From sequence record NC_042013.1: a stretch of 64,000 nt of DNA, one strand, 5' to 3'. Shown here piece by piece: positions 1 to 64,000 of the stretch. The notes beneath the pieces were generated by a model, which saw only the letters and a list, made by a program, of their open reading frames with translations, made no database searches and was not told the origin of the DNA. The position numbers and the translations under genes were made by a program. How positions within the stretch are numbered: the stretch's first letter is position 1; the number at the start of each line of letters is the position of its first letter.

Positions 1-1
1 T

Positions 2-241
2 GAATCCGGTCAACCAGAAGGTATGGGAATCATTTTCTATAACGACGAGCCGGTGGCAAGTTTCGAGGTTGAGGTATATAGCGATCTTACTATTACCGGA
101 TGGTTTGATAAAAAATACCACCAACTTTTTTATGTTTCAGTTCGTGATTCGATGATGCCTGTCTATCAAGAACCGAACGTGATTAGTATCAATGAAACAG
201 TTGCCATAGATGATTCAACGTCTACTATGAAAGGTAGTTGA
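2..241 (+). CDS. hypothetical protein, 5'-truncated by window edge
   Basis: Frame is open from base 2 through the track ORF 23..241. Confidence 0.5.
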   Translation, partial: ESGQPEGMGIIFYNDEPVASFEVEVYSDLTITGWFDKKYHQLFYVSVRDSMMPVYQEPNVISINETVAIDDSTSTMKGS

Positions 242-739
242 CGTTTTATTGACATCAAAAAGATACCACGCACAGTTGTCTTTTCCAGACATGTTCGTGG
301 TTTCGTCCCATTTCATTCGGCCAATTGCAACTATCTCTTTGAGATATTTGTCGATAATTGGTGCTGACGATACATTGAACAACCAATCGCTATCAAATAA
401 AAACCACGTTGGTACAAATTCGGCATAATGTGAAATCAATGGATGAAGTAATTTTCTATCCCAAGGCGGATTTGAAATGCAATAGTCTACGCCTATAAAA
501 TCATCAGCGGTATAATCAAACGCGTCACGTTGAATGATATCCTCCCGTTGTGGTTCAATATCTGTCATACCAACGCATTTCAAAAACGTCAATTGATCAA
601 CTAAGTCCCCACGACCAGCAAACGGTTCAATGTATGTTGAACGTTCTTTAATATGCGGTTCTAAGGCTTTACCTGCACGCAAATCAAAGGTGCGGTAATA
701 ATCTCGTGGCTTACGCTCAAAATCTGATCTTTTTCCCAT
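215..739 (-). CDS. DNA amino (N6-adenine/N4-cytosine) methyltransferase
   Basis: SAM-binding motif I EPFAGRGDL, catalytic motif IV SNPPW; start set at MGKRSDF. Confidence 0.85.
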   Translation of the reverse strand: MGKRSDFERKPRDYYRTFDLRAGKALEPHIKERSTYIEPFAGRGDLVDQLTFLKCVGMTDIEPQREDIIQRDAFDYTADDFIGVDYCISNPPWDRKLLHPLISHYAEFVPTWFLFDSDWLFNVSSAPIIDKYLKEIVAIGRMKWDETTNMSGKDNCAWYLFDVNKTSTTFHSRR

Positions 740-790
740 AATGTTTTTCTCTATTGACTTTATGTTACTATAATATATGATATAAATTGG

Positions 791-1258
791 ATGCAATATA
801 AAAGGACGCCGTTCGTGATTTATGATCTAACAGACGATATTAAGACTATGCTTATTTTAAATAATATAAACTCAGAAAAGATGATTACTGAGTACGCGGA
901 AAATTATGAAAAAAAGGTATCCAACATAAATCATGGAGTAATTTTCTTTCAAGACAAACTATTTCCTAATAAAGTACATTCTGCCTTTTCTATGAACAAT
1001 TCGTATGATGGATTCACAAAGTACCCTATTACATTTGAATGGGAAATGGGAGACATGGTGGTTAGTTTAGTAACTACCTCAATAAGCACCACCCCGTTTG
1101 TTGGAGAAAGTCTTCAGTCAAATATGGACACTAAAAAACATCGTTATATGGTGGATATTAGCCTCGACGGTGACGTGAATTTAACATTTCGATTTCCATC
1201 ACCAGATGAAAGAAACGTGTTTCTTGATTTCATTAATAGTAACACTGTAGAATTTTAA
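791..1258 (+). CDS. hypothetical protein, paralogue family A
   Basis: N-term LTDDIKTML and C-term DISLDGDVNLTFRFPS resemble the next two ORFs. Confidence 0.65.
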   Translation: MQYKRTPFVIYDLTDDIKTMLILNNINSEKMITEYAENYEKKVSNINHGVIFFQDKLFPNKVHSAFSMNNSYDGFTKYPITFEWEMGDMVVSLVTTSISTTPFVGESLQSNMDTKKHRYMVDISLDGDVNLTFRFPSPDERNVFLDFINSNTVEF

Positions 1259-1268
1259 AGAGATATCG

Positions 1269-1751
1269 ATGTTATATAGCTTAAAAGACGATTCGAACAA
1301 ATTAATGTTTATGTTCCAACCTTGGTGGAAATATATGGAGGAAATTTCATATGTGCACGGGGAATCGTACAAAGATATAGATTACGAATATTTTTTACTA
1401 TTTGTGGAAAAAGAAAATTTCAAAAAAGACGTATTTTTTGAAACATTTCTCCCATATATTAAAAATATTAGTTATATGCTTAGTAGTAATAAAACGGCTA
1501 ATAAGAAAACGATAAAGTCAGTTTTGCAAGAAATGGACACCATAGAAACAGCAGATTACAATATCCTACCAGTCGTAATATCATATAATGAGACCTTATA
1601 CGAAAACGAGGAGTCGTATACTGGCCGGGGGGATTTTTGTATCGATATTCTTTCGACAGAAGGGGCCGAGGAGTTCGCCTTTAGATTTGAAACCGAACAA
1701 AGTCGTCAACAGTTGATTGATGAATTGTCAAAAATTGGAATGGAGTTTTGA
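1269..1751 (+). CDS. hypothetical protein, paralogue family A
   Basis: LKDDSNKL...IDILSTEG..FAFRFETE. Confidence 0.65.
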   Translation: MLYSLKDDSNKLMFMFQPWWKYMEEISYVHGESYKDIDYEYFLLFVEKENFKKDVFFETFLPYIKNISYMLSSNKTANKKTIKSVLQEMDTIETADYNILPVVISYNETLYENEESYTGRGDFCIDILSTEGAEEFAFRFETEQSRQQLIDELSKIGMEF

Positions 1752-1752
1752 T

Positions 1753-2253
1753 ATGCTGTTTCGCATGAAACGAGACGAAGATTATTTGCAAATGATCATG
1801 ACGTCTTACTTCTCTCAATACAACAGTACGTTACAATACTATTATGCATTGTATGATATTCATGATATTAGAAAACATCTTAATATTTTGAGGTTCCCTA
1901 TTTCTAATAAAAATTTTAATAAAATAGGGGAATGTCTGTTTCCATATCAAAAAAATCTCACTTTTTGGCAAGATGCAATCGATCCCCAACATTCGGAAGT
2001 GTCTTTTATTAAATTAATGTCCAAACTAGAACCTTTTTATATAGATGAAGATTTTGGACTAATTGCGTTTATTAGTAACGTGAACTCAGAAATATTCTCA
2101 TCCGAGGATACTACCTATGCAGGTGGAAGCCATACTATCGATATTATTAGTTTGGATAGTAGAGGGGACACTTATGAACATGCCACTTTTCGTTTTGAAA
2201 CTGATGAGGAGGCTGAGAAGTTATATGAAAATCTTGAGAAAACGTTTAGCTAA
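1753..2253 (+). CDS. hypothetical protein, paralogue family A
   Basis: IDIISLDSRG...ATFRFETDE; start set at MLFRMK, just after the upstream stop. Confidence 0.65.
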   Translation: MLFRMKRDEDYLQMIMTSYFSQYNSTLQYYYALYDIHDIRKHLNILRFPISNKNFNKIGECLFPYQKNLTFWQDAIDPQHSEVSFIKLMSKLEPFYIDEDFGLIAFISNVNSEIFSSEDTTYAGGSHTIDIISLDSRGDTYEHATFRFETDEEAEKLYENLEKTFS

Positions 2254-2264
2254 AAAGGTACAAT

Positions 2265-3005
2265 ATGTATAAGGTTTTTACTGAGAAAAATGGGGTAGGC
2301 ACTTTGTTGTTTGATTTTTCCTTTGTAAAGGATGATAATAAAACACGGGCGTTAATATTGAAAAATAGAGCTAATGATTATCTTATAGGGAAAACGTCTA
2401 TTTTAGATATCAGTGATATAGGTCATCACACTTTCACTGTTACAATTCCAGCAGGAACAAAAGTATATTTTGAGGTTCAGGATTTCGATTGTTATTTATA
2501 TCCGTTGGATCAACCAGATGTTTCTTTTGAACGTGTGCATGTTGATTTATACGATTATAATAAAAATTTCGCGATTGACTCTCATAGAGGGATGGTACTT
2601 GGTTCAGAAACAAAAATTAAAATAGTCAACGATGTTAATATAAAATCACCTTGTTATACCAGCAGCGAGGAAAACGACGCTATATTTGAGGAATTCGCGG
2701 AGATCGCAAAAATAGAGCTTGAGAAGGGTCTCGACAATTTGCGCAAATCATCCTTTAAAGAATTAAATCGCGTGTTGTCAGGAATTAAAGGCGGGATGTA
2801 TTCTTTTGATGATGTTAAACATATTGGGTTTGATATGTTAACGCTTGATAAAAAAGAAATAGAATTGAGTAGGTTGTTTGGATCATCCGCTAATGGAGAA
2901 ATTTTTACATATTGGAGTGAGTTGTTTTTTGATAGCAATAATGACAGTATTGTGTTAGATATCCCTAATGACGAGGTAAGGTTTGAATTGGTGGATCATG
3001 TATAA
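2265..3005 (+). CDS. hypothetical protein (tandem paralogue of 2998..3669)
   Basis: Shares MYK...GVGT and IP(A/K)GTKVYFE with the next ORF; SD AAGG. Confidence 0.7.
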   Translation: MYKVFTEKNGVGTLLFDFSFVKDDNKTRALILKNRANDYLIGKTSILDISDIGHHTFTVTIPAGTKVYFEVQDFDCYLYPLDQPDVSFERVHVDLYDYNKNFAIDSHRGMVLGSETKIKIVNDVNIKSPCYTSSEENDAIFEEFAEIAKIELEKGLDNLRKSSFKELNRVLSGIKGGMYSFDDVKHIGFDMLTLDKKEIELSRLFGSSANGEIFTYWSELFFDSNNDSIVLDIPNDEVRFELVDHV

Positions 3006-3669
3006 ATTAGATTTTTCTGAAGAAGGTGTTGGAACCACCTTAAATGATATGATTGTAAAACCATCCGTTAGAAAATGGCATACAACGTCACGCGTCGTTA
3101 TACCCAAAGGAACCAAAGTTTATTTTGAACGCCATAATGGAAGTTCAAACCGTCAATTTGTTAGTAAAATCATTCCGTTAGATTCAGAACTTAAAACAAC
3201 AGAATATACGCTTGGTATGGTTTCTACTGGAGGGATTCGTACGGCATCTGGTGTGGTTCTGGTTGGATTGACGAGGTATAAAATTGTAAATGAGGTATAT
3301 GGAATGTCTAACGATGTTCCTTATACGGATACCCCTGAAAATAACAAAATTTTAAAAGATTTTGAGGATAGATCAAAAGCCAGTATTGAAAAATGGCAAC
3401 AATATATGACAAAAATGTATTTTGAAGAAATAGAAGAAGATATTTCCAAAATACGTAGTGGGACGGTTGGTAAAGATTTGTATGAATATCCCCTTCCGCC
3501 ATGTCCACCCATGAAAGAGAATTTAAGATTTAAAGCGGATTTGCGAGATTATGAATTTATATGGGATTTTAATCTGGATGGAATGTTTAAGACAATATCA
3601 GAAAACTATATAAAAGTAGAGGGTGAACCTGACATATATGTGGAGATTGTAGATGATACCTTTGTCTGA
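2998..3669 (+). CDS. hypothetical protein (tandem paralogue of 2265..3005)
   Basis: MYKLDFSEEGVGT...IPKGTKVYFE. Confidence 0.7.
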   Translation: MYKLDFSEEGVGTTLNDMIVKPSVRKWHTTSRVVIPKGTKVYFERHNGSSNRQFVSKIIPLDSELKTTEYTLGMVSTGGIRTASGVVLVGLTRYKIVNEVYGMSNDVPYTDTPENNKILKDFEDRSKASIEKWQQYMTKMYFEEIEEDISKIRSGTVGKDLYEYPLPPCPPMKENLRFKADLRDYEFIWDFNLDGMFKTISENYIKVEGEPDIYVEIVDDTFV

Positions 3670-4075
3670 TGATAATAAACTAATTTACCTGCTTGGTTCT
3701 AAAGATTTCGATGATACATATAATTTTCATATGAAAAATAATATGGACGGATGCTTTAATGTATCAGAATATGTTTTTCATACTGACTATGACGATTTTA
3801 ATTTCGGATATCTGGAATCTGTTTTTAGTTATCATATGCATAATAATTGTCCAGTTTCACCGTTCATTGTTAACGATGAAAAATTTGTATTATTATTAAC
3901 ATTTGATGTTAAATTTAATACAGCAATGCCGGTTAAACACGGTTATGAGGTTGTTGGGTCTGATGAACGTAGAATGTTTATAATTTTTGACACAAAAGAA
4001 GAATATGAATACCAACTAGAAATTATTAAAAGCTACCTTAAAAAACCATTTGACATTGAAGACGAGGTTGTATAA
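3653..4075 (+). CDS. hypothetical protein, family A-like
   Basis: N-term LSDDNKLIYL, C-term FIIFDTKEE. Confidence 0.6.
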   Translation: MIPLSDDNKLIYLLGSKDFDDTYNFHMKNNMDGCFNVSEYVFHTDYDDFNFGYLESVFSYHMHNNCPVSPFIVNDEKFVLLLTFDVKFNTAMPVKHGYEVVGSDERRMFIIFDTKEEYEYQLEIIKSYLKKPFDIEDEVV

Positions 4076-4078
4076 TAT
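4050..4078 (+). promoter_or_regulatory. sigma70-type promoter for the lipoprotein and tRNA(UCA)
   Basis: TTGACA-17 nt-TAATAT. Confidence 0.6.
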
Positions 4079-4106
4079 GTATTCATAACAAGAGGAAAGG
4101 AAAATT

Positions 4107-4325
4107 ATGAAGAACGTAATTCTTGCAATTATCGGAACGGTTGTTCTTTCTTCTTGTACTGTTTATGTAGACGGCGTTGAACCAGTATATGATCACCGTG
4201 TTTACGTAAACCGCTATGAATACCGTCCTTATGTTAATCGTGAGTATGGTCCGCGTTATGGTTCTTATGGTAATCCGTATCAGCGTCGTTATTTTGAACG
4301 TTGCGGATACCATTGCGTTCGATAA
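4107..4325 (+). CDS. small Tyr/Arg-rich lipoprotein
   Basis: Signal peptide with lipobox LSSC; SD AAGGA. Confidence 0.7.
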   Translation: MKNVILAIIGTVVLSSCTVYVDGVEPVYDHRVYVNRYEYRPYVNREYGPRYGSYGNPYQRRYFERCGYHCVR

Positions 4326-4332
4326 CAAATAT

Positions 4333-4407
4333 GGGAGTGTGGCTGACTGGTAAAGCAGATGCCTTCAAAACATTGAGATGCGGGTTCGATTCCTGTCACT
4401 CCCACCA
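4333..4407 (+). tRNA. tRNA with UCA anticodon (opal-suppressor / Trp-like, atypical)
   Basis: Acceptor GGGAGTG/CACTCCC, D arm, loop CT-TCA-AA (TCA 4365-4367), T loop TTCGATT, encoded CCA; C31xA39 mismatch. Confidence 0.85.
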
Positions 4408-4426
4408 TTTATTCAGGTAAATCAAA

Positions 4427-4966
4427 ATGGAAATGTATCATTTAAAACATCAATCTAAAGGATTTGTGAAACAAAACGGAACCTTTGGTAGTGATGATCG
4501 CCTTTATAAAACCCCGAAAAAAGTTTCGTGGGCGGCGAAGATACATTATGCCAATACTTTCAAATATGCAACTTGTCGTGTTCGCTTTCGTGATCTTATC
4601 GACACTGTCTTGGTTGACGCGAATTCCAACGTGATTAGCCAACAAAAGCCGTCCGTTGAAATTCTTCGACAAATAGCATTTACATATGGATATTTTAGTC
4701 CTAATCAAATATCTGCGTATGATGTTTATAACTATGCGAAAAATGTTTTAGGCGTTGTTGTAGACGAGTACCTGTATAGTAGAGAACCGTTGCATATAAA
4801 CGCAGACCCCGGTGACTATTATTCTCAAAACGGGTATCGATTTTTTAAAAATGACGAGGATGCCCTTATGACATCTCTCGCTAATCCTTCTGTTGAACTT
4901 TTTAAAATTTCAACAATAATAGATACAGTTGATAATTACATACTAAGGGAGCTTGAAGGTGTTTGA
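4427..4966 (+). CDS. hypothetical protein
   Basis: 179-aa ORF in operon; C-term FFKNDEDAL motif. Confidence 0.65.
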   Translation: MEMYHLKHQSKGFVKQNGTFGSDDRLYKTPKKVSWAAKIHYANTFKYATCRVRFRDLIDTVLVDANSNVISQQKPSVEILRQIAFTYGYFSPNQISAYDVYNYAKNVLGVVVDEYLYSREPLHINADPGDYYSQNGYRFFKNDEDALMTSLANPSVELFKISTIIDTVDNYILRELEGV

Positions 4967-5261
4967 TGTACTGGTGTCCGAGGGTGTGTTTCTTAAAAAC
5001 ACCTATTATAGAGTTTCATTTCTCTTAACAACTACGTATAACAAAATGGAAGAATTTAAAAAACTTCGTTCACGTTTCGAGGACGAAATGACCGACATGA
5101 TTGGCGAAAAAATAGCATTTACCGAAATAGATACGTATGACTTGAATACGTCACGATCAGCAACGTGGTTTAGGATTGGCGGTACTTATTATTTTACAAA
5201 TAAAGAATACGCGGTCCACGCCAATTTTATAGCAGGGATTATCAAAAATGAATTTAGCTGA
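4953..5261 (+). CDS. hypothetical protein
   Basis: ORF in tightly packed operon. Confidence 0.6.
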   Translation: MKVFDVLVSEGVFLKNTYYRVSFLLTTTYNKMEEFKKLRSRFEDEMTDMIGEKIAFTEIDTYDLNTSRSATWFRIGGTYYFTNKEYAVHANFIAGIIKNEFS

Positions 5262-5661
5262 TTTTTACATTGATGATTTTGTAGTATTTGACGCACCGAG
5301 TCTTACTAAAGAAACGGTTGTAGGATATATTGAGGAAAACATTTTATCAAAACTTTTTTCCGAGTGGGAACTGGTAGAATTGAATGAGATGTTTGAAGTT
5401 CAAGAAAGCGACCGTATAGTTGAGTGGCATAATGATTCCAAATGGGGAATGAATGTAACGTTCTTATATTATATGTCAGATATGTCTCCTGAAGTTGGTG
5501 GATCGATTAGTATCAGAAATGGTGTTGATGAAACAAAAATTTATCCAAAAAAAGGTACATTGATAATGATGAGCCAAAAGAAACATGTTGAACACAAGGC
5601 AGAATATGCTAAAGTGAAAAGACATATGTTCAATATTGATTTTGATGTGAAAGGTTATTAA
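5248..5661 (+). CDS. 2OG-Fe(II) oxygenase superfamily protein
   Basis: WHND (HxD), LYY...GG, YPKKGTLI, distal H and R of the jelly-roll. Confidence 0.8.
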   Translation: MNLADFYIDDFVVFDAPSLTKETVVGYIEENILSKLFSEWELVELNEMFEVQESDRIVEWHNDSKWGMNVTFLYYMSDMSPEVGGSISIRNGVDETKIYPKKGTLIMMSQKKHVEHKAEYAKVKRHMFNIDFDVKGY

Positions 5662-5662
5662 T

Positions 5663-5905
5663 ATGAAAACGGTTGGTACACCATCTAAAAGATTTAAAGG
5701 GTATCATTACTTCTTCGGTGTGAAAGACGATCTTCTTGACTGGTTCAAGGAATCCGATTTTAATATGGGCGAGGTTGATACGCTTGATAACTTCAAACCT
5801 AATGATGAGGACTTGGTTCTTGTTAAAGATGGTAACATGTATATTATTAAAGAAGAGCATGTACCTACCATTATTCTTAAATCGGTGGATGTTGTTGTAG
5901 AATGA
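5663..5905 (+). CDS. hypothetical protein
   Basis: Operon packing. Confidence 0.55.
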   Translation: MKTVGTPSKRFKGYHYFFGVKDDLLDWFKESDFNMGEVDTLDNFKPNDEDLVLVKDGNMYIIKEEHVPTIILKSVDVVVE

Positions 5906-6150
5906 CGGTAAAACTATCGGATAATATGTTTGCAAAAAATTTTCCATATCTTGTGGAAACTACTAAAGATGTATCGGAAAGTATTTTGGAATCAATCGAT
6001 TCTGGAATAGAACTTAATGAATTCTGGCGTATTAATGCAAACGCAGACGATTATATGTGGATGTATTATTATAACACGTTATCCGGTGAATACATCTATA
6101 TGTTTAAATCTAAGGATGATGCTCTTATTGCGTCAATGTATGCGTCTTGA
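5902..6150 (+). CDS. hypothetical protein
   Basis: ATGA overlap; C-term MFKSKDDAL motif. Confidence 0.6.
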   Translation: MTVKLSDNMFAKNFPYLVETTKDVSESILESIDSGIELNEFWRINANADDYMWMYYYNTLSGEYIYMFKSKDDALIASMYAS

Positions 6151-6359
6151 ATTTTAATAAAGATGATTTCACGATAGATTTGTCTTTTGAAACTGCTGAC
6201 AAAATAATTGACGTTGGGATGTACTTAACAATGACGGTTGATTATACGATTAGTTGGTCTGTTCATTCTAAAAAGATATATTGTTACAGTGAGGACGCTC
6301 TATTAGAATGTGTGTTGAAATTGTCAGGAGGCATTGACAATATTCCAGAAATAGGTTAA
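6147..6359 (+). CDS. hypothetical protein
   Basis: Overlapping start/stop. Confidence 0.5.
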   Translation: MNFNKDDFTIDLSFETADKIIDVGMYLTMTVDYTISWSVHSKKIYCYSEDALLECVLKLSGGIDNIPEIG

Positions 6360-6362
6360 ACA
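6334..6362 (+). promoter_or_regulatory. sigma70-type promoter
   Basis: TTGACA-17 nt-TAAACA; spacer resembles that of the 11163 promoter. Confidence 0.45.
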
Positions 6363-6395
6363 TAAATCATCGAAACGCATTTATAGGAGATAAAA

Positions 6396-6602
6396 ATGAT
6401 CGTAGCTTCTTCTCATTTCACCCGTAACGGCAACACCTTTGAAGCCTACCTCGGTGATCTTCCGTTTACCACACGTGAGGAATCCGAATATGTTTTTGTA
6501 GAAGTTGAAAAGCATCGCATTCCGTTTAAGCGAGTTTATGGTGACACTTTCGTGTCAATTGACGCACGTTTTGAGGATGTAAAACTTCGGATTATCTCCT
6601 AA
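6396..6602 (+). CDS. hypothetical protein
   Basis: SD AGGAG, own promoter. Confidence 0.65.
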   Translation: MIVASSHFTRNGNTFEAYLGDLPFTTREESEYVFVEVEKHRIPFKRVYGDTFVSIDARFEDVKLRIIS

Positions 6603-6925
6603 TGATATCTGATCAGGATAATACTTTCCTGATTTTGTCAGGAAAGTATTATATTTTTGATATTGGGGTAAAGGCGGTTGGACATTGGAAGCTTCGAGGT
6701 ATATATTATGTTGATAAATCCAGTACTACTGGAAAATATATCTTAGAATTGTTCGAAGATGACGTTACTTATTCCATCGATGATTCTAACAACATAATTG
6801 TATCAATATATCAGCTTGGTGAACTTAATTATTTGTGTGCCTTTGACATGGACGATTATCGTCAGGATGATTTGCAAGTATCTATAAGTAAAATATGGGA
6901 AACCGTGTTTAATGATATCAGATGA
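6602..6925 (+). CDS. hypothetical protein, family A-like
   Basis: MISDQDNTFLIL, shared with the next ORF. Confidence 0.6.
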   Translation: MISDQDNTFLILSGKYYIFDIGVKAVGHWKLRGIYYVDKSSTTGKYILELFEDDVTYSIDDSNNIIVSIYQLGELNYLCAFDMDDYRQDDLQVSISKIWETVFNDIR

Positions 6926-7292
6926 CGATAAACTATATCTCATATTGAAAGACGATCTACAGCACGTTGAACAATTTTGCAACGAGTATTTTGATTATGC
7001 TGGATTGTTTTATGTTGATCGCAAAGACGAGATATACACATCAATTGTTGATAGAACGGGTACGGATAATTTAGTTACCTCAGCCGATGGGGAACCTGTT
7101 TGCGGGGTATATATTAGAAAGTATGACAAATCATTCTTTATAAAAATGTCTCGCGTGGAAGATGAGATGCATATGATAAATTCTCTTTTTTATTATATCC
7201 GTTTAAACGATGACGTTGACCTTAGCGATAAAACGCATATTAATATTGATATGCTTGGTTCATTTGACGCTAGTTCGGGGGATTTATTTTGA
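6912..7292 (+). CDS. hypothetical protein, family A-like
   Basis: MISDDDKLYLIL. Confidence 0.6.
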   Translation: MISDDDKLYLILKDDLQHVEQFCNEYFDYAGLFYVDRKDEIYTSIVDRTGTDNLVTSADGEPVCGVYIRKYDKSFFIKMSRVEDEMHMINSLFYYIRLNDDVDLSDKTHINIDMLGSFDASSGDLF

Positions 7293-7498
7293 ACAACATA
7301 ATGATTATGGAACGAGTACGTTATAATTCATTAATGGGTAGCAACCGTTACTTATCATCAATGATGATGCTTGATCTATTTCTGATAAAAGAGGAAGATG
7401 GCACGTATACCGTTATGAAATCACGATATAGTGACTTATGGCCGAACGACCGTGTAGATCGTATTAAAGTTATGGAATTCTTGTTTCTAAATCAGTAA
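7289..7498 (+). CDS. hypothetical protein
   Basis: Overlapping start/stop. Confidence 0.5.
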   Translation: MNNIMIMERVRYNSLMGSNRYLSSMMMLDLFLIKEEDGTYTVMKSRYSDLWPNDRVDRIKVMEFLFLNQ

Positions 7499-7767
7499 CG
7501 ATTAGAATCTTTTTCGCATTTGTGCCATTTCATTTCATACATTTCTTGATCAATCTTTCCATAGCAAATACCTTCTTGATCAAGACGCTTGGCAACAACA
7601 TCTCGAGACTCACACGCAAGTTCAACAACTGGATTGTCATCGCCAACAGTTCCGCGACAAATAGAGTTATACGCCGCATATTGACCAAGGAAATTTTCTA
7701 CTTTTGCAGAAAATGCGTAAGCAGGAGTAGAAATAAGAACTATTGAAATAGCTATGATAGATTTCAT
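7492..7767 (-). CDS. secreted Cys-containing protein
   Basis: Signal peptide ending AYA, 4 Cys, SD AAGGAGG. Confidence 0.7.
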   Translation of the reverse strand: MKSIIAISIVLISTPAYAFSAKVENFLGQYAAYNSICRGTVGDDNPVVELACESRDVVAKRLDQEGICYGKIDQEMYEMKWHKCEKDSNRY

Positions 7768-7821
7768 TATAACCTCCTTGGTTAAATCATAAAATCCATC
7801 ATAGCTTATTTTTTTAAAAAG

Positions 7822-8724
7822 TCAAGAGAGTATTCCGCCAACTTTACTCATAACTTTGTTTGCACCATTGGTCATTAGACCGCCAATGATAGATTGCAAA
7901 CAAGGATCATTTGGTAAAAATGACATTAGTGCTGCAAGACCCATCTTTGCCATATTCAACATACCCATTACGAAATTCATAATTTCTTGTTGAATTTTAG
8001 CAAGAATCTGTTGTGCCATTTGCATAAGCTGTGCCATAGCTTGCTGAATCATTGCCATAGCTTGCTGAACCATTCCTTTAAGGTTGTTCAACGCACCCAT
8101 AAGCTGACCAAGAAGTTGCTGACCTGCCTGAAGTAATGACCCTAAGAAATCACCAAATGGAATACAAGGCGAGCCACCTCCAGCGCCGCCGAGACCGGTT
8201 CCTTGACCTAAGCCGTTAACAGCAGAATTATTACCGATGGAGTTTTGAATCATTCCAACCATAGAAGGGAAATTAGCAATAATTCTATCTGTGTGTTCAT
8301 GATATTGGTCTAAAATGTTTCCAACTGTTCCAATATCAGTGCTTAAGCCGGGATAGTTATTATTCCAATTTTCAAGATCAATGATTTGGCCCGGTGTTGG
8401 ATTTCTACCGTCGCCGGGTGTACCTTGGTTGATTATTTCTTGATATCTGTCATCAATTTCTTTAGCGACTTCCTCGAGTTCTGTTTTAATCGCATCAACC
8501 TCACACGCACGCGGGTTGTATAAAACTCCGGTGTACGGATTGTTAGTTGGCATGCTTGTAAACACATCTTGAAAATCTGTTATAACACCAGCATCAGGTT
8601 CATTGTCCATTAGCTTGTATAGGGATACTGTTGTATCATCTAAAGATGGGTTATAAACAGGGCTATCAAGAAGACTCGCTGTGTATACGCCATCAAGGGG
8701 ATTTACATCCACATTCTCTGCCAT
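7822..8724 (-). CDS. probable virion/baseplate-associated protein
   Basis: In late operon; Gly-rich linker and long Q/M/L amphipathic helical C-term. Confidence 0.5.
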   Translation of the reverse strand: MAENVDVNPLDGVYTASLLDSPVYNPSLDDTTVSLYKLMDNEPDAGVITDFQDVFTSMPTNNPYTGVLYNPRACEVDAIKTELEEVAKEIDDRYQEIINQGTPGDGRNPTPGQIIDLENWNNNYPGLSTDIGTVGNILDQYHEHTDRIIANFPSMVGMIQNSIGNNSAVNGLGQGTGLGGAGGGSPCIPFGDFLGSLLQAGQQLLGQLMGALNNLKGMVQQAMAMIQQAMAQLMQMAQQILAKIQQEIMNFVMGMLNMAKMGLAALMSFLPNDPCLQSIIGGLMTNGANKVMSKVGGILS

Positions 8725-9061
8725 CTATATGCTCCAGACCACAATCGCATCCAGATTCGTGATCGCAACAATCACAGTCGTGCGAGTGGATTTCTATGTT
8801 TTGTTCGATTGCACCATTGCTATTTAGATAAATGTTACCGTCTTCTTGACCGTTCCATTTACCACTTGTAATAGTAATATCTTTTAAAGATGAAAATGTC
8901 ACGTTGCCTTCAAAATGAATATCTATATCACTATGAACAGTGATTTTTCCATTTTCATCAACGCTTGTCCAAAATGGTAAGAAAGAATTCTTACCACTCT
9001 GAACTGAATTGGTAGACGGGGTTTTAAACCCGTCTATAATTTTTTTGATTGCTTTAATCAT
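8693..9061 (-). CDS. short spike-like beta-helix protein with His/Cys-rich tail
   Basis: Alternating beta repeats ending IYLN, then HSH and 7 Cys. Confidence 0.45.
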   Translation of the reverse strand: MIKAIKKIIDGFKTPSTNSVQSGKNSFLPFWTSVDENGKITVHSDIDIHFEGNVTFSSLKDITITSGKWNGQEDGNIYLNSNGAIEQNIEIHSHDCDCCDHESGCDCGLEHIDGRECGCKSP

Positions 9062-9414
9062 CCACGACCACCTCGTGACGCATTAAGAATTTCGGGAACC
9101 GCGCCAGCAGCACTTGTATGTGATGGGTCATTGGTGACCTGAGCATAGTGGGTTGCCACGTCTTTACTAACTTCGCTATATGCAATGATAGCGGACTTGC
9201 GAATAGGAATTCGTTTCGTTTCAGGTGCACCAATAATCCAAGGAGCAAATGCTACCATTCCCTGACCGGATTGTTCATCAGGAATCATAACCATCAAAAG
9301 AGGAGTCTTTACGAGAAGCTCGTCTGTAGATGCGTCAACCGCGTGCGCCACAACCTCTTCGCCGGTAATGATCTTAAGGGTTACTACTTTGTTAACTAAA
9401 TTTGATAAATCCAT
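9058..9414 (-). CDS. Sm/SH3-like beta-barrel protein
   Basis: VVTLKIITGEEVVA pattern; SD AAGGA; late promoter upstream. Confidence 0.55.
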   Translation of the reverse strand: MDLSNLVNKVVTLKIITGEEVVAHAVDASTDELLVKTPLLMVMIPDEQSGQGMVAFAPWIIGAPETKRIPIRKSAIIAYSEVSKDVATHYAQVTNDPSHTSAAGAVPEILNASRGGRG

Positions 9415-9439
9415 TGTACGTGTCCTTTTATGGTAAGTG

Positions 9440-9445
9440 TATTTA
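9440..9445 (-). promoter_or_regulatory. T4-type late promoter core TAAATA
   Basis: TAAATA about 25 nt upstream of 9414. Confidence 0.55.
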
Positions 9446-9470
9446 GAATACCATAAAAGGTGGTAGTTTA

Positions 9471-9797
9471 TCAATAAAACATATGCGTAAATTTCAAAGG
9501 AAACGGCACAAAGGTGTCACTTTCACTTGTATAAATGGTAATGTCAATTAGACCAGAGTAGTTCTTTTTATCATTAACGATGCCGTGGACAAATATCGAG
9601 AACACAAATAGCTCGTCAAGATTTTCGCAGTATTCAACCACCTCTTTGATTTGATCAGCGGTTCCCGCCATCTTAATAGATGCGGTGAACTTGTTATAAA
9701 GAAGACAAGGGCTTTTATATTCAAACTTTGCCTTATCCTCGACCGTCGATTCGTAAACTATCATTTTTATTCTCCTATTTTGTGTATAGTATGACAC
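9471..9797 (-). CDS. hypothetical protein
   Basis: 108-aa ORF. Confidence 0.55.
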   Translation of the reverse strand: MSYYTQNRRIKMIVYESTVEDKAKFEYKSPCLLYNKFTASIKMAGTADQIKEVVEYCENLDELFVFSIFVHGIVNDKKNYSGLIDITIYTSESDTFVPFPLKFTHMFY

Positions 9798-9916
9798 ATT
9801 GATAGTAGATAGTCAAGTGGTCTTAAAAATGACGATCCGGTATTCCTTAAACGCATAACTTTTAGGCATATTTTTATGATAAGTAATAGTGGTATGCAAA
9901 TTTGGAGATACTTACA

Positions 9917-10066
9917 ATGTTAAGAGTTATGAATTATTGGATGAAAAGAAATACTGAAAATCGTGCGATTCGCGAATTGCATCGTATGACTGACCGTGAA
10001 TTGTTTGATATTGGCATTCCGCGTCATAGCATCGAACAAATTATTAGACATTCATCTGAAACTTGA
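9917..10066 (+). CDS. DUF1127 (YjiS-like) small protein, 49 aa, absent from ORF track
   Basis: MLRVMNYWMKRNTENRAIRELHRMTDRELFDIGIPRHSIEQIIRHSSET; SD GGAG; R..R.L..(L/M).D..L.DIGI.R motif. Confidence 0.85.
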   Translation: MLRVMNYWMKRNTENRAIRELHRMTDRELFDIGIPRHSIEQIIRHSSET

Positions 10067-10093
10067 GTACAATATGCCCCTTAACAGGGGCAT

Positions 10094-10360
10094 TTGTTTA
10101 TGTTGTATAAAACACATCCGTATATGATTATGATCGGTGTAGACACGCCGCATTCATATTTTTTTACTAAGTACAAAATATGGCATATTTCTGATTTCGA
10201 AAATCTTAACAACAAGATAATGGAATTTGAACCCGGCACAGTGTATTTTTCTTGGAGGAATAGAACTGCCCGTATATCAGACGACGAGATTGTTGTTGGT
10301 CCTGTTATATTTTTCAAGAATGAAGTTGATAAATTAACGTTCGTTCTTAGTTGTTTATAA
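10094..10360 (+). CDS. hypothetical protein
   Basis: C-term FFKNEVDKLTFVL motif. Confidence 0.55.
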   Translation: MFMLYKTHPYMIMIGVDTPHSYFFTKYKIWHISDFENLNNKIMEFEPGTVYFSWRNRTARISDDEIVVGPVIFFKNEVDKLTFVLSCL

Positions 10361-10372
10361 GGAAATGGCACG

Positions 10373-11161
10373 ATGGGCGTGAATTGGTATATTGATAAAA
10401 ATATTATAGATGAAAAATACGGAACCTCAAAACTGATCGAGGCTATTGATCTTCTTAAGCAAAATCCAATAGTAGTTGAGAAGCCATATACCAGCATTAA
10501 GACAGATAATGATTCACCCGGTATCATTTATGGAACCGTGCAATTTTGTAGTACATTTGGTTCAAACGTTTGTCCCGGCGTATTTGGTTACTTTGACATG
10601 GATGTAACGCGATACTATCCACGATACGGTGATTATTTGTTGAATTCAGAATACATTTGTCTTCCATACGGTTCATTGCGTCATAGTAAGAATATGATTT
10701 TTGATGTGTTTGGAGACGAAATTTTTATCAGACCAAACTCTGGAAAGAAAGTATTTACAGGGTTTACTATACATAGAGATGATTTCGATTTTGAAATCAA
10801 AGCACTTCAACACACCTCCCATATATATCTGGATACTCTTTGTGTTATCTCTTCGTCAAAAGTGTTCGGTAAAGAGTATCGTTTTTTTGTAAGCGACGGT
10901 GATATTGTAACGTATTCGTCTTATTCTTGGAACAAAGACGAGCCATACACATATGATGCACCCAAAGAAATGCTGGATACTGTAATTGAAATAGCTAACA
11001 ATGATTTTAGACCGGCTGATATATTTGTTGTTGATATGACAATGTATCAAGGAAAACCAAAAATAATTGAAATAAATTCGGCGTCATCATCTGGTTTATA
11101 TGGTTGCGACATTTTTGAATTTGTTAATGCTATGGGTAAATCAGCTATCCGCGAATATTGA
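10373..11161 (+). CDS. ATP-grasp domain protein (DUF4343/R2K-like)
   Basis: FIRPNSGKK, EYRFFV, FVVDM, IIEINSASSSGLY. Confidence 0.8.
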   Translation: MGVNWYIDKNIIDEKYGTSKLIEAIDLLKQNPIVVEKPYTSIKTDNDSPGIIYGTVQFCSTFGSNVCPGVFGYFDMDVTRYYPRYGDYLLNSEYICLPYGSLRHSKNMIFDVFGDEIFIRPNSGKKVFTGFTIHRDDFDFEIKALQHTSHIYLDTLCVISSSKVFGKEYRFFVSDGDIVTYSSYSWNKDEPYTYDAPKEMLDTVIEIANNDFRPADIFVVDMTMYQGKPKIIEINSASSSGLYGCDIFEFVNAMGKSAIREY

Positions 11162-11162
11162 G

Positions 11163-11212
11163 TTGACATTATTCCAAATTCAGTTTAAGCTTTTTTCAAA
11201 TGAAAGGAGCTT
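11163..11212 (+). promoter_or_regulatory. sigma70 promoter overlapping an SD-sequestering hairpin
   Basis: TTGACA-17-TAAGCT; 11187-11197 pairs with 11202-11212 (GAAAGGAGCTT), two G-U pairs. Confidence 0.7.
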
Positions 11213-11217
11213 TACGA

Positions 11218-11718
11218 ATGGTAACAAAATTTTCTGGAAAAATTTCTGGTCACTTGTTTGAAAAGTATAACGGCGACACTGTTCGTATTGAATCTTGGTA
11301 TTCGCGATTTACCAAAGTTCGCCGTGCCAAATTGTTGTTCCTTTCTGGTTGTCAGGGACACCGTTGTGCGATTTGTTCTGTAAAGACGTGGCATCCATCA
11401 TTTGGCGAACGTGGCCCGCATAAGCGTCGTGCTACCCTTGAACATGTTATTGCACAAGCAAATGGTGGTGGAGAACATCTAAGCAATCTTCTTATGACTT
11501 GTTTGGATTGCAATTCCCGCCGAGGTGATGGTGATATTTTTCTGTACGAATCTGTACTTAGATTTCTACCCCGCGAGAAGACTCGTTCTCCTGAACAAAT
11601 TGCAAAGAAACAAAATCGAAATGATCTGTTTATTTTGAACACTGCATATATGTGCGCGACGAATAAAAATATTTCGGTTATGATCGATTATTTTATTGAC
11701 CGGTTACGCACAGTTTGA
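11218..11718 (+). CDS. HNH endonuclease
   Basis: CAIC...TLEHVIAQANGG...NLLMTCLDCNSRRG. Confidence 0.85.
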   Translation: MVTKFSGKISGHLFEKYNGDTVRIESWYSRFTKVRRAKLLFLSGCQGHRCAICSVKTWHPSFGERGPHKRRATLEHVIAQANGGGEHLSNLLMTCLDCNSRRGDGDIFLYESVLRFLPREKTRSPEQIAKKQNRNDLFILNTAYMCATNKNISVMIDYFIDRLRTV

Positions 11719-11780
11719 TATAAAGGTTTTGTTAGCCGGGAATTGGAACAAACAATTCCTTAATAAAACTCTAATCCAAA

Positions 11781-11969
11781 ATGGATTTTTACATGACTGA
11801 AGAAAAGAAAGTTTCCATCAATCTCTGGTATGACGCATATAGCAAGCGTACGTCCGAAGGTTCCCTCAGTTCAATTTCGGTTTTTTATGACCGTTTTGAA
11901 AAGACCCCCCTTGAGGAAATTGATGAAGATCGGGACCGTCTCCTGCATCTTGTCAAGATTGGTGTATAA
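11781..11969 (+). CDS. hypothetical protein
   Basis: 62-aa ORF followed by terminator. Confidence 0.5.
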   Translation: MDFYMTEEKKVSINLWYDAYSKRTSEGSLSSISVFYDRFEKTPLEEIDEDRDRLLHLVKIGV

Positions 11970-11970
11970 T

Positions 11971-11998
11971 AAAAAGGGCGCTTAAAGCGCCCTTTTTT
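11971..11998. terminator. bidirectional intrinsic terminator
   Basis: AAAAAGGGCGC-TTAAA-GCGCCCTTTTTT between convergent genes. Confidence 0.85.
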
Positions 11999-12396
11999 CA
12001 TGGATGAGTTTTATATGGTAACTGGAAGTGTGGTCCATCCTTAAATGTCTTCCAATCTCCACCCCATTCAATAGGGACGTGAAGTTCTTTTGCTGCCTGC
12101 TTCATAGCATCTGAAATCATTTTGTAATATTTCATATCCCAACTAACAGATGTTCCAATATACGCGACAACGTCAACGGCTTTAGAGAAGCCATCTTTTC
12201 CCGGTATATGACGTGAATTCAAGGTGGTTGTTGCACCTTCAGCCAATAGTTTCTTCTGTTCGGTTAACGTTCTCACGCCGCACGTAATACCGAAATCGAC
12301 CTCAGTGATTTGAATAGCTCTTTTAACCACTTTTACTAAATCAGGATGAACACCTGAAAGACGGTCAAGGCTTCGTTTGCTTAGATTGTATCCCAT
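11998..12396 (-). CDS. endolysin, peptidase M15 (L-Ala-D-Glu peptidase, T5-like)
   Basis: SRH...AVD and DGPHFQL zinc motifs. Confidence 0.9.
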   Translation of the reverse strand: MGYNLSKRSLDRLSGVHPDLVKVVKRAIQITEVDFGITCGVRTLTEQKKLLAEGATTTLNSRHIPGKDGFSKAVDVVAYIGTSVSWDMKYYKMISDAMKQAAKELHVPIEWGGDWKTFKDGPHFQLPYKTHP

Positions 12397-12399
12397 GAG

Positions 12400-12436
12400 A
12401 AATACCTCCGAAAAAGTTAATCTTCGAAGGTATTTA
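12400..12436 (-). promoter_or_regulatory. late promoter embedded in SD-occluding hairpin of the endolysin
   Basis: TAAATA at 12431-12436; 13-bp stem 12400-12412/12423-12435 covers GGAGG. Confidence 0.8.
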
Positions 12437-12459
12437 TTGGATATTTATATATTTTTGAT

Positions 12460-12786
12460 TTAGGCCAGAATGTCCTTTGCCATAACGAACTGTGCCGTCA
12501 CAATGTCGTCTTCGTCATCAAACACCATATTAACAACATAGTGCTTGTCAAGAATGAGACCCTCATCCTTAACGTCCTTGAACGAAATCTGTTCACCCTC
12601 ATTAACTGGCGGAACGAACATAGAACGCAGAGCAACGCGGACCAGCTTATAATTAACAATTTCACGGTCCTTGAGGAGTTTAACATATTCCTTTCGAAGG
12701 AAAATATTTTCTGCAAGATCAACACCGCGATGCTTTTCGTCAGTAGTAAACCAACGGTCAAACGGGATACGAAGGGCATTTTCCAT
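12460..12786 (-). CDS. hypothetical protein
   Basis: SD AAGGAGAG. Confidence 0.65.
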   Translation of the reverse strand: MENALRIPFDRWFTTDEKHRGVDLAENIFLRKEYVKLLKDREIVNYKLVRVALRSMFVPPVNEGEQISFKDVKDEGLILDKHYVVNMVFDDEDDIVTAQFVMAKDILA

Positions 12787-12826
12787 AATATTCTCTCCTT
12801 TTCAATTTCAACAATGCAACTTAACT

Positions 12827-13405
12827 TTAGTTTAGTTCGATGTCAATATATTCTAGTTCATTCAGGCAAATAAATCTGGTTCCATTGATGATGTAATCAA
12901 ACGACTTATGATAATGACCAAAGAACCAAACTTTAGGCTGATGCTCTTCAAAAAGCGCCTGTAACGTTTGCTGCGTGCGCGTGTGGCGATGATCGAAGTA
13001 CCCAAGCAAATACGCCTGCGCTTCAATAGGAGCATCGTGTGTGAACATATATGACGGCTTGGTATCGATATATTTTCCACCAATGTCATACAATTCAATG
13101 TTGGAGAGTTCTTCATCCTCCCACCAATCAACGTCCTTAGTTCTCATATGAATATCGGTTGAACGTGCGCCGCCAATAAAGAACATACCATTCTCAAAAT
13201 GACCATCTGGAATCCAGTTTGGATGTTCTTTGCACTTTGCTGGATCATCGTGATTGCCGCGAATAAATCGATCTTTTTTGTCCATTGGGGGGATATCGCC
13301 AAACCCTACGCCAAAATCACCAACTTGAATTGTTGGATGATTTACGTTGATAACTTCTCGATATTTTTCGTCTTTGCCATGACGATCACCAATTACCCGT
13401 AGCAT
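12827..13405 (-). CDS. calcineurin-like metallophosphoesterase
   Basis: GDRHG, VGDFG, RGNHD, THDAP, FGHYH. Confidence 0.9.
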   Translation of the reverse strand: MLRVIGDRHGKDEKYREVINVNHPTIQVGDFGVGFGDIPPMDKKDRFIRGNHDDPAKCKEHPNWIPDGHFENGMFFIGGARSTDIHMRTKDVDWWEDEELSNIELYDIGGKYIDTKPSYMFTHDAPIEAQAYLLGYFDHRHTRTQQTLQALFEEHQPKVWFFGHYHKSFDYIINGTRFICLNELEYIDIELN

Positions 13406-13536
13406 AATCAAACTCCATTTGAATTAATCATTCTGGTAGTTTATTTGTATTTACAAAAATGTCAACAGATAAATACCGTTACCTTGAACTAAACCCTCAA
13501 GATAATTTCAACATCCAATTAAGTTAGGATAACACT

Positions 13537-14271
13537 ATGACTACTATCTCACGCTACGACTGTCTCTTGACGACTATAAATTACGGCAAATCACCAACGG
13601 TTGATGATTTAATTACCGATTCTGAAAAAATTTATCAATATCTTAATCAGTTAGGCGAAACTCGCTCCATTAGAGATTTTTATCAATCTCTGCCCTCTAT
13701 TACCCATTATAAATTTCAAGAAGAAACCCTTACGCAGATAGATGGTGACTATCATAAAAATTATCTAATCACAGGACGCCAAGTTGGATCGTCTACTATC
13801 GGTGCAATATTTGCATTGCATCGCGCCGTTAACAAAGGTGATAACGTTTATATCGTATGCGCAAATGCCGCAGCTTGTAGTAACTTGGAAAGCTTGGTGA
13901 GTAATTTATATTCTCACATTTCAGAAAGTTACAACGGACATTCTATTAATCATTATAAGGGAGGCGGAAACATACATTTTGTTAGTTCGTCACATAGTAT
14001 ACCAAATGGTTCGGTGATTATTATAAACGATCTTACAAATGTGAGATATGCTGATTTTTCGGCAATGTCTGATTCAATCAATAAGTCTAAGAAATTTCTT
14101 GCTTATGGATGCTTGTCAAAGGATGATAACAACCCAATCAATCAACGTTTAACGTGCGGCGAAAAGGACACCTTTGATAAAATCCTACCTTCTCACTTAA
14201 GAGTTGATACCTCCAAGATCAGAAATACGGTTGATCCTGAAACTTTCAAAAGAGAATACTGTGAATTTTAA
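13537..14271 (+). CDS. degenerate terminase-large-subunit ATPase paralogue (no nuclease domain)
   Basis: RQVGSSTIGAIFALH vs T4 gp17 RQLGKTTVVAIFLAH; YKFQ Q-motif; ends TFKREYCEF. Confidence 0.7.
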   Translation: MTTISRYDCLLTTINYGKSPTVDDLITDSEKIYQYLNQLGETRSIRDFYQSLPSITHYKFQEETLTQIDGDYHKNYLITGRQVGSSTIGAIFALHRAVNKGDNVYIVCANAAACSNLESLVSNLYSHISESYNGHSINHYKGGGNIHFVSSSHSIPNGSVIIINDLTNVRYADFSAMSDSINKSKKFLAYGCLSKDDNNPINQRLTCGEKDTFDKILPSHLRVDTSKIRNTVDPETFKREYCEF

Positions 14272-14277
14272 AAATAA

Positions 14278-14299
14278 AAAGCCCCTTTTTAGGGGCTTT
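14278..14299. terminator. bidirectional terminator
   Basis: AAAGCCCCT-TTTT-AGGGGCTTT. Confidence 0.8.
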
Positions 14300-14693
14300 G
14301 TTTTGTCTTATTATGGATATTTTTCCAGTTCAAAATAACATCTTTGTATACCGCCGAATGAGAAAATGTCCATTCGTACATATCGTCTTGTTTTTCAAAG
14401 CCAGTCTCGTATCGAAGGCGCATAATGGTATATTGTTTTGCTTGTGCTTCCAGCCAAGCCGTAAATGAATCATAATCAGTTACGTCACGAGAAATTTTAT
14501 ATGAATCAGTTGGTAATTCGCCATTTAGCAATTCCGCAACAGTGTACATTCCACGTGCAATCAATGCCTCATTAATATCAATCTCAGATGCCTCGGTAAA
14601 AACTTTTTCAGCATCAGTTACGTTTGGATCAGTTGTACCATCTACATAGACCCATGCACCATCATTTTTATATCGCCATCCAACGTGAATCAT
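14289..14693 (-). CDS. hypothetical protein
   Basis: SD GAGGA. Confidence 0.65.
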   Translation of the reverse strand: MIHVGWRYKNDGAWVYVDGTTDPNVTDAEKVFTEASEIDINEALIARGMYTVAELLNGELPTDSYKISRDVTDYDSFTAWLEAQAKQYTIMRLRYETGFEKQDDMYEWTFSHSAVYKDVILNWKNIHNKTKQSP

Positions 14694-14702
14694 TTTAAAT
14701 CC

Positions 14703-15335
14703 TCAGCAACTTACAGTGCGCTTTTCAAAATCTTCTTGCGCGAATTTTTTGGCTTGTTCGTAAGATGTATAATATTCTTGAAAATAGATAGATTGACTAT
14801 CCTCAAGTTGTAAAATAACATCAAATTTGTTCTTACTCAAATGACGTACAACATACGTCATAAAAGAATTCGGGCGCGCTCGAATATCATGACCGGGTTC
14901 ACCACCATCGCTGTCCCATACCAATTCTTTTGATAGTGACTTGATAATTTCGTCCTTAATAATCACGAACTCAGCAATCGTTTCAGCATTGCGAACTCGC
15001 TCGATGATGTTTTCGTCTGGATTATATCTCTTTATGAATTTTTTTGCTTTAATATCATAAAACTCACCGTTCAACATTTTGAAAATGTAACCTTTACGAA
15101 TATCAATATAGCCGTCTATACCAGAAACAATAAGATCATCGTCTTCATTAATAGAAATTACGATATAATACTTATCATCGATGACCATAGCATTTTCATA
15201 AGGGGCAACCTCAATATACCCGAGAATAATATCCTCATTTGGGACGTTCGTAAAAAACAAATCCCATTCCCTTTTAGAATATCGAATACCGGCTGCAAGT
15301 TTCGAAGATTCATCAAATTCACGAATTAATGTCAT
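14703..15335 (-). CDS. hypothetical protein (paralogue of 15335..15667 plus extra C-term)
   Basis: GY(I/V)EVAPYE shared. Confidence 0.7.
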   Translation of the reverse strand: MTLIREFDESSKLAAGIRYSKREWDLFFTNVPNEDIILGYIEVAPYENAMVIDDKYYIVISINEDDDLIVSGIDGYIDIRKGYIFKMLNGEFYDIKAKKFIKRYNPDENIIERVRNAETIAEFVIIKDEIIKSLSKELVWDSDGGEPGHDIRARPNSFMTYVVRHLSKNKFDVILQLEDSQSIYFQEYYTSYEQAKKFAQEDFEKRTVSC

Positions 15336-15667
15336 TATTGTCCCTCACTGGTATCGGCAACGAAGAGTTCGTTCTCTACATCAAAAATTTCACCTTGAAG
15401 CATTCTAAATACAATATCATTGCTAATATTAATGACGCCATTGGCATCTGCGGCATATAGACTACAAGAGTTATTATGTGATAAAACAGTTACTACGATA
15501 TAATGTTTGCCATCAACGCGTAATGCAAATTCATAAGGTGCGACCTCGACGTACCCTATGATATAATCATCTCCGGTAACTCCAAAAAAAATTTCATATG
15601 ACTCTTTCGACAATGATAACAATGCTTGAATCTTTATACTGTCATCAAATTGTCGAACAGTTACCAT
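15335..15667 (-). CDS. hypothetical protein
   Basis: GYVEVAPYE shared with neighbour. Confidence 0.7.
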   Translation of the reverse strand: MVTVRQFDDSIKIQALLSLSKESYEIFFGVTGDDYIIGYVEVAPYEFALRVDGKHYIVVTVLSHNNSCSLYAADANGVINISNDIVFRMLQGEIFDVENELFVADTSEGQ

Positions 15668-15687
15668 TTCATTTTGCCTTTTAATGA

Positions 15688-16158
15688 CTAAGAATATTCT
15701 ATTTCGGTATCGATTGTAATAGGCCGAATTACATATTTCAAATCGATACGTGACGAGATTTTTTCATAATCGTCTTTCGTCAATTCATACGTATCGTATT
15801 TTTTCTTAACACGTTCATATTCTTGTTTGATAATTTCAAGACGAGAAACATTATATTCTTCCAACTTATTTCTAAGTTCATTATATTGAGAATATTCCGG
15901 TTCGGTTTGCATAATTATTTTATCGATATGGGTATTATAAAACCCAATCAATTCATTTTGCATTTCTTTAAAAGAATTTTCAGGTTCTTTCATTTCAGCC
16001 GAAATCAAAACCAGTTCGATGTATGTTTCTTTGGAATGTTCAAAATATTCCATCAAAATAGAACCAAGTGCCTCTGACGCCTTGGCCTCGGAGGAATAAA
16101 CACCAACTATTTTTGGAGAAAGATAACTTTCGTATGCTGTTTCCTCAAGAATGAACAT
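15688..16158 (-). CDS. hypothetical coiled-coil protein
   Basis: Start set at MFILEE. Confidence 0.6.
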   Translation of the reverse strand: MFILEETAYESYLSPKIVGVYSSEAKASEALGSILMEYFEHSKETYIELVLISAEMKEPENSFKEMQNELIGFYNTHIDKIIMQTEPEYSQYNELRNKLEEYNVSRLEIIKQEYERVKKKYDTYELTKDDYEKISSRIDLKYVIRPITIDTEIEYS

Positions 16159-16385
16159 TAGGAAACCTTCCGAAGGCAATGTTCGGTCATCGTAATGGCG
16201 GATACGGTGATTTCCGTATCCTTTACGATTTCGTAAGTATGTGGTTCATCAAGGCTGATGATATAAAAAGCCATTTCGGCAAAAACAGACGAAACACCAA
16301 CAACGGTGGCCTGTTTACCATCCAATGTTGAGTCGTTAGTCGAATGAATTTCAACGCGATCATTCATTTCAAATGTAAGTGCCAT
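16158..16385 (-). CDS. small SH3/KOW-like protein
   Basis: DRVEI...GKQATVVG...YIISLD. Confidence 0.5.
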   Translation of the reverse strand: MALTFEMNDRVEIHSTNDSTLDGKQATVVGVSSVFAEMAFYIISLDEPHTYEIVKDTEITVSAITMTEHCLRKVS

Positions 16386-16396
16386 TATATAACCTT

Positions 16397-16615
16397 TCAC
16401 CAAAATCTAAACGGGTCTTTTTTGAATGTCGGTATACAATCATACCGATAAACAGTGTTGTTCTTTAATTCATAATTTAATTCAGTCTGCTTGTCAACAC
16501 ACTCTGGCAAACTATCAAAACGAATTGTTTCACGTTGTAATGACAATGGTATGTCCATTGGATGACCACTTACATTCACCAAAATTAAAATTGCACCAAC
16601 TACATCAACGCTCAT
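16397..16615 (-). CDS. hypothetical protein
   Basis: Operon packing. Confidence 0.55.
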   Translation of the reverse strand: MSVDVVGAILILVNVSGHPMDIPLSLQRETIRFDSLPECVDKQTELNYELKNNTVYRYDCIPTFKKDPFRFW

Positions 16616-16938
16616 ATCAAGTCCTTTAAAATCTCTGGTAGTTTTCTATGAAATAATATTTCTATCAATTGTTCTTGTTTTACATATTTGATATTATAAC
16701 GTTCCCCATCCGTAAGCTCTACTACCCAACGTCCAGAGGTTGCGTGGGTAATTCGTAAAATTTGTGGATGAATATCGAATTTCATGTTGGCTGGAAATAA
16801 ATCAGATATATCGACTGATATTAGATCATACCCATATGTGAATGATTCATTACTATCAATAGTAAAATTATGAACATTAGGATAACCCAATAGTTGGGTC
16901 CAAACATTCAAATAGTATTCGTTCGATTGTATTTTCAT
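16612..16938 (-). CDS. hypothetical protein (paralogue of 16877..17239)
   Basis: D(I/L)S...P...MKFDI.P...RI shared. Confidence 0.55.
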   Translation of the reverse strand: MKIQSNEYYLNVWTQLLGYPNVHNFTIDSNESFTYGYDLISVDISDLFPANMKFDIHPQILRITHATSGRWVVELTDGERYNIKYVKQEQLIEILFHRKLPEILKDLI

Positions 16939-17239
16939 TAAAATCACCATGATAAGCAACATATTCATATTTGTTATAATAACAGCTAACGTAGCCCTCA
17001 GGCGATATATGTATTCTATTAAAAATTGGATTAATGTCAAATTTCATCACCCAATCTGGATGTATCTCAGAAAGGTCATAAACATAATAACTTCCACCAT
17101 TAACACGCACGTAAAATCTATAATCGCATTCATTTGGTAAGTTATTGTTAAAGTCTCTCCATTTAAAAGACCAATGTGGTAACAATTCCGCATTTGGCGG
17201 AATTATGATTATTTGACAATGTTGTTCCCAAATTTTCAT
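16877..17239 (-). CDS. hypothetical protein
   Basis: MKFDINP motif shared with neighbour. Confidence 0.55.
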   Translation of the reverse strand: MKIWEQHCQIIIIPPNAELLPHWSFKWRDFNNNLPNECDYRFYVRVNGGSYYVYDLSEIHPDWVMKFDINPIFNRIHISPEGYVSCYYNKYEYVAYHGDFNENTIERILFECLDPTIGLS

Positions 17240-17485
17240 TTCATTCCAAACATTCAGTTGACTTTTTTAAATACTAAGGTAAACTGGTGACAAGTTAACA
17301 AAGAGGAGATTTCAAATGTATTGCACTTGTCGCGATTGTAAAGCAATGAAACGTAAAGGTAAGGTTCTTGGTTCTGTACTTCTTAAACACCTCGGTCCAC
17401 GTGCCTATCACGTTTCTGCTTATGTTGATTATCCTAAATTTGCCAAGGGGCGCGTTCGTAAAGAGAAGAACACGCCTCTTGACGA

Positions 17486-17953
17486 TCAATAAACAATCTT
17501 ATTGACATCCTCCAAACTTGCAAAGAAACGAAGTCTGTTTTTCTTTGTAATATTTGGTAGCTTGTTAATATTAAACGTAAGGGATGAAAAATCGTTCATA
17601 CCCTTACGAATATAAATCCGGTCAATTGTAAGTTCAGTTCCTAATGGCAACGTTACGGGGTATTCAATTTCAGTACGGGTTATTTCATAACCATCCCATA
17701 AACTCTTGCGTTTAGACCGTTCCTCTGGAGAAAGTTGTTCATACTCTTCCATCGCGTTTTTCAAGTATTGCTTTTCTTTTTTTACCTCAATTTCTATTGC
17801 TTTTTCGTGTTCTTTAACCAAACGCTCATTAGTTTCAGAATCGACCATCAAATCCCATAGCGAAGTATTGCGATACTCTTTCATCAACATGAAAGTCCAA
17901 TCACTCGCCAACGTGAATTTAAATCCAACTTCAGGTATATTAAAAAACATCAT
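17486..17953 (-). CDS. hypothetical phage protein
   Basis: TLPLGTELTIDRIYIRKG. Confidence 0.7.
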   Translation of the reverse strand: MMFFNIPEVGFKFTLASDWTFMLMKEYRNTSLWDLMVDSETNERLVKEHEKAIEIEVKKEKQYLKNAMEEYEQLSPEERSKRKSLWDGYEITRTEIEYPVTLPLGTELTIDRIYIRKGMNDFSSLTFNINKLPNITKKNRLRFFASLEDVNKIVY

Positions 17954-17987
17954 TTACTCCACTTGAAATAACTATTGTATCACGCGA

Positions 17988-18104
17988 TCATTTCTTTTTC
18001 AATGGCCGTATTTTACGAGAAAGCCAGAATGCAATAGAAATGGCGACAGGCGCTAAAAACAGCGGTATTAACACGGTAGCCATCGTATACAATTCTTCTA
18101 ACAT
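17988..18104 (-). CDS. small single-TM protein (38 aa)
   Basis: MLEELYTMATVLIPLFLAPVAISIAFWLSRKIRPLKKK. Confidence 0.45.
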   Translation of the reverse strand: MLEELYTMATVLIPLFLAPVAISIAFWLSRKIRPLKKK

Positions 18105-18106
18105 AA

Positions 18107-18415
18107 TTAGTCCGTTTCTACTGGATTAAACCACGGGCGCGTAATATCACGTTCCGCTTGTACCGTTGTTAGCCCCTTAGCAATAAGAATGCCTTGGATG
18201 AACCCAACCCATCGCGAAAATTTATCCACGGAAAATCCAGTTCCCGTATAAGGAACAATCTTTTTTTCTAATTCTTTACACATCCACAACAGATGATTCA
18301 AACAAGTAGGATCACCATTTTCAATTACGGTATTGTTTACCGGCTTTGCATTTTTAGACTCCAAAAGTTCAACGTATCTTTTTACTGCTTTTAGGGTTCC
18401 TAATTCGATTGACAT
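18107..18415 (-). CDS. hypothetical phage protein
   Basis: KFSRWVGFIQG...ERDITRP. Confidence 0.7.
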   Translation of the reverse strand: MSIELGTLKAVKRYVELLESKNAKPVNNTVIENGDPTCLNHLLWMCKELEKKIVPYTGTGFSVDKFSRWVGFIQGILIAKGLTTVQAERDITRPWFNPVETD

Positions 18416-18507
18416 TGTTTTACCTTTATGATATTTCATTGTAATTAACCAAGTGTTGATTTTATCAAATTACTGGTTATATTTTCAATTTAAAAAAAGG
18501 TAACCGC

Positions 18508-18873
18508 ATGGTACATTTTGTAAACGATAAAGAAAAAGAAACATATGAACGTCTTTCTAATATGACAGAAAGCGACCGACTTGATCATCTTAAAAAGAAC
18601 GACGATGATCTTAAGGTATGGAACTCCTATTACATCCGTAGAAATTGGCCCGATAATGTCAGACCTATGCTATGGGACGACTTTGAGAGAGTTGAGAGTC
18701 TTGGGATTAATGTTGATACCAATGAGGTTGTCGTTATGCCAACAGTTGACAAAAGCGAACGCATTGTTTTTGAGAATAACAAATCACCACTTCTTAGCGG
18801 CTTCATATGGGGTATCGCAGTAGTTGTCGTGGCAGGTGGAACCCTGAGTATTCTTGATTATTTCTTGAATTAA
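18508..18873 (+). CDS. C-terminally membrane-anchored protein
   Basis: Hydrophobic C-term helix. Confidence 0.6.
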   Translation: MVHFVNDKEKETYERLSNMTESDRLDHLKKNDDDLKVWNSYYIRRNWPDNVRPMLWDDFERVESLGINVDTNEVVVMPTVDKSERIVFENNKSPLLSGFIWGIAVVVVAGGTLSILDYFLN

Positions 18874-18884
18874 ATGAGTTTTAC

Positions 18885-19016
18885 ATGGATCAGCATGAAT
18901 TAAACGAGCGAATGAAAGCCCAAGACCGCAGGGCGACACGGGACTTTTTTATAATGATTGGCCTTATCTTACTTCTAATAGGAGTATGGCTTGGTGTTTT
19001 TTATAACATAAGTTAA
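18885..19016 (+). CDS. small single-TM protein (43 aa)
   Basis: MDQHELNERMKAQDRRATRDFFIMIGLILLLIGVWLGVFYNIS. Confidence 0.45.
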   Translation: MDQHELNERMKAQDRRATRDFFIMIGLILLLIGVWLGVFYNIS

Positions 19017-19381
19017 AGTTTGCCGTGTTCAAGATATATTCCCGCGAGGTTTTTATCACGCGGGACATACAATATGTTTGCCTTAACTTTTGAACGAATA
19101 CGATCAGCTTCCGTTTTAAAAAGATTAAATTCATCTTTTTTTATTTTCCAAGTACCCATTGCCTGATTAACAACAAGCTTGCTATCCCCATAGATGGTTA
19201 CGTTGGTATATCCTTTTTCCTCGCAATGTAGAAGCGCGTCTATCAACGCAGACCATTCAGCCACGTTGTTAGTTCCCATTCCGAAGTTTCGTCTGTCGTA
19301 AACCTCTTTGCCGTTTACAACATAACACGTTTCCATCATACCGGGGTTTGGGTTACAACCACCATCAAAATATATAATCAT
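19013..19381 (-). CDS. ribonuclease HI-family protein
   Basis: YFDGG..PNPG, TNNVAEWSAL, GDSKLVVNQ, VPRDKN. Confidence 0.9.
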   Translation of the reverse strand: MIIYFDGGCNPNPGMMETCYVVNGKEVYDRRNFGMGTNNVAEWSALIDALLHCEEKGYTNVTIYGDSKLVVNQAMGTWKIKKDEFNLFKTEADRIRSKVKANILYVPRDKNLAGIYLEHGKL

Positions 19382-19405
19382 AATAGCCTCGTTTGATTAC
19401 AAGGC

Positions 19406-19411
19406 TATTTA
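19406..19411 (-). promoter_or_regulatory. late promoter core TAAATA
   Basis: 25 nt upstream of RNase H start. Confidence 0.45.
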
Positions 19412-19423
19412 GTTGTTTATTTT

Positions 19424-19852
19424 TTACTTGTAGTCATTCGTGGTTGTAGGAATATTTGCTCTAACTTCCTTCAACGGGCCGATGATATAAAATCTTTCTG
19501 AAGGATAGGCTGCTGCAACTTGCCGTGCGACCTCAATCGCTTCTTCCTCTGTAGAATATCCTCGAGATTTCAAAAATACCCCATCACGCTTTCGAACGAT
19601 CTCAAACCAATTATTTTCGTTCGCGGACATCGTTAGAGACTTGGTAAGAAATTCAAACCCGTCGACATTCTCAACTGGTTCAGGTACAGACTCCCTGATA
19701 TTAAGGCGCGCAATAATAGAGTCGAGTTTGTTGTGTAGTTTCACACTGTCATTAAACAGATATTCATTTCTAGCTTTGATAGATGAAATATTACCAGTTA
19801 GGATTTCCATCGTACGTGTCATACGATTCATAAAATCTTTAAGACCAAACAT
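19424..19852 (-). CDS. hypothetical protein
   Basis: 142-aa ORF with SD. Confidence 0.65.
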   Translation of the reverse strand: MFGLKDFMNRMTRTMEILTGNISSIKARNEYLFNDSVKLHNKLDSIIARLNIRESVPEPVENVDGFEFLTKSLTMSANENNWFEIVRKRDGVFLKSRGYSTEEEAIEVARQVAAAYPSERFYIIGPLKEVRANIPTTTNDYK

Positions 19853-19865
19853 TTATTAATCCTTT

Positions 19866-20051
19866 TTAAAATTTGACGGTAGGATACTTTGCCTCAATAT
19901 CGGCAATCTGTTTCTTTGCAAACATAAGGGTGTTTACACTACCAACTTTTTCGGCAAGGTCAACCATTCGTTTCCAACGATAGTACGAATCGACGTCGTA
20001 TGCCCACGTACGGTTGTCTGACTGATTTTTATATTCACGCACGTCGAACAT
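19866..20051 (-). CDS. hypothetical protein
   Basis: SD GGAGG. Confidence 0.65.
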   Translation of the reverse strand: MFDVREYKNQSDNRTWAYDVDSYYRWKRMVDLAEKVGSVNTLMFAKKQIADIEAKYPTVKF

Positions 20052-20247
20052 GTTGCACCTCCGTTAATTATAAAACTAGAATGATTTGAAGATGTATTCA
20101 AAAATGGCAATCAAACCACAATACGTAACCAGATTCCCAAATTCAGATGGTACGTGCGGGAAGATAATTGCAATTCTGTCGTCCATTTGAATAACTCCTT
20201 TTTGTTTCATATTCAATAGTTATACATCGAACTATAAAAATGTCAAC

Positions 20248-20275
20248 AAAAAAACCAGCCTTTCGGCTGGTTTTT
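20248..20275 (-). terminator. intrinsic terminator closing the tRNA/ncRNA operon
   Basis: CCAGCC-GAAA-GGCTGG plus U tract on minus strand. Confidence 0.85.
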
Positions 20276-20338
20276 CAAAGCAAGGAGTGCTAATCGGGTT
20301 TTTTCTATTCCAAAGATAACCAAAAAGCTTCGGCTTTG
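20276..20338 (-). ncRNA. 63-nt repeated small-RNA element, copy 1
   Basis: CAAAGCCGAAGCTTTTTGGTTATCTT-variable-ATTAGCACTCCTTGCTTTG; second copy at 40642..40705. Confidence 0.65.
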
Positions 20339-20341
20339 TAG

Positions 20342-20426
20342 CGTTACAGATGGCATTCGAAGCCAAACCATCCCCACCATCAAAGTGCTATCGTATGCCG
20401 GTCTTCTACGATAGTGGTCTGTAACG
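20342..20426 (-). ncRNA. tRNA-like structured RNA abutting tRNA-Cys
   Basis: 9-bp closing stem CGTTACAGA/TCTGTAACG, T arm TGGC-TTCGAAT-GCCA, 8-bp internal hairpin. Confidence 0.7.
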
Positions 20427-20502
20427 TGGAGGCGCGGGTCAGGGTCGAACTGACATAAATCTCCTTTGCAGGGAGCTACCTAACCATTCGGTGCACCGCG
20501 CC
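20427..20502 (-). tRNA. tRNA-Cys (GCA)
   Basis: GGCGCGG/CCGCGCC acceptor, loop CT-GCA-AA, U73, encoded CCA. Confidence 0.95.
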
Positions 20503-20511
20503 AATGAAGGT

Positions 20512-20553
20512 AATGTACTATATAACGACATTACCTGTCAACTACTATTTATA
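20512..20553 (-). promoter_or_regulatory. tandem late (TATAAATA) and sigma70 (TTGACA-18-TACATT) promoters
   Basis: TATAAATA 20546-20553; TTGACA 20536-20541; TACATT 20512-20517. Confidence 0.65.
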
Positions 20554-20857
20554 AAAATTTTACAAGAGAACCAGATGGTGGATTAGGCTCGACGTCATTT
20601 CCTGCCATATTAATGCAGTTGACCATATGGGCAATGCAAGAAAGAATAGCAATGTGGCGCTTATAAGCCTCGCTGGCGGTGTTTCTATTAAAGGTACGTG
20701 GTAGCTTCTTCAGTGACTGCAATCGATCAAGAGTAGCCTCTACGTCAAGCATACGGCGTTTTTTAGAACGCTTACGGCTTTCTTGTTCTTCTTGTGCTCG
20801 AAATTCCAGAGTACGGCGTCTTGCTTCGAGTAGTGCTTGGATATTTTCTACTTCCAT
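20549..20857 (-). CDS. hypothetical basic protein
   Basis: Start set at MEVENIQ; SD AGGA. Confidence 0.55.
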   Translation of the reverse strand: MEVENIQALLEARRRTLEFRAQEEQESRKRSKKRRMLDVEATLDRLQSLKKLPRTFNRNTASEAYKRHIAILSCIAHMVNCINMAGNDVEPNPPSGSLVKFL

Positions 20858-20873
20858 TATTATCTTCCTTGTT

Positions 20874-21218
20874 TCAAATGTTGATGTATTTTGCCAAATC
20901 AGAACTGATCTTTTCAATATTTTCTTTTGTTTTTTCTTTATTTTTTATGTAATCGTTTTGGCGTGTTGTGTACATGGCGTCTGATTTCTTTGCAAAATCA
21001 CGATGTGACGATTGACATACCGACCACGCAACATTCGCCTCACGCGCATTCTGTAACGCGTACTTCTCGATTAGCTTTGCCATTTCGGTTGCAAAGAAAA
21101 ATGCACGCAAACCACCGGGATAATCATCCGGCATTCGTTTTTCTAGATCGGTCATCTTATCTAATTCACTTGGATGAATGGACCACATCCTATAAGCCAA
21201 GTCGTCTACGTCCTTCAT
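20874..21218 (-). CDS. hypothetical protein
   Basis: Operon packing. Confidence 0.55.
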   Translation of the reverse strand: MKDVDDLAYRMWSIHPSELDKMTDLEKRMPDDYPGGLRAFFFATEMAKLIEKYALQNAREANVAWSVCQSSHRDFAKKSDAMYTTRQNDYIKNKEKTKENIEKISSDLAKYINI

Positions 21219-21516
21219 TTTCAATATACTCCAATGTTTCAAGTAGCGTTGTTACAGGAATTTCAGATGTAAGTTCGGATTTATACTCAACTGTATCTCT
21301 TACCTCTACATCACCAGCAAAGCGACGATCAATATAAATCGTACTACCCTCGTATAATAAATGTTCAGGACAGGAAATCCATTTTTTAGTCAAATGGTGA
21401 ATAGCTAAAATTATCAATTCGTCTACGGTGAGGTTTATATCATATACTGAAACGGTATCACCACCCTCGTAAATATGGCGAAGCATCAGGTCGTATTCTG
21501 GAGTGTATTTGTTCAT
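21190..21516 (-). CDS. hypothetical protein
   Basis: 108-aa ORF. Confidence 0.55.
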   Translation of the reverse strand: MNKYTPEYDLMLRHIYEGGDTVSVYDINLTVDELIILAIHHLTKKWISCPEHLLYEGSTIYIDRRFAGDVEVRDTVEYKSELTSEIPVTTLLETLEYIENEGRRRLGL

Positions 21517-21520
21517 TGAA

Positions 21521-21561
21521 AAAGCCTTGATTTACGTTTTACCGTAACATATCAAGGCTTT
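21521..21561 (-). terminator. long hairpin / terminator
   Basis: 11-bp IR AAAGCCTTGAT/ATCAAGGCTTT with an inner TTACG/CGTAA stem, followed by U tract. Confidence 0.6.
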
Positions 21562-21566
21562 AAAAA

Positions 21567-22331
21567 TCAATTTACTTTTTCAAGGATCAACTGAATATGA
21601 GTGTTATCCTGAAGATCAATGTTGAAATCTTCTCTCACCTTTTTCCTGACGTACGGCAGAGTGTAATGATGAAACAATACTGGTTCAAAATTACGTGGAA
21701 TCATTCGAAGCATCGCCTCGAGATTGATCGGAAGATAATTTTCATTAACTTCTCGGTCCCAATTATCGGTATATCGATATTTCAAAAGAAAATGAATAAG
21801 AGGCCAGTTTTGATCAATTTTACCGTGGAGGTGTTCAAATTCACGTAGCTTTGTTTCCTCAAATATTTTACGAACTTTGAGTACATTGTTAGTGTCACTT
21901 TGACGAACCGATGTTTCCGAAAGCATCATGTCTCGTATACAAATATAATCAAAGTTATCAAACACATTACTCCAAAATGTTTTGATATCATTCGGAGAAC
22001 CATACGAATAAACTTCGTGGATCAAGCTGTTACAAACAACCGCCTTTTTACCGGTAAGTGTATCCAGATATTTTTTCAATTCTTTGAAATCGGTGAAGAT
22101 TTTTGCATACGGTGCCTTTTGACGGGCAAGGTTTGCCTGTTCTTCAGAAATATCAAAGCCGATATAGGTCCATTCTGGAAACAGATGATATAGGAATGCG
22201 ATAGTTGTCCCATCAGCACATCCATAATCAACGATAATAGACGCGTCAATTTTGTCGGCAAAGAAAATCTTATCGATCATCGACTTTGCCATTTCCGAAT
22301 TGTAAAGCTGAATGTTGTTAAAATCGATCAT
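21567..22331 (-). CDS. class I SAM-dependent methyltransferase
   Basis: IVDYGCADG motif I, GFDIS motif II. Confidence 0.8.
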   Translation of the reverse strand: MIDFNNIQLYNSEMAKSMIDKIFFADKIDASIIVDYGCADGTTIAFLYHLFPEWTYIGFDISEEQANLARQKAPYAKIFTDFKELKKYLDTLTGKKAVVCNSLIHEVYSYGSPNDIKTFWSNVFDNFDYICIRDMMLSETSVRQSDTNNVLKVRKIFEETKLREFEHLHGKIDQNWPLIHFLLKYRYTDNWDREVNENYLPINLEAMLRMIPRNFEPVLFHHYTLPYVRKKVREDFNIDLQDNTHIQLILEKVN

Positions 22332-22376
22332 TGCTCGTCCCCATTGAAATTAAATGGATCATAGCATTTAATCGTA

Positions 22377-22658
22377 TTATGTCAACTGAAATTTCAAAAT
22401 ATTAATCATCCCCTTATAATCGATGGTTATATGATTATATAAGTGATGTTTAAAACTTCCGCTAAATCGGATTTCCTTTTTGTATATTTCAATAATCAAA
22501 TATTTTATGTAATTATCCTCGGGAATGACAAATGGAAACAAGTCAGTAAAACTACCCGTATATTCTTCAAAAACAACACCAGACTTATTCATATATTGAA
22601 TAGTATAGTTATCATCTCTATAATCATTACCGGCTTTTAATACTATTCTGGCGTGCAT
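22377..22658 (-). CDS. hypothetical protein
   Basis: SD GAGGA. Confidence 0.6.
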   Translation of the reverse strand: MHARIVLKAGNDYRDDNYTIQYMNKSGVVFEEYTGSFTDLFPFVIPEDNYIKYLIIEIYKKEIRFSGSFKHHLYNHITIDYKGMINILKFQLT

Positions 22659-23188
22659 CTATATTCCTCAAAATCATCAAATTCTAAAAAATCTTTTAAA
22701 ATAATGTTTGTATCAATAACTCTCTTAACGAAACCTGCAAGAATTAATGTAAGGGAGTCAGCTTCATTGACAAGCATTGCACCGGGGAGCATTGGAATAT
22801 CATTGTCTTTACAATATTGTTCTAATCCATCCTCAGTTTCGCGCTTTGGATAGATATAATATCGTTTTGTTTTTAATTCTTTAAAAAAGACATCAGCAAC
22901 AACATTATTTTTCATCATTCTTACGTTCGCCATTGGATCAATTTTATTGATTACCATTTGGCGAAGTGTTGTCGTCGTTATCAATGGTGTATTTTGGATA
23001 GATACCCTGTCACCGAAATACACCCTAATGTCTTTGCATTCTTTTAAAAAATATAATCCGGTATACACTATTTTAGAACGTATCTCTTTTAGAGTATGAT
23101 TACTAATAAAAACGCGGGTTGCCGCCTTTTTAATGGCTGTTGAATCATACATATAGTTCTGCTTAGCAACTGGATCATATAAAAACAT
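22643..23188 (-). CDS. hypothetical protein
   Basis: 181-aa ORF; SD GGGAG. Confidence 0.65.
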   Translation of the reverse strand: MFLYDPVAKQNYMYDSTAIKKAATRVFISNHTLKEIRSKIVYTGLYFLKECKDIRVYFGDRVSIQNTPLITTTTLRQMVINKIDPMANVRMMKNNVVADVFFKELKTKRYYIYPKRETEDGLEQYCKDNDIPMLPGAMLVNEADSLTLILAGFVKRVIDTNIILKDFLEFDDFEEYRCTPE

Positions 23189-23694
23189 TACAATCTCCCG
23201 AGACTTTTAGCATAACTCTCTACTGTTGCTACAATATCAATGTTGAAATACTTATGCGAACTTATCATCATCGCAAACTGTAATGCAGTAGATTCGTCCT
23301 CGAGGAGAATTATACCCTCGGGTGCCACTGTATATGGCGGTAATGAATCAAAAAATTCACCAACCCTATATGCCAATGTATGGCTTGTAAGAACAATTGC
23401 GGCGCAATCTGGATTGCGGTTAAGGTAGTTGTCAAATTTTTCAGAAATCATAGATGCCTCGGTACGTCTGGTCATACCGTTTTTAAAAATCCATCTATTC
23501 ATTGCGGCGTCTGTTATAGGATGGCGCTTGTCTTTAGAATCATATATATAAGCTGTTTCTACTTCAGTTATATAAGTAACCTCACGATCAAGGTGATTTT
23601 TGAAAATATCCCACATTGGAAATGTGAGCTTTTCAGTTCCCCACTTTCCATCATAATAATATTTTCCATCTTGCCGTTTGATATAGAAATTCAT
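23188..23694 (-). CDS. hypothetical protein
   Basis: TAATG overlap; EDESTALQFAM motif. Confidence 0.65.
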   Translation of the reverse strand: MNFYIKRQDGKYYYDGKWGTEKLTFPMWDIFKNHLDREVTYITEVETAYIYDSKDKRHPITDAAMNRWIFKNGMTRRTEASMISEKFDNYLNRNPDCAAIVLTSHTLAYRVGEFFDSLPPYTVAPEGIILLEDESTALQFAMMISSHKYFNIDIVATVESYAKSLGRL

Positions 23695-24026
23695 CTATAT
23701 GCCTCTCTAATTTTTTCAAAAACAGAATTATAGTCGTCTGTATAATTATACAACTCATTAGAAACAGTCAAATCACGATTATGAAATTCTTGAACGTACG
23801 CATCAAAATATTTTGGATTATAATATGCATACGTTTCGCCATCGATGTCCAATGATGCATTAAACAGAGTGTCAGTTTTACCATTGTACACGATATAAGC
23901 GCCCACAGAATCATCAACAAATTCAGCATCGTAATATCTGGCATCTGGCCAACAACTCCATAAAAACTCGGTTGAACGGCTTAGTTTGTAATCAATTGCT
24001 CGCAAAAAATCATTTAGTTTTGACAT
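23691..24026 (-). CDS. hypothetical phage protein
   Basis: MSKLNDFLRAIDYK..STEFLWSCW. Confidence 0.65.
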   Translation of the reverse strand: MSKLNDFLRAIDYKLSRSTEFLWSCWPDARYYDAEFVDDSVGAYIVYNGKTDTLFNASLDIDGETYAYYNPKYFDAYVQEFHNRDLTVSNELYNYTDDYNSVFEKIREAYR

Positions 24027-24273
24027 TCTTATCACCAGACATAAATTTAAGAATAAATGCTGCTTCCATATCCTCATTCATAATGAGAGTGTTTGATGGC
24101 ATAGGATCACGCCAGTCGTCCTCAAATATATCTTCTGCAATTTGTTTCCATCCAGCAGAATTCTCATCTAACCAATCCGAGACCTCTTTTGGAAGTCTCG
24201 GTTTGTATGTGTTAAACATGAAACCACCCGCATTATAATATGTATAAAACGGGGCTTTCCACAAATCAATCAA
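24010..24273 (-). CDS. hypothetical protein
   Basis: EVSDWLDEN...AAFILKF. Confidence 0.6.
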   Translation of the reverse strand: MIDLWKAPFYTYYNAGGFMFNTYKPRLPKEVSDWLDENSAGWKQIAEDIFEDDWRDPMPSNTLIMNEDMEAAFILKFMSGDKNVKTK

Positions 24274-24749
24274 AATCTAAACTCCACACCGGTTGTAAAG
24301 ATATGATCGTCACCACCCTTTGAGATACCATCCTGATAACGATAACGAATATCAAAATCTACCGTTGGTGTATAATGAATCTTAGTTCCAACGCCGATAG
24401 CGTAAATGGAACGATCTACGTCACCCCATTCATAACCAACACCTGCGTGAACGTATGGCTTAAATACACCGAGTTCGTTGCCGACAAGAACGCTACCAAG
24501 AACGCGGTCTGACTGCTTTTCGTCAATGATACGTTCATATCGTCCGTCAAGAGTAATATTCGGCGTTACGTCATAACCAACTGCCGCACCGAGTGAAACA
24601 TCGCCGTCAGCACTAATGTTCGCATTACCACCGATATACCACATAGTTTCAGGTGCTGGTACAACCATTTCAACTGGTTCCAGAGTTAAATCTGCTGCAA
24701 ATGCAGAGATAGGAAGGAAGAAGATGCTGGATAGAAGAATAGCTTTCAT
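24270..24749 (-). CDS. outer-membrane 8-stranded beta-barrel (Omp25/RopB-like)
   Basis: Signal peptide then AADL..P..WYIG, alternating beta strands, PYVHAGVGY, terminal Phe. Confidence 0.85.
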   Translation of the reverse strand: MKAILLSSIFFLPISAFAADLTLEPVEMVVPAPETMWYIGGNANISADGDVSLGAAVGYDVTPNITLDGRYERIIDEKQSDRVLGSVLVGNELGVFKPYVHAGVGYEWGDVDRSIYAIGVGTKIHYTPTVDFDIRYRYQDGISKGGDDHIFTTGVEFRF

Positions 24750-24760
24750 TTGTTGTTTCC

Positions 24761-25120
24761 TTATATTGTAAATTCAGATGGTGGTTCCCCATAATGGTCC
24801 TCGACCATTTTGCGGATGTTATCGTATGTTTTCATTACTTCAAAGCAAGAGTTACATTCAATTTCGATAATTGGTTTTGACGGAAAATGTAAACATATAC
24901 GCCACGGAGTCCAATAACTCCATCCTCTACGCGGTTTAACCAATGGCATCCCAACCAGTTTTCTAAAGAAATTTTTCACGGGAAATTTGTCAATTTTACT
25001 CCCATGAAATTTTCTTCCGCCATCTTTAATTTCAACAACCGTTATCCCTTCAATGTTGATCAACGGAATGAATGTATCACTTGAAGAAATTTTAAGAATA
25101 CGAAACGGGTTATTTGTCAT
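24761..25120 (-). CDS. hypothetical protein (paralogue of 25110..25442)
   Basis: FP..NFFRKL..M...KP.R...YW shared. Confidence 0.7.
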   Translation of the reverse strand: MTNNPFRILKISSSDTFIPLINIEGITVVEIKDGGRKFHGSKIDKFPVKNFFRKLVGMPLVKPRRGWSYWTPWRICLHFPSKPIIEIECNSCFEVMKTYDNIRKMVEDHYGEPPSEFTI

Positions 25121-25442
25121 TTAGCGCATTCCTAATAGTATCATATGCCTCTTTTGCTTCAGCATAAGTATTAAATGAATGGTTATGATTTGTTTCATCA
25201 TTATAATGAATGATTAATAGTGGGTTAATCCAATAGTTACTATTTCTTACTGGCTTTTTAGTTTTCATAAAAAGAAGTTTACGAAAAAAGTTTGACAGCG
25301 GAAATGTCTTAATACGTGGAGTATCGTATACTCTGCGTCCAGAAACAATAGAAATGTTATTAATATTTTCTGGAAATACTTTAAACGCCTGCGTAAATTT
25401 TCCTATTCGTTGATCAATAACGATGAATTTCTTATTTTCCAT
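25110..25442 (-). CDS. hypothetical protein
   Basis: NFFRKL motif; start MENKK. Confidence 0.7.
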   Translation of the reverse strand: MENKKFIVIDQRIGKFTQAFKVFPENINNISIVSGRRVYDTPRIKTFPLSNFFRKLLFMKTKKPVRNSNYWINPLLIIHYNDETNHNHSFNTYAEAKEAYDTIRNALNDK

Positions 25443-25598
25443 TTTTTCCCTCTCGGTATACAAACAATTACTAGACACAAAAAATATGAAAACAGTATAG
25501 CAAATTCGATAGTTAGGGTCAATACGAAACAACCGCAAAAAATCTTAAACCATAAGAAAACAATTTTCCAAACGTCATCTGCATCCGTTTGTTTTTTA

Positions 25599-26027
25599 CT
25601 AGGCATTATTTTTGCCTGTTAATTCCCTGATAACAATGAGTTCTTTGCGAAGGTCAACAATCTGCATCTTAGTGTCATTACAATCAACACCAAGGAAACA
25701 TTGACGATTGCCAAGTCTTTCAAGATGGTCCAAGCGTTCCAATATATCTTGTTCCAGTTCATTCGATCTATCATTAGTGATAATATTAAAATCGAACTCT
25801 GGTGCCTCCCCCTCATTGCTATGAAATTCTTCAAATCTCTGAGTTACGTAGTCTTTTGCAGTTATAATACTTTTTACAAATCTCATTTTTCCATGAAATT
25901 TTTCATAGTACAACGGCTTGATCTCGTTTAGAAAAATAGGATATACCCCATTCAAATAAAGGATAACTGCAAAATTTTTACGCCGTTTTCGTTTACGAAA
26001 AATACGCAACCCACGAGTTGTGATCAT
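25599..26027 (-). CDS. hypothetical protein
   Basis: 142-aa ORF. Confidence 0.6.
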   Translation of the reverse strand: MITTRGLRIFRKRKRRKNFAVILYLNGVYPIFLNEIKPLYYEKFHGKMRFVKSIITAKDYVTQRFEEFHSNEGEAPEFDFNIITNDRSNELEQDILERLDHLERLGNRQCFLGVDCNDTKMQIVDLRKELIVIRELTGKNNA

Positions 26028-26218
26028 TTATCAATGTCCTGTAGCGTTACCCCATAGGGGCCGGTTGTTACCAAATGCTTGATGATGTCGATAGTATCAT
26101 CAACAACTTTTACATCATTCAGCAAACCATTATCCTCCATACGATTTTTTAATTTGTTTAAACGTTCAATGGTGTCAAGGATTGTTTCTTCCTCGCCAAT
26201 GGTGGTTTTGTTATGCAT
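26024..26218 (-). CDS. hypothetical protein
   Basis: ATGA overlap. Confidence 0.55.
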   Translation of the reverse strand: MHNKTTIGEEETILDTIERLNKLKNRMEDNGLLNDVKVVDDTIDIIKHLVTTGPYGVTLQDIDK

Positions 26219-26496
26219 TCTTTTTTCTCTTCTATTACATCATTGTTAATCAGCAGGTTATATAACCACGCCGAATAATATTTACCAAACATAAGATTAA
26301 TTTCAATGTTTTCAATATGTTGGCGGCGATATCTTGCTACCCTCCCATAGTTTTCATTGTAATGATGTTCACCGAAATGTTCATCTATCCCGGTTGATAC
26401 GCTATCACCCAATTTGTCAATGACATACCGAATGGTGGCGTCCTTGAAAGGAAACCACCAAGTAGAATTATAAATTTTTTGATATGGTGTCAGCAT
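26158..26496 (-). CDS. hypothetical protein
   Basis: 112-aa ORF. Confidence 0.5.
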   Translation of the reverse strand: MLTPYQKIYNSTWWFPFKDATIRYVIDKLGDSVSTGIDEHFGEHHYNENYGRVARYRRQHIENIEINLMFGKYYSAWLYNLLINNDVIEEKKECITKPPLARKKQSLTPLNV

Positions 26497-26753
26497 CCAA
26501 GATAATCCATGACAATCTGACGGTCCTCATCGGTAACTACCAGATGTTTATCATCAAACGATGTTGGCTTGTAATCTACCTCGCCACTAAGAACAATCTC
26601 ACGAAGACGTTCTTTGTTTACATTAAAGAAATCATCCGATTCAATCTGTTCTTTCATAATAGCGTCATTTGCCATAACGTGGTGCATATGAAGAAAAGTC
26701 ATAACGATCTCCTTTAATTGTTTCGATGAAATGGTTATATCCCATCGAAACAA
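26490..26753 (-). CDS. hypothetical protein
   Basis: 87-aa ORF. Confidence 0.55.
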   Translation of the reverse strand: MFRWDITISSKQLKEIVMTFLHMHHVMANDAIMKEQIESDDFFNVNKERLREIVLSGEVDYKPTSFDDKHLVVTDEDRQIVMDYLGC

Positions 26754-26766
26754 TTAAGTCAAGAGT

Positions 26767-27225
26767 TTATTCCTTAGGCGCGGTTACTTTAGCGATTTCA
26801 CGCTGAATGATTTCGTTGGCAAGCTTTCGGTCAAGAGAATTGCCAAATTTTTCACCAAGCGCTTTCATAAGAACGCCGATAGCCTTTTTCGGTTCAGACA
26901 GCGTTGGGAGAATTCCAACCACTACTGCTTGAATAGATTCAGCCGAAGCCTGTTCAGGGAGAATAGAATTCAGAAAATGAACCTCCTCTCCAGTGCGCAC
27001 ATAAGCGTCCGTATCTTCCTTCAAGAGGTTTAGTGTTTCTTCAGACTTTTTCAGTGCCTGACGAACCGCCTTAATAGCATCATCATCAGTTACTTCCGGC
27101 TTAAGAGCATCGCGCTCTTTTGCAAAATCATTTGCACGAGAAAGAACCATCTGCGCAAATGGTGCCAATTCTGAACGTTCCTTGCGAAGACGTAGAGTTT
27201 CAGACTTCAGTTTTTCAATAGACAT
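26767..27225 (-). CDS. GatB/YqeY domain protein
   Basis: All-helical; VTDDDAIKAVRQ..KK..E, E...L...LPEQ.S..I, G.LMK.L. Confidence 0.8.
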   Translation of the reverse strand: MSIEKLKSETLRLRKERSELAPFAQMVLSRANDFAKERDALKPEVTDDDAIKAVRQALKKSEETLNLLKEDTDAYVRTGEEVHFLNSILPEQASAESIQAVVVGILPTLSEPKKAIGVLMKALGEKFGNSLDRKLANEIIQREIAKVTAPKE

Positions 27226-27249
27226 TTTACTTTCCTTTTTCGTGTTTTA

Positions 27250-27636
27250 TCAGAGATTGGTCACGTCAACGATTTTGATATTTTTAGAAATCTTACCATA
27301 AACCTTAATTAGATGTTTGTAAACCGTTTCCGCTGATTTTTTAGTTGAAAAAAGTTTGGCTTCTGAAACGTCCTCAACAAATTCGTGAATCGGTTTAGAG
27401 AAATCAACAACTTTTTTCTTTCGCTTTTTTTCTTCCTCTATGTCGTCATTTAATTGTTTTATTCTTCTGTCATAATGACTTAATGTTAAAGGTTTTTTTC
27501 TACTCTTTTTCAATGACGCACGTAGACGCTTGATATGCTCGAGATTGTTGATCAAATCGTCGGTTTTATCTTTATCGACGTATACCGTTGGTGAAACGCC
27601 TTTAAACCATAATTTTTCAATTTTAATCGCGAACAT
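27250..27636 (-). CDS. hypothetical basic protein
   Basis: 128-aa ORF. Confidence 0.6.
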   Translation of the reverse strand: MFAIKIEKLWFKGVSPTVYVDKDKTDDLINNLEHIKRLRASLKKSRKKPLTLSHYDRRIKQLNDDIEEEKKRKKKVVDFSKPIHEFVEDVSEAKLFSTKKSAETVYKHLIKVYGKISKNIKIVDVTNL

Positions 27637-28075
27637 ATGGTACTTTCCCTATTGTCATATGCGGATGATGGCTTGTTCTTACGCCAAACTCATCACGAAT
27701 TGTATGTAGCATATCACACTTAACTCGAAGATACAAGAAGGTGTCTTCGGAGTATGCGGTAGGGTTATTGGTAATACCCACGTCAACCGAATATTGAAAT
27801 TTTACAATTTGGCCGTGGTATTTTTTCCAAAGATGCATTTTATCAGCTTTAGGTTTTTCACCTCGGATAACACTGATGTGTGCACCCCACGATTGCTTGA
27901 TAATAGGGTCATCATAAACTTTGAATGGATTAAAATGAGTATTCGCGAGTCTACGATAGTAGGACGCAATGTTTTCGTCCACCTCAATAACGCACCACCA
28001 CTCATTTCTTGTTTTCAAACCGGTTCTTTTCGGATCATAAATGATCTTACCAGTTCCTTCAAATTCAAAGTTCAT
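27623..28075 (-). CDS. 2H phosphoesterase family protein
   Basis: Two H-x-[ST]-h motifs: HISV and HMTI. Confidence 0.75.
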   Translation of the reverse strand: MNFEFEGTGKIIYDPKRTGLKTRNEWWCVIEVDENIASYYRRLANTHFNPFKVYDDPIIKQSWGAHISVIRGEKPKADKMHLWKKYHGQIVKFQYSVDVGITNNPTAYSEDTFLYLRVKCDMLHTIRDEFGVRTSHHPHMTIGKVPYVRD

Positions 28076-28437
28076 AGTAACTCCATCAACTCCTTATAGG
28101 CATAATACACTATATCTTTTCCAGAAAACCTGCCACGGTCCATTGCCAATCGGAAAATAATATCACGCTTAGGATGATTTGTCATTCCAAATTCTTCCTC
28201 GATATCGTGACGAAAATTGTCCTCAAGATTTTGACAAGCCTCGTTGTATTTCGAAAGATCATCTTGAAACTGTTCAACGTCTTTATGATATTGCTTCATG
28301 ATCTTTTCATAATAAGCAATATTTTCAACGTTATTAAAAGATGGCTTCATTGGTTCCAGCGGTCGAGCAGGGACGCCACGATGCGACCTATAATGACCAT
28401 CACGGGCTTTTTCGATAACTGACTTAACCATTGGCAT
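28072..28437 (-). CDS. hypothetical protein
   Basis: 121-aa ORF. Confidence 0.6.
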   Translation of the reverse strand: MPMVKSVIEKARDGHYRSHRGVPARPLEPMKPSFNNVENIAYYEKIMKQYHKDVEQFQDDLSKYNEACQNLEDNFRHDIEEEFGMTNHPKRDIIFRLAMDRGRFSGKDIVYYAYKELMELL

Positions 28438-28645
28438 TAGCCTCTTCAGTTGCCTTCTGATTCAGCCAATTACGGGCCTCAAGCTTACCAAAAAACCAAG
28501 GCTGTTGGGAAACCATCGCGTTAGCATTACGCCATTGATATTTGTTATTGAGGGGATGGTTAGTCCTGCAAGAATGAAGAGCATTGAGTGTTTCAGCAGT
28601 ATGAATAAGCTGACAAATTTGATCAAGGCGTTCGTTATCAGTCAT
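28424..28645 (-). CDS. hypothetical protein
   Basis: SD AAGGAG, own promoter. Confidence 0.65.
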   Translation of the reverse strand: MTDNERLDQICQLIHTAETLNALHSCRTNHPLNNKYQWRNANAMVSQQPWFFGKLEARNWLNQKATEEANANG

Positions 28646-28706
28646 ATGCTAATCTCCTTTGATTAATTGATTATCTGGAGATTAGCATATCTTATAATAA
28701 TGTCAA
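28644..28706 (-). promoter_or_regulatory. sigma70 promoter whose -10 lies in a 14-bp anti-SD/anti-AUG stem
   Basis: TTGACA-16-TAATCT; 28644-28657 pairs with 28677-28690. Confidence 0.75.
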
Positions 28707-28709
28707 CTC

Positions 28710-29117
28710 TTATTTCCAGTTAACACGAACACCATATTTACCGGGCATCGCGTGACATGCCGCAGCTTTCTTCGGATTGTTACCAACTTTATTAACACAA
28801 AGTTTTAAATGACGAAGACCGTATTTTAGACCAGCGTTGCAACTGTTTAGAGCACCCTCTGAATCTTTGTAACCCAATGCCTTTGCCGATTGTTTAGAAA
28901 CTTGCAATGGTCCGTGGTAACGTGGATTTCCCGGTTTACAACGAAATCCCGATTCTTTCTTAGCGACGTGTAATATAACCTCGCGTGGAATACCATATTC
29001 GGCGGCTTTATGAAGAATGATATCTTTTTCAGAACGCGGAATAGATGCTTGTGTTGTGGTTGAAGTTGTTGCACACCCCGTCAATACGACGAGAAATAAA
29101 ATAAGTAAAAATTTCAT
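28710..29117 (-). CDS. lipoprotein with lytic transglycosylase (SLT) domain
   Basis: Lipobox LTGC; AKKESGF (catalytic Glu), GPLQV. Confidence 0.8.
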   Translation of the reverse strand: MKFLLILFLVVLTGCATTSTTTQASIPRSEKDIILHKAAEYGIPREVILHVAKKESGFRCKPGNPRYHGPLQVSKQSAKALGYKDSEGALNSCNAGLKYGLRHLKLCVNKVGNNPKKAAACHAMPGKYGVRVNWK

Positions 29118-29127
29118 ATTTGTTTCC

Positions 29128-29514
29128 TTAATGAGACCAATGGCGTGACGGACCAATGTCGACGTGATACATACCGGGTTTACGGCGATATGTACCGTAT
29201 CCTCCGATTTCTGGAATATTTTTGAAAATATGGATCATTTTTGAACGTGAAACGTTAAAGACACGAAAGTCAACGGCTTTGCACGTGGCGTGCATAGACC
29301 TTTTTGATCCTTTTCTAAAACCAGACGTTATGATGACGTTTTGCCGAAGTTTATGCTGAACCTTCTTGATGATGGTTATCAGTTTTTTAGGGAAACAAGA
29401 AATTTGAACATTCTTGTGTTGAACTACGAGTCGGTCTAATTGTGACGCGTGTGTAATTCCTACTGCTGCTATATTGATACTCAATGTGAGCAAGACGAGT
29501 TTAAAAATCGCCAT
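29128..29514 (-). CDS. secreted peptidase M15A (YcbK/DUF882-like)
   Basis: Signal peptide; TSGFR, SMH, AVD, HVDIGP. Confidence 0.8.
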   Translation of the reverse strand: MAIFKLVLLTLSINIAAVGITHASQLDRLVVQHKNVQISCFPKKLITIIKKVQHKLRQNVIITSGFRKGSKRSMHATCKAVDFRVFNVSRSKMIHIFKNIPEIGGYGTYRRKPGMYHVDIGPSRHWSH

Positions 29515-29702
29515 TGGGCTGTATTCCTTTCTAATAGGATATTGTTATATCCTGTTATGAGGCAGACAAGCTTACTGGTGTTTCAGTATATTAAGCTTTA
29601 TACGGGACGTTGTTCACATCCCTTACCTTCGTTTAAAATTAAATTAATTCAGGATTGAATTAATTTGATATGGCGTATCCATATCTTTCAACTAAGTAGT
29701 CG

Positions 29703-29732
29703 AAAAAATACAAGGGCGATTAAGCCCTTGTA
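29703..29732 (-). terminator. intrinsic terminator
   Basis: TACAAGGGC/GCCCTTGTA plus U6 on minus strand. Confidence 0.75.
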
Positions 29733-29752
29733 GCAGTCATAAGGTATTTACC

Positions 29753-30271
29753 TTATAGTACCATAATGAAACCAAAAACGAGTGCGGTAAAAAGAGATAT
29801 CGCAAACATCATAACCATATACATATATGTTGTTTCATTAATCTTCTTTTGGATTTCATCACTGAAATCCGACTTATCCTTTAACAAATCGTCAAAGAAA
29901 ACTTGCTTATCAGCACTAAATTCATCAAGTGCTATTTCATAAAAATCATTTATACCGTCTATCACAAACCAACGATATTTTGGATTTTCATTATAAAATT
30001 TCTTAAGTTCGTTATATACGTTTTTATAATTTTGTTTTTCTGTTTCTTCGAGAATCACTTTAACACGATTTCGAATATTTGGATATGGTTGTGAACTTTC
30101 GACTCCAAGTGTAACAAACGCCGTATCTTTAGACATTGCGTGCGATGCACAGTAAGCCAGAATTATAAATGCAAAACCAAAGGCTAACAATATCCTCACT
30201 GTTGATGCCGTATGTTTACACTTTTTCGAAGGTGGTTGTTCCTTCATTCCAAACATATTCAACTCCCCCAA
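29753..30271 (-). CDS. two-TM membrane protein (start uncertain)
   Basis: Hydrophobic helices at both ends. Confidence 0.55.
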   Translation of the reverse strand: MGELNMFGMKEQPPSKKCKHTASTVRILLAFGFAFIILAYCASHAMSKDTAFVTLGVESSQPYPNIRNRVKVILEETEKQNYKNVYNELKKFYNENPKYRWFVIDGINDFYEIALDEFSADKQVFFDDLLKDKSDFSDEIQKKINETTYMYMVMMFAISLFTALVFGFIMVL

Positions 30272-30521
30272 GTTTTACAGATTTGATGTTTTTAAGGTCC
30301 ACATTACGATATCCAGACTTTTCAACGTCATATACCGTAAATAGACCCTTTTCTTCAGGAGAATACGTCTGCCCTACGCCCTTAAGACCTTCCGTTACGC
30401 CGCGCTTGCAACGCATGGTTCGGAGTTCTCCGGTAGAACGCTTTGTAAATGTAACTTCGAATTCCTCGCCCTTGTTGGCAAACTCTTTAAATTCCATAAG
30501 ATTCATTTTATATCTCTCCAT
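30216..30521 (-). CDS. SH3/Sm-like beta-barrel protein (WYL_2/DUF2693-like)
   Basis: FEVTFTKRSTGELRTM..VYDVEKSGYRN. Confidence 0.7.
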   Translation of the reverse strand: MERYKMNLMEFKEFANKGEEFEVTFTKRSTGELRTMRCKRGVTEGLKGVGQTYSPEEKGLFTVYDVEKSGYRNVDLKNIKSVKLGGVEYVWNEGTTTFEKV

Positions 30522-30535
30522 TTTTACATTTCGGA

Positions 30536-30694
30536 TTATACGATATTTCCAGCGAATAGTCCAGCTAAAATTAAAATAACAGATAGACCAGCCAAATAAT
30601 CTGCAATGGCAGGTGTTTCTTGGTTTCTATAATACAACATCATACCCATTGATGTTGCAAGCATAGCAAGCCCGATTACGGTTACATAAATCAT
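30536..30694 (-). CDS. small two-TM protein (52 aa)
   Basis: MIYVTVIGLAMLATSMGMMLYY...LAGLSVILILAGLFAGNIV. Confidence 0.5.
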   Translation of the reverse strand: MIYVTVIGLAMLATSMGMMLYYRNQETPAIADYLAGLSVILILAGLFAGNIV

Positions 30695-30828
30695 TAAATG
30701 GTATCCTCTTTTGAAAAGATTTTCCTGTACATAAAGATAGCAATCCCAAGACAGATACCAACAAGAAAGGTGATGCCAAAAAATTGAATAAGAACAGTTT
30801 CAAATGATGTCATATTTTATTCCTTAAG

Positions 30829-31098
30829 TTAAAGTTTCAATCCCCAAGTTAGGCTATATTCTTCTTTAGTCAATTCTAGGGGAACAGTCAATGTACCGTC
30901 GCCATTGATTTTTTGAATATAAAATGTAACTTTTGGATAAAACAACACTGATACTACAAAATGACCGTCCTTCTTAAAACGGACACCGGTTTCGATGCCA
31001 TACTTTTGTTCAGTCTTTGTTAGCTTAGATGTTAGTTTGGAATCGTTTAACATCTCCACCGTCGCTTTTGTGTGGCCTTTTGGGGTATACTTGTCCAT
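30829..31098 (-). CDS. hypothetical protein
   Basis: SD AAGGAG; start MDKYTP. Confidence 0.6.
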   Translation of the reverse strand: MDKYTPKGHTKATVEMLNDSKLTSKLTKTEQKYGIETGVRFKKDGHFVVSVLFYPKVTFYIQKINGDGTLTVPLELTKEEYSLTWGLKL

Positions 31099-31162
31099 TC
31101 GCCGTCTCCTTAAAAGTATCTTAAAATAAAAAGGCCCGTCTATGTAACGGGCCTTGGTTGCT

Positions 31163-31705
31163 TTAGAATTTAATTCCCGTGTCAATTCCAGTCTTATACG
31201 TTTCTGACGTATGTTGGGAAATAATCGGCTTATACTTGGCTAGATCGATCTTCGGATATCCGGCAAAACCAAGCCACAAACCTGACCAGAAATATTCCAG
31301 ATTATTCTGATAAATCTGTACCTTACTGATAAGAAACTTCTGTTCGTTTTCAAAATCCTTTCGGCCAGCCTCGATAGAGTTCGAAACCTTTAGGTACAAT
31401 TCAGGAGAAAGCTGTGCAGGATATGCTTCCGTAAACGCCTGAAGGAGTGCATTTGAACCACCTGCACCAAAACGTCCCTCAATACCCTGCTTGATTACGT
31501 CCTGAACAGCTTCTTTGTATTGCTTGGCAACACCCATCTGCTCAACAACACGAAGGGAGAGAGAACTCAGAACGTTCTGGTTTTGGTCATACTGCGCCTT
31601 GATATCATTCTCAAGGCGAACACCGAGATTTTTATATGTGACATATTGCATAAACAGGAAACCTGCGGCCAATACGACAATACCAATAGAAATAAGCCAC
31701 TTCAT
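31163..31705 (-). CDS. LemA-like membrane-anchored helical protein
   Basis: N-term TM, helical body, IEAGRKDF. Confidence 0.6.
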   Translation of the reverse strand: MKWLISIGIVVLAAGFLFMQYVTYKNLGVRLENDIKAQYDQNQNVLSSLSLRVVEQMGVAKQYKEAVQDVIKQGIEGRFGAGGSNALLQAFTEAYPAQLSPELYLKVSNSIEAGRKDFENEQKFLISKVQIYQNNLEYFWSGLWLGFAGYPKIDLAKYKPIISQHTSETYKTGIDTGIKF

Positions 31706-31757
31706 TTTTTAGTCCTTTCATTAAGTTTCGATACGTTTTTTGTATAAAAAATTGATA

Positions 31758-32903
31758 TCACTTTATAATTCTAATGTCAACCTTGCAGAAAAATATCAAC
31801 AAAGAAATACTTAGAATTACGCTTAGGATAAATCCAGATACAATAAGCCAAGTTGGAACCGGAATAGCATTTTTAAGATATTCAAATTCTTTCATAGACC
31901 TACGTTCAAACGAATTCATGCCAATTGTTTCTACATTTTTGATCAATGTCGAATATTCAATAGGCTTACCCATTCCACCAATAATGGAGTCGCGAAGTTC
32001 AATATCAAACAAGCTTTTTTTACTCCAAGAAAAAACGTTTGCCCATTTGATGTTATTATTATCAAGGCCAATGATTGCAACCGCATCATTTTTCTTGAAA
32101 CCATACCACTTCTTACGAATAGCATAGGCAATATTGTCGCCATATTGGTTAGCATCAACCAATACAAGAACAAAATTCATTTGTCTTTCTGGACCAAGCT
32201 TTTTGAGAACAACAGAAATGTCATTATTAAGTGTTTCTGGATACGTGACGTTACCAATGGGGACAACACGATCAACTTTGATCTTATCATAAATTTTAAT
32301 AGGGTATGAGGGAATAACGTTAGAATACTGTTCTTCAACAACCCCATCCTCATGATAAAGATTTTCAGATGCGGCACGCACCCAATTGCTATAAGGTTGC
32401 ATACTTGACGCCGGATCGCCAACCTTCTTTTCCGTGTATTTTGGAGGTTCATTAACCCCCTGACGATCAACACGTTTGATTTCAAAATCATATTTCACGT
32501 TAGTCCAAACGAAATAGCGACGTTCCCAATCGAAAACATAATTATACTCTGTCGTATAGATGGGAGTGCACGTGGTATTACCTTTATCATCGGTTGAACA
32601 CATTTCACCGGACTTTACGGTACGTGTACGATGTTCAGTGCAAAAATCATCTTGATAGCTTTGCCATCCGATAGGACATCCTCTGGTGATTGCTTGTTTT
32701 CGAACAATCTCACCGTTCCACAATTCATAATCATCTGCACTGGAATATCGTCCAGCATACCATACACCGGATACGATGAAGGCCGTTCCTACAAAAAGAA
32801 GAACCCCCTCGGTAATCGATACTGAATGGGAAAGCATTGTGACCGCAAAAATAGCAACAGTTAGCGGTACAAGAAAGATTAACAGAAGGGTAATGTCCAC
32901 CAC
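31758..32903 (-). CDS. membrane protein, partner of LemA-like (TPM-like periplasmic region)
   Basis: 2 N-term TM, Cys-containing periplasmic region, C-term TM; GTG start after AAGGAG. Confidence 0.6.
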   Translation of the reverse strand: MVDITLLLIFLVPLTVAIFAVTMLSHSVSITEGVLLFVGTAFIVSGVWYAGRYSSADDYELWNGEIVRKQAITRGCPIGWQSYQDDFCTEHRTRTVKSGEMCSTDDKGNTTCTPIYTTEYNYVFDWERRYFVWTNVKYDFEIKRVDRQGVNEPPKYTEKKVGDPASSMQPYSNWVRAASENLYHEDGVVEEQYSNVIPSYPIKIYDKIKVDRVVPIGNVTYPETLNNDISVVLKKLGPERQMNFVLVLVDANQYGDNIAYAIRKKWYGFKKNDAVAIIGLDNNNIKWANVFSWSKKSLFDIELRDSIIGGMGKPIEYSTLIKNVETIGMNSFERRSMKEFEYLKNAIPVPTWLIVSGFILSVILSISLLIFFCKVDIRIIK

Positions 32904-32957
32904 GATCTCCTTAATTAGAATAATTATCGTGATGGATATCACACCTCATAAAATAAA

Positions 32958-33395
32958 TCAACTGATATTATAGACCGTAAAAGAAACATCAAAACGTTGT
33001 TCGATTATATATAAAAGAGGTTTAACCTCATCTTCCCAAGATAATCCACCAAGACCGGTCCCTATACGTGGAATAGCAATTGTCTTAATAGATGGATGAT
33101 CAGTAATAAAGGACACTATAGACGCCGCTATTGCCTCCAGCGATGCATATACACCACCATTACCGTATGCCTCTTGTGTAAAGAAATTTATGATATGTTT
33201 ATTATTTGAAAAAACTACTTGGTACGTACCAATAATGTCTTGTTTTTTACAATATTCAGCGTATTCCCTGAAGACGGTAGGATGTGATGAGGCAACAAGT
33301 TTTGCAATTCCTTTGCCCATTTTGCCTTTACAGTTGACGCCGTGGCCGATATATTCTTCTTTAGCCGATAAAAGATTTCCTTTAATTTCAATCAT
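32958..33395 (-). CDS. macrodomain (ADP-ribose hydrolase, T4 tk.4-like)
   Basis: GNLL, HGVNC.G.MGKGIA, IAIPRIGTGLGGLSW. Confidence 0.9.
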   Translation of the reverse strand: MIEIKGNLLSAKEEYIGHGVNCKGKMGKGIAKLVASSHPTVFREYAEYCKKQDIIGTYQVVFSNNKHIINFFTQEAYGNGGVYASLEAIAASIVSFITDHPSIKTIAIPRIGTGLGGLSWEDEVKPLLYIIEQRFDVSFTVYNIS

Positions 33396-33453
33396 CTTTA
33401 ATCTTCCATTAAGGTTTATAGGTGACTATGATTATACACGAAAGGAGGTTCAC

Positions 33454-33747
33454 ATGATACATTTAGTTTCTCTTTACATAGAAATGGCTGAAAAATTAAA
33501 AGATGCTCATAAGAATAATGGCGACATCGTGTTATATCGCCATTTGATTAATCGTATTAATGAGAAATTTTTTGATCTTGTTGAGGAAGAATTCGGAATC
33601 TCATTTACTCCAAAATCAAGAGATTTGCTTTGGTATATAAATGAAAATGAGCAGGCCGGTTTCTTCCTCATTAGGTTCAAGGATGTCTTAAATCGTCTTG
33701 TAACGTCCAAGCATGTCGATGGTTTCCTTGACTGCACGACCTGTTGA
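33454..33747 (+). CDS. hypothetical protein, counter-oriented
   Basis: Strong SD AAGGAGG before ATG 33454. Confidence 0.5.
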   Translation: MIHLVSLYIEMAEKLKDAHKNNGDIVLYRHLINRINEKFFDLVEEEFGISFTPKSRDLLWYINENEQAGFFLIRFKDVLNRLVTSKHVDGFLDCTTC

Positions 33748-34479
33748 GATTTCACCCTTGATTTTGGTAACGAGTTCGTCGGTTGCGACATTTGGTGGTA
33801 AGAACCAAACACGGTTCACACCATCCCATTGACAACCATTAACTTTGAGAATGTCTTTTTCCGAAAAAGCAGTCCCCTCAAAATTAACTCGGAATTGTTC
33901 TTCAAACGTATTTGTTAGAAGTTCCTCGAGGTTCCCATCAAGAGAAAGAATTCTAAGCAACGCAAGGCAATCTTCTTCTGCACGATGGGCATTGAACCAG
34001 AAACCATATTTGAATGCGATATAGTCGAGAGACCTGCTTGTAAAGAATTTTGATTGCCAATCAATATCGGTAATAGAGCATCCCCATACCATATCAGCTA
34101 AATGGAAATCCTTTTCGAGGTAAGAACGATCAAACTTAGCATTATGTGAAATTACAATCATTGAATCACGCAAGATAGGATCAAGCTGACCCTTCTGAAT
34201 AGCGTGGCCCTCAACCATCTCATTTGTAATTCCATTGTACTTAGTTGTCTCTTCTGGAATTGGAAAACTTGGCTGGTTTAAAAGAGTGATAGGTGAATCA
34301 ATATCGGTGATTTCGAATTTGTCATTGAAATAAAAATGCAATGCAGTAAATTCAACGATTTCGTCATCAGGACCAATACCGGTCGTTTCGGTATCAATGA
34401 TAGTACCTTTATTATCGTTTTCTGAGCGACCTACTAATTCAATAGCGGGCAAATATTTAATGATTTTGTCTTCGTTCAT
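33688..34479 (-). CDS. DEDDh 3'-5' exonuclease (DnaQ/epsilon-like)
   Basis: IDTETTG, SHNAKFD, HRAEEDC. Confidence 0.9.
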   Translation of the reverse strand: MNEDKIIKYLPAIELVGRSENDNKGTIIDTETTGIGPDDEIVEFTALHFYFNDKFEITDIDSPITLLNQPSFPIPEETTKYNGITNEMVEGHAIQKGQLDPILRDSMIVISHNAKFDRSYLEKDFHLADMVWGCSITDIDWQSKFFTSRSLDYIAFKYGFWFNAHRAEEDCLALLRILSLDGNLEELLTNTFEEQFRVNFEGTAFSEKDILKVNGCQWDGVNRVWFLPPNVATDELVTKIKGEISTGRAVKETIDMLGRYKTI

Positions 34480-34535
34480 TGGGTTAATCCTTATTAATTT
34501 AACCCATCATATCACGCACGTTATTTCATTTTCAA
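34480..34535 (-). promoter_or_regulatory. promoter adjoining an RBS-blocking hairpin
   Basis: TTGAAA-18-TATGAT, then 8-bp stem TGGGTTAA/TTAACCCA with SD in loop, directly before ATG. Confidence 0.55.
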
Positions 34536-35116
34536 TTTTTAATTATAAAAAGCTTTGTATGTGCAGCATCTGCTTTATTACGACTCCATCCCCTCTTTTC
34601 TTCTATCCAATCGAAAAGATTTCCGCCATCAAAAGTTTCAATATTACCACCCTCATAATATTGAATGGTTTTGCCCATGCTATTAGCCTTGTCCATTAGA
34701 CGATACCACATTGTTCTACCTTTTTCAGATTGAACGATATCTGAAATAACACCGGTATGTGAAGGTAATATATAATCAAAGAACGTCTTAAAAACTATAT
34801 TGTTAGGCGTATTTCCTTTGCTACGCCATATCATTGCTTGAGTAACATAATCACCAGACAATTTAAAATGTGTAGGATATTCCAATTCACATAAGAAGGA
34901 AGTAAGGCCGGTTTCCTTGTCGATCACCATATAATTTTCATTAGAATTAAGGATGAAAAGATATTTGTCAGTTTCTTCCAAAACATCATAACCGGCATTC
35001 ATAACAGATTTTGTAAAAGATTTATTAGATTCCAGTCTGTCAAGATGTGTAGAAAAATCAGAAATGAGACGCGGCATCTCTGTTAAAGTATGTTCTAAAA
35101 GATCGATTAGTCTCAT
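34532..35116 (-). CDS. hypothetical late protein
   Basis: TAAATA at 35138-35143; N-term MRLIDLLE..L.EMP. Confidence 0.65.
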   Translation of the reverse strand: MRLIDLLEHTLTEMPRLISDFSTHLDRLESNKSFTKSVMNAGYDVLEETDKYLFILNSNENYMVIDKETGLTSFLCELEYPTHFKLSGDYVTQAMIWRSKGNTPNNIVFKTFFDYILPSHTGVISDIVQSEKGRTMWYRLMDKANSMGKTIQYYEGGNIETFDGGNLFDWIEEKRGWSRNKADAAHTKLFIIKN

Positions 35117-35140
35117 GGTAAATATCTCCTATGGAAATAT

Positions 35141-35677
35141 TTACCATTTTTTATTAACATCATATACACCAGAAACCATATCGTCTCTAACCCGTGTAAT
35201 GACCTCGCCAAGCCAGTTAGTGCCTTTCCAGTTAGATGGATTATTTAGAACATTTTTAGGAGTCTTCATACCGAGTTTAATCCCCCAAATATCGTCATAG
35301 GGAGAAGCCTCAACAAACAAATCAGCCGTTTCATTCATTATTGTATTCTTCATATAATCGTTATGTAAAAATTTATGATAGATACCAATATACATTACAT
35401 CACGAGATACTGCATCCCATTCTACACGATTGAAATTTTTAACCTCACGTCCAAACTGTTTCTGTTCAGATGGTTCTCTGGTAGTCATTATGTTATTAAG
35501 CTGAACAAAATCGTTAAACAACAATGCCTTATGAAACATCATATACTGTTCACTGGTATCAAATTCTAAAACATCATTAGATACAGTAAAGCCGTTATTA
35601 AATTTTATGATTGGGGCAGAATATTTCATTCCGAACCAGTTACTGTAAACACCACCATAAAAAAATTTGTATTTCAT
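35141..35677 (-). CDS. NADAR (YbiA-like) hydrolase
   Basis: SEQYMMFHKA, GREVKNF, VEASPYDDIWG, GTNWLG. Confidence 0.9.
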   Translation of the reverse strand: MKYKFFYGGVYSNWFGMKYSAPIIKFNNGFTVSNDVLEFDTSEQYMMFHKALLFNDFVQLNNIMTTREPSEQKQFGREVKNFNRVEWDAVSRDVMYIGIYHKFLHNDYMKNTIMNETADLFVEASPYDDIWGIKLGMKTPKNVLNNPSNWKGTNWLGEVITRVRDDMVSGVYDVNKKW

Positions 35678-35798
35678 TGTGTATACCTTTATTTTGATGC
35701 TATAGATAATTTCATTATACTTGACATTGATTCTGAATTGTATATGTTTTATGCAACTTTTTATAGTTGATTTTCGTTGATAAGTAGGAGGTATCAAA

Positions 35799-35882
35799 AT
35801 GACCAAAATTCTATCTTATAGTGTTGACGTGATTGCGACGATCCTAGCTGTTAGCTTCGTTCTTTATACGTTAACGTTTTAA
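35799..35882 (+). CDS. 27-aa hydrophobic micropeptide
   Basis: SD TAGGAGGT; MTKILSYSVDVIATILAVSFVLYTLTF. Confidence 0.5.
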   Translation: MTKILSYSVDVIATILAVSFVLYTLTF

Positions 35883-36271
35883 TTTCCAATAGCCATTACA
35901 TCAATAACCGTGCCAGCAGGGGCGTGGGTAAGAATATAAACCAACAATACACCGGTTGTTGTTGATGTATTGGCACGGCCAGTTATAGTAGTATTGGTAA
36001 CGGACGTTACAGAAGCATACACTGCCCCTCCTTGCGTATCAGTACCTCTGCCAGTTACAAATACTTTTGGAGGATTGGTAAATGTTCCCGCTGGAATATT
36101 AACAGTGAATAATCCGGTTGATCCAGTAACGGTTGCTTGACCGGACCAAATCGTAGGCATCGTTACGTTTTGCCATTTTTGGCTTGTAGAGTTGTATCGA
36201 AGATATTGTCCATTGGACGGACTTGTAATTAAAAAGTCAAATAGCTGTTTTATTTTGATACGAAGTGCCAT
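35879..36271 (-). CDS. virion fibre/lectin-like beta protein
   Basis: Thr/Gly-rich, FTNPPKVFVT, terminal MAIG. Confidence 0.6.
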   Translation of the reverse strand: MALRIKIKQLFDFLITSPSNGQYLRYNSTSQKWQNVTMPTIWSGQATVTGSTGLFTVNIPAGTFTNPPKVFVTGRGTDTQGGAVYASVTSVTNTTITGRANTSTTTGVLLVYILTHAPAGTVIDVMAIGN

Positions 36272-36340
36272 CAACTAATTCCGAAATCCGAGTTATTATT
36301 GTTCGATACAATACAAAAAGAAAATCGGTTTGTCAAATAA

Positions 36341-36367
36341 TAATGGCGAGAATTAATCTCGCCATTA
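36341..36367 (-). terminator. hairpin terminator
   Basis: 11-bp IR TAATGGCGAGA/TCTCGCCATTA. Confidence 0.7.
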
Positions 36368-36396
36368 AAGTTTATCCAAGTATATCTTAATAAAGA

Positions 36397-37113
36397 TTAA
36401 GAAGCTACAGGGAAATATTCGAATACAACAGAGTCCGTTGCGTCAAGAGCAAAGCCTGCACCTGCTGCTGACCAAGTAATAACCTTACCTGCAACGGTGT
36501 AAGCGCCTGTGCCGTTAGCGATAACCATTGAGTTAACGATAAGACGGTTAGGACGGGTTGTGTCAACATCGAACGTAGAATTAGGAAGGGTATTTGCACC
36601 GGTTGGTACAAGAATGTCCTGAACGAGTGATGTTGGAATTTCTGGTGTTGGAATGATAGGATCATTCACAACATAACGGCTTTCGATACCAACGATAGAG
36701 TCTGTAGGTAGCTGATCAAAACCGAACTTGTAGATTGCTGCAAACTTAAGGGTTTCAGCAGCGGTTGCTTCATATGCGGTTTCAACACCAGCGATAAGAA
36801 CGAAAAGGTTAGCGGTGTATGCGCCAGCCGCTTCAGTGATACGTGCGTAAACTTCGTTACCTTCTGCATCACCGATCTTAAGACCATTTTCATCATAAAC
36901 GTTTGCAATGTTGTTACCAGTAGTTACAACACCGATACCGTTAGCGGTAGACACCTGAAGAGGAACTTCCGTGCCATTATCACCAGCAGTTTCAAGAGCA
37001 GTTGTAAGTGCAGCAGTTACGTCAATTGTATCCTCTCCAATTGTAGTATCCGCGTCGAAGAATACTAGACCTGCAAGTACCTTCTGAATCTGTTTGGACT
37101 TAACTTTTACCAT
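36397..37113 (-). CDS. probable virion structural/decoration protein
   Basis: Late promoter TAAATA 37174-37179; acidic Ala/Thr/Gly-rich; K.KQ(I/L) start shared with 35879 gene. Confidence 0.6.
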   Translation of the reverse strand: MVKVKSKQIQKVLAGLVFFDADTTIGEDTIDVTAALTTALETAGDNGTEVPLQVSTANGIGVVTTGNNIANVYDENGLKIGDAEGNEVYARITEAAGAYTANLFVLIAGVETAYEATAAETLKFAAIYKFGFDQLPTDSIVGIESRYVVNDPIIPTPEIPTSLVQDILVPTGANTLPNSTFDVDTTRPNRLIVNSMVIANGTGAYTVAGKVITWSAAGAGFALDATDSVVFEYFPVAS

Positions 37114-37204
37114 AATATTACACCTCAAAATAACATCAAAGTCACCATGACTTTAAAAATGTTTATACAACTATATTTACCATAATTGAGGGGTAAGATG
37201 TCAT

Positions 37205-37232
37205 AAAAAAAGGTGGGAACACCCACCTTTTT
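37205..37232 (-). terminator. clpP terminator
   Basis: AAGGTGGG/CCCACCTT with A/T tracts on both sides. Confidence 0.8.
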
Positions 37233-37254
37233 ATTTTTTTATTCTTTTTTATTA

Positions 37255-37869
37255 TTAAGCCTTAATATCTGCGCGGTTTGCAATAATCTGATCACAAAGA
37301 CCGTATTCAAGTGCTTCTTCTGCGCTCATGAAATTATCGCGTTCCATATCAACAATCATCTGTTCATAGGTCTTACCCTTACTGTTATGCTTTACATAAA
37401 TCTCAGTAAGGTTCTTCTTCATCTTCAGGATTTCCTGTGCCTGAATCTGAATATCTGTTGCCTGACCACGTGCACCACCAGATGGCTGATGGATCATATG
37501 GCGAGCCTGAGGAAGCATATAACGGTGACCGGGAGCGCCAGCATTTGCCAAGAACGAACCCATCGAACAAGCCTGACCCATAACAACGGTGTAAACCGGG
37601 CAGGAAACGAATTGCATTGTATCATAAATGCTCATACCCGCTGTGACGACACCACCGGGAGAATTAATATACATATAAATAGGCTTCTTATTGTCCTCAG
37701 CCTCGAGAAACAGAAGCTGTGCGCAAATAGAAGTAGCCATATTATCCTCAACCGCATCGGTAAGGAACACAATACGTTCCTTGAGCATACGCGAGAAAAT
37801 ATCAAAAGACCGTTCGCCTCGCGAGGTCTGCTCAATTACCATTGGGATGAGTGCATTAGTAGTCGTCAT
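37255..37869 (-). CDS. clpP: ATP-dependent Clp protease proteolytic subunit
   Basis: [33 protein letters not shown] (Ser), MIHQP (His), ERDNFM (Asp). Confidence 0.97.
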
Positions 37870-37904
37870 TCATAAATCTCCTTTATGTGTTATTAACAAG
37901 AGCA

Positions 37905-37931
37905 ACATACCCGATTTAACGGGTATGTCAA
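37905..37931 (-). promoter_or_regulatory. clpP promoter with a 9-bp inverted repeat in the spacer
   Basis: TTGACA-16-TATGTT; ACATACCCG-N6-CGGGTATGT. Confidence 0.55.
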
Positions 37932-37940
37932 TTCAAAAAA

Positions 37941-39065
37941 TCAGAAAACAAATGATTTATTAGCTTTCATAATTTGAATTTCAACCGTGTACTGATCATT
38001 TTCCAGAACAACATTCTTACCATTTACACCACGAACATTGTTTTGATAAAAATGAATAGAGTTGTTATTATTCGGTGTTGAATCGTCTTCAATACCAAAA
38101 TCCTCGGCAGAAATAGATGTACTATTAGAACCGGACGAGTTGATAGGAGTATCCGTTTTAAACGAAATACTAATAGAACAATATTCATCCGTTATATCGA
38201 TAGGGTATCCGCTAGATACAACACCATTGGTATACTGAATTGGCATATTCGTTGTTTTATCAAAAATGCTTACCAATTTATAAACGGCACGTTCATTCAT
38301 AAACTTTTTAACATTAAGATGCTTGATAACCTGTGCAGGGGTTTCATCAAAACGATTAACCTCCTCGACAACCGCTTGAATGATATCGAAATTCATAGTC
38401 GCATAATCACGACCAAGGGCAACGATATCTTCGATGTATTCAGTTTTGGTGATGAGGTTAATTTCGCAATACTCGCGAATAGTTGCCTCGTCAATATTAT
38501 CATAATGATAATGATAATAAATTCTACCGGGACGGTTTAGCAAAAATGGAGAAATCGATCCAACGCTATTGGAAGTAAAAACGAACATTTTCTTAATCGA
38601 ATTCAGGCCGTCAAAAAGATTAAGAAGTTTTTCTTGATCATTGTTACGGAACACTTTTTCAAATTCGTCAAAAACCAAAAGAGATTCCGACAATTCAGAA
38701 AGGAACGTAACCAGTTTTTCCACATCAACGCCATTTGAAACGATGATTGTAGGAAGACCAGCCCTTCTAAATTCGCTTGAAATTAGCTTACAGAGCATTG
38801 TTTTTCCAGAACCCTTCGTTCCAGTCAACAAAATACCAGTACTGTTGCCCCTATCGTTATAGGTAGTCATAATACGCGTTACGCGATGTATTGGATTTGT
38901 ACCATAAATTTTGGATGGTACTACCATATCCTCCGTCTCGGTAAGAAACAGACCCTGTTGGTCTTGTTGTACCACAAATGTTTTTGGTGGAAGATTTGTA
39001 ATAATAGATTGGCTATTACCAACCGGTCTAAAAACGTTACCAACGCGTGTAAATGCAGTCGTCAT
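37941..39065 (-). CDS. AAA+ ATPase
   Basis: Walker A GTKGSGKT, Walker B VFDEFEK, NRPGR arginine finger. Confidence 0.9.
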   Translation of the reverse strand: MTTAFTRVGNVFRPVGNSQSIITNLPPKTFVVQQDQQGLFLTETEDMVVPSKIYGTNPIHRVTRIMTTYNDRGNSTGILLTGTKGSGKTMLCKLISSEFRRAGLPTIIVSNGVDVEKLVTFLSELSESLLVFDEFEKVFRNNDQEKLLNLFDGLNSIKKMFVFTSNSVGSISPFLLNRPGRIYYHYHYDNIDEATIREYCEINLITKTEYIEDIVALGRDYATMNFDIIQAVVEEVNRFDETPAQVIKHLNVKKFMNERAVYKLVSIFDKTTNMPIQYTNGVVSSGYPIDITDEYCSISISFKTDTPINSSGSNSTSISAEDFGIEDDSTPNNNNSIHFYQNNVRGVNGKNVVLENDQYTVEIQIMKANKSFVF

Positions 39066-39068
39066 TAT

Positions 39069-39120
39069 TAACTCCTTTGTTATCGTATGATTAGTAACAA
39101 AGGAGTTATGGATTTGTCAA
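39069..39120 (-). promoter_or_regulatory. promoter containing a 14-bp anti-SD arm
   Basis: TTGACA 39115-39120; 39069-39082 pairs perfectly with 39095-39108, covering AAGGAG. Confidence 0.75.
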
Positions 39121-39123
39121 CCG

Positions 39124-39534
39124 TTATTCACAAATAATTTTAGTGGCGCATTCTGGTCCAAAACCAGATTCAATACTGGATGGGACCGTAAGGCGGCGAG
39201 CGCATCGTGCACACTTCCCCTCGTGATAAAATTCCATGTTTGCAGGAATACGAGTTTGACCATAAACGCGATCAAACATCCAACCGAAAGAAACCGTGCG
39301 AACATCCGTTACCGGATAATTTTTATTGGATGGGGTAAACTTACCATCTTTAATGAAGCCAATATATGCAAAAAAGCTATTCGATTCCGCGAACATTACG
39401 CCAACGAACCAAACGTCGTTTTCTTTATGTTTACGAACACGGTAGGTGTAACGCGTTTCCTTACCTTTAACGGTAAAAATAGCGTTACCACCAAGGATGA
39501 ATGTTTTAGCAAGTTCGGCGTTCTGAATTTGCAT
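39124..39534 (-). CDS. DUF6011-like zinc-ribbon protein
   Basis: CARCARRLTVPSSIESGFGPEC. Confidence 0.75.
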   Translation of the reverse strand: MQIQNAELAKTFILGGNAIFTVKGKETRYTYRVRKHKENDVWFVGVMFAESNSFFAYIGFIKDGKFTPSNKNYPVTDVRTVSFGWMFDRVYGQTRIPANMEFYHEGKCARCARRLTVPSSIESGFGPECATKIICE

Positions 39535-39601
39535 GATAATCTCCTTTACCGTTTCGATGATATAGTTATACATCATCAAAAAATAAAGTCAACACTTTAT
39601 T

Positions 39602-39931
39602 TCACAAATATCCTACGTTATCTGCAACCAGTGCGAATAAAGATGCACCGGATTCGTGTTTCTCAAACCAGCACCCGCCATTCGAATCGGACCAATAAAA
39701 TTTCTTAACCTGACCGTCAATATTGATGGCTTCAACATTAATGGTTTTCATACCATCAAACCATCCATCACGTTTCATTTCAAGTTTGGAAATAACAGAG
39801 AAACCACGTTCCTCGAGAACAAATATATTTCGTTCTGCGGCTTGGCGATGAATTTCAATGTAATCGTCTGGAAGACCATATCCTTGACGAAATAGATGCA
39901 TATCTTTCTTAAGTTTTGCCATATCAATCAT
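39602..39931 (-). CDS. hypothetical protein
   Basis: SD TAAGGAG. Confidence 0.65.
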   Translation of the reverse strand: MIDMAKLKKDMHLFRQGYGLPDDYIEIHRQAAERNIFVLEERGFSVISKLEMKRDGWFDGMKTINVEAINIDGQVKKFYWSDSNGGCWFEKHESGASLFALVADNVGYL

Positions 39932-39936
39932 GAAAA

Positions 39937-39991
39937 AATCTCCTTAAACGTTTCGATTTAAGGAGATTATCACAATCAGAAATAATGTCAA
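39937..39991 (-). promoter_or_regulatory. sigma70 promoter whose -10 lies in a 12-bp anti-SD stem
   Basis: TTGACA-16-TAATCT; 39937-39948 pairs with 39957-39968. Confidence 0.75.
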
Positions 39992-39997
39992 CTATTA

Positions 39998-40465
39998 TTA
40001 AAGTAGTTTTAGATCGCCAGTAATTGGTTCTAGATTTTTATCGATATCAGGACCAATAGCCATTGCTGTCCACGTTGGAACACCTTTGAATTCCGTTTTT
40101 CCAGCATCTTGAATGGCACTTACAAGCAAACCAGCCTCAATTGCTTTTCGTTCAATTTCAAAGAATTCTTCCTCAGAATCAACAGAGACGCAAATCTTCG
40201 TAAATGGACCACGTAGCCATCTTTTGACACGGTAATCATCGCCATACTTGATATAAGTAAGCTGGCTTGCATGAGAAACTTGTGCAGCAATTTTGCCTTT
40301 TCTCATATTCAAATCTTTTCTAACTACGATGATTTGTTTGTAATAAAGATTTCTAAATCGGTCTAAAAACGCATCGATCTTTTCAAAAACGAGATTACCG
40401 ATATGATAAAATCCGATGAGCATCAAAACCATCATAGAAAATTTAATCAATCCGTCAATGTCCAT
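39998..40465 (-). CDS. pth2: peptidyl-tRNA hydrolase, Pth2 type, with N-terminal hydrophobic extension
   Basis: VVRKDLNMRKGKIAAQVSHA, DAGKTE, TAMAIGP, ITGDLKLL. Confidence 0.93.
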   Translation of the reverse strand: MDIDGLIKFSMMVLMLIGFYHIGNLVFEKIDAFLDRFRNLYYKQIIVVRKDLNMRKGKIAAQVSHASQLTYIKYGDDYRVKRWLRGPFTKICVSVDSEEEFFEIERKAIEAGLLVSAIQDAGKTEFKGVPTWTAMAIGPDIDKNLEPITGDLKLL

Positions 40466-40606
40466 TTCAACCTCACATATTATTTCTAATCAAACCGTAA
40501 ACGTACAAGCACGCGGCAATTATCATAAACGAATATGCTACGATATCCATATTGTTTAAGATTAAATCATCAATGTTGTATAAAAAATTCATTAAAGCTA
40601 CCTATC

Positions 40607-40632
40607 AAAAAATAGCCGCATTAAGCGGCTAT
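40607..40632 (-). terminator. intrinsic terminator after repeat copy 2
   Basis: TAGCCGC/GCGGCTA plus U tract. Confidence 0.8.
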
Positions 40633-40641
40633 CTAAAAAAT

Positions 40642-40705
40642 CAAAGCAAGGTTTGTTAATTGGATGTTTCATAAGCAATAAGATAACCAAAAAACTTCGG
40701 CTTTG
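40642..40705 (-). ncRNA. 64-nt repeated small-RNA element, copy 2
   Basis: 25/26 identity at the 5' end and 16/19 at the 3' end with 20276..20338. Confidence 0.65.
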
Positions 40706-40722
40706 AAATTACATATTACCCG

Positions 40723-41019
40723 TTAAAGGGTAGTATTGTCAATAATTTTATATCGAATAATGTCATTTTCTGAACCATAATGATCCCAAGGAACCTCATT
40801 TGATCTTACGATGATAGGGGTATCATTTCCACGCCGCACAATCATCACCGTTTTTCCACTAACGTTAGCAGGATAATTAGACGTATCACAACCACACCAC
40901 CAGCGCCAGCCGTCCTCGGCTTCTCTCGTCAACTTTAGAATATATTCGGCCAAAGCATTTGCGGACGAGGAGTTAATATCGTTTGCAATTTCATTAATTT
41001 TTTTATTTAAGTAGTCCAT
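40723..41019 (-). CDS. hypothetical protein
   Basis: C-term W.H.GSENDIIRYK. Confidence 0.6.
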   Translation of the reverse strand: MDYLNKKINEIANDINSSSANALAEYILKLTREAEDGWRWWCGCDTSNYPANVSGKTVMIVRRGNDTPIIVRSNEVPWDHYGSENDIIRYKIIDNTTL

Positions 41020-41467
41020 TGTATTCCTTTTGGTAGAGAGCATCGATGGTGATTACAGGTGTTTCTTTCATGTTTTCGCAAATTTCACTAAGGGTATTTT
41101 GAAGTGTAGCAATACCGCTACTATCAAGAGGTCTAGATGTGTTGTTAATCTCATATGCTATAGCATAAATGGCCGCTTGGAATTCCTCAATTGATCGACC
41201 GGTTTGATCAATATAACTCTTTCCGATGTCAATCATGACATCATATGAAACTTTTGTTCCAGTGGACATTTTATAGTCACCCTGCGAAACAAAATAACGA
41301 TTCATTTCATAGTAATAAACCACACAAGATGCAATTCTTACAAATCCATATGTAGATTTAGTTGGAACGACCTCATTTGCTTGAAGAGAAACCGGTTCTT
41401 GTAGAACGGATAGTGCATAAGATGGTGTGGAGGCCAACAAGCACATTAGAAATGAAATCGCCTTCAT
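41003..41467 (-). CDS. secreted protein
   Basis: Signal peptide ending SYA. Confidence 0.65.
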   Translation of the reverse strand: MKAISFLMCLLASTPSYALSVLQEPVSLQANEVVPTKSTYGFVRIASCVVYYYEMNRYFVSQGDYKMSTGTKVSYDVMIDIGKSYIDQTGRSIEEFQAAIYAIAYEINNTSRPLDSSGIATLQNTLSEICENMKETPVITIDALYQKEYNGLLK

Positions 41468-41476
41468 TATGTCTCC

Positions 41477-41830
41477 TCATCGGTAATGGGTGAATTTAAC
41501 CCATTTGAATTCTTTGTCATAAGATGTTGGATACATAATATCTACTTTCAACATTATGTCAAGTTTTTCTTGTTCAGTCAGATTAAAGTTGAACACTTTA
41601 TTGTTGAAATAGGTAATGTCTTGATACACGTGTGATTTGTAGAATAGCTTTCCTAAAAATACATATTCCGCACCCATCCCGTCACCAATAACAGAGATGT
41701 CATCAATAGCTACGATTTTGTTATCATATGCCGAATCGTAATAATCATCAAAATGTTCCATAATTTCATATGGCCTTGGATAATCCAACATTGTACCAAA
41801 GCCAACATAATTATTAGTTTGAACTGACAT
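41477..41830 (-). CDS. hypothetical protein
   Basis: 117-aa ORF. Confidence 0.6.
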   Translation of the reverse strand: MSVQTNNYVGFGTMLDYPRPYEIMEHFDDYYDSAYDNKIVAIDDISVIGDGMGAEYVFLGKLFYKSHVYQDITYFNNKVFNFNLTEQEKLDIMLKVDIMYPTSYDKEFKWVKFTHYR

Positions 41831-41833
41831 TAT

Positions 41834-42127
41834 CTAATCCTTATAAACTGTTTCTGAATAATTCTTTTTCCATTTTTCACATTTACGAATCATAATTTCG
41901 TCAATTTCAGCAATAGTGATATCAGGTTTATGAATAAAGATCATATCCAATGCACAAGCAATAATATCGATAGATTCGCCAACAATACCGTCTTCGTTTT
42001 CATCATTAACGTATTCGACCTCAACGTCCAATTCTTTAACTTCGCCTTTTAGATGCTTAAGAATAGATTTGATGTTTCTATTGTTTTTGATTTCGGTAGA
42101 ATATTTCTTAACGATTTCATCGATCAT
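41834..42127 (-). CDS. MazG-like NTP pyrophosphohydrolase
   Basis: GEVKEL...GESIDII acidic helical motif. Confidence 0.65.
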   Translation of the reverse strand: MIDEIVKKYSTEIKNNRNIKSILKHLKGEVKELDVEVEYVNDENEDGIVGESIDIIACALDMIFIHKPDITIAEIDEIMIRKCEKWKKNYSETVYKD

Positions 42128-42450
42128 TTATGCAATTCCTTTAGCATTTCTGTATATGTCATTTCTATATCGGTAGTTGAAAGATATTCTCCCCCAACGG
42201 TATATATATTTTTCACCCGATCAATGTGAATGTAAAACACATCTTGAGTAGGCTCATTTACGTCGACCGGTAAAAAATCATAATGATTGGTGGATAATTT
42301 TATATAATACCCACACATATATCTCCATATAATTCCACCATATTTGGTAAAATGTTGCTGATGATCTTTTGTTATCCAGTTATTGGAATTAGACAGGTAG
42401 TTCCAGTCATCTGAACCAAAATCAACTTTAAGACAAGTGATATTAGGCAT
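42124..42450 (-). CDS. hypothetical protein
   Basis: ATGA overlap. Confidence 0.55.
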   Translation of the reverse strand: MPNITCLKVDFGSDDWNYLSNSNNWITKDHQQHFTKYGGIIWRYMCGYYIKLSTNHYDFLPVDVNEPTQDVFYIHIDRVKNIYTVGGEYLSTTDIEMTYTEMLKELHK

Positions 42451-42463
42451 GCGGCGATTCCTT

Positions 42464-42733
42464 TTACGGAATCCATCTCGTCTTTTCTGGATTTTCTGTA
42501 TAACCTCTATAAATGAGATTTTCTGTCAGCCTTTCATATTCGTCGGTCGTAACTTTCAACATAACCGCGATATTACCAGACCATAGATTGGGATTACTAT
42601 TATAAAGTTCGATCATCCCATTAGTTTTTTCAATCCACCGTGATTCTTTTTCCTCATCGGTCATTTCTGGTTCATAGACCAAAATGTAATTGTAATATGC
42701 ATTTTGCCAATCGGTAATAATCTTATTTGTCAT
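42464..42733 (-). CDS. hypothetical protein
   Basis: SD AAGGTGG. Confidence 0.55.
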   Translation of the reverse strand: MTNKIITDWQNAYYNYILVYEPEMTDEEKESRWIEKTNGMIELYNSNPNLWSGNIAVMLKVTTDEYERLTENLIYRGYTENPEKTRWIP

Positions 42734-42817
42734 GTATGCCACCTTTCATATTTCCATATAACTATTATCAAAATGTCAGGGGTTAGTCAATCTAAAAAGT
42801 ATGAGTTAATGATATGA

Positions 42818-42823
42818 TAAATA
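42818..42823 (+). promoter_or_regulatory. late promoter core TAAATA
   Basis: 30 nt upstream of gp26. Confidence 0.6.
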
Positions 42824-42853
42824 ATCGTACAACGATAAACTATAGGTTTAATT

Positions 42854-43696
42854 ATGACAAATCCAAACAACCCATTGTCCCAATATTTCCGCATTCCCGG
42901 CATGCACGTTGAACTTCCAAGTAAAGGAAATTTCAATGATCCTTCGGAGTTCAAGCGTAGTATGAACGGTGATTTTGAGGTGTTCCCGATGACGGCTGCT
43001 GATGAAACCTACGCCAAGAATCCAGATGGGTTGCTAAACGGGCATTCAATCGAACGTATTCTTAAAAGTTGCGTACCCGGTGTAGCAGACCCTAAGAAAC
43101 TTCCGACGCAAGATGTCGACTACTTACTCTTAGCTATCAAAAAATGTAGTTATGGTCGTGAATTAAAGTTAGAGGTTAGCTGTCCTAAGTGCAACAAGGA
43201 ACACGCGTTTTCTTGTGATATCGATGAATTGCTATCGGATGTAAAGCCATTTGAAGAATCATATGAGGTTCGTATTTCCGATGAAATGGTTATTAATTTA
43301 CGTCCATATACCTATGAGTCATCTACTAAATTAAATATGGCTGCGTTTGAGGAAGCTAAATTATTTGCTTCTGTTTTAGATGTTGAATTTACCGAAGAAC
43401 AGAAAGGTGAATTGTTTTCAAATAGTCTCGAGCGTATTACTGACCTTAACCTTGAACGATTGGCAGATTGTGTAATATCTGTTTCAGTGCCGAATGGTGT
43501 TGTTACAGACTATGAAAATATCAAGGAATTTATTAAGAATACAGACCGTGTTACTATTAACAAAATTAAAGAAGTATTAAAAACTTCGGCGGATTGTGGC
43601 CTTAATAAAAAGATAGATGTTACTTGTCCGACAGAAGGCTGTGGCCATGAATATCAAACTGATCTTATTTTTGATCCAGCACATTTTTTCGCATGA
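42854..43696 (+). CDS. gp26: baseplate hub subunit (T4 gp26-like)
   Basis: LPSKG, PMTAADE, D.DYLLLAI...SYG, CPKC and C-term CPTEGC. Confidence 0.85.
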   Translation: MTNPNNPLSQYFRIPGMHVELPSKGNFNDPSEFKRSMNGDFEVFPMTAADETYAKNPDGLLNGHSIERILKSCVPGVADPKKLPTQDVDYLLLAIKKCSYGRELKLEVSCPKCNKEHAFSCDIDELLSDVKPFEESYEVRISDEMVINLRPYTYESSTKLNMAAFEEAKLFASVLDVEFTEEQKGELFSNSLERITDLNLERLADCVISVSVPNGVVTDYENIKEFIKNTDRVTINKIKEVLKTSADCGLNKKIDVTCPTEGCGHEYQTDLIFDPAHFFA

Positions 43697-43920
43697 GGCT
43701 CTTTGTACTAGAACCGGAGGAAATTCCGGTTCTATTGAAAACGATGGAAACAGAACAAAGAGCCATCATAGATCAAGTTATTGAAATAAGTTGGTATATG
43801 CGAGGCGGCGTTGGCCGTGAGGAAGCTTGGACATTAAGTCCATATGAACGATCAAAAATAGTAAAAATGATCGACAAAAAAATCGAGAGTATAAATAAAA
43901 CAGGTATACCAATTTTGTAA
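43693..43920 (+). CDS. gp51: baseplate hub assembly protein (T4 gp51-like)
   Basis: ISWYMRGG...LSPYER; position after gp26. Confidence 0.7.
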   Translation: MRLFVLEPEEIPVLLKTMETEQRAIIDQVIEISWYMRGGVGREEAWTLSPYERSKIVKMIDKKIESINKTGIPIL

Positions 43921-43931
43921 GGTAAAATAAA

Positions 43932-44426
43932 ATGACTTCGAAGAGTAAGGGAAATACTTTTGAAAGAAAAATTTCAAAACTTCTTTCAGAACGTTTTTCT
44001 GAACATACCGGAATTGAACAAGCGTTTCGTAGAAACATAGATTCCGGTAGTTTTTTTGGCGGATCGAACCAACGCAGAACGGCGACACATAATCTCGAAA
44101 CGGCGTGTTTCGGTGATATCATTTGCCCATCTGATTTCAAATACAGCATCGAATGCAAACATTACAAGTCCCCGCCAAGCTTTAAAATGGTTATTCAAGA
44201 GAATATAAAGCAATGGGATACTTGGCTTGAACAGGCCAAACAGGACAGCGCTAATTCTAATAAAGAAATGCTGGTAATCGTTAAGTACAACGGAATTGAT
44301 GAAATTGTAATTACAGACTTAGAGGTTCCTTTGAAACCATTATATGTTTACAAAGGATATAAGGTATATCTTTTAGAGACATACCTTACTCTTGATAATT
44401 CTTATTTCTTTATGCAAGTTCCTTGA
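43932..44426 (+). CDS. Holliday junction resolvase-like PD-(D/E)xK nuclease
   Basis: KGNTFER, GDI, IECK. Confidence 0.8.
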   Translation: MTSKSKGNTFERKISKLLSERFSEHTGIEQAFRRNIDSGSFFGGSNQRRTATHNLETACFGDIICPSDFKYSIECKHYKSPPSFKMVIQENIKQWDTWLEQAKQDSANSNKEMLVIVKYNGIDEIVITDLEVPLKPLYVYKGYKVYLLETYLTLDNSYFFMQVP

Positions 44427-44748
44427 ACGGAATATCCGCGTCGTGGATTTCGATTTTAGTAATCCGATCCACGATTGGAAGGTATTCCTCATTCAATCGA
44501 ATCTGAAATACAGGTTTTGTATCGATCAGATATACCTCAAACTTACCGTGAGGGAAATCTGGAATCATATAATCTTCAGAATGAAGACCTAGCTTGGTGG
44601 TTAGAAGTTCCTCGAATTCATCCTTGAAATCAAGATTTGCGATAACGTCATTTGTCATCTTGAAAATGATACGAGCTTTATGCTCCGAATAGTAGGTTTC
44701 CAAATCCCACCCATTGTGATCCTGCTTATTAAGATTTACGATTTCCAT
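44410..44748 (-). CDS. hypothetical protein
   Basis: SD AAGGAG. Confidence 0.65.
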   Translation of the reverse strand: MEIVNLNKQDHNGWDLETYYSEHKARIIFKMTNDVIANLDFKDEFEELLTTKLGLHSEDYMIPDFPHGKFEVYLIDTKPVFQIRLNEEYLPIVDRITKIEIHDADIPFKELA

Positions 44749-44807
44749 ATGGTTACACTCCTTTCAATTAGAATGTAACCATATATCATCTTTGGAAATT
44801 TTGTCAA
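44747..44807 (-). promoter_or_regulatory. promoter overlapping an 11-bp start-codon-blocking stem
   Basis: TTGACA 44802-44807; 44747-44757 pairs with 44774-44784. Confidence 0.7.
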
Positions 44808-46579
44808 TCCTCGTTATCGATATAACTCGTAAAGTCGTTTTCTTTTTGTGCATAGATTATTCTATCAACCCTATTAGTCAGAATGTCTTTATGCGAAATC
44901 AAGAAAATATCTTTATTATGTTCACGAACGAATGACTTTAGTACGTCAAGTGCTGCTTCTGTTCCGGCATTATCCATACCAGAGTCTACCAACTCATCAA
45001 TGATCATAACGTTTAGTTTACCATACATAATTTCCCAACAATCTCTAAATGCCCACGTCAATGATAGAATCAAACGATTTTGTTCGCCGTTCGACAACTG
45101 TTCAAAATCGTATTCCCTACCGTGCTTAATGATGTCAACACTCAAGTCATTACGGAAAATAACCTCGTGGGGCAAATTAAGCTTTTCAAGATATACACCA
45201 AGGCGAGTATTCAAAAATGCAATATTTTGATCTATAATCTTCTTACGAATAAATGAATCTTTACTCGTTAACAGTTTTAGCAAGAAATCCTGATGTTCTT
45301 TGATCTCTGTAAGATTGTTAATCATATCATATGACAATTCCTGAAGACCGTTAGTTGCCAACGTTTCTATTTGTTCAATATACGGGTTAACGGTTTCTTC
45401 CTCACGGGTTATGTCTTTTTGCATCGTGTCTATTTTGTTTTTCTGATTGATAGCTTCCTCAATAGATGAATAAACACACGCCGGAACATCACCAATTTTT
45501 AAAATATCATCTGCAATGATTTTTGCGGCATTTTCATATACATCAATCTCACCAACGATTTCGTCTGAACGTTCAGTAATTGAAATCAAATTAGAACCAA
45601 GATCGTTTAGCATTTGTTCATTAATGTTGTCGTGAATATCTTGACCGCAAGCATGGCATTTATGGTCTTGTGCCATTTGAATCTTTTCAACCAGCATATC
45701 GGATTGTGATTTTAAAGACGCCTGTTCACGAATTAAGCTTTTGAGTTGTTTTTCAATTAAAGCATATTCACCTGAAAGGCGATTTAATTCCTGCTGCTTT
45801 TTATGGCTTTCTATTTCTGCCTCGATATCGAATGTAGAAATCTGAAGAAGCTTTTCGGTTAAAGTAGCAACTCTTTTTGAATGCTCTCTATCCCATAGAT
45901 TCTTTTTCGCTTTCAAACCATTAATAGCACTTTCAACGCGTTCATTACTAGACTTAATAGTAGATATTCTGACATCTTCGGCTTTGATTTCATCTTTAAC
46001 AACTTTGATGTTTTGACGAAGGGTATCCGCTTTTCTTGAAAGTTGCGTAATACTAATTAATTCTTCGATGATTTCACGTTGCGCTGCTGCACCTAATGAC
46101 AAAAACGGTGTTGTTCTTGTATGAAGAGCAACAATATGCTTGAAAAGAGTATGTGACATTCCAACGACTTTTTCAATTTCGTTTTGTGTCCATTTGCTTT
46201 CACCGAGTGATTCATCTACATCAGGTGCGTTGATTTCGGTATTATTAACCGTATATTTCATGTAATTTGGTTTGCGGCCACGCTCGACACGATATTCAAC
46301 CCCATTCTTTTCAAATTCAATAATAACAACCATATCTTTCTGATTGATATTATTAATTAGATTGTCTTTTTTAATCTGTGAAAGGGGAGTTCCGAACAAA
46401 CCAAAAGATACCGCCTGAATGCCTGTAGATTTTCCTGCACCGTTACGGCTGTCAGCATCACTTTGATCTAAGTTGTTACCTAGCATTAGTGTCAAGTCGA
46501 TGTTATTGAAACGCAAAGTCTGTGGAACATTACCAACAGACAAAAAGTTTTTCATAGTTACTTGTTTGATTTTAATCAT
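44804..46579 (-). CDS. gp46: recombination endonuclease ATPase subunit (Rad50/SbcC-like)
   Basis: NGAGKST, zinc hook CHACG, LSNGE signature, IIDE. Confidence 0.95.
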   Translation of the reverse strand: MIKIKQVTMKNFLSVGNVPQTLRFNNIDLTLMLGNNLDQSDADSRNGAGKSTGIQAVSFGLFGTPLSQIKKDNLINNINQKDMVVIIEFEKNGVEYRVERGRKPNYMKYTVNNTEINAPDVDESLGESKWTQNEIEKVVGMSHTLFKHIVALHTRTTPFLSLGAAAQREIIEELISITQLSRKADTLRQNIKVVKDEIKAEDVRISTIKSSNERVESAINGLKAKKNLWDREHSKRVATLTEKLLQISTFDIEAEIESHKKQQELNRLSGEYALIEKQLKSLIREQASLKSQSDMLVEKIQMAQDHKCHACGQDIHDNINEQMLNDLGSNLISITERSDEIVGEIDVYENAAKIIADDILKIGDVPACVYSSIEEAINQKNKIDTMQKDITREEETVNPYIEQIETLATNGLQELSYDMINNLTEIKEHQDFLLKLLTSKDSFIRKKIIDQNIAFLNTRLGVYLEKLNLPHEVIFRNDLSVDIIKHGREYDFEQLSNGEQNRLILSLTWAFRDCWEIMYGKLNVMIIDELVDSGMDNAGTEAALDVLKSFVREHNKDIFLISHKDILTNRVDRIIYAQKENDFTSYIDNED

Positions 46580-46624
46580 TAGTTACACCATAAGTTCATT
46601 AGGTATAATCTAACATTTTAACAT

Positions 46625-47011
46625 TTACGATTTCAATAAAAATGTATTGATTTTTTTAGTTTCGTATTCAATTTCGCCTTTGATAAGGTGTTGTAACGGA
46701 ATAGACTCGTCACAATAATTGCGAATAATTATGGACACCCGCTTGTTAACGGTGTGTACCAAAAACCGATGATCGCCGGTATCACGGTCCTCAACATCTT
46801 GAGAATTAAAAATTATTTTTGATGTTTCATTAGGCGAATACATTTCATTTAATAATGTAGCCATATCAATACAGTGGTGATCTATTAGGCGAACATAATC
46901 AATACACAACGTCTCATAGGAGTGATTGAAATATTCCAACGTTTTAATGCTGGCATATCTCAACACTCCTAATAGATAGTTTTCATCGAAATTATCTTCA
47001 AATACGCTCAT
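46625..47011 (-). CDS. hypothetical protein
   Basis: Between gp47 and gp46. Confidence 0.6.
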   Translation of the reverse strand: MSVFEDNFDENYLLGVLRYASIKTLEYFNHSYETLCIDYVRLIDHHCIDMATLLNEMYSPNETSKIIFNSQDVEDRDTGDHRFLVHTVNKRVSIIIRNYCDESIPLQHLIKGEIEYETKKINTFLLKS

Positions 47012-48030
47012 AGGTCCGAAAAAAGTTTGATTAACACGTCCGTTTTCATGGTTTTGCTTTCAATACTTTTTAACCCATCAATAACGATTTGGTCAATAGA
47101 CAAAACGTCAATATTTTGATCAGAAAAATCATGATCATTAGTATCGCGTATACCGCTGGTTATATCAAACTTGCGGGCTTTAAATTGCGCAATAAATGTA
47201 TCCTTGATGAAATGAATTTCTTCATAATTCAAATCAATGTCGGTTGCTATTTTAGCATAGCTTTGTTCTGGCAATTTCCCAAGAGGATCATCTAACAATT
47301 CTGTTAATGACATCGTTCTGTAACGAGGACCATCAAAATCAACAAATCTTGGTTCTTGACCCCATTCGAGGATCATAAATCCGCGCTCGTCGTCCCACGC
47401 GTCCGCATATGTATGTGGAAACGGTGATCCAACATAACATACTTTTTTACGTACTTGGCGTTTGTGGAAGTGACCTGTAAACGTCATATACACTACCTCA
47501 TCAAAGTGATCTGCGGACAATCCACCGTGATCAGGCATTTCAACCATAGCATTCATTTGGAAATGTGGTAATTCAAAATGACCAAAGACGTAACTTTTTC
47601 CCTTAACGCGATCTTTGATAGTAGTCCAATCTTCATTCACCAACCAAGGACAGAATAGGCAGTTTCCTACCTCCAAAAAGTCATTGATAATGACAATGTT
47701 ATCAAGGGAGTCGCCTACTATGATACTATTAACATCGCGTCGGTCTTTGTAATATATGTCGTGGTTTCCCATAATCATATATACTTTATCGAAGTTGTCA
47801 TTTAGTTTCTTTAAATTTTCAATGGAATATTTCAAAGTTGAAACGTGGAGTGACTGGCGATTGTCATGCCAGTCACCGAGGAAGATGATTGTATCAACTC
47901 CCTCTTTCTTGCATTCGGCAATGAAAAAATCAATAAAATTGTTACAATCTTCATTGAACAATCGTTCGTTATTTTTCTTACCAAAATGGATATCGGCAAA
48001 CACCGCTGCCTTTTCGAATAGATTAATCAT
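47008..48030 (-). CDS. gp47: recombination endonuclease nuclease subunit (Mre11/SbcD-like)
   Basis: ADIHFG, LGDWHD, GNHD, GHFH. Confidence 0.95.
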   Translation of the reverse strand: MINLFEKAAVFADIHFGKKNNERLFNEDCNNFIDFFIAECKKEGVDTIIFLGDWHDNRQSLHVSTLKYSIENLKKLNDNFDKVYMIMGNHDIYYKDRRDVNSIIVGDSLDNIVIINDFLEVGNCLFCPWLVNEDWTTIKDRVKGKSYVFGHFELPHFQMNAMVEMPDHGGLSADHFDEVVYMTFTGHFHKRQVRKKVCYVGSPFPHTYADAWDDERGFMILEWGQEPRFVDFDGPRYRTMSLTELLDDPLGKLPEQSYAKIATDIDLNYEEIHFIKDTFIAQFKARKFDITSGIRDTNDHDFSDQNIDVLSIDQIVIDGLKSIESKTMKTDVLIKLFSDL

Positions 48031-48090
48031 AGCATACCTTTTTATGTTTCTATTCAAGCTATCATATCGAATTTTACGGTTTCAATATTT

Positions 48091-48924
48091 TTATAGGTGC
48101 CAATCATCCATTGCACGTGCATGTGACGGGCGATGCCCATCTCTCATCAACAATTCGTCTCGAATAAGCTGATTTTTCTTTTCCTCGTGCAAAATTCGAA
48201 GAAATGAGTTTTTCATCGTTGACGTATAATAAGCAAACGGGTTTTGACTTTTGCTTTCTTCGAATTTCAAACCAGCGTGTGAAAGTTGAATAAGAGCTTG
48301 TGCTTGCATTTCTTCAAGGTAGCTATAACCTCTCCAGTTTGGTTTCTGTCCATACTTGTCAACAAGTTTAAGATACATCGCACCCAAACGATCAGTTGTA
48401 CGCCCGTGTGTTACACAAAATTCACCATTCTCTAATGCATTTCGCCAATGCGATCTACCGACCTCACGCAGCACCAGTTCATTTGCATCAAAATCTTCGG
48501 TGTTTTCAATGTCAGTTTCGATAACATAATGCTTGTATGGAGCGAAATTTAGTGTATGATGGAAATCCTTTTCCTTTTTGGGATTGCCACGAAGTTCGTG
48601 TTCCTCGAGGCGAGGAATATGTTCATATGTCATAATACGAACGACCATACCATTAATCGGTATCGTTTTAGGATCGGTTGCCTCAAAGTCTGGAATGACT
48701 TTAACTTTGTGGGTTTTCTTATATTCCTCGCGTATTTTACGATCAAGACGCATAGCCTTGGTTACGCGAGTTGCATTGATGAGTTCTGTGGTTAATAACG
48801 ACCTGTCTGCAATGATTATATCATAATTTGCATATTGCGGTTCGGTGTAGTATGAATACGTGTTCTTGCTTAGATGAATCTCTTTGAGCAATTCACGGTT
48901 GGATAGAAAATTTACTTTTGCCAT
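48091..48924 (-). CDS. gp55: late-transcription sigma factor
   Basis: NWRGYSY.EEM, KF...KSQNPFAYYT...F.R.L.EEKK; upstream of 47-46 as in T4. Confidence 0.9.
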   Translation of the reverse strand: MAKVNFLSNRELLKEIHLSKNTYSYYTEPQYANYDIIIADRSLLTTELINATRVTKAMRLDRKIREEYKKTHKVKVIPDFEATDPKTIPINGMVVRIMTYEHIPRLEEHELRGNPKKEKDFHHTLNFAPYKHYVIETDIENTEDFDANELVLREVGRSHWRNALENGEFCVTHGRTTDRLGAMYLKLVDKYGQKPNWRGYSYLEEMQAQALIQLSHAGLKFEESKSQNPFAYYTSTMKNSFLRILHEEKKNQLIRDELLMRDGHRPSHARAMDDWHL

Positions 48925-49009
48925 TGGTAGTTCCTAAAAATCTGTTTACATTTTTAATATAAACATTTTTAACTAAAATTGCAATTAAATTAGTAGTTAA
49001 TTTGTCAAC

Positions 49010-49015
49010 TAAATA
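49010..49015 (+). promoter_or_regulatory. late promoter core TAAATA
   Basis: Heads the baseplate operon. Confidence 0.6.
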
Positions 49016-49031
49016 TTTGAAAGGACAAAAT

Positions 49032-49586
49032 ATGGATATCGTTATAGGTTCTGGACGTTTTAATCCTCCTACTGATGGTCATTACAAATTGTTCAAAATG
49101 ATTGAAAACACAGCTATATCTGACGGTGTGCGCGGTGAAGTATTTATAGTTGACGGTATAGGAAGTTCACAAGATGTTGGTAAAAATCCATTATCAATAT
49201 CTGAAAGGCAAAAAATCATTAAGAGATGGGTTCCATCTTTGCGGGTTGATTTTGTAAATTCTGCATATGATTTATTCGATGTTTTAGACGTTCAAAATAA
49301 GAATGTTACTAAATGGTTTATCGGAAAAGATCGTGAAAAAAGTTACAAAAGTCTTTTAAAGCAAATGAATTCCATGCATATAGAATTGATGATTTTGGAA
49401 AGAACCGATGAAGATGTTTCAGCAACCAAAGCTCGTCAATTCGCAATTGAAGGTGACATTGAACAGTTTTGTAAAATGATGCCTACTATAAATACCCTCG
49501 AAGATAACTTGTCAGTTATTAACCTTATTCGGGGTAAAAACAACTTATGTCATATGACCTTAAAACATTTACCATTGTTGAAGTAG
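49032..49586 (+). CDS. cytidylyltransferase-like (HIGH) nucleotidyltransferase
   Basis: GRFNPPTDGH, KNPLS, VSATKAR. Confidence 0.85.
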   Translation: MDIVIGSGRFNPPTDGHYKLFKMIENTAISDGVRGEVFIVDGIGSSQDVGKNPLSISERQKIIKRWVPSLRVDFVNSAYDLFDVLDVQNKNVTKWFIGKDREKSYKSLLKQMNSMHIELMILERTDEDVSATKARQFAIEGDIEQFCKMMPTINTLEDNLSVINLIRGKNNLCHMTLKHLPLLK

Positions 49587-50953
49587 GCGAGGATTCGTGG
49601 GGCATTCAATATACTGGTGGACCTCTTGAGCGTGGTTTTGCGTCATACGAAGACGCATTGTATACTGCCAATCAAGCAGCAATTAATTACCATTCCACCG
49701 ACACTGACGCGGTTCCGAGAAATCTTGATCAAGCTATTTTAAAAGCGCAAGAAGCTCGAGACAATTATATCACTTTCATTAGCGAAAATCCATCAGCTAC
49801 GGAAGAAGAAAAAAACGAGGAAATAGCAAAAATTGCTGCCGCCGAGGCATACGTAAGTGAATATCAATTACAACTTGATACAGCACGTTTACAAGCAACC
49901 GCGAAAGATAGTTTCGAAAATCAAAGCATCGATATTGCTATTGCAAATGCAGATGCTCGTCGCTCGGAATTGTCACAGGCGGCGGCGAACTTACGATCTT
50001 CAAGTGACGCTACTCCTGAACAAATACAGGCCGCAGACCAATCTGCGTTTGAGGCCGAGCTATATTACCAATCCCTTATAAAAGAAGAACAGTCCGCTAT
50101 AGATGTTGCTAACCCTACCGCCTTTGGTCTTGGTAGCTTGTTTTCAAGCGTTTCATCATCTATAGGAAATGTTTTTAATGGTGCAAATAATGCATTAGGA
50201 AATTTAACAAATCCGCTTAATGGATTGCTAAGCAATGTAACTTCCGGCCTTGGAAATCTATCTGGTGGTTTGGGTAGTGTTAATAGTAATTCGACAGGTG
50301 GAACCGCTGTTTCTGGAAATGTTGTATACGATAGTGCAACTGGAGGTATGACTAATACCGTTTCCGACCAACGTGTTAGACTTACTCCTAAACCGTCACA
50401 ACGTGGAATGTTGTCTGGTGTTCTGGCTCCATTGGCTACAACGTCTGGTTTGGTATTTCCTTATACTCCTACTATTACTTACCAAGCGGGTGTCGCATAT
50501 AATAAAATCGATGTTGTTCACACGAACCAAGATTGGAACGTGTATAAAAACACCGAATCCATTGCCCTTGATATTAATGGCACTTTCACCGCACAGAATG
50601 AAACTGAAGCAGCATATTTTCTAGCGGCTATTCATTTCCTTCGTGCTTTGACCAAAATGCATTTTGGTGATAGTAGCGAAAACAAAGGTCTCCCACCACC
50701 GCAAGTTTTGTTGGATGGTTACGGGACACATATGTTCAATTCCCTATCTGTTATAGTTGTAAATTATAGCGTTGATCTTAATCCTAATGTTGATTACGTC
50801 GCGGTCAGGGGTGACGGTGGTACTTCGTGGGTTCCTGCTGTTGCTGATTTAAGAGTTAACGTAATTGTTCAGCAGACACCTAAACAAGCAAGATCATTCA
50901 ATTGGGAAAGTTTCGCTACAGGCGAGTTAATGTCTAACGGAGGTTGGCTATGA
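49547..50953 (+). CDS. baseplate/tail-tube initiator (gp48/gp54-like, CIS tube N-term domain) with helical N-extension
   Basis: FPYTPTI, GTFTAQN, GLPPP..LL.GYG..MF. Confidence 0.7.
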   Translation: MSYDLKTFTIVEVGEDSWGIQYTGGPLERGFASYEDALYTANQAAINYHSTDTDAVPRNLDQAILKAQEARDNYITFISENPSATEEEKNEEIAKIAAAEAYVSEYQLQLDTARLQATAKDSFENQSIDIAIANADARRSELSQAAANLRSSSDATPEQIQAADQSAFEAELYYQSLIKEEQSAIDVANPTAFGLGSLFSSVSSSIGNVFNGANNALGNLTNPLNGLLSNVTSGLGNLSGGLGSVNSNSTGGTAVSGNVVYDSATGGMTNTVSDQRVRLTPKPSQRGMLSGVLAPLATTSGLVFPYTPTITYQAGVAYNKIDVVHTNQDWNVYKNTESIALDINGTFTAQNETEAAYFLAAIHFLRALTKMHFGDSSENKGLPPPQVLLDGYGTHMFNSLSVIVVNYSVDLNPNVDYVAVRGDGGTSWVPAVADLRVNVIVQQTPKQARSFNWESFATGELMSNGGWL

Positions 50954-51264
50954 CAGAAGTTAAATATCGTAGTGGTTCGCCATATGCGGCAACCCCGCAG
51001 ACGAGTTGGTATCTCGAGAATTTGGTGTTGCGCCAGATTGATCGTGCACCGTCTGATAAAAAAATAACATTACATCCAAAATATGAAAACCGTCCTTATA
51101 ATCTTTCATATGATTTATACGGAACAAGAGATTTTTGGTGGGTTTTTATGGTGCTAAATATCGATATCATTCGTGATCCAATTTACGATTTCAAAGCTGG
51201 AATCGAAATTTACGTTCCAACAAGGGAACGTGTATTAGGTAACACTGGACAGGCAAGAAATTAA
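50950..51264 (+). CDS. gp53: baseplate wedge subunit (gp53-like, LysM fold)
   Basis: RP..LSYDLYG...WWVF...N. Confidence 0.8.
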   Translation: MTEVKYRSGSPYAATPQTSWYLENLVLRQIDRAPSDKKITLHPKYENRPYNLSYDLYGTRDFWWVFMVLNIDIIRDPIYDFKAGIEIYVPTRERVLGNTGQARN

Positions 51265-53255
51265 TGGCAAGACTTTCATCATCACAAAAAGTTTTACTTA
51301 GTAACAATTATGTGGATATCGCACGACCTACGTCAGCAACTGGAGAACTAAGCGGAGCAGGTGCTGTGACGATGGGGCAAACTGCCGCTCAAGTAGCATC
51401 AGATATTGGTGCGGCAGAAAATCCTCTATCTGCAATAGAACAACCTTCATATCATTGGAAATTTTATGTAACTCCTGATATTTCGCGTTCAGGTGGTAGT
51501 ACGGAAGGTAACGTTTCTCAAAGTGTTATTCTTGGTTCTGTAAATGCTTCACAATGTATTATTACCGAGACAGGTGTAACTACGTTTAACCTTTTCGATA
51601 TGGAACTTGACACTATAACAGGTCCAAACTTCTTATCAAGAAATGCGGGTGGTCAAAAATTTACATTTAAAATTTCAGAGCCATATGGATGTACGTTGCC
51701 AGATAAAATGTATCTTGCTGCGAAGTCTGTAGGCGTTCGTAACTTTATGAAATGTCCTTATCATTTAAGTGTTGACTTTTTAGGTTATGATCCAGTGTCA
51801 GGCGCTCCGGTTAGACCGATTGAAAAATCGTGGGTTTGGAGAATCATGATTACCAAACTTACTACTAAATTTGATGAAACCGGATCGATCCATACATTTG
51901 AAGCAATTGGTTATAATGAACTTGGAAACCAAGATCAGTTCAGTTTGGTAGACGTTCCAATGAACGTTGATATTGCCAATGAAACAGGTAAAGTCGGTGA
52001 TATCTTAAAGAAACTGCAAGATAAGATCAATGAAAACATTGCAAAACGTTCTAACGTAAAAGGCGGTGGAACTGTACCATATAAGATCGTTATTAAAGAT
52101 GAGCCTTATGACGCATCCGTTGGTGCTTCAGTTTCATCACCATTCGAACATAAAATTATTCGTAATGAAAAATTCAAAGATTCATCTCGTAACCAAGAAA
52201 AAATGCAAATTTCACGTGGTACTGATATCGCTAAAATCATCGACTATTTGATGGGAAAAAGCGAAGATGCTACGAAAATGATCAACCCTGCAAATGACGC
52301 GGAAAAAATGGATGCGGCGGCGAAACCACAATCTGCTATCCATAGAGTTGATTGTGAGGTTACAAATGACAATTTCGACCTTAAAACAAATGAATACATT
52401 AGAACTATCACGTTTACCGTCCGTGGAACAGTTAACGTTCGCGCTGTAGGTTCCGCTAAAATTGAATCTGATGCTGCGGCTAATGGTGGTGCAGATAAAT
52501 TACAATACGCGCTATCCAATCTTCTGTTAAAAAAGCAGTATGATTATTTGTTTACTGGTACAAACACAGAGGTTATAAACTTAGACATAAACTTTAATTT
52601 CATGTTTAACGTTGCGGCTTCAATGTATGACGGTCATATTTTCTCTGATATGGCTTCCGGTGGTAGAGAACACGACGAAGTTCATTTCCCACGCCAAACA
52701 GAGAATACCAACTTTATTCCTCGTGATGACGGTACAGTTGTTGGAGGTATGGGTTTTAGTCCCGGCAACGGTTACGCTGAAGATTTGGAATTTTCCAACT
52801 CCCTATTGCCAATGAGCTTTATGCAGGATGGTAAAGACCCTCGTTATAATATCGCTCCAAGCGTTGAAAGTACCAACCTACGTAGTGGTTCGGTATACGC
52901 GATGATTCTAAATCAGCTTTATGGGACGTTTGACGGAAACTTGCAAAACATCGAACTTGAAATTCGCGGAGACCCTTATTGGCTTGGGCTAACAAATACA
53001 GAAAGCCCAAGTTCTAAAAGTTCTGAAATAGTTCCTAACTTTATAAATGGCGAGCATATGTTCCTTCTGAAGTTTTTCATACCTCAGGGTATCGATGATG
53101 AAGGACAACCGATTCTTCGCTTAACAGATATGTATAGTGGATTTTATGCGGTTATGCGTGTTGTTAGTAAATTTAGCGGCGGAAAGTTTACACAAACACT
53201 TATTAGTACAAGAATACCTGTTATGTCCGTTACTAAATTACTTGGTGGTCAGTAA
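51264..53255 (+). CDS. baseplate hub protein (gp27-like)
   Basis: Position between gp53 and gp5; LEIRGDPYWL, FSGGKFTQ.L. Confidence 0.7.
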   Translation: MARLSSSQKVLLSNNYVDIARPTSATGELSGAGAVTMGQTAAQVASDIGAAENPLSAIEQPSYHWKFYVTPDISRSGGSTEGNVSQSVILGSVNASQCIITETGVTTFNLFDMELDTITGPNFLSRNAGGQKFTFKISEPYGCTLPDKMYLAAKSVGVRNFMKCPYHLSVDFLGYDPVSGAPVRPIEKSWVWRIMITKLTTKFDETGSIHTFEAIGYNELGNQDQFSLVDVPMNVDIANETGKVGDILKKLQDKINENIAKRSNVKGGGTVPYKIVIKDEPYDASVGASVSSPFEHKIIRNEKFKDSSRNQEKMQISRGTDIAKIIDYLMGKSEDATKMINPANDAEKMDAAAKPQSAIHRVDCEVTNDNFDLKTNEYIRTITFTVRGTVNVRAVGSAKIESDAAANGGADKLQYALSNLLLKKQYDYLFTGTNTEVINLDINFNFMFNVAASMYDGHIFSDMASGGREHDEVHFPRQTENTNFIPRDDGTVVGGMGFSPGNGYAEDLEFSNSLLPMSFMQDGKDPRYNIAPSVESTNLRSGSVYAMILNQLYGTFDGNLQNIELEIRGDPYWLGLTNTESPSSKSSEIVPNFINGEHMFLLKFFIPQGIDDEGQPILRLTDMYSGFYAVMRVVSKFSGGKFTQTLISTRIPVMSVTKLLGGQ

Positions 53256-53323
53256 TTAATTAATTGTATTTAAACAGCTTAAAATGTTAATATTTAATAT
53301 TACAAAAAAGTCAAGGAATAATT

Positions 53324-55921
53324 ATGGCTAGAGCAACAGACGGTTATAATCGTTCAGTGGACACGCCATCTGGTTATACACAGCAACCAGATGGCCGTGC
53401 AACATTGTTTGATCAAACATATATCGGCTTCGTTAGAAAATCAGAAGATGAAATTCGTATGGGGCGACTTAAAGTATGGATTCCCGATCTTGGCGGCGAC
53501 TCTGACGTTGAGGACACTTGGTACACAGTTAACTATTGTTCACCATTTGCTGGCGCAACACCTATTGCAAAATATGATAATCAAGACCCTAGTCGTCATC
53601 CAGACGGAAATAAACGCGATGGAAAGACTATGGAGGATACGCAAATATCATACGGTTTCTGGATGGTTCCACCTGACATGGATACCGAAGTTATTGTTAT
53701 GTTTATTAATGGCGATCCAAACAAAGGTATTTGGATTGGATGTTTATATAAACAGTATATGAATCATATGGTTCCCGGTATTCCCCGTAACAATTCATTC
53801 CAAGACGGGGAAAGTGGTGAATTACCTCCTGTTGTTGAATACAATAAACGTTCTGATATCGGTAATAACGATGACCCTACTCGTGCGCGTTATGATCCTC
53901 TTCATTACGGTCTTAAAATGCAAGGTCTTTATACCGACCCACAGCGCGGTCCAGCATCATCCGGTGCTCGACGTGAATCGCCATCAAAAGTTTTTGGGTT
54001 CCTAACTCCTGATGGTTCTCAAATTTATGCGGACGATCTTGAATGTAACCAGTTCATTCGTCTTAGAACAAAATCTGGAGTGCAGGTACTCATTCACGAA
54101 ACCGATGGTTACATATATATGAACTCCAAGAGAGGTAACTCGTGGTTACAGATTTCTGACGATGGGATTGATATGTACTCAACCAAGGGTGTAAACTTAC
54201 ACTCAACAGGTGGTTACAATTTCCATACCGATAAAGATTACAATCTTCATATTGGTGGTAACTTCAACGTTTTTACCGAAGGTGACTTTAAGGTTTCTAC
54301 TGTTGGCAACGTCGACATGCTATCTGGTAAAGATATGCGTCAGGACGTTGGTGGTGCATTCCATAGCACTATCAAAGCTAACAGAAACATTAAGATTGAG
54401 GGTTCCGATAATTTAAAGATTACTGGTAATCAATCAATACATTCGGACAAAGTTGTTACTTTTAGCGGTGGTCAGTTGATTGTTTTGAAAGCTCCATCTA
54501 TCACACAAAATAATTCAGGTGATGCTAATCAACCAGAAGAACCAGCAACAGCGGAAGGTAAAGAACCAACCGATACTCCTGATCGTGAGTTGAAAGAAAC
54601 ATATCCCGGCGATGAACGCAAATCTATTACCGAGCGTATGCCTACTCACGAGCCTTTTGATCAACATGCAGACCAACCACCAGTAAACAAGGATGATCCT
54701 TCCGGTGCAGGAGCAACACAAGGCGATACCCCTGCAAGTGAAAAAGAAATTGCTGAACAAGAAAAAGAGAATGCAAATAAAACAGACGCGAGTGGTGGAA
54801 AAACGCAGGCTGCTCCAAACGAAAAGGGAACCAAACCTATGCTTGACCTTATCGGTAAAACCGAGGGGACCGACAAAGGTGACGGATATAATGAAACCCT
54901 TGCATATGGTAAGTTTACCGGTGGCGATGTTAATCTAACAGGTATGACACTTGGAGAAATTGACCGTTTGCAAACTAATATGCTTAATCATCCTGATAAT
55001 AACTGGAATTCGTCTGCGGTAGGTCGCTATCAGATTGTAAGAACAACTCTTCGTGGACTTAAGTCTGAAATGGGATATTCTGATAGTACTCTGTTTACTC
55101 CTGCGGTTCAAGATGCAATGGCAAACAAACTTCTTGAGCGCCGTGGTCTTAATAGCTGGCAAAATGGAAAAATTTCAGACGCACAGTTTATGAATAACTT
55201 GAGTAAGGAATGGGCATCACTTCCTAAATCAAACGGTAGAGGTACATACGCAGGTCAAGGTGTCGGGGCATCTGCTGGAACGGTGGTTCAGACATTGGAT
55301 CAAATGCGTGCTAACCCAGTATCAGTACAGTTCGAAGATGAACAATATGACACCGGGTTAGAAGATGCTGAACGCTCATCATATATGAACGTTGGTAAAG
55401 TAATTAACGGTACATCGGTTGGTACTTGCGTACTTACAGATAATTCCGGTACACTTATAACCAATGCGCACGTAGTCGGTGTTAAATCAACTATTGGAAC
55501 TACTTATGAAGTTCAAATTGGTAGGTCTTCACGAAGAGCTACTTTGATTCGAATTAATGCTGAGAAAGACATCGCGCAATTAAGACTCGTTGAATATAGC
55601 GATCTAGTTCCTATTACCACGGGCGGTGAAATGAAAGCCAATGATACCATATACAGTTTTGGATATGCTCTTGGTAAAACGTTTACTCGTATTGAAGCAG
55701 TATATACGGGTGAAAATAACCGTAAAAGTAAATATTCAGACCCCGGTGGGGAGTCAGATGGCCTTATTGTTTCAGGTCTTAGTGTTATGAAAACAATAGG
55801 CGTAGCTGGTTTGAAACCCGGTATGTCAGGTGGTCCTGTTCTTGATAAGTATGGTCGTCTAATAGGTATTAATGCCGCGACTATACCGGGACAAGCTGAA
55901 GCAAGATTTATACCATTATAA
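53324..55921 (+). CDS. gp5: baseplate central spike gp5-like: OB fold, beta-helix, lysozyme, trypsin-like protease
   Basis: GRLKVWIP/SPFAG/PPD OB fold; beta repeats; EG..GYN..AVGRYQ..EWASLP muramidase; TNAH/DIA/GMSGG triad. Confidence 0.9.
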   Translation: MARATDGYNRSVDTPSGYTQQPDGRATLFDQTYIGFVRKSEDEIRMGRLKVWIPDLGGDSDVEDTWYTVNYCSPFAGATPIAKYDNQDPSRHPDGNKRDGKTMEDTQISYGFWMVPPDMDTEVIVMFINGDPNKGIWIGCLYKQYMNHMVPGIPRNNSFQDGESGELPPVVEYNKRSDIGNNDDPTRARYDPLHYGLKMQGLYTDPQRGPASSGARRESPSKVFGFLTPDGSQIYADDLECNQFIRLRTKSGVQVLIHETDGYIYMNSKRGNSWLQISDDGIDMYSTKGVNLHSTGGYNFHTDKDYNLHIGGNFNVFTEGDFKVSTVGNVDMLSGKDMRQDVGGAFHSTIKANRNIKIEGSDNLKITGNQSIHSDKVVTFSGGQLIVLKAPSITQNNSGDANQPEEPATAEGKEPTDTPDRELKETYPGDERKSITERMPTHEPFDQHADQPPVNKDDPSGAGATQGDTPASEKEIAEQEKENANKTDASGGKTQAAPNEKGTKPMLDLIGKTEGTDKGDGYNETLAYGKFTGGDVNLTGMTLGEIDRLQTNMLNHPDNNWNSSAVGRYQIVRTTLRGLKSEMGYSDSTLFTPAVQDAMANKLLERRGLNSWQNGKISDAQFMNNLSKEWASLPKSNGRGTYAGQGVGASAGTVVQTLDQMRANPVSVQFEDEQYDTGLEDAERSSYMNVGKVINGTSVGTCVLTDNSGTLITNAHVVGVKSTIGTTYEVQIGRSSRRATLIRINAEKDIAQLRLVEYSDLVPITTGGEMKANDTIYSFGYALGKTFTRIEAVYTGENNRKSKYSDPGGESDGLIVSGLSVMKTIGVAGLKPGMSGGPVLDKYGRLIGINAATIPGQAEARFIPL

Positions 55922-55931
55922 GGATTATGAC

Positions 55932-56132
55932 ATGACAAATAAAGAAAAATTAGTATCAGACCTTATAGCAAGTAAGATTAACATTACGTCTTTCGAGTAC
56001 GAAATGGGTAAATTAGGCGTGCACGTTGTTAAGCCACAGGAGGCAGCGGTAGCTGCTTTCTATACGGATGAACGAAGATATTTTCCAACGGTAAACGAAT
56101 TTGATGTTGTTGTTGGGGGGTATTTCGGATGA
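55932..56132 (+). CDS. hypothetical protein
   Basis: SD AAGGA; between gp5 and tail lysozyme. Confidence 0.55.
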   Translation: MTNKEKLVSDLIASKINITSFEYEMGKLGVHVVKPQEAAVAAFYTDERRYFPTVNEFDVVVGGYFG

Positions 56133-56746
56133 GTTGCGATCCAAAAATGACGGGTGCTGGAAAATCATCCGGCAACTCATCTGGCTCTGGTGGTTCAGGT
56201 GGTTCAGAATCGAACGGAAGTGGCGGAAATAATGGATCAGGTGAAGGCGGTTCTAATGAGAAGTTAGCTAATGATACAACTGAGGCTAATATTAAGTTTA
56301 ATAAACAACGCGTAGACGAAATTACAGCAGAGATGCGAAAAAAAGGTTATAACGATATACAAATTGCGGCTGCACTTGGTCATTGGAAAAATGAATCTGG
56401 ATTTAGACTTGATGCTCTTAATAGAGGCGACGGTCGTGATGGTTCAGATTCCATTGGTCTTGCACAATGGAATAGTTCACGCGCTGCTGGACTTAAAAAT
56501 TACGCTGCTCAAAATGGATTACCCGTTAATTCTGTTGCAGCACAAGTTGGATGGTTCGATTATGAAATGAAAAATACTGAAAAAGGCGCTGGATATGCTT
56601 TTAAAAATGCGACTACAGTTGCTGAAGCAAGTTGGGCAATGAACAAGTATGAAAGATTTCAAGGTTATAACTCAACCACAAGTTCACAAACGATTAGTCG
56701 CTTGCAAAATTCGAATACCTTCTACTCGTATATAACCAAAAAATAG
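56129..56746 (+). CDS. phage tail lysozyme (Phage_lysozyme2-like) with N-terminal Gly/Ser linker
   Basis: AALGHWKNESG, SIGLAQW, AQVGWFDYEM. Confidence 0.8.
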   Translation: MSCDPKMTGAGKSSGNSSGSGGSGGSESNGSGGNNGSGEGGSNEKLANDTTEANIKFNKQRVDEITAEMRKKGYNDIQIAAALGHWKNESGFRLDALNRGDGRDGSDSIGLAQWNSSRAAGLKNYAAQNGLPVNSVAAQVGWFDYEMKNTEKGAGYAFKNATTVAEASWAMNKYERFQGYNSTTSSQTISRLQNSNTFYSYITKK

Positions 56747-56769
56747 CATAGCTATGTCAAATTTTAATC

Positions 56770-56798
56770 TTGACGTTGCTGTTTCAACCTGATACATT
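56770..56798 (+). promoter_or_regulatory. sigma70 promoter of candidate sRNA
   Basis: TTGACG-17-TACATT. Confidence 0.6.
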
Positions 56799-56885
56799 GG
56801 TGTCATCGATACTGAATACAACCGACTGCTTGATAGTTCGTGTGCTTAACCGGTTTGCTTCAACCGCGTATTCAGTATCGACACC
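56799..56885 (+). ncRNA. structured sRNA candidate with repeated UGCUU loops
   Basis: Perfect 14-bp closing helix 56806-56819/56868-56881, two inner hairpins. Confidence 0.65.
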
Positions 56886-56890
56886 CCCTC

Positions 56891-56942
56891 TTGACTCCAT
56901 ATACCAACCGAGATAATATCCCATATGAAGGAGATACATATG
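56891..56942 (+). promoter_or_regulatory. promoter plus start-codon hairpin
   Basis: TTGACT-17-TAATAT; CATATG-AAGGAGATA-CATATG. Confidence 0.6.
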
Positions 56943-57224
56943 TGGTATTTTAAACATGACGCAATTCCGAATACATTTATTGATCGTTATTTTTCAATAA
57001 GGGTTGATTCAATGTGGTGGTCTTATGAACACAACAAATTCGTAGAAACTATTGGGGACGTTGGTAAAAAAGGTGCTGCTTCATCAAAAAGCATTGGATC
57101 ATTCAAAGCCTTCAAGAGATTTTTGAGAAAGCATTCGTATCTTAAAGGAAAAACGGTATTGTTAGAATCGAGGTGGTCACATAATAACGTAGTTGCAAAA
57201 TGGATTGATCATGAAAATAGGTGA
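56940..57224 (+). CDS. hypothetical protein
   Basis: SD AAGGAG. Confidence 0.65.
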   Translation: MWYFKHDAIPNTFIDRYFSIRVDSMWWSYEHNKFVETIGDVGKKGAASSKSIGSFKAFKRFLRKHSYLKGKTVLLESRWSHNNVVAKWIDHENR

Positions 57225-57498
57225 AATGTATAAACACAGAAATGCTGTTATTCAAATTCACAGCATTCAAGAGGAAACTGTCAGCATTAAATTATTCTCC
57301 AATGAAATATATCTGGATACCGTAGTAAAGTCTGAGTTACTAGAAGACATAAATGATGGCTTTTATAAGCCTATGTCATCAACCGAAATCAAGTATTTCA
57401 TTGATGATAAAGTCGATTTTTACGAAAATGCTATTACCAAAAATTTCAAAAATTATAATAGCATCATAGAGACACTGAAATTATCAAGAAACCAGTGA
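57211..57498 (+). CDS. hypothetical protein
   Basis: Operon packing. Confidence 0.55.
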   Translation: MKIGEMYKHRNAVIQIHSIQEETVSIKLFSNEIYLDTVVKSELLEDINDGFYKPMSSTEIKYFIDDKVDFYENAITKNFKNYNSIIETLKLSRNQ

Positions 57499-58191
57499 TT
57501 TCATCAAATAATTATCCAACTCTTGATGTGTTGGGAATACAACCCCGTACATTCTTTGTAAGTTATAAATTTTATCGTTATTTATTACAGAGATAGGTTC
57601 AACTCGTAAAATTTTAAAGCTAGATCCTATCTGACCAACAGCATTAACATTCGGCCCTTTACACAAGTCCCACCAAGAACCCTGTGAATAAGTTATCACA
57701 TCATTTCCAGATGGAATTCCGTCGAGGATTTGAATTTTGTAAGGTTCATCTACAGTTGTGAAATATTCACGTAATTCGTCTCGATTGTTAACAAAACGTT
57801 TGAATTTAGCGTTACGTTCTACCAATTCTAACATCTTAGAGGTTACTTCATTTATACATATAAAGCCGTCATATTCAAAGTCATAGAAAAATTCAACATT
57901 TTCAGTGCAGCAATTTGCAGTTTTTAGGTCTGGATACAATAGCATAACGGCTTCAGACATAACTCGTGATGTTGAATTTCGCAAAGCTCTCGCAGCTATC
58001 GGATCATGTTTTGAGATATAGCGTATATGGGAATCTGATGTTATGGGGGTTGATAAATCAGACAATACGCCATTGATTTCGATGAGAATTATGTTCTCGT
58101 CAAAAATGTTCAAATGTTTAAGTATATCCTCGCCCGATGAATTGCGTGGATATGTAGTAATTGTACCGTTATCCAATGTCAACATTATCAT
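57484..58191 (-). CDS. stand-alone ThrRS N-terminal (TGS + editing) domain, catalytic His substituted
   Basis: FFYDF, YKIQILD, DLCKGP, LQRMYG align to ThrRS N1/N2; ends at TGA TAA where the catalytic core would begin. Confidence 0.85.
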   Translation of the reverse strand: MIMLTLDNGTITTYPRNSSGEDILKHLNIFDENIILIEINGVLSDLSTPITSDSHIRYISKHDPIAARALRNSTSRVMSEAVMLLYPDLKTANCCTENVEFFYDFEYDGFICINEVTSKMLELVERNAKFKRFVNNRDELREYFTTVDEPYKIQILDGIPSGNDVITYSQGSWWDLCKGPNVNAVGQIGSSFKILRVEPISVINNDKIYNLQRMYGVVFPTHQELDNYLMKSLVS

Positions 58192-58249
58192 CTTTTGTAC
58201 TCTTTGAAAAATAATACCTTATACTCTAATTTATCTCTTTAAAAGATAA

Positions 58250-58275
58250 AGGCCGGTTGCCCGGCCTCTTTTTTT
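58250..58275. terminator. intrinsic terminator
   Basis: AGGCCGG-TTGC-CCGGCCT plus T tract. Confidence 0.75.
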
Positions 58276-59065
58276 ATTTTTTCCAATTCGGAGGTGGTGT
58301 ACAACCAGTTAACGGGAAAGGATTAGGAAGGTTCCGTGAAATAGTTGGTTTTTTATCAAAAACAATACCAAGCTTCTCAAGGTTCTTACGCGAATCGTAA
58401 AAGAGAACTAGTGTATCTTTCTTAGCGCCCTTGTCAAAAGTATTTGTAGAAAAGTCAGAAGAAACACTTTCCCCCCACGTAACGCCTAGTTCATTACCAC
58501 TTGCTTCATATTCTTGAGTATTGCTTGATAAACTAGAAGACGCATTACCAACCAGCATATTATTCTGACAAGTAGAATACCAAATGGGATTTGTCCAAGG
58601 CTCATTCGGATATGATCGTTTCCAAGGATACGGATCAGTTACTGGAGGGGTATTGATATAGATATAGCGATCTACATATTTTACCTTTTCTTCTTTTACC
58701 AATTCCTCAAAAACCATCGCGCCGATGACGCCTACGTTTTTAGATTCGGTTCCAGCATATGATTTATCAATAGAATCGAACTTAAAACGTGCAGACTCAC
58801 TGTTCGAAACAACCCAACCCGGCACCATATAAGAACTATGTGGTTCAACTATAAACCCAATAGAATCTGGCCCTGCTGGTTTTCCGTCTGTTACGGATAA
58901 CCCATCAACGCTAACTACGAACAAAGATCGTTTATTGCTCCAGTTATAAAGTTTGATAGAGAATTCCGAACCTGCTCGACCCTCGATATAGGTTGCTTCA
59001 TTTAGCTTATATTCGGGAATTTTTTTATTCCCTACAATAATCTCCATCGTATACTTACTTGCCAT
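58274..59065 (-). CDS. hypothetical Ig-like beta protein
   Basis: VVSVDGLSV..G, NVGVIGAMVFEE. Confidence 0.7.
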   Translation of the reverse strand: MASKYTMEIIVGNKKIPEYKLNEATYIEGRAGSEFSIKLYNWSNKRSLFVVSVDGLSVTDGKPAGPDSIGFIVEPHSSYMVPGWVVSNSESARFKFDSIDKSYAGTESKNVGVIGAMVFEELVKEEKVKYVDRYIYINTPPVTDPYPWKRSYPNEPWTNPIWYSTCQNNMLVGNASSSLSSNTQEYEASGNELGVTWGESVSSDFSTNTFDKGAKKDTLVLFYDSRKNLEKLGIVFDKKPTISRNLPNPFPLTGCTPPPNWKK

Positions 59066-59735
59066 TTTCGTCTCCTTCATCAAAGAATGACTTGACGGAG
59101 CCTACAACACCAGCACTACGTATAGAACGATATGACATAGTAGCACTTGATAGGGTTGACATCATATTATCCATATTAGACGTGCTATACGTCATAGTCT
59201 GGCCTTTAGAAAGACCGAGTGATTGCCCGACAGACCACGCGTCTTGGTTCGCGCCTAGATATACAAAAGTCCAGCCATCTGCCGTCTTTTTTGATATAAT
59301 GTCCTTGATGGATTGCTGATTGTATTCCTTTGACATATTATCATGGCCATCAGTAATGATAACAATCAACGGATTTAAAACACCAAGATTTTCAACTTTA
59401 GCAATAGTAGAACCGATTGAGTCATATAGATTAGTCATACCATCCGGTTTATAAGTTTCATTCGTAAGGTCGCTAACTGAATTTAAATCTTTGTTAACGA
59501 AAATATCACGAACGGCATTTACAGACGGGCTAATATAGCTCGACGCTGAAAAAGTCGTCAAACTTACATTACATTTACCCTCTTGTTTCTTCTGTGTTGA
59601 AATGAATTCGTTGAAGCTACTAATTGTAGCCGCTTTTGACGAACCCATTGAACCGGTTTCATCAAGAATGATATGAATATAGGTATCTGAAGAGATAGGC
59701 GTGCTTCCGCCAGAGATAGCAGTTACTTTGGTCAT
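59055..59735 (-). CDS. von Willebrand factor A domain protein
   Basis: MIDAS-like LDETGSM, LYDSIG, IITDG. Confidence 0.9.
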   Translation of the reverse strand: MTKVTAISGGSTPISSDTYIHIILDETGSMGSSKAATISSFNEFISTQKKQEGKCNVSLTTFSASSYISPSVNAVRDIFVNKDLNSVSDLTNETYKPDGMTNLYDSIGSTIAKVENLGVLNPLIVIITDGHDNMSKEYNQQSIKDIISKKTADGWTFVYLGANQDAWSVGQSLGLSKGQTMTYSTSNMDNMMSTLSSATMSYRSIRSAGVVGSVKSFFDEGDENGK

Positions 59736-59749
59736 TTGATTTATCCTTT

Positions 59750-59829
59750 GAAGGTCTTACCTGCCCGAAAACTATCAGGACTTATCTGCCTTCCGCTTGA
59801 ATAACACCATTGTCATTCAAAGCTATTTA
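59750..59829 (-). promoter_or_regulatory. late promoter and structured, pseudo-symmetric 5' leader of the vWA gene
   Basis: TAAATA 59824-59829; 9-bp hairpin; stem with twin GGCAG(A/G)TAAG loops. Confidence 0.55.
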
Positions 59830-59834
59830 TGCAG

Positions 59835-59868
59835 AAAAGGGACAGCCCATTTCTGAACTGTCCCTTTA
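59835..59868. terminator. hairpin terminator
   Basis: AAAGGGACAG/CTGTCCCTTT. Confidence 0.75.
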
Positions 59869-59890
59869 TATCATAGTTAATTAGTAAAAG

Positions 59891-60193
59891 TCAATGTTTT
59901 TGTTTATCACATTTAAAATCGTTGAAACCGAAACTTTTTGCCAATGAAAGAACGTCATCTACCTTGATATCAGCAACTTCGGAGGTATACGTACCTGCAA
60001 CAGCCTTACCAGCAGATTCGATTTCAGAAATAATTTCGATTGCTTCTGCTTCAGTCTTGCCGAAAATATTAATCAGAACCGCACCTACGAATTCGAGAGG
60101 TGTCTTCTGATCATCATGCAAAAGAACGTCATATAGTGACGGTTCTGCGATTTCAACACGCTCAAGAACCATAGTATCGTTATAGGCCGTCAT
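59891..60193 (-). CDS. clpS: ClpS adaptor homologue, altered N-degron pocket
   Basis: YDVLLHDDQKTPLEFV, GKAVAGTYTSEVA; SD AAGGA. Confidence 0.85.
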   Translation of the reverse strand: MTAYNDTMVLERVEIAEPSLYDVLLHDDQKTPLEFVGAVLINIFGKTEAEAIEIISEIESAGKAVAGTYTSEVADIKVDDVLSLAKSFGFNDFKCDKQKH

Positions 60194-60252
60194 TAAGTTT
60201 CCTTTCATACTGTTGAATTTCATAAATGTTATAAAGAGTATAACGATCAATG

Positions 60253-60801
60253 TCAATAGGTATTCCAATGATTATCACAACGAGCCTCATATTCTCTTGT
60301 TGTTCCCAATTCAACTGAGCCGCCTTCCTGTGACACTTTATAAGTTTTTGATGCAGGATGGCCGCATACTGTGCAATTAGCCTTTAATTTAAAATGATCA
60401 TTTGCCATAGAACTTAACGCGGAAACAACAGGGAAAGGGTTTCCTTGCCAATCCATGTCCAATCCAGCAACAACCACCTCTATTCCCTTTTCGAGCATAG
60501 ATTTGATCCACGCAATCACATCACCATTAAAATTTTCACCATAGAAAAATTGTACCTCATCGAAAAATACAATAGTATTCCCGGTATTAATTATCTCTAC
60601 TGGTTCTCTAATACTGGTAGCAGTAGTTTTCAAACCATCGTGACTTACTATTTCCGTTGTAGAATATCTATCATCAAATTCTATTCGAAATACGTGTACA
60701 TCACGAAATGTACCATTTTTTGCCCAAAGTATTCTTTTCAATAGTTCGGACGTTTTTGAAGAAAACATCGGGCCGCTTATTGTTGTTAATTTACCGTACA
60801 T
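60253..60801 (-). CDS. tk: thymidine kinase
   Basis: GPMFSSKT, FDEVQF, AGLDMD, CTVC, YEARC. Confidence 0.95.
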   Translation of the reverse strand: MYGKLTTISGPMFSSKTSELLKRILWAKNGTFRDVHVFRIEFDDRYSTTEIVSHDGLKTTATSIREPVEIINTGNTIVFFDEVQFFYGENFNGDVIAWIKSMLEKGIEVVVAGLDMDWQGNPFPVVSALSSMANDHFKLKANCTVCGHPASKTYKVSQEGGSVELGTTREYEARCDNHWNTY

Positions 60802-60808
60802 CTAAAAA

Positions 60809-60855
60809 TCTCCAATAAAAATTTAATTATAAATCATTGGAGACTGTATATTCAA
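60809..60855 (-). promoter_or_regulatory. tk promoter with anti-SD arm in the spacer
   Basis: TTGAAT-18-TATAAT; TCTCCAAT 60809-60816 / ATTGGAGA 60836-60843. Confidence 0.65.
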
Positions 60856-60857
60856 AT

Positions 60858-60886
60858 AAAAAAAGGGTTGGAAAACCAACCCTTTT
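60858..60886 (-). terminator. hsp20 terminator
   Basis: AAAAGGGTTGG/CCAACCCTTTT. Confidence 0.85.
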
Positions 60887-60893
60887 CAATCCA

Positions 60894-61295
60894 TTAAAGG
60901 ATTTCAATTTTCCTTGGCTTAAGGGCCTCTGGTAATTCGCGATGCATTTTAACACGAAGAATACCATCCGCCAAATCAGCGCTATCTACTACAAGGTATT
61001 CAATGAGTTTGAAGTCTACCGTAAAATCACGCTTTGCAATTCCCTTGCGAACGTAATTAGGTTCCTTTTCATCCTCAGTTTTTTTACCGGTGATTGTCAA
61101 TTTTTCTGATTCAATAGAAACATCGATTTCATCACGTTTGAAACCAGCAACAGCAATATGGATTTCGTATGTATTTTCATCATCCGAAATAATGTCATAG
61201 GGAGGATATTTGACTTGATTGGTTGCCGCTCCATAGAGTTCTTCGATAAAACGAGCAGGGGAATAATCATAGTAGAAATTTGTAGGAAGTGTCAT
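60894..61295 (-). CDS. hsp20: small heat-shock protein Hsp20 (IbpA-like)
   Basis: YPPYDI, AVAGF, KGIAKRDF, DGIL. Confidence 0.95.
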   Translation of the reverse strand: MTLPTNFYYDYSPARFIEELYGAATNQVKYPPYDIISDDENTYEIHIAVAGFKRDEIDVSIESEKLTITGKKTEDEKEPNYVRKGIAKRDFTVDFKLIEYLVVDSADLADGILRVKMHRELPEALKPRKIEIL

Positions 61296-61356
61296 TGTTA
61301 ATCTCCAAAAAGCAAGATTGTTAAAATTAACGGACCTTTAATAAGCATCCGTTAAT
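61296..61356 (-). promoter_or_regulatory. ROSE-like RNA thermometer
   Basis: 5' 9-bp hairpin, then AAUCUUGCU-UUUU-GGAGAUU with bulged G opposite the SD. Confidence 0.7.
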
Positions 61357-61367
61357 CTTAGATAATG

Positions 61368-61982
61368 TCAGTACCCAACAATTTCAAGTCTTTGTTTCAA
61401 AAAATTTTTAAAAATCTCATTGATATCATATGATTCTTTAGAATGTAATTTCATTACTGGTTTATCAACGAGCACTTCTAAATTGTCGATTTTATACAAA
61501 TAGTCATCATCGTTTATTTGTTCTATTTTGTACGGAAGACCACCAATCAAATCAATACCTTCAATCATATTATAAATTCGAATCGTTTTATAAAAGTTTT
61601 CACGTTGATTAATATTATGATCAAGTTCATCAAAAACGCCAATTCTTTCGAAATTTGGCCCAAATGATGATATTTCATAATGATCATTTTTGATAAGGGA
61701 ATCATATGTTTTCCATACGATATAAAAATCGGTATCTCTAATAATTTTTTTGTTATCAATCAAACCGTCCAGTATTTTATGTTCATCTACAAATATTCCC
61801 AAAAAATGAACAGGTGGATCACTTTCATTAAAAGACATGAAATTAACAAAAGAATTCAAATGAACTTTATAATCTTCACGTATATAATCAAATTCTTCAG
61901 CGTAATTGGTATCACACAATAGGGTAGTTATCAGGCCGCCCTCGGTTAAAAACCCATACTTATCTGTTTCGAACATACTCAT
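61368..61982 (-). CDS. hypothetical protein (N-term paralogue of 61960..62559)
   Basis: MFETD..GFLTE.GL.T. Confidence 0.65.
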   Translation of the reverse strand: MSMFETDKYGFLTEGGLITTLLCDTNYAEEFDYIREDYKVHLNSFVNFMSFNESDPPVHFLGIFVDEHKILDGLIDNKKIIRDTDFYIVWKTYDSLIKNDHYEISSFGPNFERIGVFDELDHNINQRENFYKTIRIYNMIEGIDLIGGLPYKIEQINDDDYLYKIDNLEVLVDKPVMKLHSKESYDINEIFKNFLKQRLEIVGY

Positions 61983-62559
61983 ATGCCTTTTTTATGGTTC
62001 GTTTTACGTTTGAATGAGTTCCTGACATTAACGCAAACTCGGAAACTATCCAATTGTTTTTTGCGGTCCTTTTTCCAGAAAAAGCATACGTCGAATCAAT
62101 CGAGGACTGATACTCTGCTACTTGAGTAATAGTCCCAAGAGAAAATTCCATTTGACCCTTATTATCAGAAGTGTATTCGTGATATACCATCAATTCATGT
62201 AACGCACTAATATAAATCGATGTACAAATTTCGGCACGAGTTGGTTTTTTCCATTCATGCGTGGCATCCATAAAAATCATTCTCGACGCGTTTTTGACAT
62301 TAACATAAACAATCGATCCACGACGCTCAATGGGATATAAAGACACGTCATTTACGTTATATGCTCTAAAGTCAGAAATGATATTATCGTAATCAACAAA
62401 AATACCATGATATGAATAACGACCATCATAGTTTTGTTCGGATGTTACCTTATCCATACGGGTATTATCCTTCAAAAAATCTACAAATTTCGAATCCCTT
62501 AGAATAACAGTCATTAGACCATTTTCAGTTAAAAACCCATGACGATCTGTTTCGAACAT
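61960..62559 (-). CDS. hypothetical protein
   Basis: MFETDRHGFLTENGL. Confidence 0.65.
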   Translation of the reverse strand: MFETDRHGFLTENGLMTVILRDSKFVDFLKDNTRMDKVTSEQNYDGRYSYHGIFVDYDNIISDFRAYNVNDVSLYPIERRGSIVYVNVKNASRMIFMDATHEWKKPTRAEICTSIYISALHELMVYHEYTSDNKGQMEFSLGTITQVAEYQSSIDSTYAFSGKRTAKNNWIVSEFALMSGTHSNVKRTIKKAYEYVRNR

Positions 62560-62578
62560 ATTAAAATTCCCTAAAATA

Positions 62579-62602
62579 TTAAAGGGGCCTAAGCCCCTTT
62601 AA
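62579..62602. terminator. hairpin terminator
   Basis: TTAAAGGGGC/GCCCCTTTAA. Confidence 0.8.
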
Positions 62603-62603
62603 A

Positions 62604-62714
62604 TTACTTACCAACGGTGTCCTTGGTCTTGGAAACTGCGTCCTTAAACCACTGTGGGGAAGGGATAAGCCAACCAACAGCAACGCCAATAACCAATGCA
62701 ATTACATAACCCAT
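62604..62714 (-). CDS. 36-aa single-TM protein
   Basis: MGYVIALVIGVAVGWLIPSPQWFKDAVSKTKDTVGK; SD AAGGA. Confidence 0.6.
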   Translation of the reverse strand: MGYVIALVIGVAVGWLIPSPQWFKDAVSKTKDTVGK

Positions 62715-62715
62715 G

Positions 62716-62967
62716 TTAAATATCCTTCTTTAGTTTCTTGTTTCTACGAACTGCTTCATTACGCTTCTTACGACGAATTTGGCCTTTCGTTTCGTGGTAC
62801 TCATTTTGACGAAGGTCTTTGACAAGACCCTCTGACGAAACACGACGCTTCAAAGCTTTGATTGCTTTTTCCAAATTCGATTTCGCTTCGTTTTCATTAT
62901 TAGCTAGACGAACAGGGACTGTCAACCCTTTTTTGTTCAATCTATCGCCATAACTATGTGCACTCAT
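62716..62967 (-). CDS. rpsU: ribosomal protein bS21 homologue
   Basis: LEKAIKALKRR..SEG..K..R..EYHE....RRKKR.EA.RR. Confidence 0.85.
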   Translation of the reverse strand: MSAHSYGDRLNKKGLTVPVRLANNENEAKSNLEKAIKALKRRVSSEGLVKDLRQNEYHETKGQIRRKKRNEAVRRNKKLKKDI

Positions 62968-62999
62968 ATGTATATCCTTAATTTTTTTTATAATTGCCT

Positions 63000-63046
63000 T
63001 ATTTATACGAGATTCAACCTTTATTTGTCAATACCTATTGACAAAT
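63000..63046. promoter_or_regulatory. back-to-back TTGACA palindrome plus perfect late promoter TATAAATA toward bS21
   Basis: ATTTGTCAATA-CC-TATTGACAAAT 63023-63046; TATAAATA (minus) 63000-63007. Confidence 0.7.
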
Positions 63047-63114
63047 TTTAGGAAACCAGTAAAACTGAGGTGAAATTCATAATGTAGTATTATTTATCAT
63101 AAAAGGATGATTCC

Positions 63115-63402
63115 ATGTTCAAAACTGAAATCGAATTCAAAACTGAAAGTGATCGGGATGAATTTAACGCTCTCCTAGAAGCATATACGAACAAATACCA
63201 TGACGATGGAGTACACGATGAAATTCAGAAGCTCTCACGTGTATATGGATCAGACGATAACGTTCATTTTAATGGTAATTTTATCAATGAGGAAAACGCA
63301 ATTCCTGATTCGAGCAAAGACTGCATCATTATTGATGTTAATATTCCTAAAGCAACATCAGGTGATGCACTTCGTTTTGCTCTAATAAACCAGCTAACAT
63401 AA
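63115..63402 (+). CDS. hypothetical protein
   Basis: SD AAGGA. Confidence 0.6.
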   Translation: MFKTEIEFKTESDRDEFNALLEAYTNKYHDDGVHDEIQKLSRVYGSDDNVHFNGNFINEENAIPDSSKDCIIIDVNIPKATSGDALRFALINQLT

Positions 63403-63419
63403 AGACACAGATATCCATA

Positions 63420-63692
63420 AAAGGCATAAAGCATAATCCTTTATAAAATCTATATAGATTTTTAAGGAGTTGATAGTCAATAGCAAACGCTAACGCTTAC
63501 TTGCTATTGCTATCTTCAGGAAAACAAAACGCTTACGCTTATCTGTTTTCCTTTTTTTAAAATACTGAATATTAGATTTTTTGATAATTTTAATTATCTA
63601 TAAAGAATAAGAATATAATCTTTATATTCATAGATCAAGTTTTTATCCCCCCGCTATCAAAACGTAAAAAAAATATTTGATAGCAGGGGGAT
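63420..63692. other. AT-rich non-coding hairpin cluster (candidate replication origin)
   Basis: 18-bp palindrome, two hairpins with ACGCT(A/T)ACGCTTA loops, 17-bp IR. Confidence 0.45.
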
Positions 63693-63700
63693 TTTAATCT

Positions 63701-64000
63701 TTGACATTCATGAGTCGCGGTAGTAAACGAGAATATTCGTGGCGGTTGTCCTGTACCCTTCAAATTCTCGGAAAATCTGCATTTCTGCAACAACGGGTTT
63801 GTACGGCATTTGTACATTATATAGCGTCTGCTTTACTACGCAACACACGCTATACAGAAGTTTTCACTTTCGGAAAGAGCTTCTTCATTTCACTTGCCAT
63901 CAGCAAGGTGAATCTTTCATTATCTTACTAGGAGATAATACGGCGTTCCATCGTTTTAGGAAATCCTGCCTACGGGCCTAAAACGAACTACATTCCGGTC
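63701..64000 (+). ncRNA. candidate large structured RNA, truncated by window edge
   Basis: TTGACA-17-TAAACG promoter followed by at least 6 contiguous hairpins with plus-strand G-U pairs. Confidence 0.5.

Follow-up and report, generated by a model that had tools for sequence, protein, structure and literature searches.

The 85-nt element studied here is a genuine tRNA-like RNA gene, maintained by selection and restricted to one lineage, of Agrobacterium phage Atu_ph07 (490,380 bp, Polybotosvirus), a jumbo phage. It lies within a 64,000-nucleotide stretch of DNA, here called the window, that corresponds to positions 426381-490380 of NC_042013.1. We give a probability of roughly 50% to the reading that the gene specifies a tRNA-derived, non-decoding small RNA, which would be released by RNase P in a reaction that would free the 3' end of the adjacent tRNA-Cys as well.

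RESULTS

The Element Is the Second Cistron of a tRNA-Cys Unit

The element is the second cistron of a single unit, in which a promoter, the tRNA-Cys gene, the element, a structured trailer, and a terminator follow one another in this order (Table 1). The unit is predicted from its sequence to be transcribed and would be of the early type; boxes similar to those of its promoter, TTGAC(A/G)...TATAnT, are found at other tRNA genes of Atu_ph07. The terminator, a strong one with a 4-nt loop and 6 GC-rich pairs, can be read from the sequence itself; the consensus scan missed it, and among the searches only the Rfam terminator-like alignments reported it. ARAGORN predicts 30 tRNAs genome-wide in Atu_ph07, nearly all of them with an encoded CCA, and within tandem arrays a CCA is separated by 0-4 nt from the start of the tRNA that follows. 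Base 1 of the element directly follows the encoded CCA of tRNA-Cys(GCA), with zero bases at the junction, and because this spacing matches that of the tandem tRNAs, the junction is that of a typical tRNA-tRNA pair. A role as a processing signal, which the first-pass annotation of this DNA had offered as one possibility, is plausible and fits this context, with the element abutting the tRNA-Cys CCA in the manner of a tandem tRNA. A plus-strand reading was discarded, as it would put the T-like arm on the 5' side and the minus strand carries the neighboring tRNA as well as the promoter and the terminator.

Table 1. Features of the RNA unit in order of predicted transcription, with positions in the RNA and in the window
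Feature	RNA positions	Window positions	Strand	Remarks
Predicted sigma-70-like promoter, TTGACA - 18 nt - TACATT		20512..20541	minus	Consensus scan
tRNA-Cys(GCA), CCA encoded, first cistron		20427..20502	minus	ARAGORN; Rfam tRNA model 45.1 bits
RNA gene (the element)	1-85	20426->20342	minus	85 nt; RNA position i = window 20427 - i
Acceptor-like helix, 5' strand CGUUACAGA	1-9	20418..20426	minus	Base 1 maybe spacer
Hairpin 1, at the place of the D arm	13-39	20388..20414	minus	8 Watson-Crick pairs 13-20/32-39, 11-nt loop GAAGACCGGCA
Mini-arm ("anticodon-like") CACU-UUGAU-GGUG	40-52	20375..20387	minus	3-4 bp
Single-stranded linker GGGAUGGUU	53-61	20366..20374	minus	UGGU 57-60 can pair with GCCA 73-76 (alternative third arm)
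T-like arm UGGC-UUCGAAU-GCCA	62-76	20351..20365	minus	Stem 62-65/73-76, 4 bp
Acceptor-like helix, 3' strand UCUGUAACG	77-85	20342..20350	minus	G85 = discriminator if helix is 8 bp
Structured trailer, ~65 nt		20276..20341	minus	Conserved in relative; fold prediction
Trailer hairpin AAAGC-CGAA-GCUUU		20324-20337	minus	Within trailer
Intrinsic terminator AAAAA-CCAGCC-GAAA-GGCUGG-U7		20248..20275	minus	Read from sequence; Rfam terminator-like alignments

The two ends of the RNA form a helix of 9 Watson-Crick pairs (CGUUACAGA/UCUGUAACG, 1-9/77-85) that is perfect and has no bulge, and the T-like arm abuts it with zero bases between the two in a direct stack. The first-pass annotation had described the region 20342-20426 as a 9-bp stem on a 4-bp T arm with a UUCGAAU loop (13 bp), together with an 8-bp hairpin at the place of the D arm, a weak CAC-UUUGAUG-GUG arm, and no CCA, and all of these features are indeed present on the minus strand. 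The mini-arm can be read either in this way or as 4 bp with a 5-nt loop when U43.G49 is counted (40-43/49-52). On the 3' side of the helix the sequence continues C-UAC, and CCA is not encoded.

The pair C1-G85 may instead represent a one-base spacer and a discriminator, in which case the acceptor branch would be 8/4 (12 bp) and not 9/4 (13 bp). With base 1 taken as a spacer of the sort seen at the other tRNA junctions in Atu_ph07, the element becomes 8/4 with G85 as its discriminator, and this reading (12 bp, G discriminator) fits the data as well as the 9/4 one.

The Architecture Is Not a Chance Occurrence and Is Not That of a Normal tRNA

The tRNA-like architecture observed is no chance occurrence, since the element folds better than all of its shuffled versions (z-score of -3.3; 0/200 shuffles fold as well), and the strict acceptor/T-arm motif, defined by a TTCRANN loop, at least 4 Watson-Crick T-stem pairs, and at least 8 stacked Watson-Crick acceptor pairs with 12-13 bp in total, is present 5 times in the actual genome of 490 kb versus 0.05 times per dinucleotide-shuffled genome. 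In a looser structural scan of the whole genome, the element was the only 9/4 match having the canonical TTCGAAT loop. In the minimum-energy fold of the Atu_ph07 sequence, a rival rod-like 9-bp stem (10-18/45-53) displaces the 8-bp hairpin (-28.0 versus -26.7 kcal/mol).

The element is not a normal tRNA, and its mini-arm is no usable anticodon arm and cannot read codons. When run on the window, ARAGORN called the tRNA-Cys and a UCA tRNA only. No family among the 4227 Rfam models matched the element, even at E<=10 on 93 nt, and the Rfam tRNA model (RF00005) gave no match to it either at the gathering score or at E<=10 on 451 nt. The acceptor and T stems are 9/4, or 8/4 with base 1 as a spacer, and not the canonical 7/5; in place of a canonical anticodon arm (5 bp, 7-nt loop, U33, purine 37) there is a stem of 3-4 bp, and the 7-nt loop reading of the mini-arm (UUUGAUG) has U at position 37. 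An 8-bp stem with a loop of 11 nt occupies the D position, and where a variable arm would be there is a single strand of 9 nt. The T loop fits UUCRANY both in Atu_ph07 (UUCGAAU) and in the metagenomic relative described below (UUCGAAC); the T stem is closed by C-G in the former and by A.G in the latter, and not by G53-C61, a closing pair that is near-universal in tRNAs. As first proposed, this is a tRNA-shaped RNA, real and under selection, other than a normal tRNA.

These departures bear on the possibility that the RNA is a chargeable irregular allo-tRNA, 8/4 with G73 and the anticodon UGA for serine codons, that would serve in translation or as a suppressor. Such a tRNA would be consistent with the 12-bp acceptor branch and G discriminator of the 8/4 reading, with the UGA that a 7-nt mini-arm loop puts at the anticodon position, with the CCA-adding enzyme encoded by Atu_ph07, and with the (8/4) tRNA-Ser and tRNA-His known in alpha-proteobacterial phage tRNA clusters (PMC5389517). 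We nevertheless regard it as very unlikely, given an anticodon stem of just 3-4 bp with U at position 37, the 8-bp D-position stem with its 11-nt loop, the C-G or A.G closing pair of the T stem, the missing long variable arm that SerRS requires (PMC5389517), and the failure of ARAGORN and Rfam to match it; Atu_ph07, moreover, already has a normal tRNA-Ser(UGA). Read as 8/4, the element does resemble allo-tRNAs and (8/4) tRNA-Ser and tRNA-His in its long acceptor stem, 4-bp T stem, and G73-type discriminator, and it has the 12-bp branch (8/4 or 9/3, with G73 or U73) of allo-tRNAs only if C1, which is U1 in the relative, is a spacer. Allo-tRNAs, however, have retained a genuine anticodon arm, with an extended stem and a normal loop, as well as a long variable arm and a long, tetraloop-capped D stem (PMC5389517), and the element has none of these. 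Some irregular tRNAs of polycistrons are thought to be non-translating regulatory RNAs (PMC5389517, Mukai et al. 2017).

The Element Is under Purifying Selection

A homologue of the flanking protein gp639 (82% identical), on Logan and ENA metagenome contigs, revealed one metagenomic relative (7 contigs) that has the entire unit in synteny, with promoter, tRNA-Cys, element, trailer, and terminator. All six contigs that span the region (L206-L210 and L212) share one identical 85-nt variant, so that there are only two distinct element sequences, and in this comparison, limited to Atu_ph07 and the relative, there was no compensatory covariation. Nucleotide identity between the two is 97.8% for the promoter and leader, 96.1% for the tRNA-Cys, 90.6% for the element (8/85 bases changed), and 92.6% for the trailer and terminator, compared with 71-87.5% for the flanking genes and 52-67% for their third codon positions (pooled 56.8%, that is, 43% differing). 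With 43% expected, the probability of 8 or fewer differences in 85 bases is 8e-12. Directly past the terminator, identity drops to roughly 60-65%. A protein-coding cause of the conservation was rejected, as no frame is conserved with sensible substitutions. Because the element has diverged by 9.4% versus 43%, because identity falls after the terminator, and because there is no conserved frame, we conclude that it is under purifying selection within the RNA unit and is no decaying pseudogene.

A dead tRNA gene, left over from a tandem array and kept by chance, would account for the irregular cloverleaf with its non-canonical T-stem closing pair, for the further erosion of the T arm in the relative, and for the confinement of homologues to one narrow lineage. 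The divergence of 9.4% versus 43% at neutral sites (the same P = 8e-12), core stems that have not changed at all, and conservation that extends from the promoter to the terminator and no farther make this scarcely credible.

The eight substitutions are unevenly placed. C1U turns pair 1-85 of the acceptor-like helix from C-G into U.G, A25U lies in the loop of hairpin 1, and G49A in the mini-arm turns U43.G49 into U43-A49, a one-sided change by which the pair is kept. G53A, A56U, and U61A fall in the linker, and the first of these would disrupt the rival rod. C65A abolishes the T-stem closing pair (C-G to A.G), and U72C, which changes the loop from UUCGAAU to UUCGAAC, is at the T-loop position equivalent to tRNA position 60, a position that is variable among tRNAs. 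None of the changes falls in the 32 core positions formed by helix 2-9/77-84 and the 8-bp hairpin stem (p = 0.018), and the 3' strand 77-85 and positions 2-9 of the helix are invariant in the relative, as are T-loop positions 66-71. Six of the eight are found at positions 49-76 (p = 0.014), making the T-arm half the fastest-evolving part of the RNA. The RNAalifold consensus of the two sequences is a cloverleaf-type fold with the 8-bp hairpin and a 4-bp mini-arm, and a fold of this type is also thermodynamically preferred in the relative; there, the canonical 4-bp T arm pairs with a probability of just 0.05, in competition with UGGU 57-60/GCCA 73-76. To judge from these two sequences, the predicted terminal helix, hairpin, and mini-arm and the letters of the UUCGAA loop are robustly conserved, and the exact 9/4 count is not.

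This last point bears on a comparison with tRNA-Sec, the acceptor branch of which is 9/4 in archaea and eukaryotes and 8/5 in bacteria. The first-pass annotation had likened the geometry of the element to the 9/4 form. The likeness holds for Atu_ph07 itself, in which there are 13 stacked Watson-Crick pairs if C1-G85 and C65-G73 are counted and the stem at the D position is longer than normal, but it is not conserved in the relative, which has U.G at 1-85 and A.G at 65-73. The analogy with tRNA-Sec rests on these two non-conserved pairs and is not supported. The element also differs from tRNA-Sec in lacking a UCA anticodon, the long variable arm, and the 6-7-bp D stem with a 4-nt loop, and it found no Rfam match at E<=10 in a library that should include the tRNA-Sec model.

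Homologues Are Confined to One Lineage

A blastn search against 50,697 phage records returned only Atu_ph07 itself, to which the 361 bases around the element are 100% identical. Pattern scans, exact as well as degenerate, of IMG/VR and of GTDB genomes yielded only Atu_ph07, ordinary tRNAs, and chance matches in coding sequences. Within the 490-kb genome, neither a covariance model built from the element (R1) nor the structural scan found a paralogue. Synteny followed through the adjacent methyltransferase (3 IMG/VR and 80 metagenome loci) gave no homologue of the element, and among those loci only phage Phosso has a tRNA-Cys nearby; the element was not found at more distant RNase H neighbors. 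Phosso, the nearest sequenced relative of Atu_ph07, carries a tRNA-Cys in synteny and lacks the element, and unrelated sequence flanks this tRNA-Cys. A stretch upstream of that tRNA-Cys (L075:15712-15813) has GGUUUGG-N-U-N-CGAAU-N-CC and a CGUU...AAC end in common with the element, as well as a UGCGAAU T-like loop; with an R1 score of 10.7 bits (E=7) and the conserved hairpin missing, its homology was not demonstrable.

Several possible origins could be dismissed. The similarity of the element to Atu_ph07's own tRNAs is no better than that of shuffled sequence, and derivation from one of them was dropped on this ground. An attP-like tRNA fragment, the tRNA-like domain of a tmRNA, and a Y-RNA/YrlA were each rejected on the lack of an Rfam match and on the perfect, bulge-free helix; the phage is also treated as lytic in its published description. 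The element is not a tRNA with an insertion, in the manner of three interrupted tRNAs of Atu_ph07, as no deletion of a segment yields a canonical cloverleaf.

DISCUSSION

A Proposed Processing Route for the Element and Its Alternatives

Under the reading that we favor, the part of the tRNA that has been kept would be the one that processing enzymes read, namely an acceptor helix of 8-9 bp with a T-loop arm (12-13 bp), and the D and anticodon domain would have been replaced by the conserved 8-bp hairpin and the mini-hairpin. Host RNase P would cleave at the 5' end of the element, most likely before G2, which is 12 bp from the T loop and leaves C or U at -1, the usual preference of bacterial RNase P. 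A single such cut would yield both a tRNA-Cys whose CCA end is essentially complete and a free 85-nt RNA, presumably a stable one, the trailer of which would be released by a 3' cut after the discriminator. The released RNA would then act on a sequence-specific partner, protein or RNA. Such a partner is probable because the 5' two-thirds of the element, the hairpin above all, are near-invariant, and a role in processing alone would be insufficient because it does not call for a hairpin and loop so nearly invariant. Further observations count against the favored reading, namely that the T-arm half, which RNase P should need, evolves fastest, that the rival rod-like fold is the thermodynamic optimum in Atu_ph07, and that Phosso has no such element.

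There are cellular precedents for an arrangement of this kind. In MALAT1 mascRNA and in the 3'ETS-leuZ sponge of E. coli, a tRNA-shaped module or neighbor lets RNase P together with RNase Z/E set the ends of adjacent RNAs. The element resembles these in being a conserved spacer RNA that would be co-transcribed with a tRNA; it differs from them in that they are cellular and not homologous to it, and in that processing in Atu_ph07 is a prediction only.

The 3' flank of the element invites a different reading, in which element and trailer would together form one regulatory sRNA of ~180 nt, or an sRNA of the 3'-external-transcribed-spacer type, working by base pairing or protein binding, with the T-loop-like sequence an inherited remnant that has no present role. 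The trailer is conserved to a similar degree (92.6% versus 90.6% for the element) and consists of a long hairpin, the substitutions in which all fall in loops, at positions predicted to be unpaired, followed by an A/U-rich stretch and the terminator, and the relative shows a decaying T arm. We consider this reading unlikely, as the 85-nt unit is exactly what the invariant terminal helix of 8-9 bp encloses and the junction with tRNA-Cys resembles that between two tRNAs.

The RNA might also be a tRNA-shaped decoy or ligand that titrates a protein binding the acceptor/T end or the tRNA shape, with the conserved hairpin conferring specificity; candidates are a host defense sensor or toxin, EF-Tu, a synthetase, the ThrRS-editing-like gp705, and the YqeY-like gp656. 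Selection on sequence as well as shape in hairpin 1 and the mini-arm would be in keeping with this, as would an acceptor end that is tRNA-like in an RNA with no decoding capacity and the presence in the Atu_ph07 toolkit of a CCA-adding enzyme, a Thg1-like enzyme, peptidyl-tRNA hydrolases, and proteins with YqeY and tRNA_SAD domains. The idea is doubtful all the same. Anticodon nucleases, which are among the decoy targets named in the first-pass annotation, are improbable, because the RNA offers no credible imitation of an anticodon stem-loop (3-4 bp, U at position 37), and the least conserved stretch is the T-arm half, the one commonly recognized by tRNA-binding proteins. The genes for gp705 and gp656 are at distances of 37 kb and 6 kb, and nothing was found that links them to the element. 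In addition, both proteins are weaker candidates than their annotations suggest, because the only domain detected in the "ThrRS" gp705 (235 residues) is tRNA_SAD and the only one in the "amidotransferase" gp656 (152 residues) is YqeY. A more elaborate form of the idea, which we think improbable, is that of a purpose-built adaptor or decoy, the acceptor/T end of which would enter the tRNA machinery while the invariant 8-bp hairpin with its 11-nt loop would bind a specific host defense protein or phage tRNA-binding protein. If true, it would represent a new class of phage counter-defense or translation-control RNA and could suggest a function for rnaC and rnaD of phage T4.

Comparison with Small RNAs of Other Phages

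Small tRNA-like RNAs have long been known in phage tRNA clusters, and T4 rnaC and rnaD have stood unexplained for ~50 years. These two RNAs are the closest analogues of the element. In T4, tRNA-Arg, rnaD, and rnaC follow one another on the same strand with 1 and 6 nt between them, and the element likewise lies directly behind a tRNA. rnaC is also similar in carrying a canonical T arm at its 3' side (CCGGG-UUCGAAU-CCCGG) on an acceptor-like stem formed by its two ends, with an interior that is not tRNA-like. Both T4 RNAs are longer than the 85-nt element (139 nt for rnaC, or species 1, and 119 nt for rnaD, or species 2); a CCA is encoded at the end of rnaD, and the acceptor stem of rnaC contains mismatches, whereas the 9-bp helix of the element is perfect and is accompanied by a T stem of 4 bp and by the 8-bp hairpin characteristic of this RNA. 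No homology was found, the best R1 score on the rnaC/rnaD region being <8 bits. The T4 RNAs are non-decoding, and their function is still unknown (PMC3014915; PMC9697503).

By this analogy, the element adds to a known kind, the unexplained small RNAs of phage tRNA operons, and provides an independent, non-homologous example beside T4 rnaC/rnaD, from a jumbo phage that infects a plant pathogen. Its compact 85-nt architecture and the constraint mapped onto it make it a tractable system in which to ask whether such RNAs are processing punctuation, decoys, or regulators.

RNA Genes in the Annotation of Atu_ph07

Standard annotation of Atu_ph07 misses RNA genes. The RefSeq record holds CDS features only, none of which lies over the RNA unit (20245-20541); the nearest CDS are gp642, with its end at 20549, and the 44-residue gp641 at 20076-20210. 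Separately, three tRNA genes of Atu_ph07 are interrupted in the anticodon loop, and the tRNAs that they would provide are precisely the "missing" Lys(UUU), Asn(GUU), and Thr(UGU) species.

Interrupted tRNA genes and a tRNA-like gene of Atu_ph07

Outside the window, three tRNA genes of Atu_ph07 are interrupted at the identical anticodon-loop site by hairpin-forming insertions of 48, 46 and 33 nt (genes 1, 2 and 3, respectively), lengths that we take to be much below group I intron size. The loop sequences around these inserts are CUUU-insert-UAA, CUGU-insert-UAA and UUUG-insert-UAA, and if position 35 is joined to position 36, leaving the insert out, the anticodons read Lys(UUU), Asn(GUU) and Thr(UGU), in the same order. 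None of the three genes is called by ARAGORN, and the Rfam tRNA model matches them with 55-57 bits. For the exon halves, matches are found among tRNA-Asn and tRNA-Lys genes annotated in other phages. The Lys isoacceptor UUU, absent from the ARAGORN set, matches the interrupted Lys(UUU) gene, and Asn and Thr are named in the genome paper as the two amino acids without a phage tRNA. HNH endonuclease genes, gp090 and gp465, adjoin two of the three interrupted genes, for which we found no published description in the literature searched.

An HNH endonuclease gene (gp460) also adjoins a tRNA-like gene of 82 nt in which acceptor stem and T arm are normal but the anticodon loop, AUAGCAUUUGCGUUUUGA, has 18 nt; this gene is called by neither ARAGORN nor Rfam at gathering score.

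Positions of the features discussed; L005 and L010 are pieces of the Atu_ph07 genome outside the window
Feature	Position	Strand	Remark
Interrupted tRNA gene 1	L005:18160-18280 (record 68160-68280)	-	
Interrupted tRNA gene 2	L010:23906-24023 (record 323906-324023)	-	
Interrupted tRNA gene 3	L010:35108-35213 (record 335108-335213)	-	
82-nt tRNA-like gene	L010:31026-31107 (record 331026-331107)	-	
Phosso sequence, ~100 nt	L075:15712-15813	+	Sinorhizobium phage Phosso, PV764938.1
Irregular candidate, 93 nt	L139:3390-3482	+	
Irregular candidate, 140 nt	L013:11633-11772	+	
UCA-anticodon tRNA	window 4333-4407	+	ARAGORN label 'tRNA-SeC(tca)'
gp638	window 19013-19381	-	annotated 'phosphoglycerate mutase family'
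gp656	window 26767-27225	-	annotated 'tRNA amidotransferase'
gp705	window 57484-58191	-	annotated 'threonyl-tRNA synthetase'
Trailer	window 20248-20341	-	between element and terminator

Irregular tRNA-like sequences in other phages

In Phosso, a T-like arm (UUGGG-UGCGAAU-CCCGA) occurs in a sequence of ~100 nt located between a TTGACA...TAAATA promoter and the phage tRNA-Cys, and acceptor-like pairing can be drawn there in two alternative ways. The sequence has no annotation in PV764938.1 and no call by ARAGORN or Rfam, and its homology to the tRNA-like element of Atu_ph07 is unproven. Among metagenomic and IMG/VR huge-phage contigs (L139 and L013), we found two further candidates without an ARAGORN call. 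The 93-nt candidate combines a T-like loop, UGCAAAU, with an internal hairpin of 7 bp; in the 140-nt candidate, T arm and acceptor stem are normal but the interior is very large.

Annotation of the record

The RefSeq record NC_042013.1 holds 714 features, all of them CDS (714/714), and annotates none of the 30-35 tRNA or tRNA-like genes present in the genome; the tally in the genome paper is 33 tRNAs. The UCA tRNA has a selenocysteine label from ARAGORN, but an Rfam match of 60 bits covering the full 71-position model, a 7-bp acceptor stem and a 5-bp T stem describe a normal tRNA, earlier reported for Atu_ph07 as an opal suppressor (PMC6102473). The product names of three proteins look misleading: gp638 matches a Pfam RNase H domain (E=2.6e-11), an editing-type tRNA_SAD domain is the only one detected in the 235 residues of gp705, and YqeY is the only one in the 152 residues of gp656.

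The trailer behind the element

The trailer is 92.6% identical to that of the relative, a metagenomic phage with the same promoter/tRNA-Cys/element/trailer/terminator unit, compared with 57% at third codon positions. Its predicted fold is a long hairpin in which all substitutions between the two phages lie within loops, and it has the motif GAU(U)AGCACU...UUUGA in common with the element. The trailer may be an sRNA of the tRNA 3'-external-spacer type.

Follow-up and report, generated by a model that had tools for sequence, protein, structure and literature searches.

In enterobacteria, DapZ and MicL are small RNAs (sRNAs) that derive from the 3' untranslated region (3' UTR) of an mRNA and have an internal promoter. 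Operons for tRNAs also give rise to trailer RNAs, such as the sponge 3'ETS-leuZ of E. coli and RNA C and RNA D of the phage T4 tRNA cluster, and OmrA and OmrB are a paralogous sRNA pair arranged in tandem, whose ends are nearly identical and whose centres diverge. Short structured RNAs that occur in twos are also found in phages, namely, nutL and nutR of lambda and putL and putR of HK022; nutR is located between cro and tR1, and the genes downstream of it need read-through. Jumbo phages carry large sets of translation-related genes, and to our knowledge almost nothing is known on their non-coding RNAs.

The genome of Agrobacterium phage Atu_ph07 encodes 33 tRNAs, two peptidyl-tRNA hydrolases, and a CCA-adding enzyme, and the genome paper, which lists the tRNAs together with four tRNA-processing proteins, is silent on small RNAs, promoters, and terminators (PMC6102473). 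We analyzed the last 64 kb of the phage record (MF403008 / NC_042013, 490,380 bp), a stretch of 64,000 nucleotides referred to below as the window, in which a short element occurs twice, once at the end of a tRNA-Cys operon (copy 1) and once upstream of a peptidyl-tRNA hydrolase gene (copy 2). Our preferred reading, to which we give an even chance of being right, is that the element forms part of a small non-coding RNA gene of approximately 100 nt belonging to a two-member family of the Atu_ph07 clade, with an origin from a promoter or from processing and an action in trans.

The systems named above are compared with this pair by their layout and not as homologues. Like DapZ and MicL, copy 2 has a promoter-like site in the end of the upstream coding region, a terminator in common with the parent mRNA, and an expected length of approximately 100 nt, whereas it has no sequence relation to them, its promoter is a candidate only, its host is an alphaproteobacterium, and the gene is borne by a phage. 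Like 3'ETS-leuZ and RNA C and RNA D of T4, copy 1 is a spacer that extends from a tRNA-like unit to the terminator and would be freed by tRNA 3' processing; however, copy 2 lies outside any tRNA operon. The near-identical ends and the divergent centre of the two paralogues recall OmrA and OmrB, but in our pair most of the conserved 5' end is predicted to be paired, and the copies, separated by 20 kb, are not a tandem pair. As with the nut and put sites, a short structured RNA occurs twice in a phage, and copy 2, like nutR, is located between a gene end and a terminator with genes downstream that need read-through, although no boxA-like motif is visible, a single extended hairpin takes the place of the two put stems, copy 1 precedes genes with their own promoter, and many terminators of Atu_ph07 have no such element. 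The RNA pair is most likely a clade-restricted phage small RNA and not a new kind of system, and its importance is moderate. Since one conserved RNA family appears once in a tRNA operon and once before a peptidyl-tRNA hydrolase gene, it offers a concrete and cheap experimental entry point.

The repeat pair and its two loci

The features of both loci are listed in Table 1. All genes surrounding copy 2 are on the minus strand, and the annotation in the phage record is empty between the gene for a 98-aa protein (ORF98) and the peptidyl-tRNA hydrolase gene (pth2). A sequence-only reading of the window had described copy 2 as a second copy of a structured element, 17 nt after the stop codon of ORF98 and directly before a terminator, and our alignments and positions agree with this description.

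Table 1 Features of the two loci (positions in the window).
Feature	Position	Strand	Basis or remark
ORF98 (upstream gene; hypothetical protein)	40723..41019	-	TAA stop at 40725-40723; without Pfam family
Candidate sigma-70-type promoter in the last ORF98 codons	40713..40742	-	Consensus scan, 10/12 matches
AU-rich 17-nt spacer from the ORF98 stop to the repeat	40706..40722	-	Contains the -10 hexamer
Repeat element copy 2, 65 nt	40641..40705	-	Fold; copy search; 60/65 kept in lineage B
U6 linker (40640-40635), terminator hairpin (40634-40611), and U tail (to 40607)	40607..40640	-	
ORF39, unannotated, hydrophobic, 39 aa	40473..40592	-	Start 14 nt past the U tail
pth2, peptidyl-tRNA hydrolase (PTH2 family)	39998..40465	-	PF01981, E = 9e-31
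Repeat element copy 1, 64 nt	20275..20338	-	Last unit of the tRNA-Cys operon
Copy 1 terminator	20248..20274	-	Sequence unrelated to the copy 2 terminator
tRNA-Cys	20427..20502	-	ARAGORN and Rfam

A repeat finder and pairwise alignments matched copy 2 (40705-40641) with copy 1 (20338-20275). The two copies share 25 of 26 positions in the 5' arm and all of the last 11 nt, whereas the centre is diverged and there is one 1-nt indel. No third copy was found in the 490-kb genome, either with up to 4 mismatches or with a covariance model at E ≤ 10. For the two 26-nt blocks, which differ at a single base, 490 kb contain no further match even when 4 mismatches are allowed, and both copies are retained in diverged relatives; the pair is therefore beyond chance, and the genome-wide count of copies, which the sequence-only reading had proposed as a check, is exactly two. 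The same reading had named membership in a larger duplication as the result that would speak against it. The flanks of the two copies do not align and their terminators are unrelated; the similarity reaches precisely to the two ends of the closing helix P1 (see below) and no further, and hence the repeat is not part of a larger duplicated segment. The statement that the core is variable held for the centre, including the string quoted there, while a role of this core in specificity did not emerge, and the invariant 5' arm proved to be the most constrained part of the element in the sequences compared. A small peptide encoded in the RNA was considered and rejected, since copy 1 offers no equivalent of the AUG-led frame of copy 2 and the 1-nt indel separates the copies.

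At the first locus, the order of the operon is promoter, tRNA-Cys, a tRNA-like RNA, the element, and the terminator. The tRNA-like RNA is a hairpin of approximately 85 nt that ends at 20342, between tRNA-Cys and copy 1. Copy 1 thus extends from the last tRNA-like unit to the operon terminator, which is the position of a 3'ETS-type trailer and applies to copy 1 only; it would be set free as the 3' trailer of the operon of tRNA-Cys and the tRNA-like RNA. Immediately past the copy 1 terminator is an independent promoter for the next genes. The MF403008 annotation retrieved for this stretch did not list the tRNA-Cys gene itself.

Both copies are terminated by a GC-cored hairpin followed by U6-7, that is, by an intrinsic terminator as expected of an sRNA gene. 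The terminator of copy 2 is a 10-bp hairpin with a GC core, amounts to approximately -16 kcal/mol (calculated by difference), and begins 6 nt after the element.

Common fold and conservation between lineages

Both copies adopt a common predicted fold consisting of a 6-bp helix P1, an internal loop, a 3-bp helix P2, a 4-bp helix P3, and an apical loop of 23 nt. In copy 2, P1 pairs 40705-40700 with 40647-40642, P2 pairs 40695-40693 with 40657-40655, and P3 pairs 40690-40687 with 40663-40660, leaving 40686-40664 as the apical loop, the 5' part of which (UUAUCUU) is common to both copies. P1 is built from the two ends of the repeat, and its pairing probability was 0.96-1.0 in all four natural variants. 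The RNA would accordingly consist of a 65-nt three-helix hairpin (P1, P2, P3, and the 23-nt loop), a short linker, and the intrinsic terminator, approximately 100 nt in total, with predicted 5' ends located 1-5 nt before P1 for both copies.

The differences between the paralogues include a compensatory change in P2 from C-G to U-A and a change in P3 from U-G to U-A. When the 13 pairs were examined in five distinct sequences, all 65 pair cells (65/65) were standard pairs. Of the 18 variable columns, 3 were among the 26 paired positions and 15 among the 39 unpaired ones. The observed covariation rests on one compensatory event among very few changes, and it was equalled in 60 of 500 column shuffles. 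The pattern of variation fits a structured RNA, judged from these few events.

Close relatives were collected from ENA and Logan assemblies by way of the flanking proteins and fell into two lineages, one close to the isolate and the other, lineage B, metagenomic and diverged. At copy 2, the flanking genes of the lineage B sequence L088 show 73-89% DNA identity to those of the isolate, a value that drops to 50-75% at third codon positions, whereas the spacer is identical at 17/17, the element at 60/65, and the linker with the terminator at 32/33 positions. The last ~78 nt of ORF98 belong to the same conserved block, with 95% identity between lineages against approximately 73% for the remaining gene. 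Copy 1 behaved similarly in lineage B (L104 / L099): the third positions of neighbouring genes are 54-70% identical, and the corresponding values were 45/45 for the promoter, 71/76 for the tRNA, 76/85 for the tRNA-like RNA, and 61/64 for the element. Both copies are present in both lineages, and therefore the duplication is older than the lineage split. The 5' arms differ at one of 26 positions in spite of near-saturated neutral divergence, which is not expected without selection or gene conversion; no shared derived change that would point to gene conversion was seen in the sequences compared.

We also considered the possibility that the pair is a decaying and functionless duplication that has been conserved through recent recombination tracts or by hitch-hiking with the adjacent promoter and terminator. 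The lineages are indeed recombination mosaics; L097 and L099 show 100% identity over approximately 700 nt immediately upstream of copy 1. Moreover, 11-20% of equal-sized segments are at least as conserved as the element, which places it only within the top 11-20%, and there are just two copies and no homologues elsewhere. However, the paralogues have kept 25 of 26 bases of the 5' arm in common although they are older than the lineage split, and the tRNA and the tRNA-like RNA of the copy 1 unit differ by 7-11% between the lineages, which argues for an old tract under constraint and against a recent exchange. Furthermore, conservation ends exactly at the U tail at both loci, and the substitutions of lineage B in either copy avoid the helices, all of them being at predicted unpaired positions. 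A decaying duplication consequently appears doubtful to us. In these alignments, the element is conserved far above neutral sites, and the proposal of the sequence-only reading that its retention in two contexts reflects selection on the RNA itself was strengthened, since both copies predate the lineage split and have stayed conserved. For the sRNA that we prefer, the likely functional surface would be the invariant 5' arm together with the 5' part of the loop.

Two further observations were made in these assemblies. In L099, an ORF102 of lineage A (the ~700 nt identical to L097) is joined to a tRNA-Cys operon of lineage B; this hybrid make-up indicates a recombination breakpoint between ORF102 and the tRNA and shows that the phage genomes are mosaic. 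In L096 (2911-2950), the loop of the copy 2 terminator, TTAAT, is changed to its reverse complement ATTAA with the stem unchanged, which, from the sequence, looks like an inversion of the hairpin loop.

Relatives, known families, and possible targets

Four pattern scans found no homologue of the element in IMG/VR, the JGI metagenomes, or the GTDB genomes (one per prokaryote species). A looser pattern for the loop gave 26 matches in IMG/VR, none of which passed the covariance model, and 126 loci of distant relatives (80 around PTH2 homologues and 46 around homologues of the AAA protein) gave no significant match to this model. Likewise, tblastn revealed no close relative among isolated phages, and ORF98 had no relatives in IMG/VR. 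As far as these databases reach, the element is a two-member family restricted to the Atu_ph07 phage clade.

With Rfam 15, no family reached its gathering threshold for the element, and in the window only two tRNAs were found. The best sub-threshold scores were driven by the terminator: BjrC1505 with 30 bits against a threshold of 50, GcvB with 23 against 42, and RNAI with 28 against 47. BjrC1505 (RF02356), an alphaproteobacterial sRNA, shares with copy 2 the arrangement of hairpins followed by a GC-rich terminator, and it gave the best Rfam score for copy 2, 30.2 bits (gathering threshold, 50); however, the alignment was carried by the terminator of copy 2 without recovery of P1 to P3, and copy 1 gave no match.

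The conservation of the 5' arm as a sequence, and not merely as pairs, would also be compatible with a site that acts as DNA, such as a protein operator or a signal for recombination or replication, and the location of copy 1 inside a tRNA operon with a degenerate tRNA fragment. The GCU(N3)UUGGUUA of the element, by eye, resembles a tRNA D arm, which we take as a point for this reading. On the other hand, ARAGORN found only tRNA-Cys, even with the threshold lowered to -ps80 and with the -mt models that allow armless tRNAs, and a tRNA or pseudo-tRNA was rejected on this basis; moreover, 65 nt are too short for a cloverleaf. As for a DNA site, only two sites exist, both in the same orientation and within transcription units, and the compensatory change and the same-strand location before terminators fit an RNA better. 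We therefore regard a DNA site or a tRNA fragment as very improbable.

The trans-acting sRNA that we prefer would work by base pairing or by protein binding. No target in the phage stood out. In its genome, antisense k-mers to the element were no commoner than those to shuffled queries, and the duplex energies against 1077 candidate phage translation-initiation regions were weaker than those of shuffled controls. The best contiguous complement has 12 nt (genome positions 175099-175110, minus strand), is directed to the conserved UUGGUUAUCUUA of copy 2, and is located at the junction of a stop codon and a ribosome-binding site before a 66-aa ORF; this match is within chance expectation.

Candidate promoters, possible processing, and read-through

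The candidate promoter of copy 2 has a -35 hexamer TTGACA at 40742-40737 and a -10 hexamer TAATAT at 40718-40713, separated by an 18-nt spacer; the tRNA-Cys operon promoter likewise has a spacer of 18 nt. The predicted start of transcription (~40706-40704) coincides with the first base of the repeat, and the block that contains the candidate promoter is conserved in lineage B. In the genome, 84 sites of the form TTGACA-N16-18-TAnnnT were found against ~32 expected (~2.6-fold), and most of the intergenic ones are 24-36 nt before a ribosome-binding site. This excess and this placement suggest that such promoters are used by the phage, although about 38% of the promoter-like matches genome-wide are expected by chance, which makes any single match uncertain. 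According to our proposal, the copy 2 RNA would be transcribed from a sigma-70-type promoter of its own within the end of ORF98, be cut from the ORF98 mRNA, or both; in the case of cutting, RNase E could act in the AU-rich 17-nt spacer.

A small hairpin (UACCC / GGGUA) at the end of ORF98 (40711-40726, minus strand), with the stop codon in its loop, lies in the candidate promoter's spacer and shows no change in lineage B. Elsewhere in the genome, a repeated cassette of promoter and leader (TTGACATTATTTTT, followed by GTATAACTTAATCATCGAAACGAATTAAGGAG) lies upstream of many genes, at genome positions 71957, 73648, 85880, 115613, 164238, and 169407 among others and in the region of window position 39991; its leader can form a hairpin beside the ribosome-binding site.

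No genuine RNA run containing the phage was found. The only run labelled RNA-Seq, from wastewater, gave a 262-nt contig over 40537-40798, and this run was rated as probably DNA. A contig from a DNA run has almost the same limits, indicating that the limits reflect the assembly of a conserved block and not a transcript; such contigs attest the presence of the sequence and not the ends of an RNA. The run gave only three contigs on a 6-kb stretch, the second of which (42648-42869) covers a divergent intergenic region between an ORF at 42464-42742 on the minus strand and a T4-baseplate-like gene that starts at 42854 on the plus strand. This contig, too, probably reflects a conserved block rather than expression.

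Downstream of copy 2, no promoter for ORF39 and pth2 was found after the terminator, where there is no room for one, and the next TTGACA promoter comes only after pth2. As this holds in both lineages, transcription of pth2 must pass the element and the terminator. Judged on its sequence, the copy 2 stretch is as much the leader of ORF39-pth2 as the 3' UTR of ORF98. The term 3' UTR in the sequence-only reading is consequently only one reading among others in view of the promoter-like TTGACA-N18-TAATAT within the gene end and of the leader. The promoter candidate inside the end of ORF98 and the dependence of the promoter-less ORF39-pth2 on read-through are new here.

This arrangement bears on the main rival reading, in which the element is a cis-acting RNA that controls the adjoining terminator, as an attenuator, as a nut/put-like antitermination site, or as a module for the stability or processing of the 3' end; at copy 2, it would set the amount of transcription that reaches ORF39 and pth2. 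The distance from the element to an intrinsic terminator, 0-6 nt across both copies, fits this reading, as does the location of ORF39-pth2 directly past the terminator with a need for read-through, and the layout is similar to that of lambda nutR and of the two HK022 put sites. In addition, 8 bp can form between the conserved GGUUAUCU and the 5' arm of the copy 2 terminator, and 6 bp between UUGGUU, which overlaps GGUUAUCU, and the corresponding arm of the copy 1 terminator, even though the terminators differ in sequence. However, neither full-length nor truncated folds contained an antiterminator within 2.5 kcal/mol, the 5' arm of the terminator was free in the truncated folds, and an alternative local 5' hairpin would cost 4-9 kcal/mol. 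Copy 1 immediately precedes the next genes' own promoter, so that read-through is not needed there. A crude scan of the genome showed that at least 17 of 75 strong terminator-like hairpins have a gene within 45 nt and no element nearby, although some of the 17 may be hairpins of ribosome-binding sites rather than terminators, and this suggests that read-through does not generally need the element. Finally, only two copies exist among dozens of promoters in the genome. We consider control in cis unlikely, while rating it above a decaying duplication.

Two specific forms of it found no support, namely, an attenuator or riboswitch, for which no competing antiterminator structure was found within the above 2.5 kcal/mol, and a nut/put-type site of processive antitermination, in view of the two copies only, the 17 or more other hairpins without the element, and the independent promoter after copy 1. 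We infer from the repeat, its fold, and its conservation that the flagged element is probably a real phage sRNA that acts in trans.

The sequence-only reading had placed copy 2 in a context unrelated to tRNA. This is not clear-cut, because the peptidyl-tRNA hydrolase gene begins 142 nt downstream. A more far-reaching and rather doubtful idea is that a single RNA family with two modes of production (release as a tRNA operon trailer, and transcription from a promoter in a gene end) acts on the translation and tRNA side of infection, for example by setting the read-through into the pth2 operon via RNA polymerase or a phage factor in a put/nut-like manner, or by binding a tRNA-handling protein jointly with the tRNA mimic next to it.

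The annotation of Atu_ph07 overlooks RNA genes as well as at least one gene for a small protein. The reading frame of ORF39 is retained (~32 aa) in lineage B despite strong divergence. Its hydrophobic product has a single transmembrane-like segment, and its stop codon is within ATGTGAGG, adjoining the start of pth2 and overlapping the ribosome-binding region of that gene.

Follow-up and report, generated by a model that had tools for sequence, protein, structure and literature searches.

In the 64,000-nucleotide stretch of NC_042013.1 analysed here (the window), a tightly packed block of baseplate genes includes one ORF that is 100% identical to FDI40_gp699 (NC_042013.1 479704-482301) of the giant (jumbo) Agrobacterium phage Atu_ph07. 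The ORF begins with ATG, 7 nt after an AAGGA ribosome-binding site, and continues uninterrupted to its stop codon. The gp699 protein matches phrog_430 in PHROG, 'baseplate hub subunit and tail lysozyme' (E 2e-214), and was treated only as a lysozyme in the paper describing Atu_ph07. The phrog_430 name is also given to spikes that are free of lysozyme, such as the 477-aa PAC2 spike. A second gp5-like gene was not found in the Atu_ph07 record, in which tblastn gives one place only. The product of gp686 was considered as a second spike and rejected; it is annotated 'baseplate hub' but is a different protein of 280 aa. The features of the locus, and the domains of gp699, are listed in Table 1.

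Table 1. Genes and protein domains at the gp699 locus (positions in the window)
Feature	Position	Strand	Remarks
gp696, gp697 and gp698 (upstream baseplate genes)	49547-53255	+	tightly packed block with gp699; PHROG and Pfam
gp697, gp25/gp53-like wedge	50950-51264	+	PHROG and Pfam matches
gp698, 663 aa	51264-53255	+	directly upstream of gp699
gp699, whole gene	53324-55921	+	central baseplate spike, enzyme cargo at the C-terminus; 865 aa plus stop
OB-fold region, gp5/VgrG-type, N-terminal	53324-53773	+	aa 1-150; Pfam Phage_base_V
conserved middle region and beta-helix	53774-54523	+	aa 151-400; PDB, profile and Foldseek matches
conserved post-helix segment	54524-54667	+	aa 401-448; near-invariant H442, E443, P444, H448
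acidic disordered linker	54668-54829	+	aa 449-502; charge, low pLDDT
lambda-lysozyme-like domain (lytic transglycosylase type)	54830-55303	+	aa 503-660; Glu514 at nt 54863-54865
flexible inter-domain spacer	55304-55390	+	aa 661-689; pLDDT <50 for aa 665-682
HtrA-like chymotrypsin-fold serine protease domain	55391-55918	+	aa 690-865; Trypsin_2, triad alignment
gp700, 66 aa	55932-56132	+	conserved downstream partner
gp701, 205 aa, Phage_lysozyme2 domain	56129-56746	+	Pfam PF18013, E 1e-22

The gp696-gp698 gene order is also found at four other loci (L003, L006, L009 and Phosso). The small gene gp700 is kept in six loci, each time immediately after the spike or cargo gene; as a candidate PAAR-like cap it was rejected, since neither a PAAR match nor a significant match to another family was obtained for it. 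Virion ESI-MS/MS of Atu_ph07, which lists 131 proteins, detected gp696, gp697, gp698 and gp701, the last with 68.8% coverage, and gp699 is missing from the list (PMC6102473). The absence may simply reflect a protein missed because it would be present in three copies per particle and would contain a protease-resistant helix. The T4-type late promoter TATAAATA gave 8 matches against 8.6 expected, so that scan is uninformative; one match lies 53 nt upstream of gp696. Sigma-70 promoters and terminators in 48800-57600 showed no excess over shuffled sequence.

Domain architecture of gp699

The gp699 protein is the gp5/VgrG-type central spike of the Atu_ph07 baseplate, with a core that ends at about residue 450. 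It combines three of the features by which such spikes are recognised: an OB fold, a beta-helical needle, and a position among baseplate genes. Pfam places its Phage_base_V domain on the OB fold at aa 110-142, with a score of 38.5 bits (cut-off 23.8; E 1.5e-9), and the domain is common to all 120 homologues of the spike. This region has many invariant columns in the alignment of 121 homologues and is modelled with a pLDDT of about 90 from aa 30 on; the mean pLDDT of the AlphaFold models is 80-81, and the alignment behind the structure model left out the Phosso protein. Residues 213-326 match the contractile-injection-system spikes 7b5h_AJ and 7aef_q in a PDB sequence search, and Foldseek aligns the gp699 model with 7aef_q over 311 columns (E 4.6e-11). 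The family profile built from the 121 homologues matches injection-system spikes, VgrG, phiKZ gp164, and the beta-helix of T4 gp5, and a weak Gp5_trimer_C match (aa 335-373; 14.7 bits, below its Pfam cut-off) falls in the same region.

The helix is followed by a segment in which H442, E443, P444, and H448 are each kept in at least 90% of the 121 homologues, and for which a structured hairpin is predicted at aa 416-434. Spikes that carry no cargo, namely the 440-aa spike of locus L006 and the PAC2 spike, stop just past this segment, which is probably the end of the core spike. The segment, at the distal tip of the core, bears conserved histidines as does the iron-loaded apex of P2 gpV and phi92 gp138, and it is possible that H442 and H448 contribute to a putative metal-binding tip. 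The HxH iron cage of the spike apex has been described (bioRxiv 10.1101/2023.02.25.529910). In gp699, five residues rather than one separate the two histidines, no homology to P2 gpV or phi92 gp138 was detected, and the chain runs on past the histidine segment.

What runs on is the cargo. Residues 400-503 have a net charge of -13, and residues 461-500 of the linker have a pLDDT below 50. The linker differs in length and sequence between relatives; the Phosso linker has a Gly/Ser run some 180 aa long. Behind the linker, residues 503-641 match phage lambda lysozyme (1am7, and also 3d3d; E 5e-6 in PDB), with the predicted catalytic Glu514 aligned to Glu19 of the 1am7 chain and invariant in the six closest sequences. 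The domain also matches the endolysin family phrog_90 (E 1e-22), shares 48% identity with the lysozyme of the phiM12 baseplate hub, and matches a rhizobiophage 'SAR endolysin transglycosylase' by fold. The Pfam Phage_lysozyme model does not report the domain. From these sequence matches, the gp699 lysozyme is assigned to the lambda lysozyme family, of the lytic transglycosylase type. The original prediction had placed a muramidase at about 54830-55300; a domain of this kind is indeed encoded there, and its type is that of lambda lysozyme, not T4 lysozyme.

Like T4 gp5, gp699 has an OB fold and a beta-helix spike, presumably trimeric, that bears a predicted wall-degrading enzyme, and is encoded in a baseplate gene cluster. 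The lysozyme of T4 gp5 is of the T4 lysozyme type and lies between the OB fold and the helix, whereas no T4-type (GH24) lysozyme was found between these elements at gp699 aa 150-240; instead, gp699 has a lambda-type enzyme tethered behind the helix by a disordered stretch, with a serine protease after it. Evolved VgrG proteins likewise have effector domains behind the beta-helix, on the spike tip, and the profile matches include 9jg8 and 8gra. The appending of enzymes behind a gp5-type beta-helix, for which evolved VgrG had been offered as the parallel, is as described. However, gp699 differs from VgrG (TssI) in its phage genome context and in the lack of a fused gp27-like N-terminal half, with the OB fold beginning at about residue 30. 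The NCBIfam model VI_Rhs_Vgr matches gp699 at aa 115-145 only (17 bits against a cut-off of 186).

The last domain, at aa 700-849, is a Pfam Trypsin_2 match with an E of 6e-17 and a score of 63 bits (cut-off 27.6). In a PDB sequence search residues 687-857 match Deg1, HtrA, and DegQ, and all three triad motifs align: TNAH at aa 713-716 (His716 at nt 55469-55471), KDIA at aa 748-751 (Asp749 at nt 55568-55570), and GMSGG at aa 833-837 (Ser835 at nt 55826-55828). The best Foldseek matches of the fold are Deg1, Rv3671c, DegS, and DegP (E about 1e-14; target TM-score at most 0.73). With His, Asp, and Ser in this order, sequence and model place the predicted domain within the double beta-barrel (chymotrypsin) fold of peptidase family S1, and the complete triad and oxyanion-hole loop indicate that the protease is apparently intact. 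The original prediction had named an OB fold, beta-helix, acidic linker, muramidase, and protease, and these are all borne out by Pfam, PDB, Foldseek, and the linker charge. Its coordinates for His (55469) and Ser (55826) are exact in the translation, its KDIA motif is present, and its claim of an intact trypsin-like triad holds, with His716, Asp749, and Ser835 aligned with the HtrA triad.

The domain shares a chymotrypsin fold, the His-Asp-Ser order, and the motifs with HtrA, DegP, DegS, Deg1, and MarP (Rv3671c; S1, S1C), but differs in lacking a PDZ domain, signal peptide, and membrane anchor and in being fused to a phage spike. It does not qualify for the HtrA/DegP subfamily (S1C): no PDZ match was obtained in gp699, which ends with the protease domain. 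The NCBIfam matches to HtrA and MarP are all sub-threshold, at 34 bits against cut-offs of 250-470 for these families (30-34 bits against 416-470 for the DegP/HtrA models), and the domain is therefore left without an NCBIfam family assignment. Exhaustive HMMER searching with the protease domain recovered only nine representatives at E <= 1e-10 among 1.84 billion, and revealed no close donor outside the spike clade, only generic HtrA/Trypsin_2 proteins at about 30-40% identity. Sequence comparison shows strong purifying selection on all domains of gp699: set against a relative with which it shares 83% nucleotide identity, Atu_ph07 has a pN/pS of 0.019 in the core, 0.039 in the lysozyme, and 0.061 in the protease.

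Cargo of related spikes and loss of catalytic residues

The survey of gp5 homologues that had been proposed as a check was carried out on the 120 best homologues of gp699 aa 1-450, with domains tallied from precomputed Pfam lists. A recognised extra domain lies behind the core in 105 of these 120: M23 in 46, SLT in 26, Hydrolase_2 in 13, Phage_lysozyme2 in 7, and, more rarely, GH24 (3), the 3D domain (2), and CHAP (1). Trypsin_2 is found only in the 10 closest of the 120. It occurs alone, after a lysozyme, or after M23; in P0020-22 it stands alone on a Ser/Gly linker as the only enzyme domain on the spike, and in P0023 it is placed after M23. Related jumbo phage spikes share the same core and cargo position, and carry M23, SLT, SleB-like, GH24, or CHAP domains; in rhizobiophages phiM12 and phiN3 the baseplate hub has a lambda-type lysozyme at its C-terminus. 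Unlike gp699, all of these carry standard wall hydrolases without a serine protease. The position behind the helix thus appears to be a slot for exchangeable cargo, filled in related spikes by one or two cell-wall hydrolases, and the predicted protease is a rare filling of a slot that is occupied by ordinary cell-wall hydrolases in related phages. The literature searched yielded no account of a phage spike or VgrG that bears a trypsin-fold domain.

Sinorhizobium phage Phosso carries the same fusion of spike and protease, as do at least 10 metagenomic relatives; it is present in P0001-P0004 and P0020-P0025 and in near-complete metagenomic genomes of 492-498 kb. A gene-split version is seen at locus L006, in two samples, where the 440-aa spike is followed by a 184-aa Trypsin_2 gene with a 4-nt overlap. 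Misassembly joining two genes had been named as one finding that would overturn the prediction. That the fusion is an artefact, either of misassembly or of a missed stop or frameshift, draws on the occurrence of spike and protease fold as two genes in one relative, but the ORF is unbroken in the deposited genome and the same fusion is present in independent genomes and contigs; the artefact is thereby ruled out and the gp699 fusion is real.

Catalytic residues have been lost in 5 of the 14 protease domains of the lineage. In Phosso, P0024, P0025, and P0136, Gln replaces His and Ala replaces Ser, and in the stand-alone P0137 all three triad residues are gone; one dead domain is a separate gene just 3' of a cargo-less spike. 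The loop around the lost Ser is still present in the dead domains, which are about as conserved as intact ones (60% protease identity at 78% core identity for the dead pair Phosso/P0024, and 62% at 80% for the intact pair Atu/P0004). Since these five domains are dead yet conserved, catalysis is dispensable in part of the clade, and it cannot be what the domain does across the clade as a whole. P0024 and P0025 are also without the lysozyme Glu, so that their whole cargo is non-enzymatic, yet kept.

Possible roles of the spike-borne protease

The preferred reading, which is given about an even chance, is that gp699 is a spike that delivers envelope-cutting cargo, with lysozyme and protease opening the wall and with a non-catalytic role of the protease fold as well. 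The two folded enzyme domains hang behind the core on the disordered acidic tether. Upon sheath contraction, the spike tip would take the tethered cargo across the outer membrane into the periplasm, where a glycan-cutting domain and a peptide-bond-cutting protease could jointly open the wall locally. Envelope- or cell-wall-directed cargo is favoured because the slot of relatives holds M23, SLT, CHAP, and GH24, although such reasoning from position is indirect. It also counts against the reading that HtrA-type proteases work in protein quality control and are not known as wall hydrolases. The protease might cut the peptides of peptidoglycan; for a fold of HtrA type, wall-embedded or wall-tethered proteins would be the more plausible targets. 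Outer-membrane proteins tethered to peptidoglycan are present in A. tumefaciens (PMC11527210), and the peptidoglycan-linked outer-membrane beta-barrels AopA1, AopA2, and AopB would be candidate targets in Agrobacterium. Some property of the protease fold other than catalysis, for instance the binding of peptides or the forming of trimers, must matter too, since the domain persists in a sister lineage in which the catalytic residues are gone. The original prediction is borne out in part. Its architecture, triad, and fusion are supported, along with strong purifying selection on all domains, and the proposed virion-borne protease is weakened by the five dead domains, by the dead stand-alone gene, and by the absence of gp699 from the virion list.

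A broader and more tentative proposal, rather less likely than not, is that chymotrypsin-fold serine proteases are an unrecognised class of phage entry enzyme, carried at the spike tip, that cuts wall peptides or the proteins linking outer membrane and wall (the peptidoglycan-linked beta-barrels in Agrobacterium), and that the sister lineage has turned the protease, and sometimes the lysozyme, into non-catalytic binding modules.

It is also conceivable, though somewhat unlikely, that the protease fold is mainly a non-catalytic module, for instance a peptide or cell-wall binder or a trimerising cap, with the Atu_ph07 triad as a minor ancestral feature. A trimeric spike would also suit HtrA proteases, whose assemblies are based on trimers. 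The conserved dead domains with their retained loops, the non-enzymatic cargo of P0024 and P0025, and the stand-alone pseudo-protease that adjoins a cargo-less spike are all consistent with such a module. However, His, Asp, and Ser are present in all nine sequences from the lineages of Atu_ph07, P0020, and P0023, although protease identities go down to 44-49%; the low pN/pS of the protease and its place as sole enzyme domain on the P0020-22 spikes also speak against such a module.

It is less probable again that the protease acts in maturation, cutting the linker or other baseplate proteins at assembly so that the cargo is released, or removed from the finished particle. T4 gp5 undergoes processing during assembly, and the long exposed linkers of gp699 and its relatives would be accessible to a protease. 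The failure to detect gp699 in virions (PMC6102473) would also agree with processing, but the list is without N-terminal gp699 peptides too and hence says nothing on cleavage. Moreover, the linkers vary in both sequence and length, from acidic in Atu_ph07 to Ser/Gly in P0020-22 and the Gly/Ser run of Phosso, and thus contain no conserved cleavage site. Relatives with dead triads would be unable to process themselves, yet keep the same layout, and the strong conservation of the lysozyme, catalytic Glu included, points to a cargo that is put to use rather than thrown away. Auto-cleaving C-terminal chaperone domains are known from some tail fibres and spikes.

Least favoured among the functional alternatives, and quite improbable, is an injected effector whose targets are host proteins that have no part in crossing the wall, for example those of defence or stress response in the periplasm or membrane. 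A range of effectors is delivered by evolved VgrG spikes, HtrA-like enzymes cut proteins, and the tether would let the domain reach targets after penetration. Nevertheless, all other recognised domains in the slot are cell-wall hydrolases, no defence-related match was found, and dead variants persist.

The clade to which gp699 belongs is a natural comparison set, in which the protease occurs alone, after a lysozyme, after M23, dead, and dead as a separate gene, and which allows a descriptive study of the role of the domain. Phage and type VI secretion spikes are already known to carry wall-degrading or toxic domains. If the protease of gp699 acts at entry, the known set of virion-associated envelope-degrading enzymes would widen, and envelope proteins of alphaproteobacteria would be indicated as barriers that a phage must cut.

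Spike core and enzyme domains of gp699

Agrobacterium phage Atu_ph07 is a jumbo myophage with a deposited genome of 490,380 bp, of which the window covers the final 64 kb. The spike gene is FDI40_gp699 (NC_042013.1 479704-482301), 100% identical to window 53324-55921. Its ORF runs uninterrupted for 865 codons plus a stop; the 68 nt before it form an AT-rich spacer that includes an AAGGA ribosome-binding site. The product is labelled 'baseplate hub subunit and tail lysozyme' in RefSeq, 'hypothetical protein' in GenBank and 'Gp5/Type VI secretion system Vgr protein OB-fold domain-containing protein' in UniProt (A0A223W0P2); PHROGs assigns the whole protein to phrog_430 (E 2e-214), a family with the same name as the RefSeq label. 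The elements named in the original prediction, from OB fold to C-terminal protease, were all located where it had placed them.

Coordinates of gp699 features and neighbouring genes
Feature	Location	Details
TATAAATA motif	window 49487-49494 (+)	53 nt upstream of gp696 start, head of gp696-gp701 block
gp698	window 51264-53255 (+)	663-aa virion protein, 7 MS peptides
OB fold, Phage_base_V	gp699 aa 110-142	above cut-off (Pfam)
Gp5_trimer_C	gp699 aa 335-373	weak match (Pfam)
H442, E443, P444, H448	window 54646-54667 (+), gp699 aa 442-448	kept in at least 90% of 121 aligned homologues
Trypsin_2	gp699 aa 700-849	E 6e-17, 63 bits vs cut-off 27.6 (Pfam)
His716	nt 55469-55471	gp699 triad
Asp749	nt 55568-55570	gp699 triad
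Ser835	nt 55826-55828	gp699 triad
gp700	window 55932-56132 (+)	66-aa ORF, six loci, 38-86% identity, 13 invariant positions
gp701	window 56129-56746 (+)	205 aa, Phage_lysozyme2 (PF18013), E 1e-22

The N-terminal half of gp699 resembles 7aef_q, the spike of a contractile injection system from Algoriphagus (Foldseek E 4.6e-11, 311 columns), and in the PDB a 121-homologue profile matches injection-system spikes, VgrG, phiKZ gp164 and the beta-helix of T4 gp5. Cargo-less spikes, one of 440 aa from a metagenome (L006) and one of 477 aa from Pseudomonas phage PAC2, end just past the H442-H448 segment, so gp699 beyond about residue 450 is best regarded as an add-on. The segment itself may be a metal-binding tip, similar in idea to the cage of histidines at the iron-loaded apex of P2 gpV (bioRxiv 10.1101/2023.02.25.529910); gp699 likewise has two conserved distal histidines per chain of the presumed trimer, although their spacing differs. 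The PAC2 spike (L010:2492-3925, vB_Pa-PAC2) is also labelled 'baseplate hub subunit and tail lysozyme'. It ends right past the conserved post-helix segment, so a lysozyme domain would not fit, and the label was apparently carried over from T4 gp5.

Behind the core, phage lambda lysozyme (1am7) aligns to residues 503-641 (E 5e-6), and Glu514 falls opposite Glu19 of the 1am7 chain. The wall-enzyme domain predicted as a muramidase is therefore present, its type now refined to lambda; this lysozyme family acts as a lytic transglycosylase. The protease triad aligns to the catalytic motifs of Deg1, HtrA and DegQ (phmmer), and the best PDB matches to the fold are Deg1, Deg8, Rv3671c, Rv0983, DegS, DegQ and DegP (Foldseek, E ~1e-14, target TM-score up to 0.73). 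Searches of gp699 with Pfam and NCBIfam found no PDZ domain, and the NCBIfam HtrA, DegP and MarP models scored far under their cut-offs. AlphaFold models of aa 495-865 (11 sequences) and of the full-length protein (121 sequences) both had a mean pLDDT of 80-81, with the lysozyme and protease domains confidently folded and residues 461-500 and 665-682 disordered. By alignment and predicted structure, gp699 has a spike core linked through a disordered tether to two folded enzyme domains, each with its full set of catalytic residues, and all of these parts are conserved.

Protease cargo across the spike clade

The same layout occurs in the collinear 1044-aa orthologue of Sinorhizobium jumbo phage Phosso (65% identity over aa 8-448, 42% over aa 505-865) and in four metagenomic proteins, P0001-P0004 (857-870 aa, 68-96% identical); the 90% cluster of P0001 has six members on contigs of up to 497,955 bp. 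This recurrence rules out an artefact, including a misassembly joining two genes. The Atu_ph07 and P0001 genes share 83% nucleotide and 96% amino-acid identity, with synonymous sites near saturation (pS 0.61-0.72). Low pN/pS ratios place every domain under strong purifying selection: OB fold and helix 0.019, lysozyme 0.039, protease 0.061. Between window 53324-55918 and L009:4001-6595, protein is 96% and DNA 83% identical, with pS of 0.66 near saturation, and the constraint on this pair is unusually strong for phage structural genes.

The proposed domain survey of gp5 homologues was run with gp699 aa 1-450, which matched 571 proteins at E <= 1e-10. Among the best 120 of these, precomputed Pfam lists place behind the core Peptidase_M23 (46), SLT (26), SleB-like Hydrolase_2 (13), Trypsin_2 (10, one also with M23 and included in that count), Phage_lysozyme2 (7, one also with CHAP), GH24 lysozyme (3), a 3D domain (2), PF21277 (1) or nothing recognised (15); counts overlap, as four proteins have two of these domains. 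The ten Trypsin_2 carriers are precisely the ten nearest gp699 in the core (59-98% identity), which suggests that the spike clade acquired the protease once. Within this group the protease is always last and the middle module varies: lambda-type lysozyme in Atu_ph07, P0001-4, Phosso, P0024 and P0025, M23 in P0023, and a Ser/Gly linker in P0020-22, where the protease is the sole enzyme domain behind the helix. The position behind the helix thus behaves as a swappable wall-enzyme slot that the protease has filled. The linker of the Phosso orthologue (L002:3421-6552) contains an almost pure Gly/Ser run of ~180 residues.

An exhaustive HMMER search of gp699 aa 680-865 against 1.84 billion representatives returned four matches at E <= 1e-30: P0136, which is a fragment cut off by the start of its 1-kb contig, and three spikes of the clade, P0002, P0020 and P0023. 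Nine matches reached E <= 1e-10; weaker matches form a continuum of generic HtrA/Trypsin_2 proteins, with 2406 at E <= 1e-3.

Neighbouring genes and predicted virion association

The Atu_ph07 paper files gp699 under lysis as a predicted lysozyme, with the protease domain unmentioned, and its virion ESI-MS/MS table lists 131 proteins, among them gp696, gp697, gp698 and gp701 but not gp699 (PMC6102473). The predicted virion-borne state of the protease accordingly draws on spike homology. The protease could alternatively be a self-processing enzyme; the MS absence covers the whole of gp699 and has no bearing on cleavage. Outside the window, gp329 is a virion protein annotated 'extracellular serine proteinase precursor' (139 kDa, 3 peptides; Table S5 of that paper), and gp699 may not be the sole protease-like virion component.

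The gp698 gene is always directly upstream of the spike; its product has no Pfam or NCBIfam match, and gene position suggests a gp27-like hub partner. The gp700 ORF is always directly 3' of the spike gene or of a stand-alone protease-fold gene (six loci). It has no significant family match, is absent from the published virion MS, and could encode a chaperone or adaptor for spike or cargo. Annotated 'tail length tape measure protein', gp701 had 68.8% coverage in the virion MS, and its homologue at L003:10359-11522 carries Peptidase_M15_3 in addition; it is probably not a tape measure but a second wall hydrolase associated with the virion. Just upstream of the gp696-gp701 block is gp694, a gene for a late sigma factor like T4 gp55; the TATAAATA motif shows no enrichment in the window (8 copies vs 8.6 expected).

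Proposed function of the protease fold on the spike

The triad is intact in 9 of 14 protease-domain sequences (Atu_ph07, P0001-4 and P0020-23). Phosso, P0024, P0025 and the fragment P0136 retain Asp but have His to Gln and Ser to Ala changes; in P0024 and P0025 the lysozyme Glu is lost as well. Judged by identity, these dead domains are not decaying: the dead pair Phosso/P0024 is 60% identical in the protease and 78% in the core, about the same as the live pair Atu_ph07/P0004 (62% and 80%). A Cys pair just past the conserved His segment is common to Phosso, P0024 and P0025. P0137 is a stand-alone 184-aa protease-fold gene with all three catalytic residues changed. In an otherwise syntenic locus it directly follows the gene for the 440-aa spike that has no cargo, overlapping it by 4 nt, and this arrangement is present in two sequencing runs. 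The split form indicates that the fold is functionally tied to the spike and that part of the clade uses it without catalysis. A purely non-catalytic role on the spike is a rival explanation to which these lineages lend themselves, set beside the nine intact triads. Because the dead-triad lineage keeps the fold, an additional non-catalytic property, such as binding or oligomerisation, is needed.

What relatives carry in this slot suggests that, on sheath contraction, the spike would bring the tethered cargo into the periplasm, where the glycan-cutting domain and the protease would open the wall locally. With its HtrA-like fold, the protease would more plausibly cut wall-embedded or wall-tethered proteins than peptidoglycan peptides; in A. 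tumefaciens peptidoglycan is crosslinked to the beta-barrels AopA1, AopA2 and AopB (PMC11527210). A competing possibility is that the protease is an effector against host proteins. The original interpretation, entry-related cleavage or self-maturation, is supported in part. Literature searches turned up no account of a trypsin-fold domain carried by a phage spike or a VgrG. gp699 is a spike with C-terminal cargo, which is of a known kind; an S1 protease as that cargo is the new part.

Follow-up and report, generated by a model that had tools for sequence, protein, structure and literature searches.

A conserved, probably promoter-driven structured RNA element between gp701 and gp703 of the jumbo phage Atu_ph07

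The gp701–gp703 interval

The window (the whole stretch of DNA analysed) comprises the last 64,000 bp of the genome of Agrobacterium phage Atu_ph07, a Rak2-like jumbo myovirus of 490 kb whose host is A. tumefaciens C58; it corresponds to positions 426381–490380 of NC_042013.1 with 100% identity. The element under study is located in a 193-nt gap that extends from gp701 to gp703. The gap and its borders contain the following features (window positions):

56129–56746: gp701 (205 aa), tail gene, the last in a baseplate/tail-lysozyme operon (gp696–gp701); its stop codon ends at 56746
56747–56769, plus strand: A/T-rich block directly 5′ of the P1 −35 hexamer (…GTCAAATTTTAATC)
56770–56798, plus strand: promoter P1, TTGACG (56770–75), 17-nt spacer, TACATT (56793–98)
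56784–56900, minus strand: gp702, a 38-aa CDS placed across the element by the RefSeq annotation
56799–56804, plus strand: stretch between −10 hexamer and stem, including GGUG, the 5′ half of an outer 4-bp helix
56805–56882, plus strand: core RNA element of ~77–78 nt, a predicted three-way junction with a 14-bp closing helix around a 48-nt interior
56806–56819, plus strand: 5′ arm of the closing helix, UCGAUACUGAAUAC, perfect complement of 56868–81
56820–56867, plus strand: interior, with three copies of UGCUUNA (56827, 56843, 56856) and three of AACCG (56820, 56848, 56862)
56821–56843, plus strand: hairpin 1 region, with several competing registers, including CGACU/AGUUCG with loop GCUUGAU
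56851–56866, plus strand: hairpin 2, CGGUU-UGCUUC-AACCG
56868–56881, plus strand: 3′ arm of the closing helix, GUAUUCAGUAUCGA
56882–56890, plus strand: post-stem stretch CACCCCCUC (CUCUUCCUC in clade 2), pyrimidine-rich and G-poor, without a U-tract
56891–56919, plus strand: promoter P2, for gp703, TTGACT (56891–96), 17-nt spacer, TAATAT (56914–19)
56940–57224, plus strand: gp703, a small early gene with ATG at 56940, encoding a 94-aa ORFan with the invariant basic motif SFKAFKRFLRKHSYLKGKTV

The gp701 product is Gly/Ser-rich and contains a Phage_lysozyme2 domain (E = 1e-22); it is annotated as a 'tail length tape measure protein' in RefSeq and as a 'PE-PGRS virulence associated protein' in GenBank. 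Homologues of gp703 form only two clusters among 5.8 billion clusters, and both adjoin the element. Considered as a candidate partner of the element, the protein was set aside: it has no Pfam and no PHROG match, leads from the ESM Atlas are weak, and its AlphaFold2 model is poor (pLDDT 61). The next gene, gp704, is annotated at 57373–57498 (41 aa) and probably under-called: the gene calls of all relatives include a 95-aa ORF instead (plus strand, 57211–57498, with the start at 57211), for which alignments show 64–86% identity. The element, gp703, and the 95-aa ORF constitute a cassette whose parts are always found together and are missing from more distant relatives. Only ~560 nt of genes lie downstream of the element before the convergent gp705 is reached. 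The latter (57484–58191, minus strand, 235 aa) is annotated as a threonyl-tRNA synthetase, although its length falls well short of that of a complete synthetase and only positions 1–234 of the 643-position profile phrog_18916 are matched; by eye, the sequence resembles the N-terminal portion of such an enzyme, with the TGS and editing domains. According to the Atu_ph07 paper, the phage is devoid of tRNA-Thr and tRNA-Asn.

Six metagenomic relatives carrying the element were available for comparison. Five were reached through gp703 homologues: a 492-kb contig (L027), which is 95% identical to Atu_ph07, and four contigs that make up clade 2 (L023–L026; 79% overall DNA identity to Atu_ph07). The sixth, L004, was reached through gp701 homologues and, at 96% identity, is too close to inform. 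The alignment thus consists of seven sequences, three of them distinct and effectively two independent. In L005–L010, likewise found through gp701 homologues, the element is absent and the position is occupied by another gene or shows no gap, and among INPHARED phages no close relative was detected by DNA or by tblastn. Four-fold degenerate sites in seven flanking genes are 45.6% identical between the clades (n = 691), that is, near saturation. The 3′ half of gp701 is mosaic in Atu_ph07—79% identity to L004 and L027, which are themselves 96% identical—and the right-hand boundary of the mosaic segment falls at ~56729–56738, where the conserved block begins.

Promoters

A first-pass annotation of this DNA had assigned the element its own promoter, TTGACG-17-TACATT at 56770, and the next gene a separate one at 56891. 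Both are present, and both have kept their hexamers in the relatives. At P1, which also features an extended −10 (TG two bases ahead of the −10 hexamer), the hexamers are invariant in all seven sequences and variation is confined to two spacer positions (27/29 identical; spacer 15/17). At P2, 17 of 29 positions agree between the clades; TTGAC and TAAT.T are retained while the spacer is scrambled (~6/17). The A/T-rich block 5′ of P1, which contains the palindrome ATAGC-ATA-GCTAT spanning the gp701 stop codon, is identical between the clades at 23 of 23 positions, against 35–42% identity at flanking-gene four-fold sites, and may represent an UP-like element and/or an operator.

The pattern TTGACN-N16-18-TAnnnT matches the genome at 173 sites, 83 of which precede a Shine–Dalgarno site and an ORF within 8–75 nt; for control boxes (permuted) the proportion is ~10–20%. 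Within the window there are 31 matches, about half of them intergenic although intergenic DNA constitutes 16% of the sequence, and most of the intergenic ones end 21–35 nt ahead of a start codon. A generic promoter scan yielded promoter-like sites no more numerous than in shuffles, and the T4 late-promoter motif TATAAATA is not enriched (8 matches, 8.6 expected). P2 fits the Shine–Dalgarno/ORF class, since the distance from the end of its −10 hexamer to the gp703 ATG, 21 nt, lies in the range usual for Atu_ph07 (21–35 nt). P1 is of the same promoter type, but is an orphan without an ORF behind it. Both are intergenic, correctly oriented, and conserved in their hexamers, and they appear to fit the σ70-type promoter of Atu_ph07.

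A parallel to P1 is provided by four tRNA genes of the phage (Val-aac, Arg-tct, His-gtg, and Cys-gca), each with a dedicated TTGACN-N16-18-TAnnnT promoter (genome positions 288577–288604, 317571–317599, and 446892–446921, the last being that of tRNA-Cys at window 20512–20541, plus one upstream of tRNA-His). These promoters end 6–10 nt before the mature 5′ end, which means that the tRNAs would be made almost leaderless; the 3′ flank of tRNA-Val contains no obvious terminator. For P1, the corresponding distance to the 14-bp helix is 7 nt. With the usual distance from −10 hexamer to start site, transcription from P1 would begin at A56805, the nucleotide just before the helix.

Sequence and fold of the element

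The fold of the element is statistically unusual. The folding energy is −30.4 kcal/mol for the 87-nt stretch (z = −4.06; none of 200 shuffles as good), −26.3 kcal/mol for the 78-nt core (z = −4.47), and −28.7 kcal/mol for the clade-2 version of the core (z = −4.42). The perfect 14-bp terminal helix described in the first-pass annotation was recovered by direct reading and by an inverted-repeat search (56806–19/56868–81); five of its 14 pairs are G–C, and pair probabilities reach 0.98–1.0 except for the terminal U56806–A56881 pair (0.83). Its proposed prolongation to 18 bp across a 3-nt bulge is found in Atu_ph07 (GGTG/CACC), but it is paired in only 67% of the alignment cells, being broken in clade 2 and L004, and with a start at A56805 it would lie outside any P1 transcript. 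Of the two enclosed hairpins that had been drawn, CGGUU-UGCUUC-AACCG is stable (~0.9; pair probabilities 0.69–0.92), whereas CGACU/AGUUCG is just one of several registers, with pair probabilities of 0.3–0.76 and several suboptimal folds within 1.3 kcal/mol. In the predicted fold, the closing helix and hairpin 2 are therefore robust and hairpin 1 is thermodynamically ambiguous. The opposite strand folds equally well and G–U pairs are absent, so it is the promoter alone that assigns the strand.

All three UGCUU and all three AACCG copies counted previously are in place. Threefold occurrence of a single pentamer within 48 nt is nothing unusual (the window has 92 cases, shuffles ~52), but two independent triple pentamers within 55 nt are found only here in the window, with 0.11 expected per 64-kb shuffle. 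The composite TGCTT(N)AACCG has no other occurrence in the 490-kb genome, and TGCTT is not enriched in intergenic DNA.

In neither clade did a terminator scan find an intrinsic terminator beyond the stem. The stem itself was also considered as a terminator and dismissed: only 5 of 14 pairs are G–C, the interior is branched and 48 nt long, and CACCCCCUC stands in place of a U-tract. Real terminators of Atu_ph07 are canonical, as exemplified by those at 58250–58267 and 60860–60887.

Conservation between the clades

The interior is identical at 48 of 48 positions in all seven sequences, and each helix arm at 13 of 14 positions between Atu_ph07 and clade 2. The two substitutions, A56815 to G and T56872 to C, affect pairing partners and convert an A–U into a G–C pair, that is, one compensatory change in the closing helix; that the two core substitutions should be pairing partners by chance has a probability of ~0.003 by our estimate. 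Overall, 74 of the 76 nt of the core agree between the clades (P ~5e-23 at four-fold-site identity). The loops, on whose conservation the first-pass annotation had staked its reading, are 100% identical, as is the junction, compared with 46% at four-fold sites. Identity at 48 of 48 positions becomes unlikely (5% level) if more than ~4 interior positions are neutral, and nearly every interior nucleotide must hence be constrained. Purifying selection at the nucleotide level is thus very strong. Pairing in the 14-bp helix is kept in 100% of the alignment cells; with three distinct sequences and a single covarying pair, the shuffle control (154/500) is not significant, and the inner hairpins, which never vary, give no covariation information.

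Conservation drops outside the helix, to 4/7 between −10 hexamer and stem (56799–56805) and to 6/9 in the stretch that follows it. The profile, in which the A/T-rich block, the P1 hexamers, and the RNA are kept and identity collapses in the P2 spacer, looks like that of a promoter followed by an RNA gene. Since gp703 (74% amino acid identity between the clades) and the linker diverge freely, the element is far more constrained than the gene that follows it. Conservation of this degree proves that the element has a function but not of which kind; a very recent and precise gene conversion of the block could conceivably be a source of the identity. Other intergenic blocks are highly conserved as well: at 59736–59890, between the ClpS gene (gp708) and gp707, a block with a strong hairpin is 96–97% identical between the clades. 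High conservation alone therefore does not signify a small RNA. Four-fold sites of ClpS are 77% identical, as compared to 46% pooled over the seven flanking genes (ClpS left out), which suggests lower divergence or recent exchange.

The same data bear on whether the element merely forms the 3′-end structure of the late baseplate operon gp696–gp701, namely an RNase III-type processing site combined with a barrier to 3′ exonucleases. Intercistronic RNase III hairpins of the T7 type are a precedent for such processing sites. The element begins 60 nt past the end of gp701, the intervening stretch is free of terminators, a perfect 14-bp duplex could block exonucleases, and the 18-bp helix of Atu_ph07 can form only if transcription starts upstream of P1. 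However, relatives do not keep this outer extension, a helix would suffice for blocking or cleavage without any invariant 48-nt interior, P1 is itself conserved, and distant relatives finish the same operon with an ordinary hairpin or have no gap. We regard this role as quite improbable.

Coding potential

The region is annotated in RefSeq as encoding gp702 (CDS 56784–56900), and the minus-strand frame is indeed open across the element in both clades. Nevertheless, gp702 is very probably not a gene, and the chance that the 38-aa protein is what the region encodes appears vanishingly small. In L004 its ATG start has become ATA, start and stop both differ in clade 2, and no Shine–Dalgarno site is present ahead of the start. 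The frame contains non-synonymous substitutions only; synonymous ones, expected at about half of the four-fold sites, are absent. The ORF is not called by gene callers in any relative and has no protein family match. The element is non-coding, and the spurious gp702 drops from the reference annotation.

Searches for related RNAs

No Rfam family matched at the gathering score; at E ≤ 10, two meaningless matches were obtained, both outside the structure of the element. Neither blastn over the record nor a covariance model based on the element (R1) detected paralogues in the 490-kb genome or in the loci of the relatives, both returning the element itself only. Scans of IMG/VR, JGI metagenomes, and GTDB genomes with exact patterns for the stems or the interior retrieved only the phage's own IMG/VR record. 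A literature search turned up no study of the promoters, RNAs, or transcriptome of Atu_ph07.

A tRNA or tRNA-like identity was rejected, as ARAGORN and Rfam RF00005 report only tRNA-SeC/Sup and tRNA-Cys in the window. The former (4333–4407) is a tRNA-SeC with anticodon UCA according to ARAGORN and an opal suppressor tRNA according to the Atu_ph07 paper. Mimicry of a tRNA was likewise set aside: the anticodon arm of tRNA-Lys(CUU) is matched over 11 nt only marginally (score 22 against a shuffled maximum of 18.1±2.1) and in a different structural context. The stretch UGCUCUUUAAC bears only a marginal resemblance to boxA/NusB-like sites; boxA is not enriched, and TGCTT(N)AACCG is confined to the element.

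A role as DNA

The motifs may also be read at the DNA level, with TGCTT(N)A/AACCG and the inverted repeat—at −45 to −120 from the P2 start site—serving as sites for a regulator of P1 or P2, or with the whole element constituting a recombination junction. Conservation of the P1 spacer (15/17) and of the 23 nt ahead of P1 goes far beyond the needs of a promoter, and TGCTTNA is the core of the T4 MotA box, the third copy in the element, TTTGCTTCA, fitting the published consensus (PMC2988021). In contrast to the middle promoters of T4 that depend on MotA, the three boxes all lack a −10 hexamer spaced at 12±1 bp. Nor were homologues of MotA or AsiA found by tblastn (best E-values 0.40 and 0.24), although remote ones may exist, and the genome shows no promoter class of the MotA type: TGCTTNA-N11-13-TAnnnT precedes genes no more often than control boxes do (5/31). 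The MotA-box reading was rejected on these grounds.

As to recombination, PeSLs of T4-type phages are short, multi-copy promoter/stem-loop motifs that flank many variable ORFs (PMC2839356, PMC4122927). The locus shares with them an early promoter (P1) and a stem-loop (the helix) in a variable region of a T4-related genome, followed by P2, and a recombination boundary that coincides with the edge of the conserved block, the divergent 3′ half of gp701 ending exactly where the block starts. Unlike PeSLs, the element is single-copy in 490 kb and has a large invariant interior. Moreover, the compensatory change links arms 62 bp apart; it is predicted by RNA pairing and unneeded for sites in duplex DNA. 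A DNA-level role is therefore improbable, and, like the 3′-end/RNase III role, seems less likely than either an RNA gene or a leader.

Leader or autonomous RNA

More weight attaches to the question whether the element is ever separated from the mRNA downstream. As a cis-acting 5′ leader of a P1–gp703–gp704 transcript, it would never be released and would act on its own transcript, possibly as a put/EAR-type modifier of the elongating RNA polymerase, as a 5′-terminal helix protecting against 5′-end-dependent decay, or as the operator of a regulator, which may be the basic protein gp703 itself. Precedents exist for the first two roles. The 5′ hairpin of ompA is a protective stem-loop, and the put RNAs of HK022 and the EAR RNA of Bacillus mediate processive antitermination, put consisting of two tandem stem-loops. 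Like put and EAR, the element would be an RNA of ~70 nt with more than one hairpin, directly 3′ of a phage early promoter, without ORF or terminator, and constrained in both sequence and structure. It differs from put in forming a closed three-way junction and in being followed by two small genes, with no recognisable terminator and with a second promoter in between.

A leader would agree with the lack of a terminator between the element and gp703 in either clade, with the same-strand genes that follow immediately, with the fact that the element, gp703, and the 95-aa ORF are never found apart, and with the position of the helix at the predicted +1, where protective 5′ stem-loops work. On the other hand, P2, which is under selection in its own right, separates the element from gp703, so that gp703 can be expressed independently of the leader, and the linker from the element to the ribosome-binding site varies freely. 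A stabilising hairpin would not require 48 invariant interior nucleotides, the ~560 nt of genes before gp705 contain no terminator for an antiterminator to overcome, and gp703 evolves much faster than the element. We consider a leader possible though rather unlikely.

The independence and selective maintenance of P2, together with the free divergence of the linker and gp703, favours an autonomous RNA, whereas the missing terminator and the strict co-occurrence favour a link to gp703–gp704. By sequence comparison the element is genuine: it is non-coding, had not been annotated before, is under strong selection, and is restricted to the Atu_ph07 lineage. Most probably it is a promoter-driven structured RNA, laid out like the promoter-driven tRNA genes of the phage. 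It shares with those genes a σ70-type promoter 6–10 nt before the closing helix of a small, highly structured RNA and a helix that pairs the 5′ and 3′ ends, and, with the tRNA-Val gene for instance, the lack of a dedicated terminator. In contrast to tRNAs, its closing helix has 14 bp, and it possesses neither CCA nor the signature of a T- or D-loop. Other promoter-driven stable RNAs of phages are RNAs C and D of T4, whose function is unknown. We rate as about even the chance that the element is a new RNA gene, non-coding and confined to the lineage of Atu_ph07 (genus Polybotosvirus).

As such a gene, the element would be transcribed by the host σ70 RNA polymerase starting at the strong promoter P1, ~7 nt past the −10 hexamer (A56805), so that the transcript begins at the foot of the 14-bp helix. 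The first ~77 nt would then fold into a closed three-way junction with one solid and one flexible hairpin. The interior, with its three UGCUUNA and three AACCG copies and probably a tertiary fold, would be read in a sequence-specific manner by a protein or RNA partner. Since there is no terminator, the 3′ end would presumably be made by processing, probably trimming back to the helix as for the terminator-less tRNA genes of Atu_ph07; Rho may act on the C-rich, G-poor tail, and P1 transcription may run on into gp703 and gp704. Release as a discrete RNA, action in trans, and the nature of the partner are what we infer from this layout.

Among the possible roles is that of a decoy or sponge. The first-pass annotation had called the RNA sponge-like by analogy with CsrB/RsmZ. 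It is supported in part: judged by the cross-clade conservation, the element is genuine, structured, non-coding, under selection, and equipped with a conserved promoter of its own. The analogy itself does not hold. As in CsrB, RsmY, and RsmZ, copies of a short motif are distributed over a hairpin loop and single-stranded linkers of a compact, structured RNA behind its own promoter. However, the motif is UGCUU instead of GGA, it is present in only three copies, and there is neither an intrinsic terminator nor a match to the Rfam families of CsrB, CsrC, or RsmX/Y/Z. GGA does not occur in the 78-nt RNA of Atu_ph07, and clade 2 has a single GGA inside the closing helix. Furthermore, in sponge RNAs of the Csr/Rsm family the repeated motif is conserved while the linkers typically drift; here the linkers are as invariant as the motifs, a pattern that simple titration does not predict and that speaks for a more tightly constrained RNA than a Csr-like sponge. 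That the 77-nt three-way junction, made from a strong dedicated promoter, is a jumbo phage decoy for an RNA-binding factor is unlikely, though the three UGCUUNA copies that it would use are real and invariant. No UGCUU-binding protein was identified. Candidate targets would be a nuclease of the RNase E type or one directed at anticodon loops, or another UGCUU-reading protein of host or phage. Such a decoy would be an RNA-based takeover or counter-defence device without counterpart among described RNA families.

To our knowledge, a function is known for very few non-coding RNAs of virulent phages and for almost none in jumbo phages outside the Pseudomonas models. The comparative support is unusually clean in the present case, with an invariant interior, a compensated helix, saturated neutral sites around it, and a well-defined promoter, and the host strain C58 is genetically tractable. 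A trans-acting RNA would open a way to a new phage–host RNA interaction, and a cis-acting one would represent a new kind of promoter-proximal regulatory RNA. Together with the tRNA genes, the locus suggests that Atu_ph07 transcribes single stable RNAs from dedicated promoters.

Other structured sites in the window

Two further structured sites lie on the minus strand of the window. At 33565–33687, in the 292-nt gap between gp670 and gp671, a long irregular hairpin is predicted (−31.9 kcal/mol, z = −4.57). At 40608–40742, upstream of the peptidyl-tRNA hydrolase gene gp680, a σ70-type promoter (40742–40713) precedes a structured stretch of ~65 nt and then an intrinsic terminator of canonical form (AGAUAGCCGC-UUAAU-GCGGCUAU and a run of Us). 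With UGCUU in a small hairpin loop, the latter site looks like a classical promoter-plus-terminator small RNA candidate.
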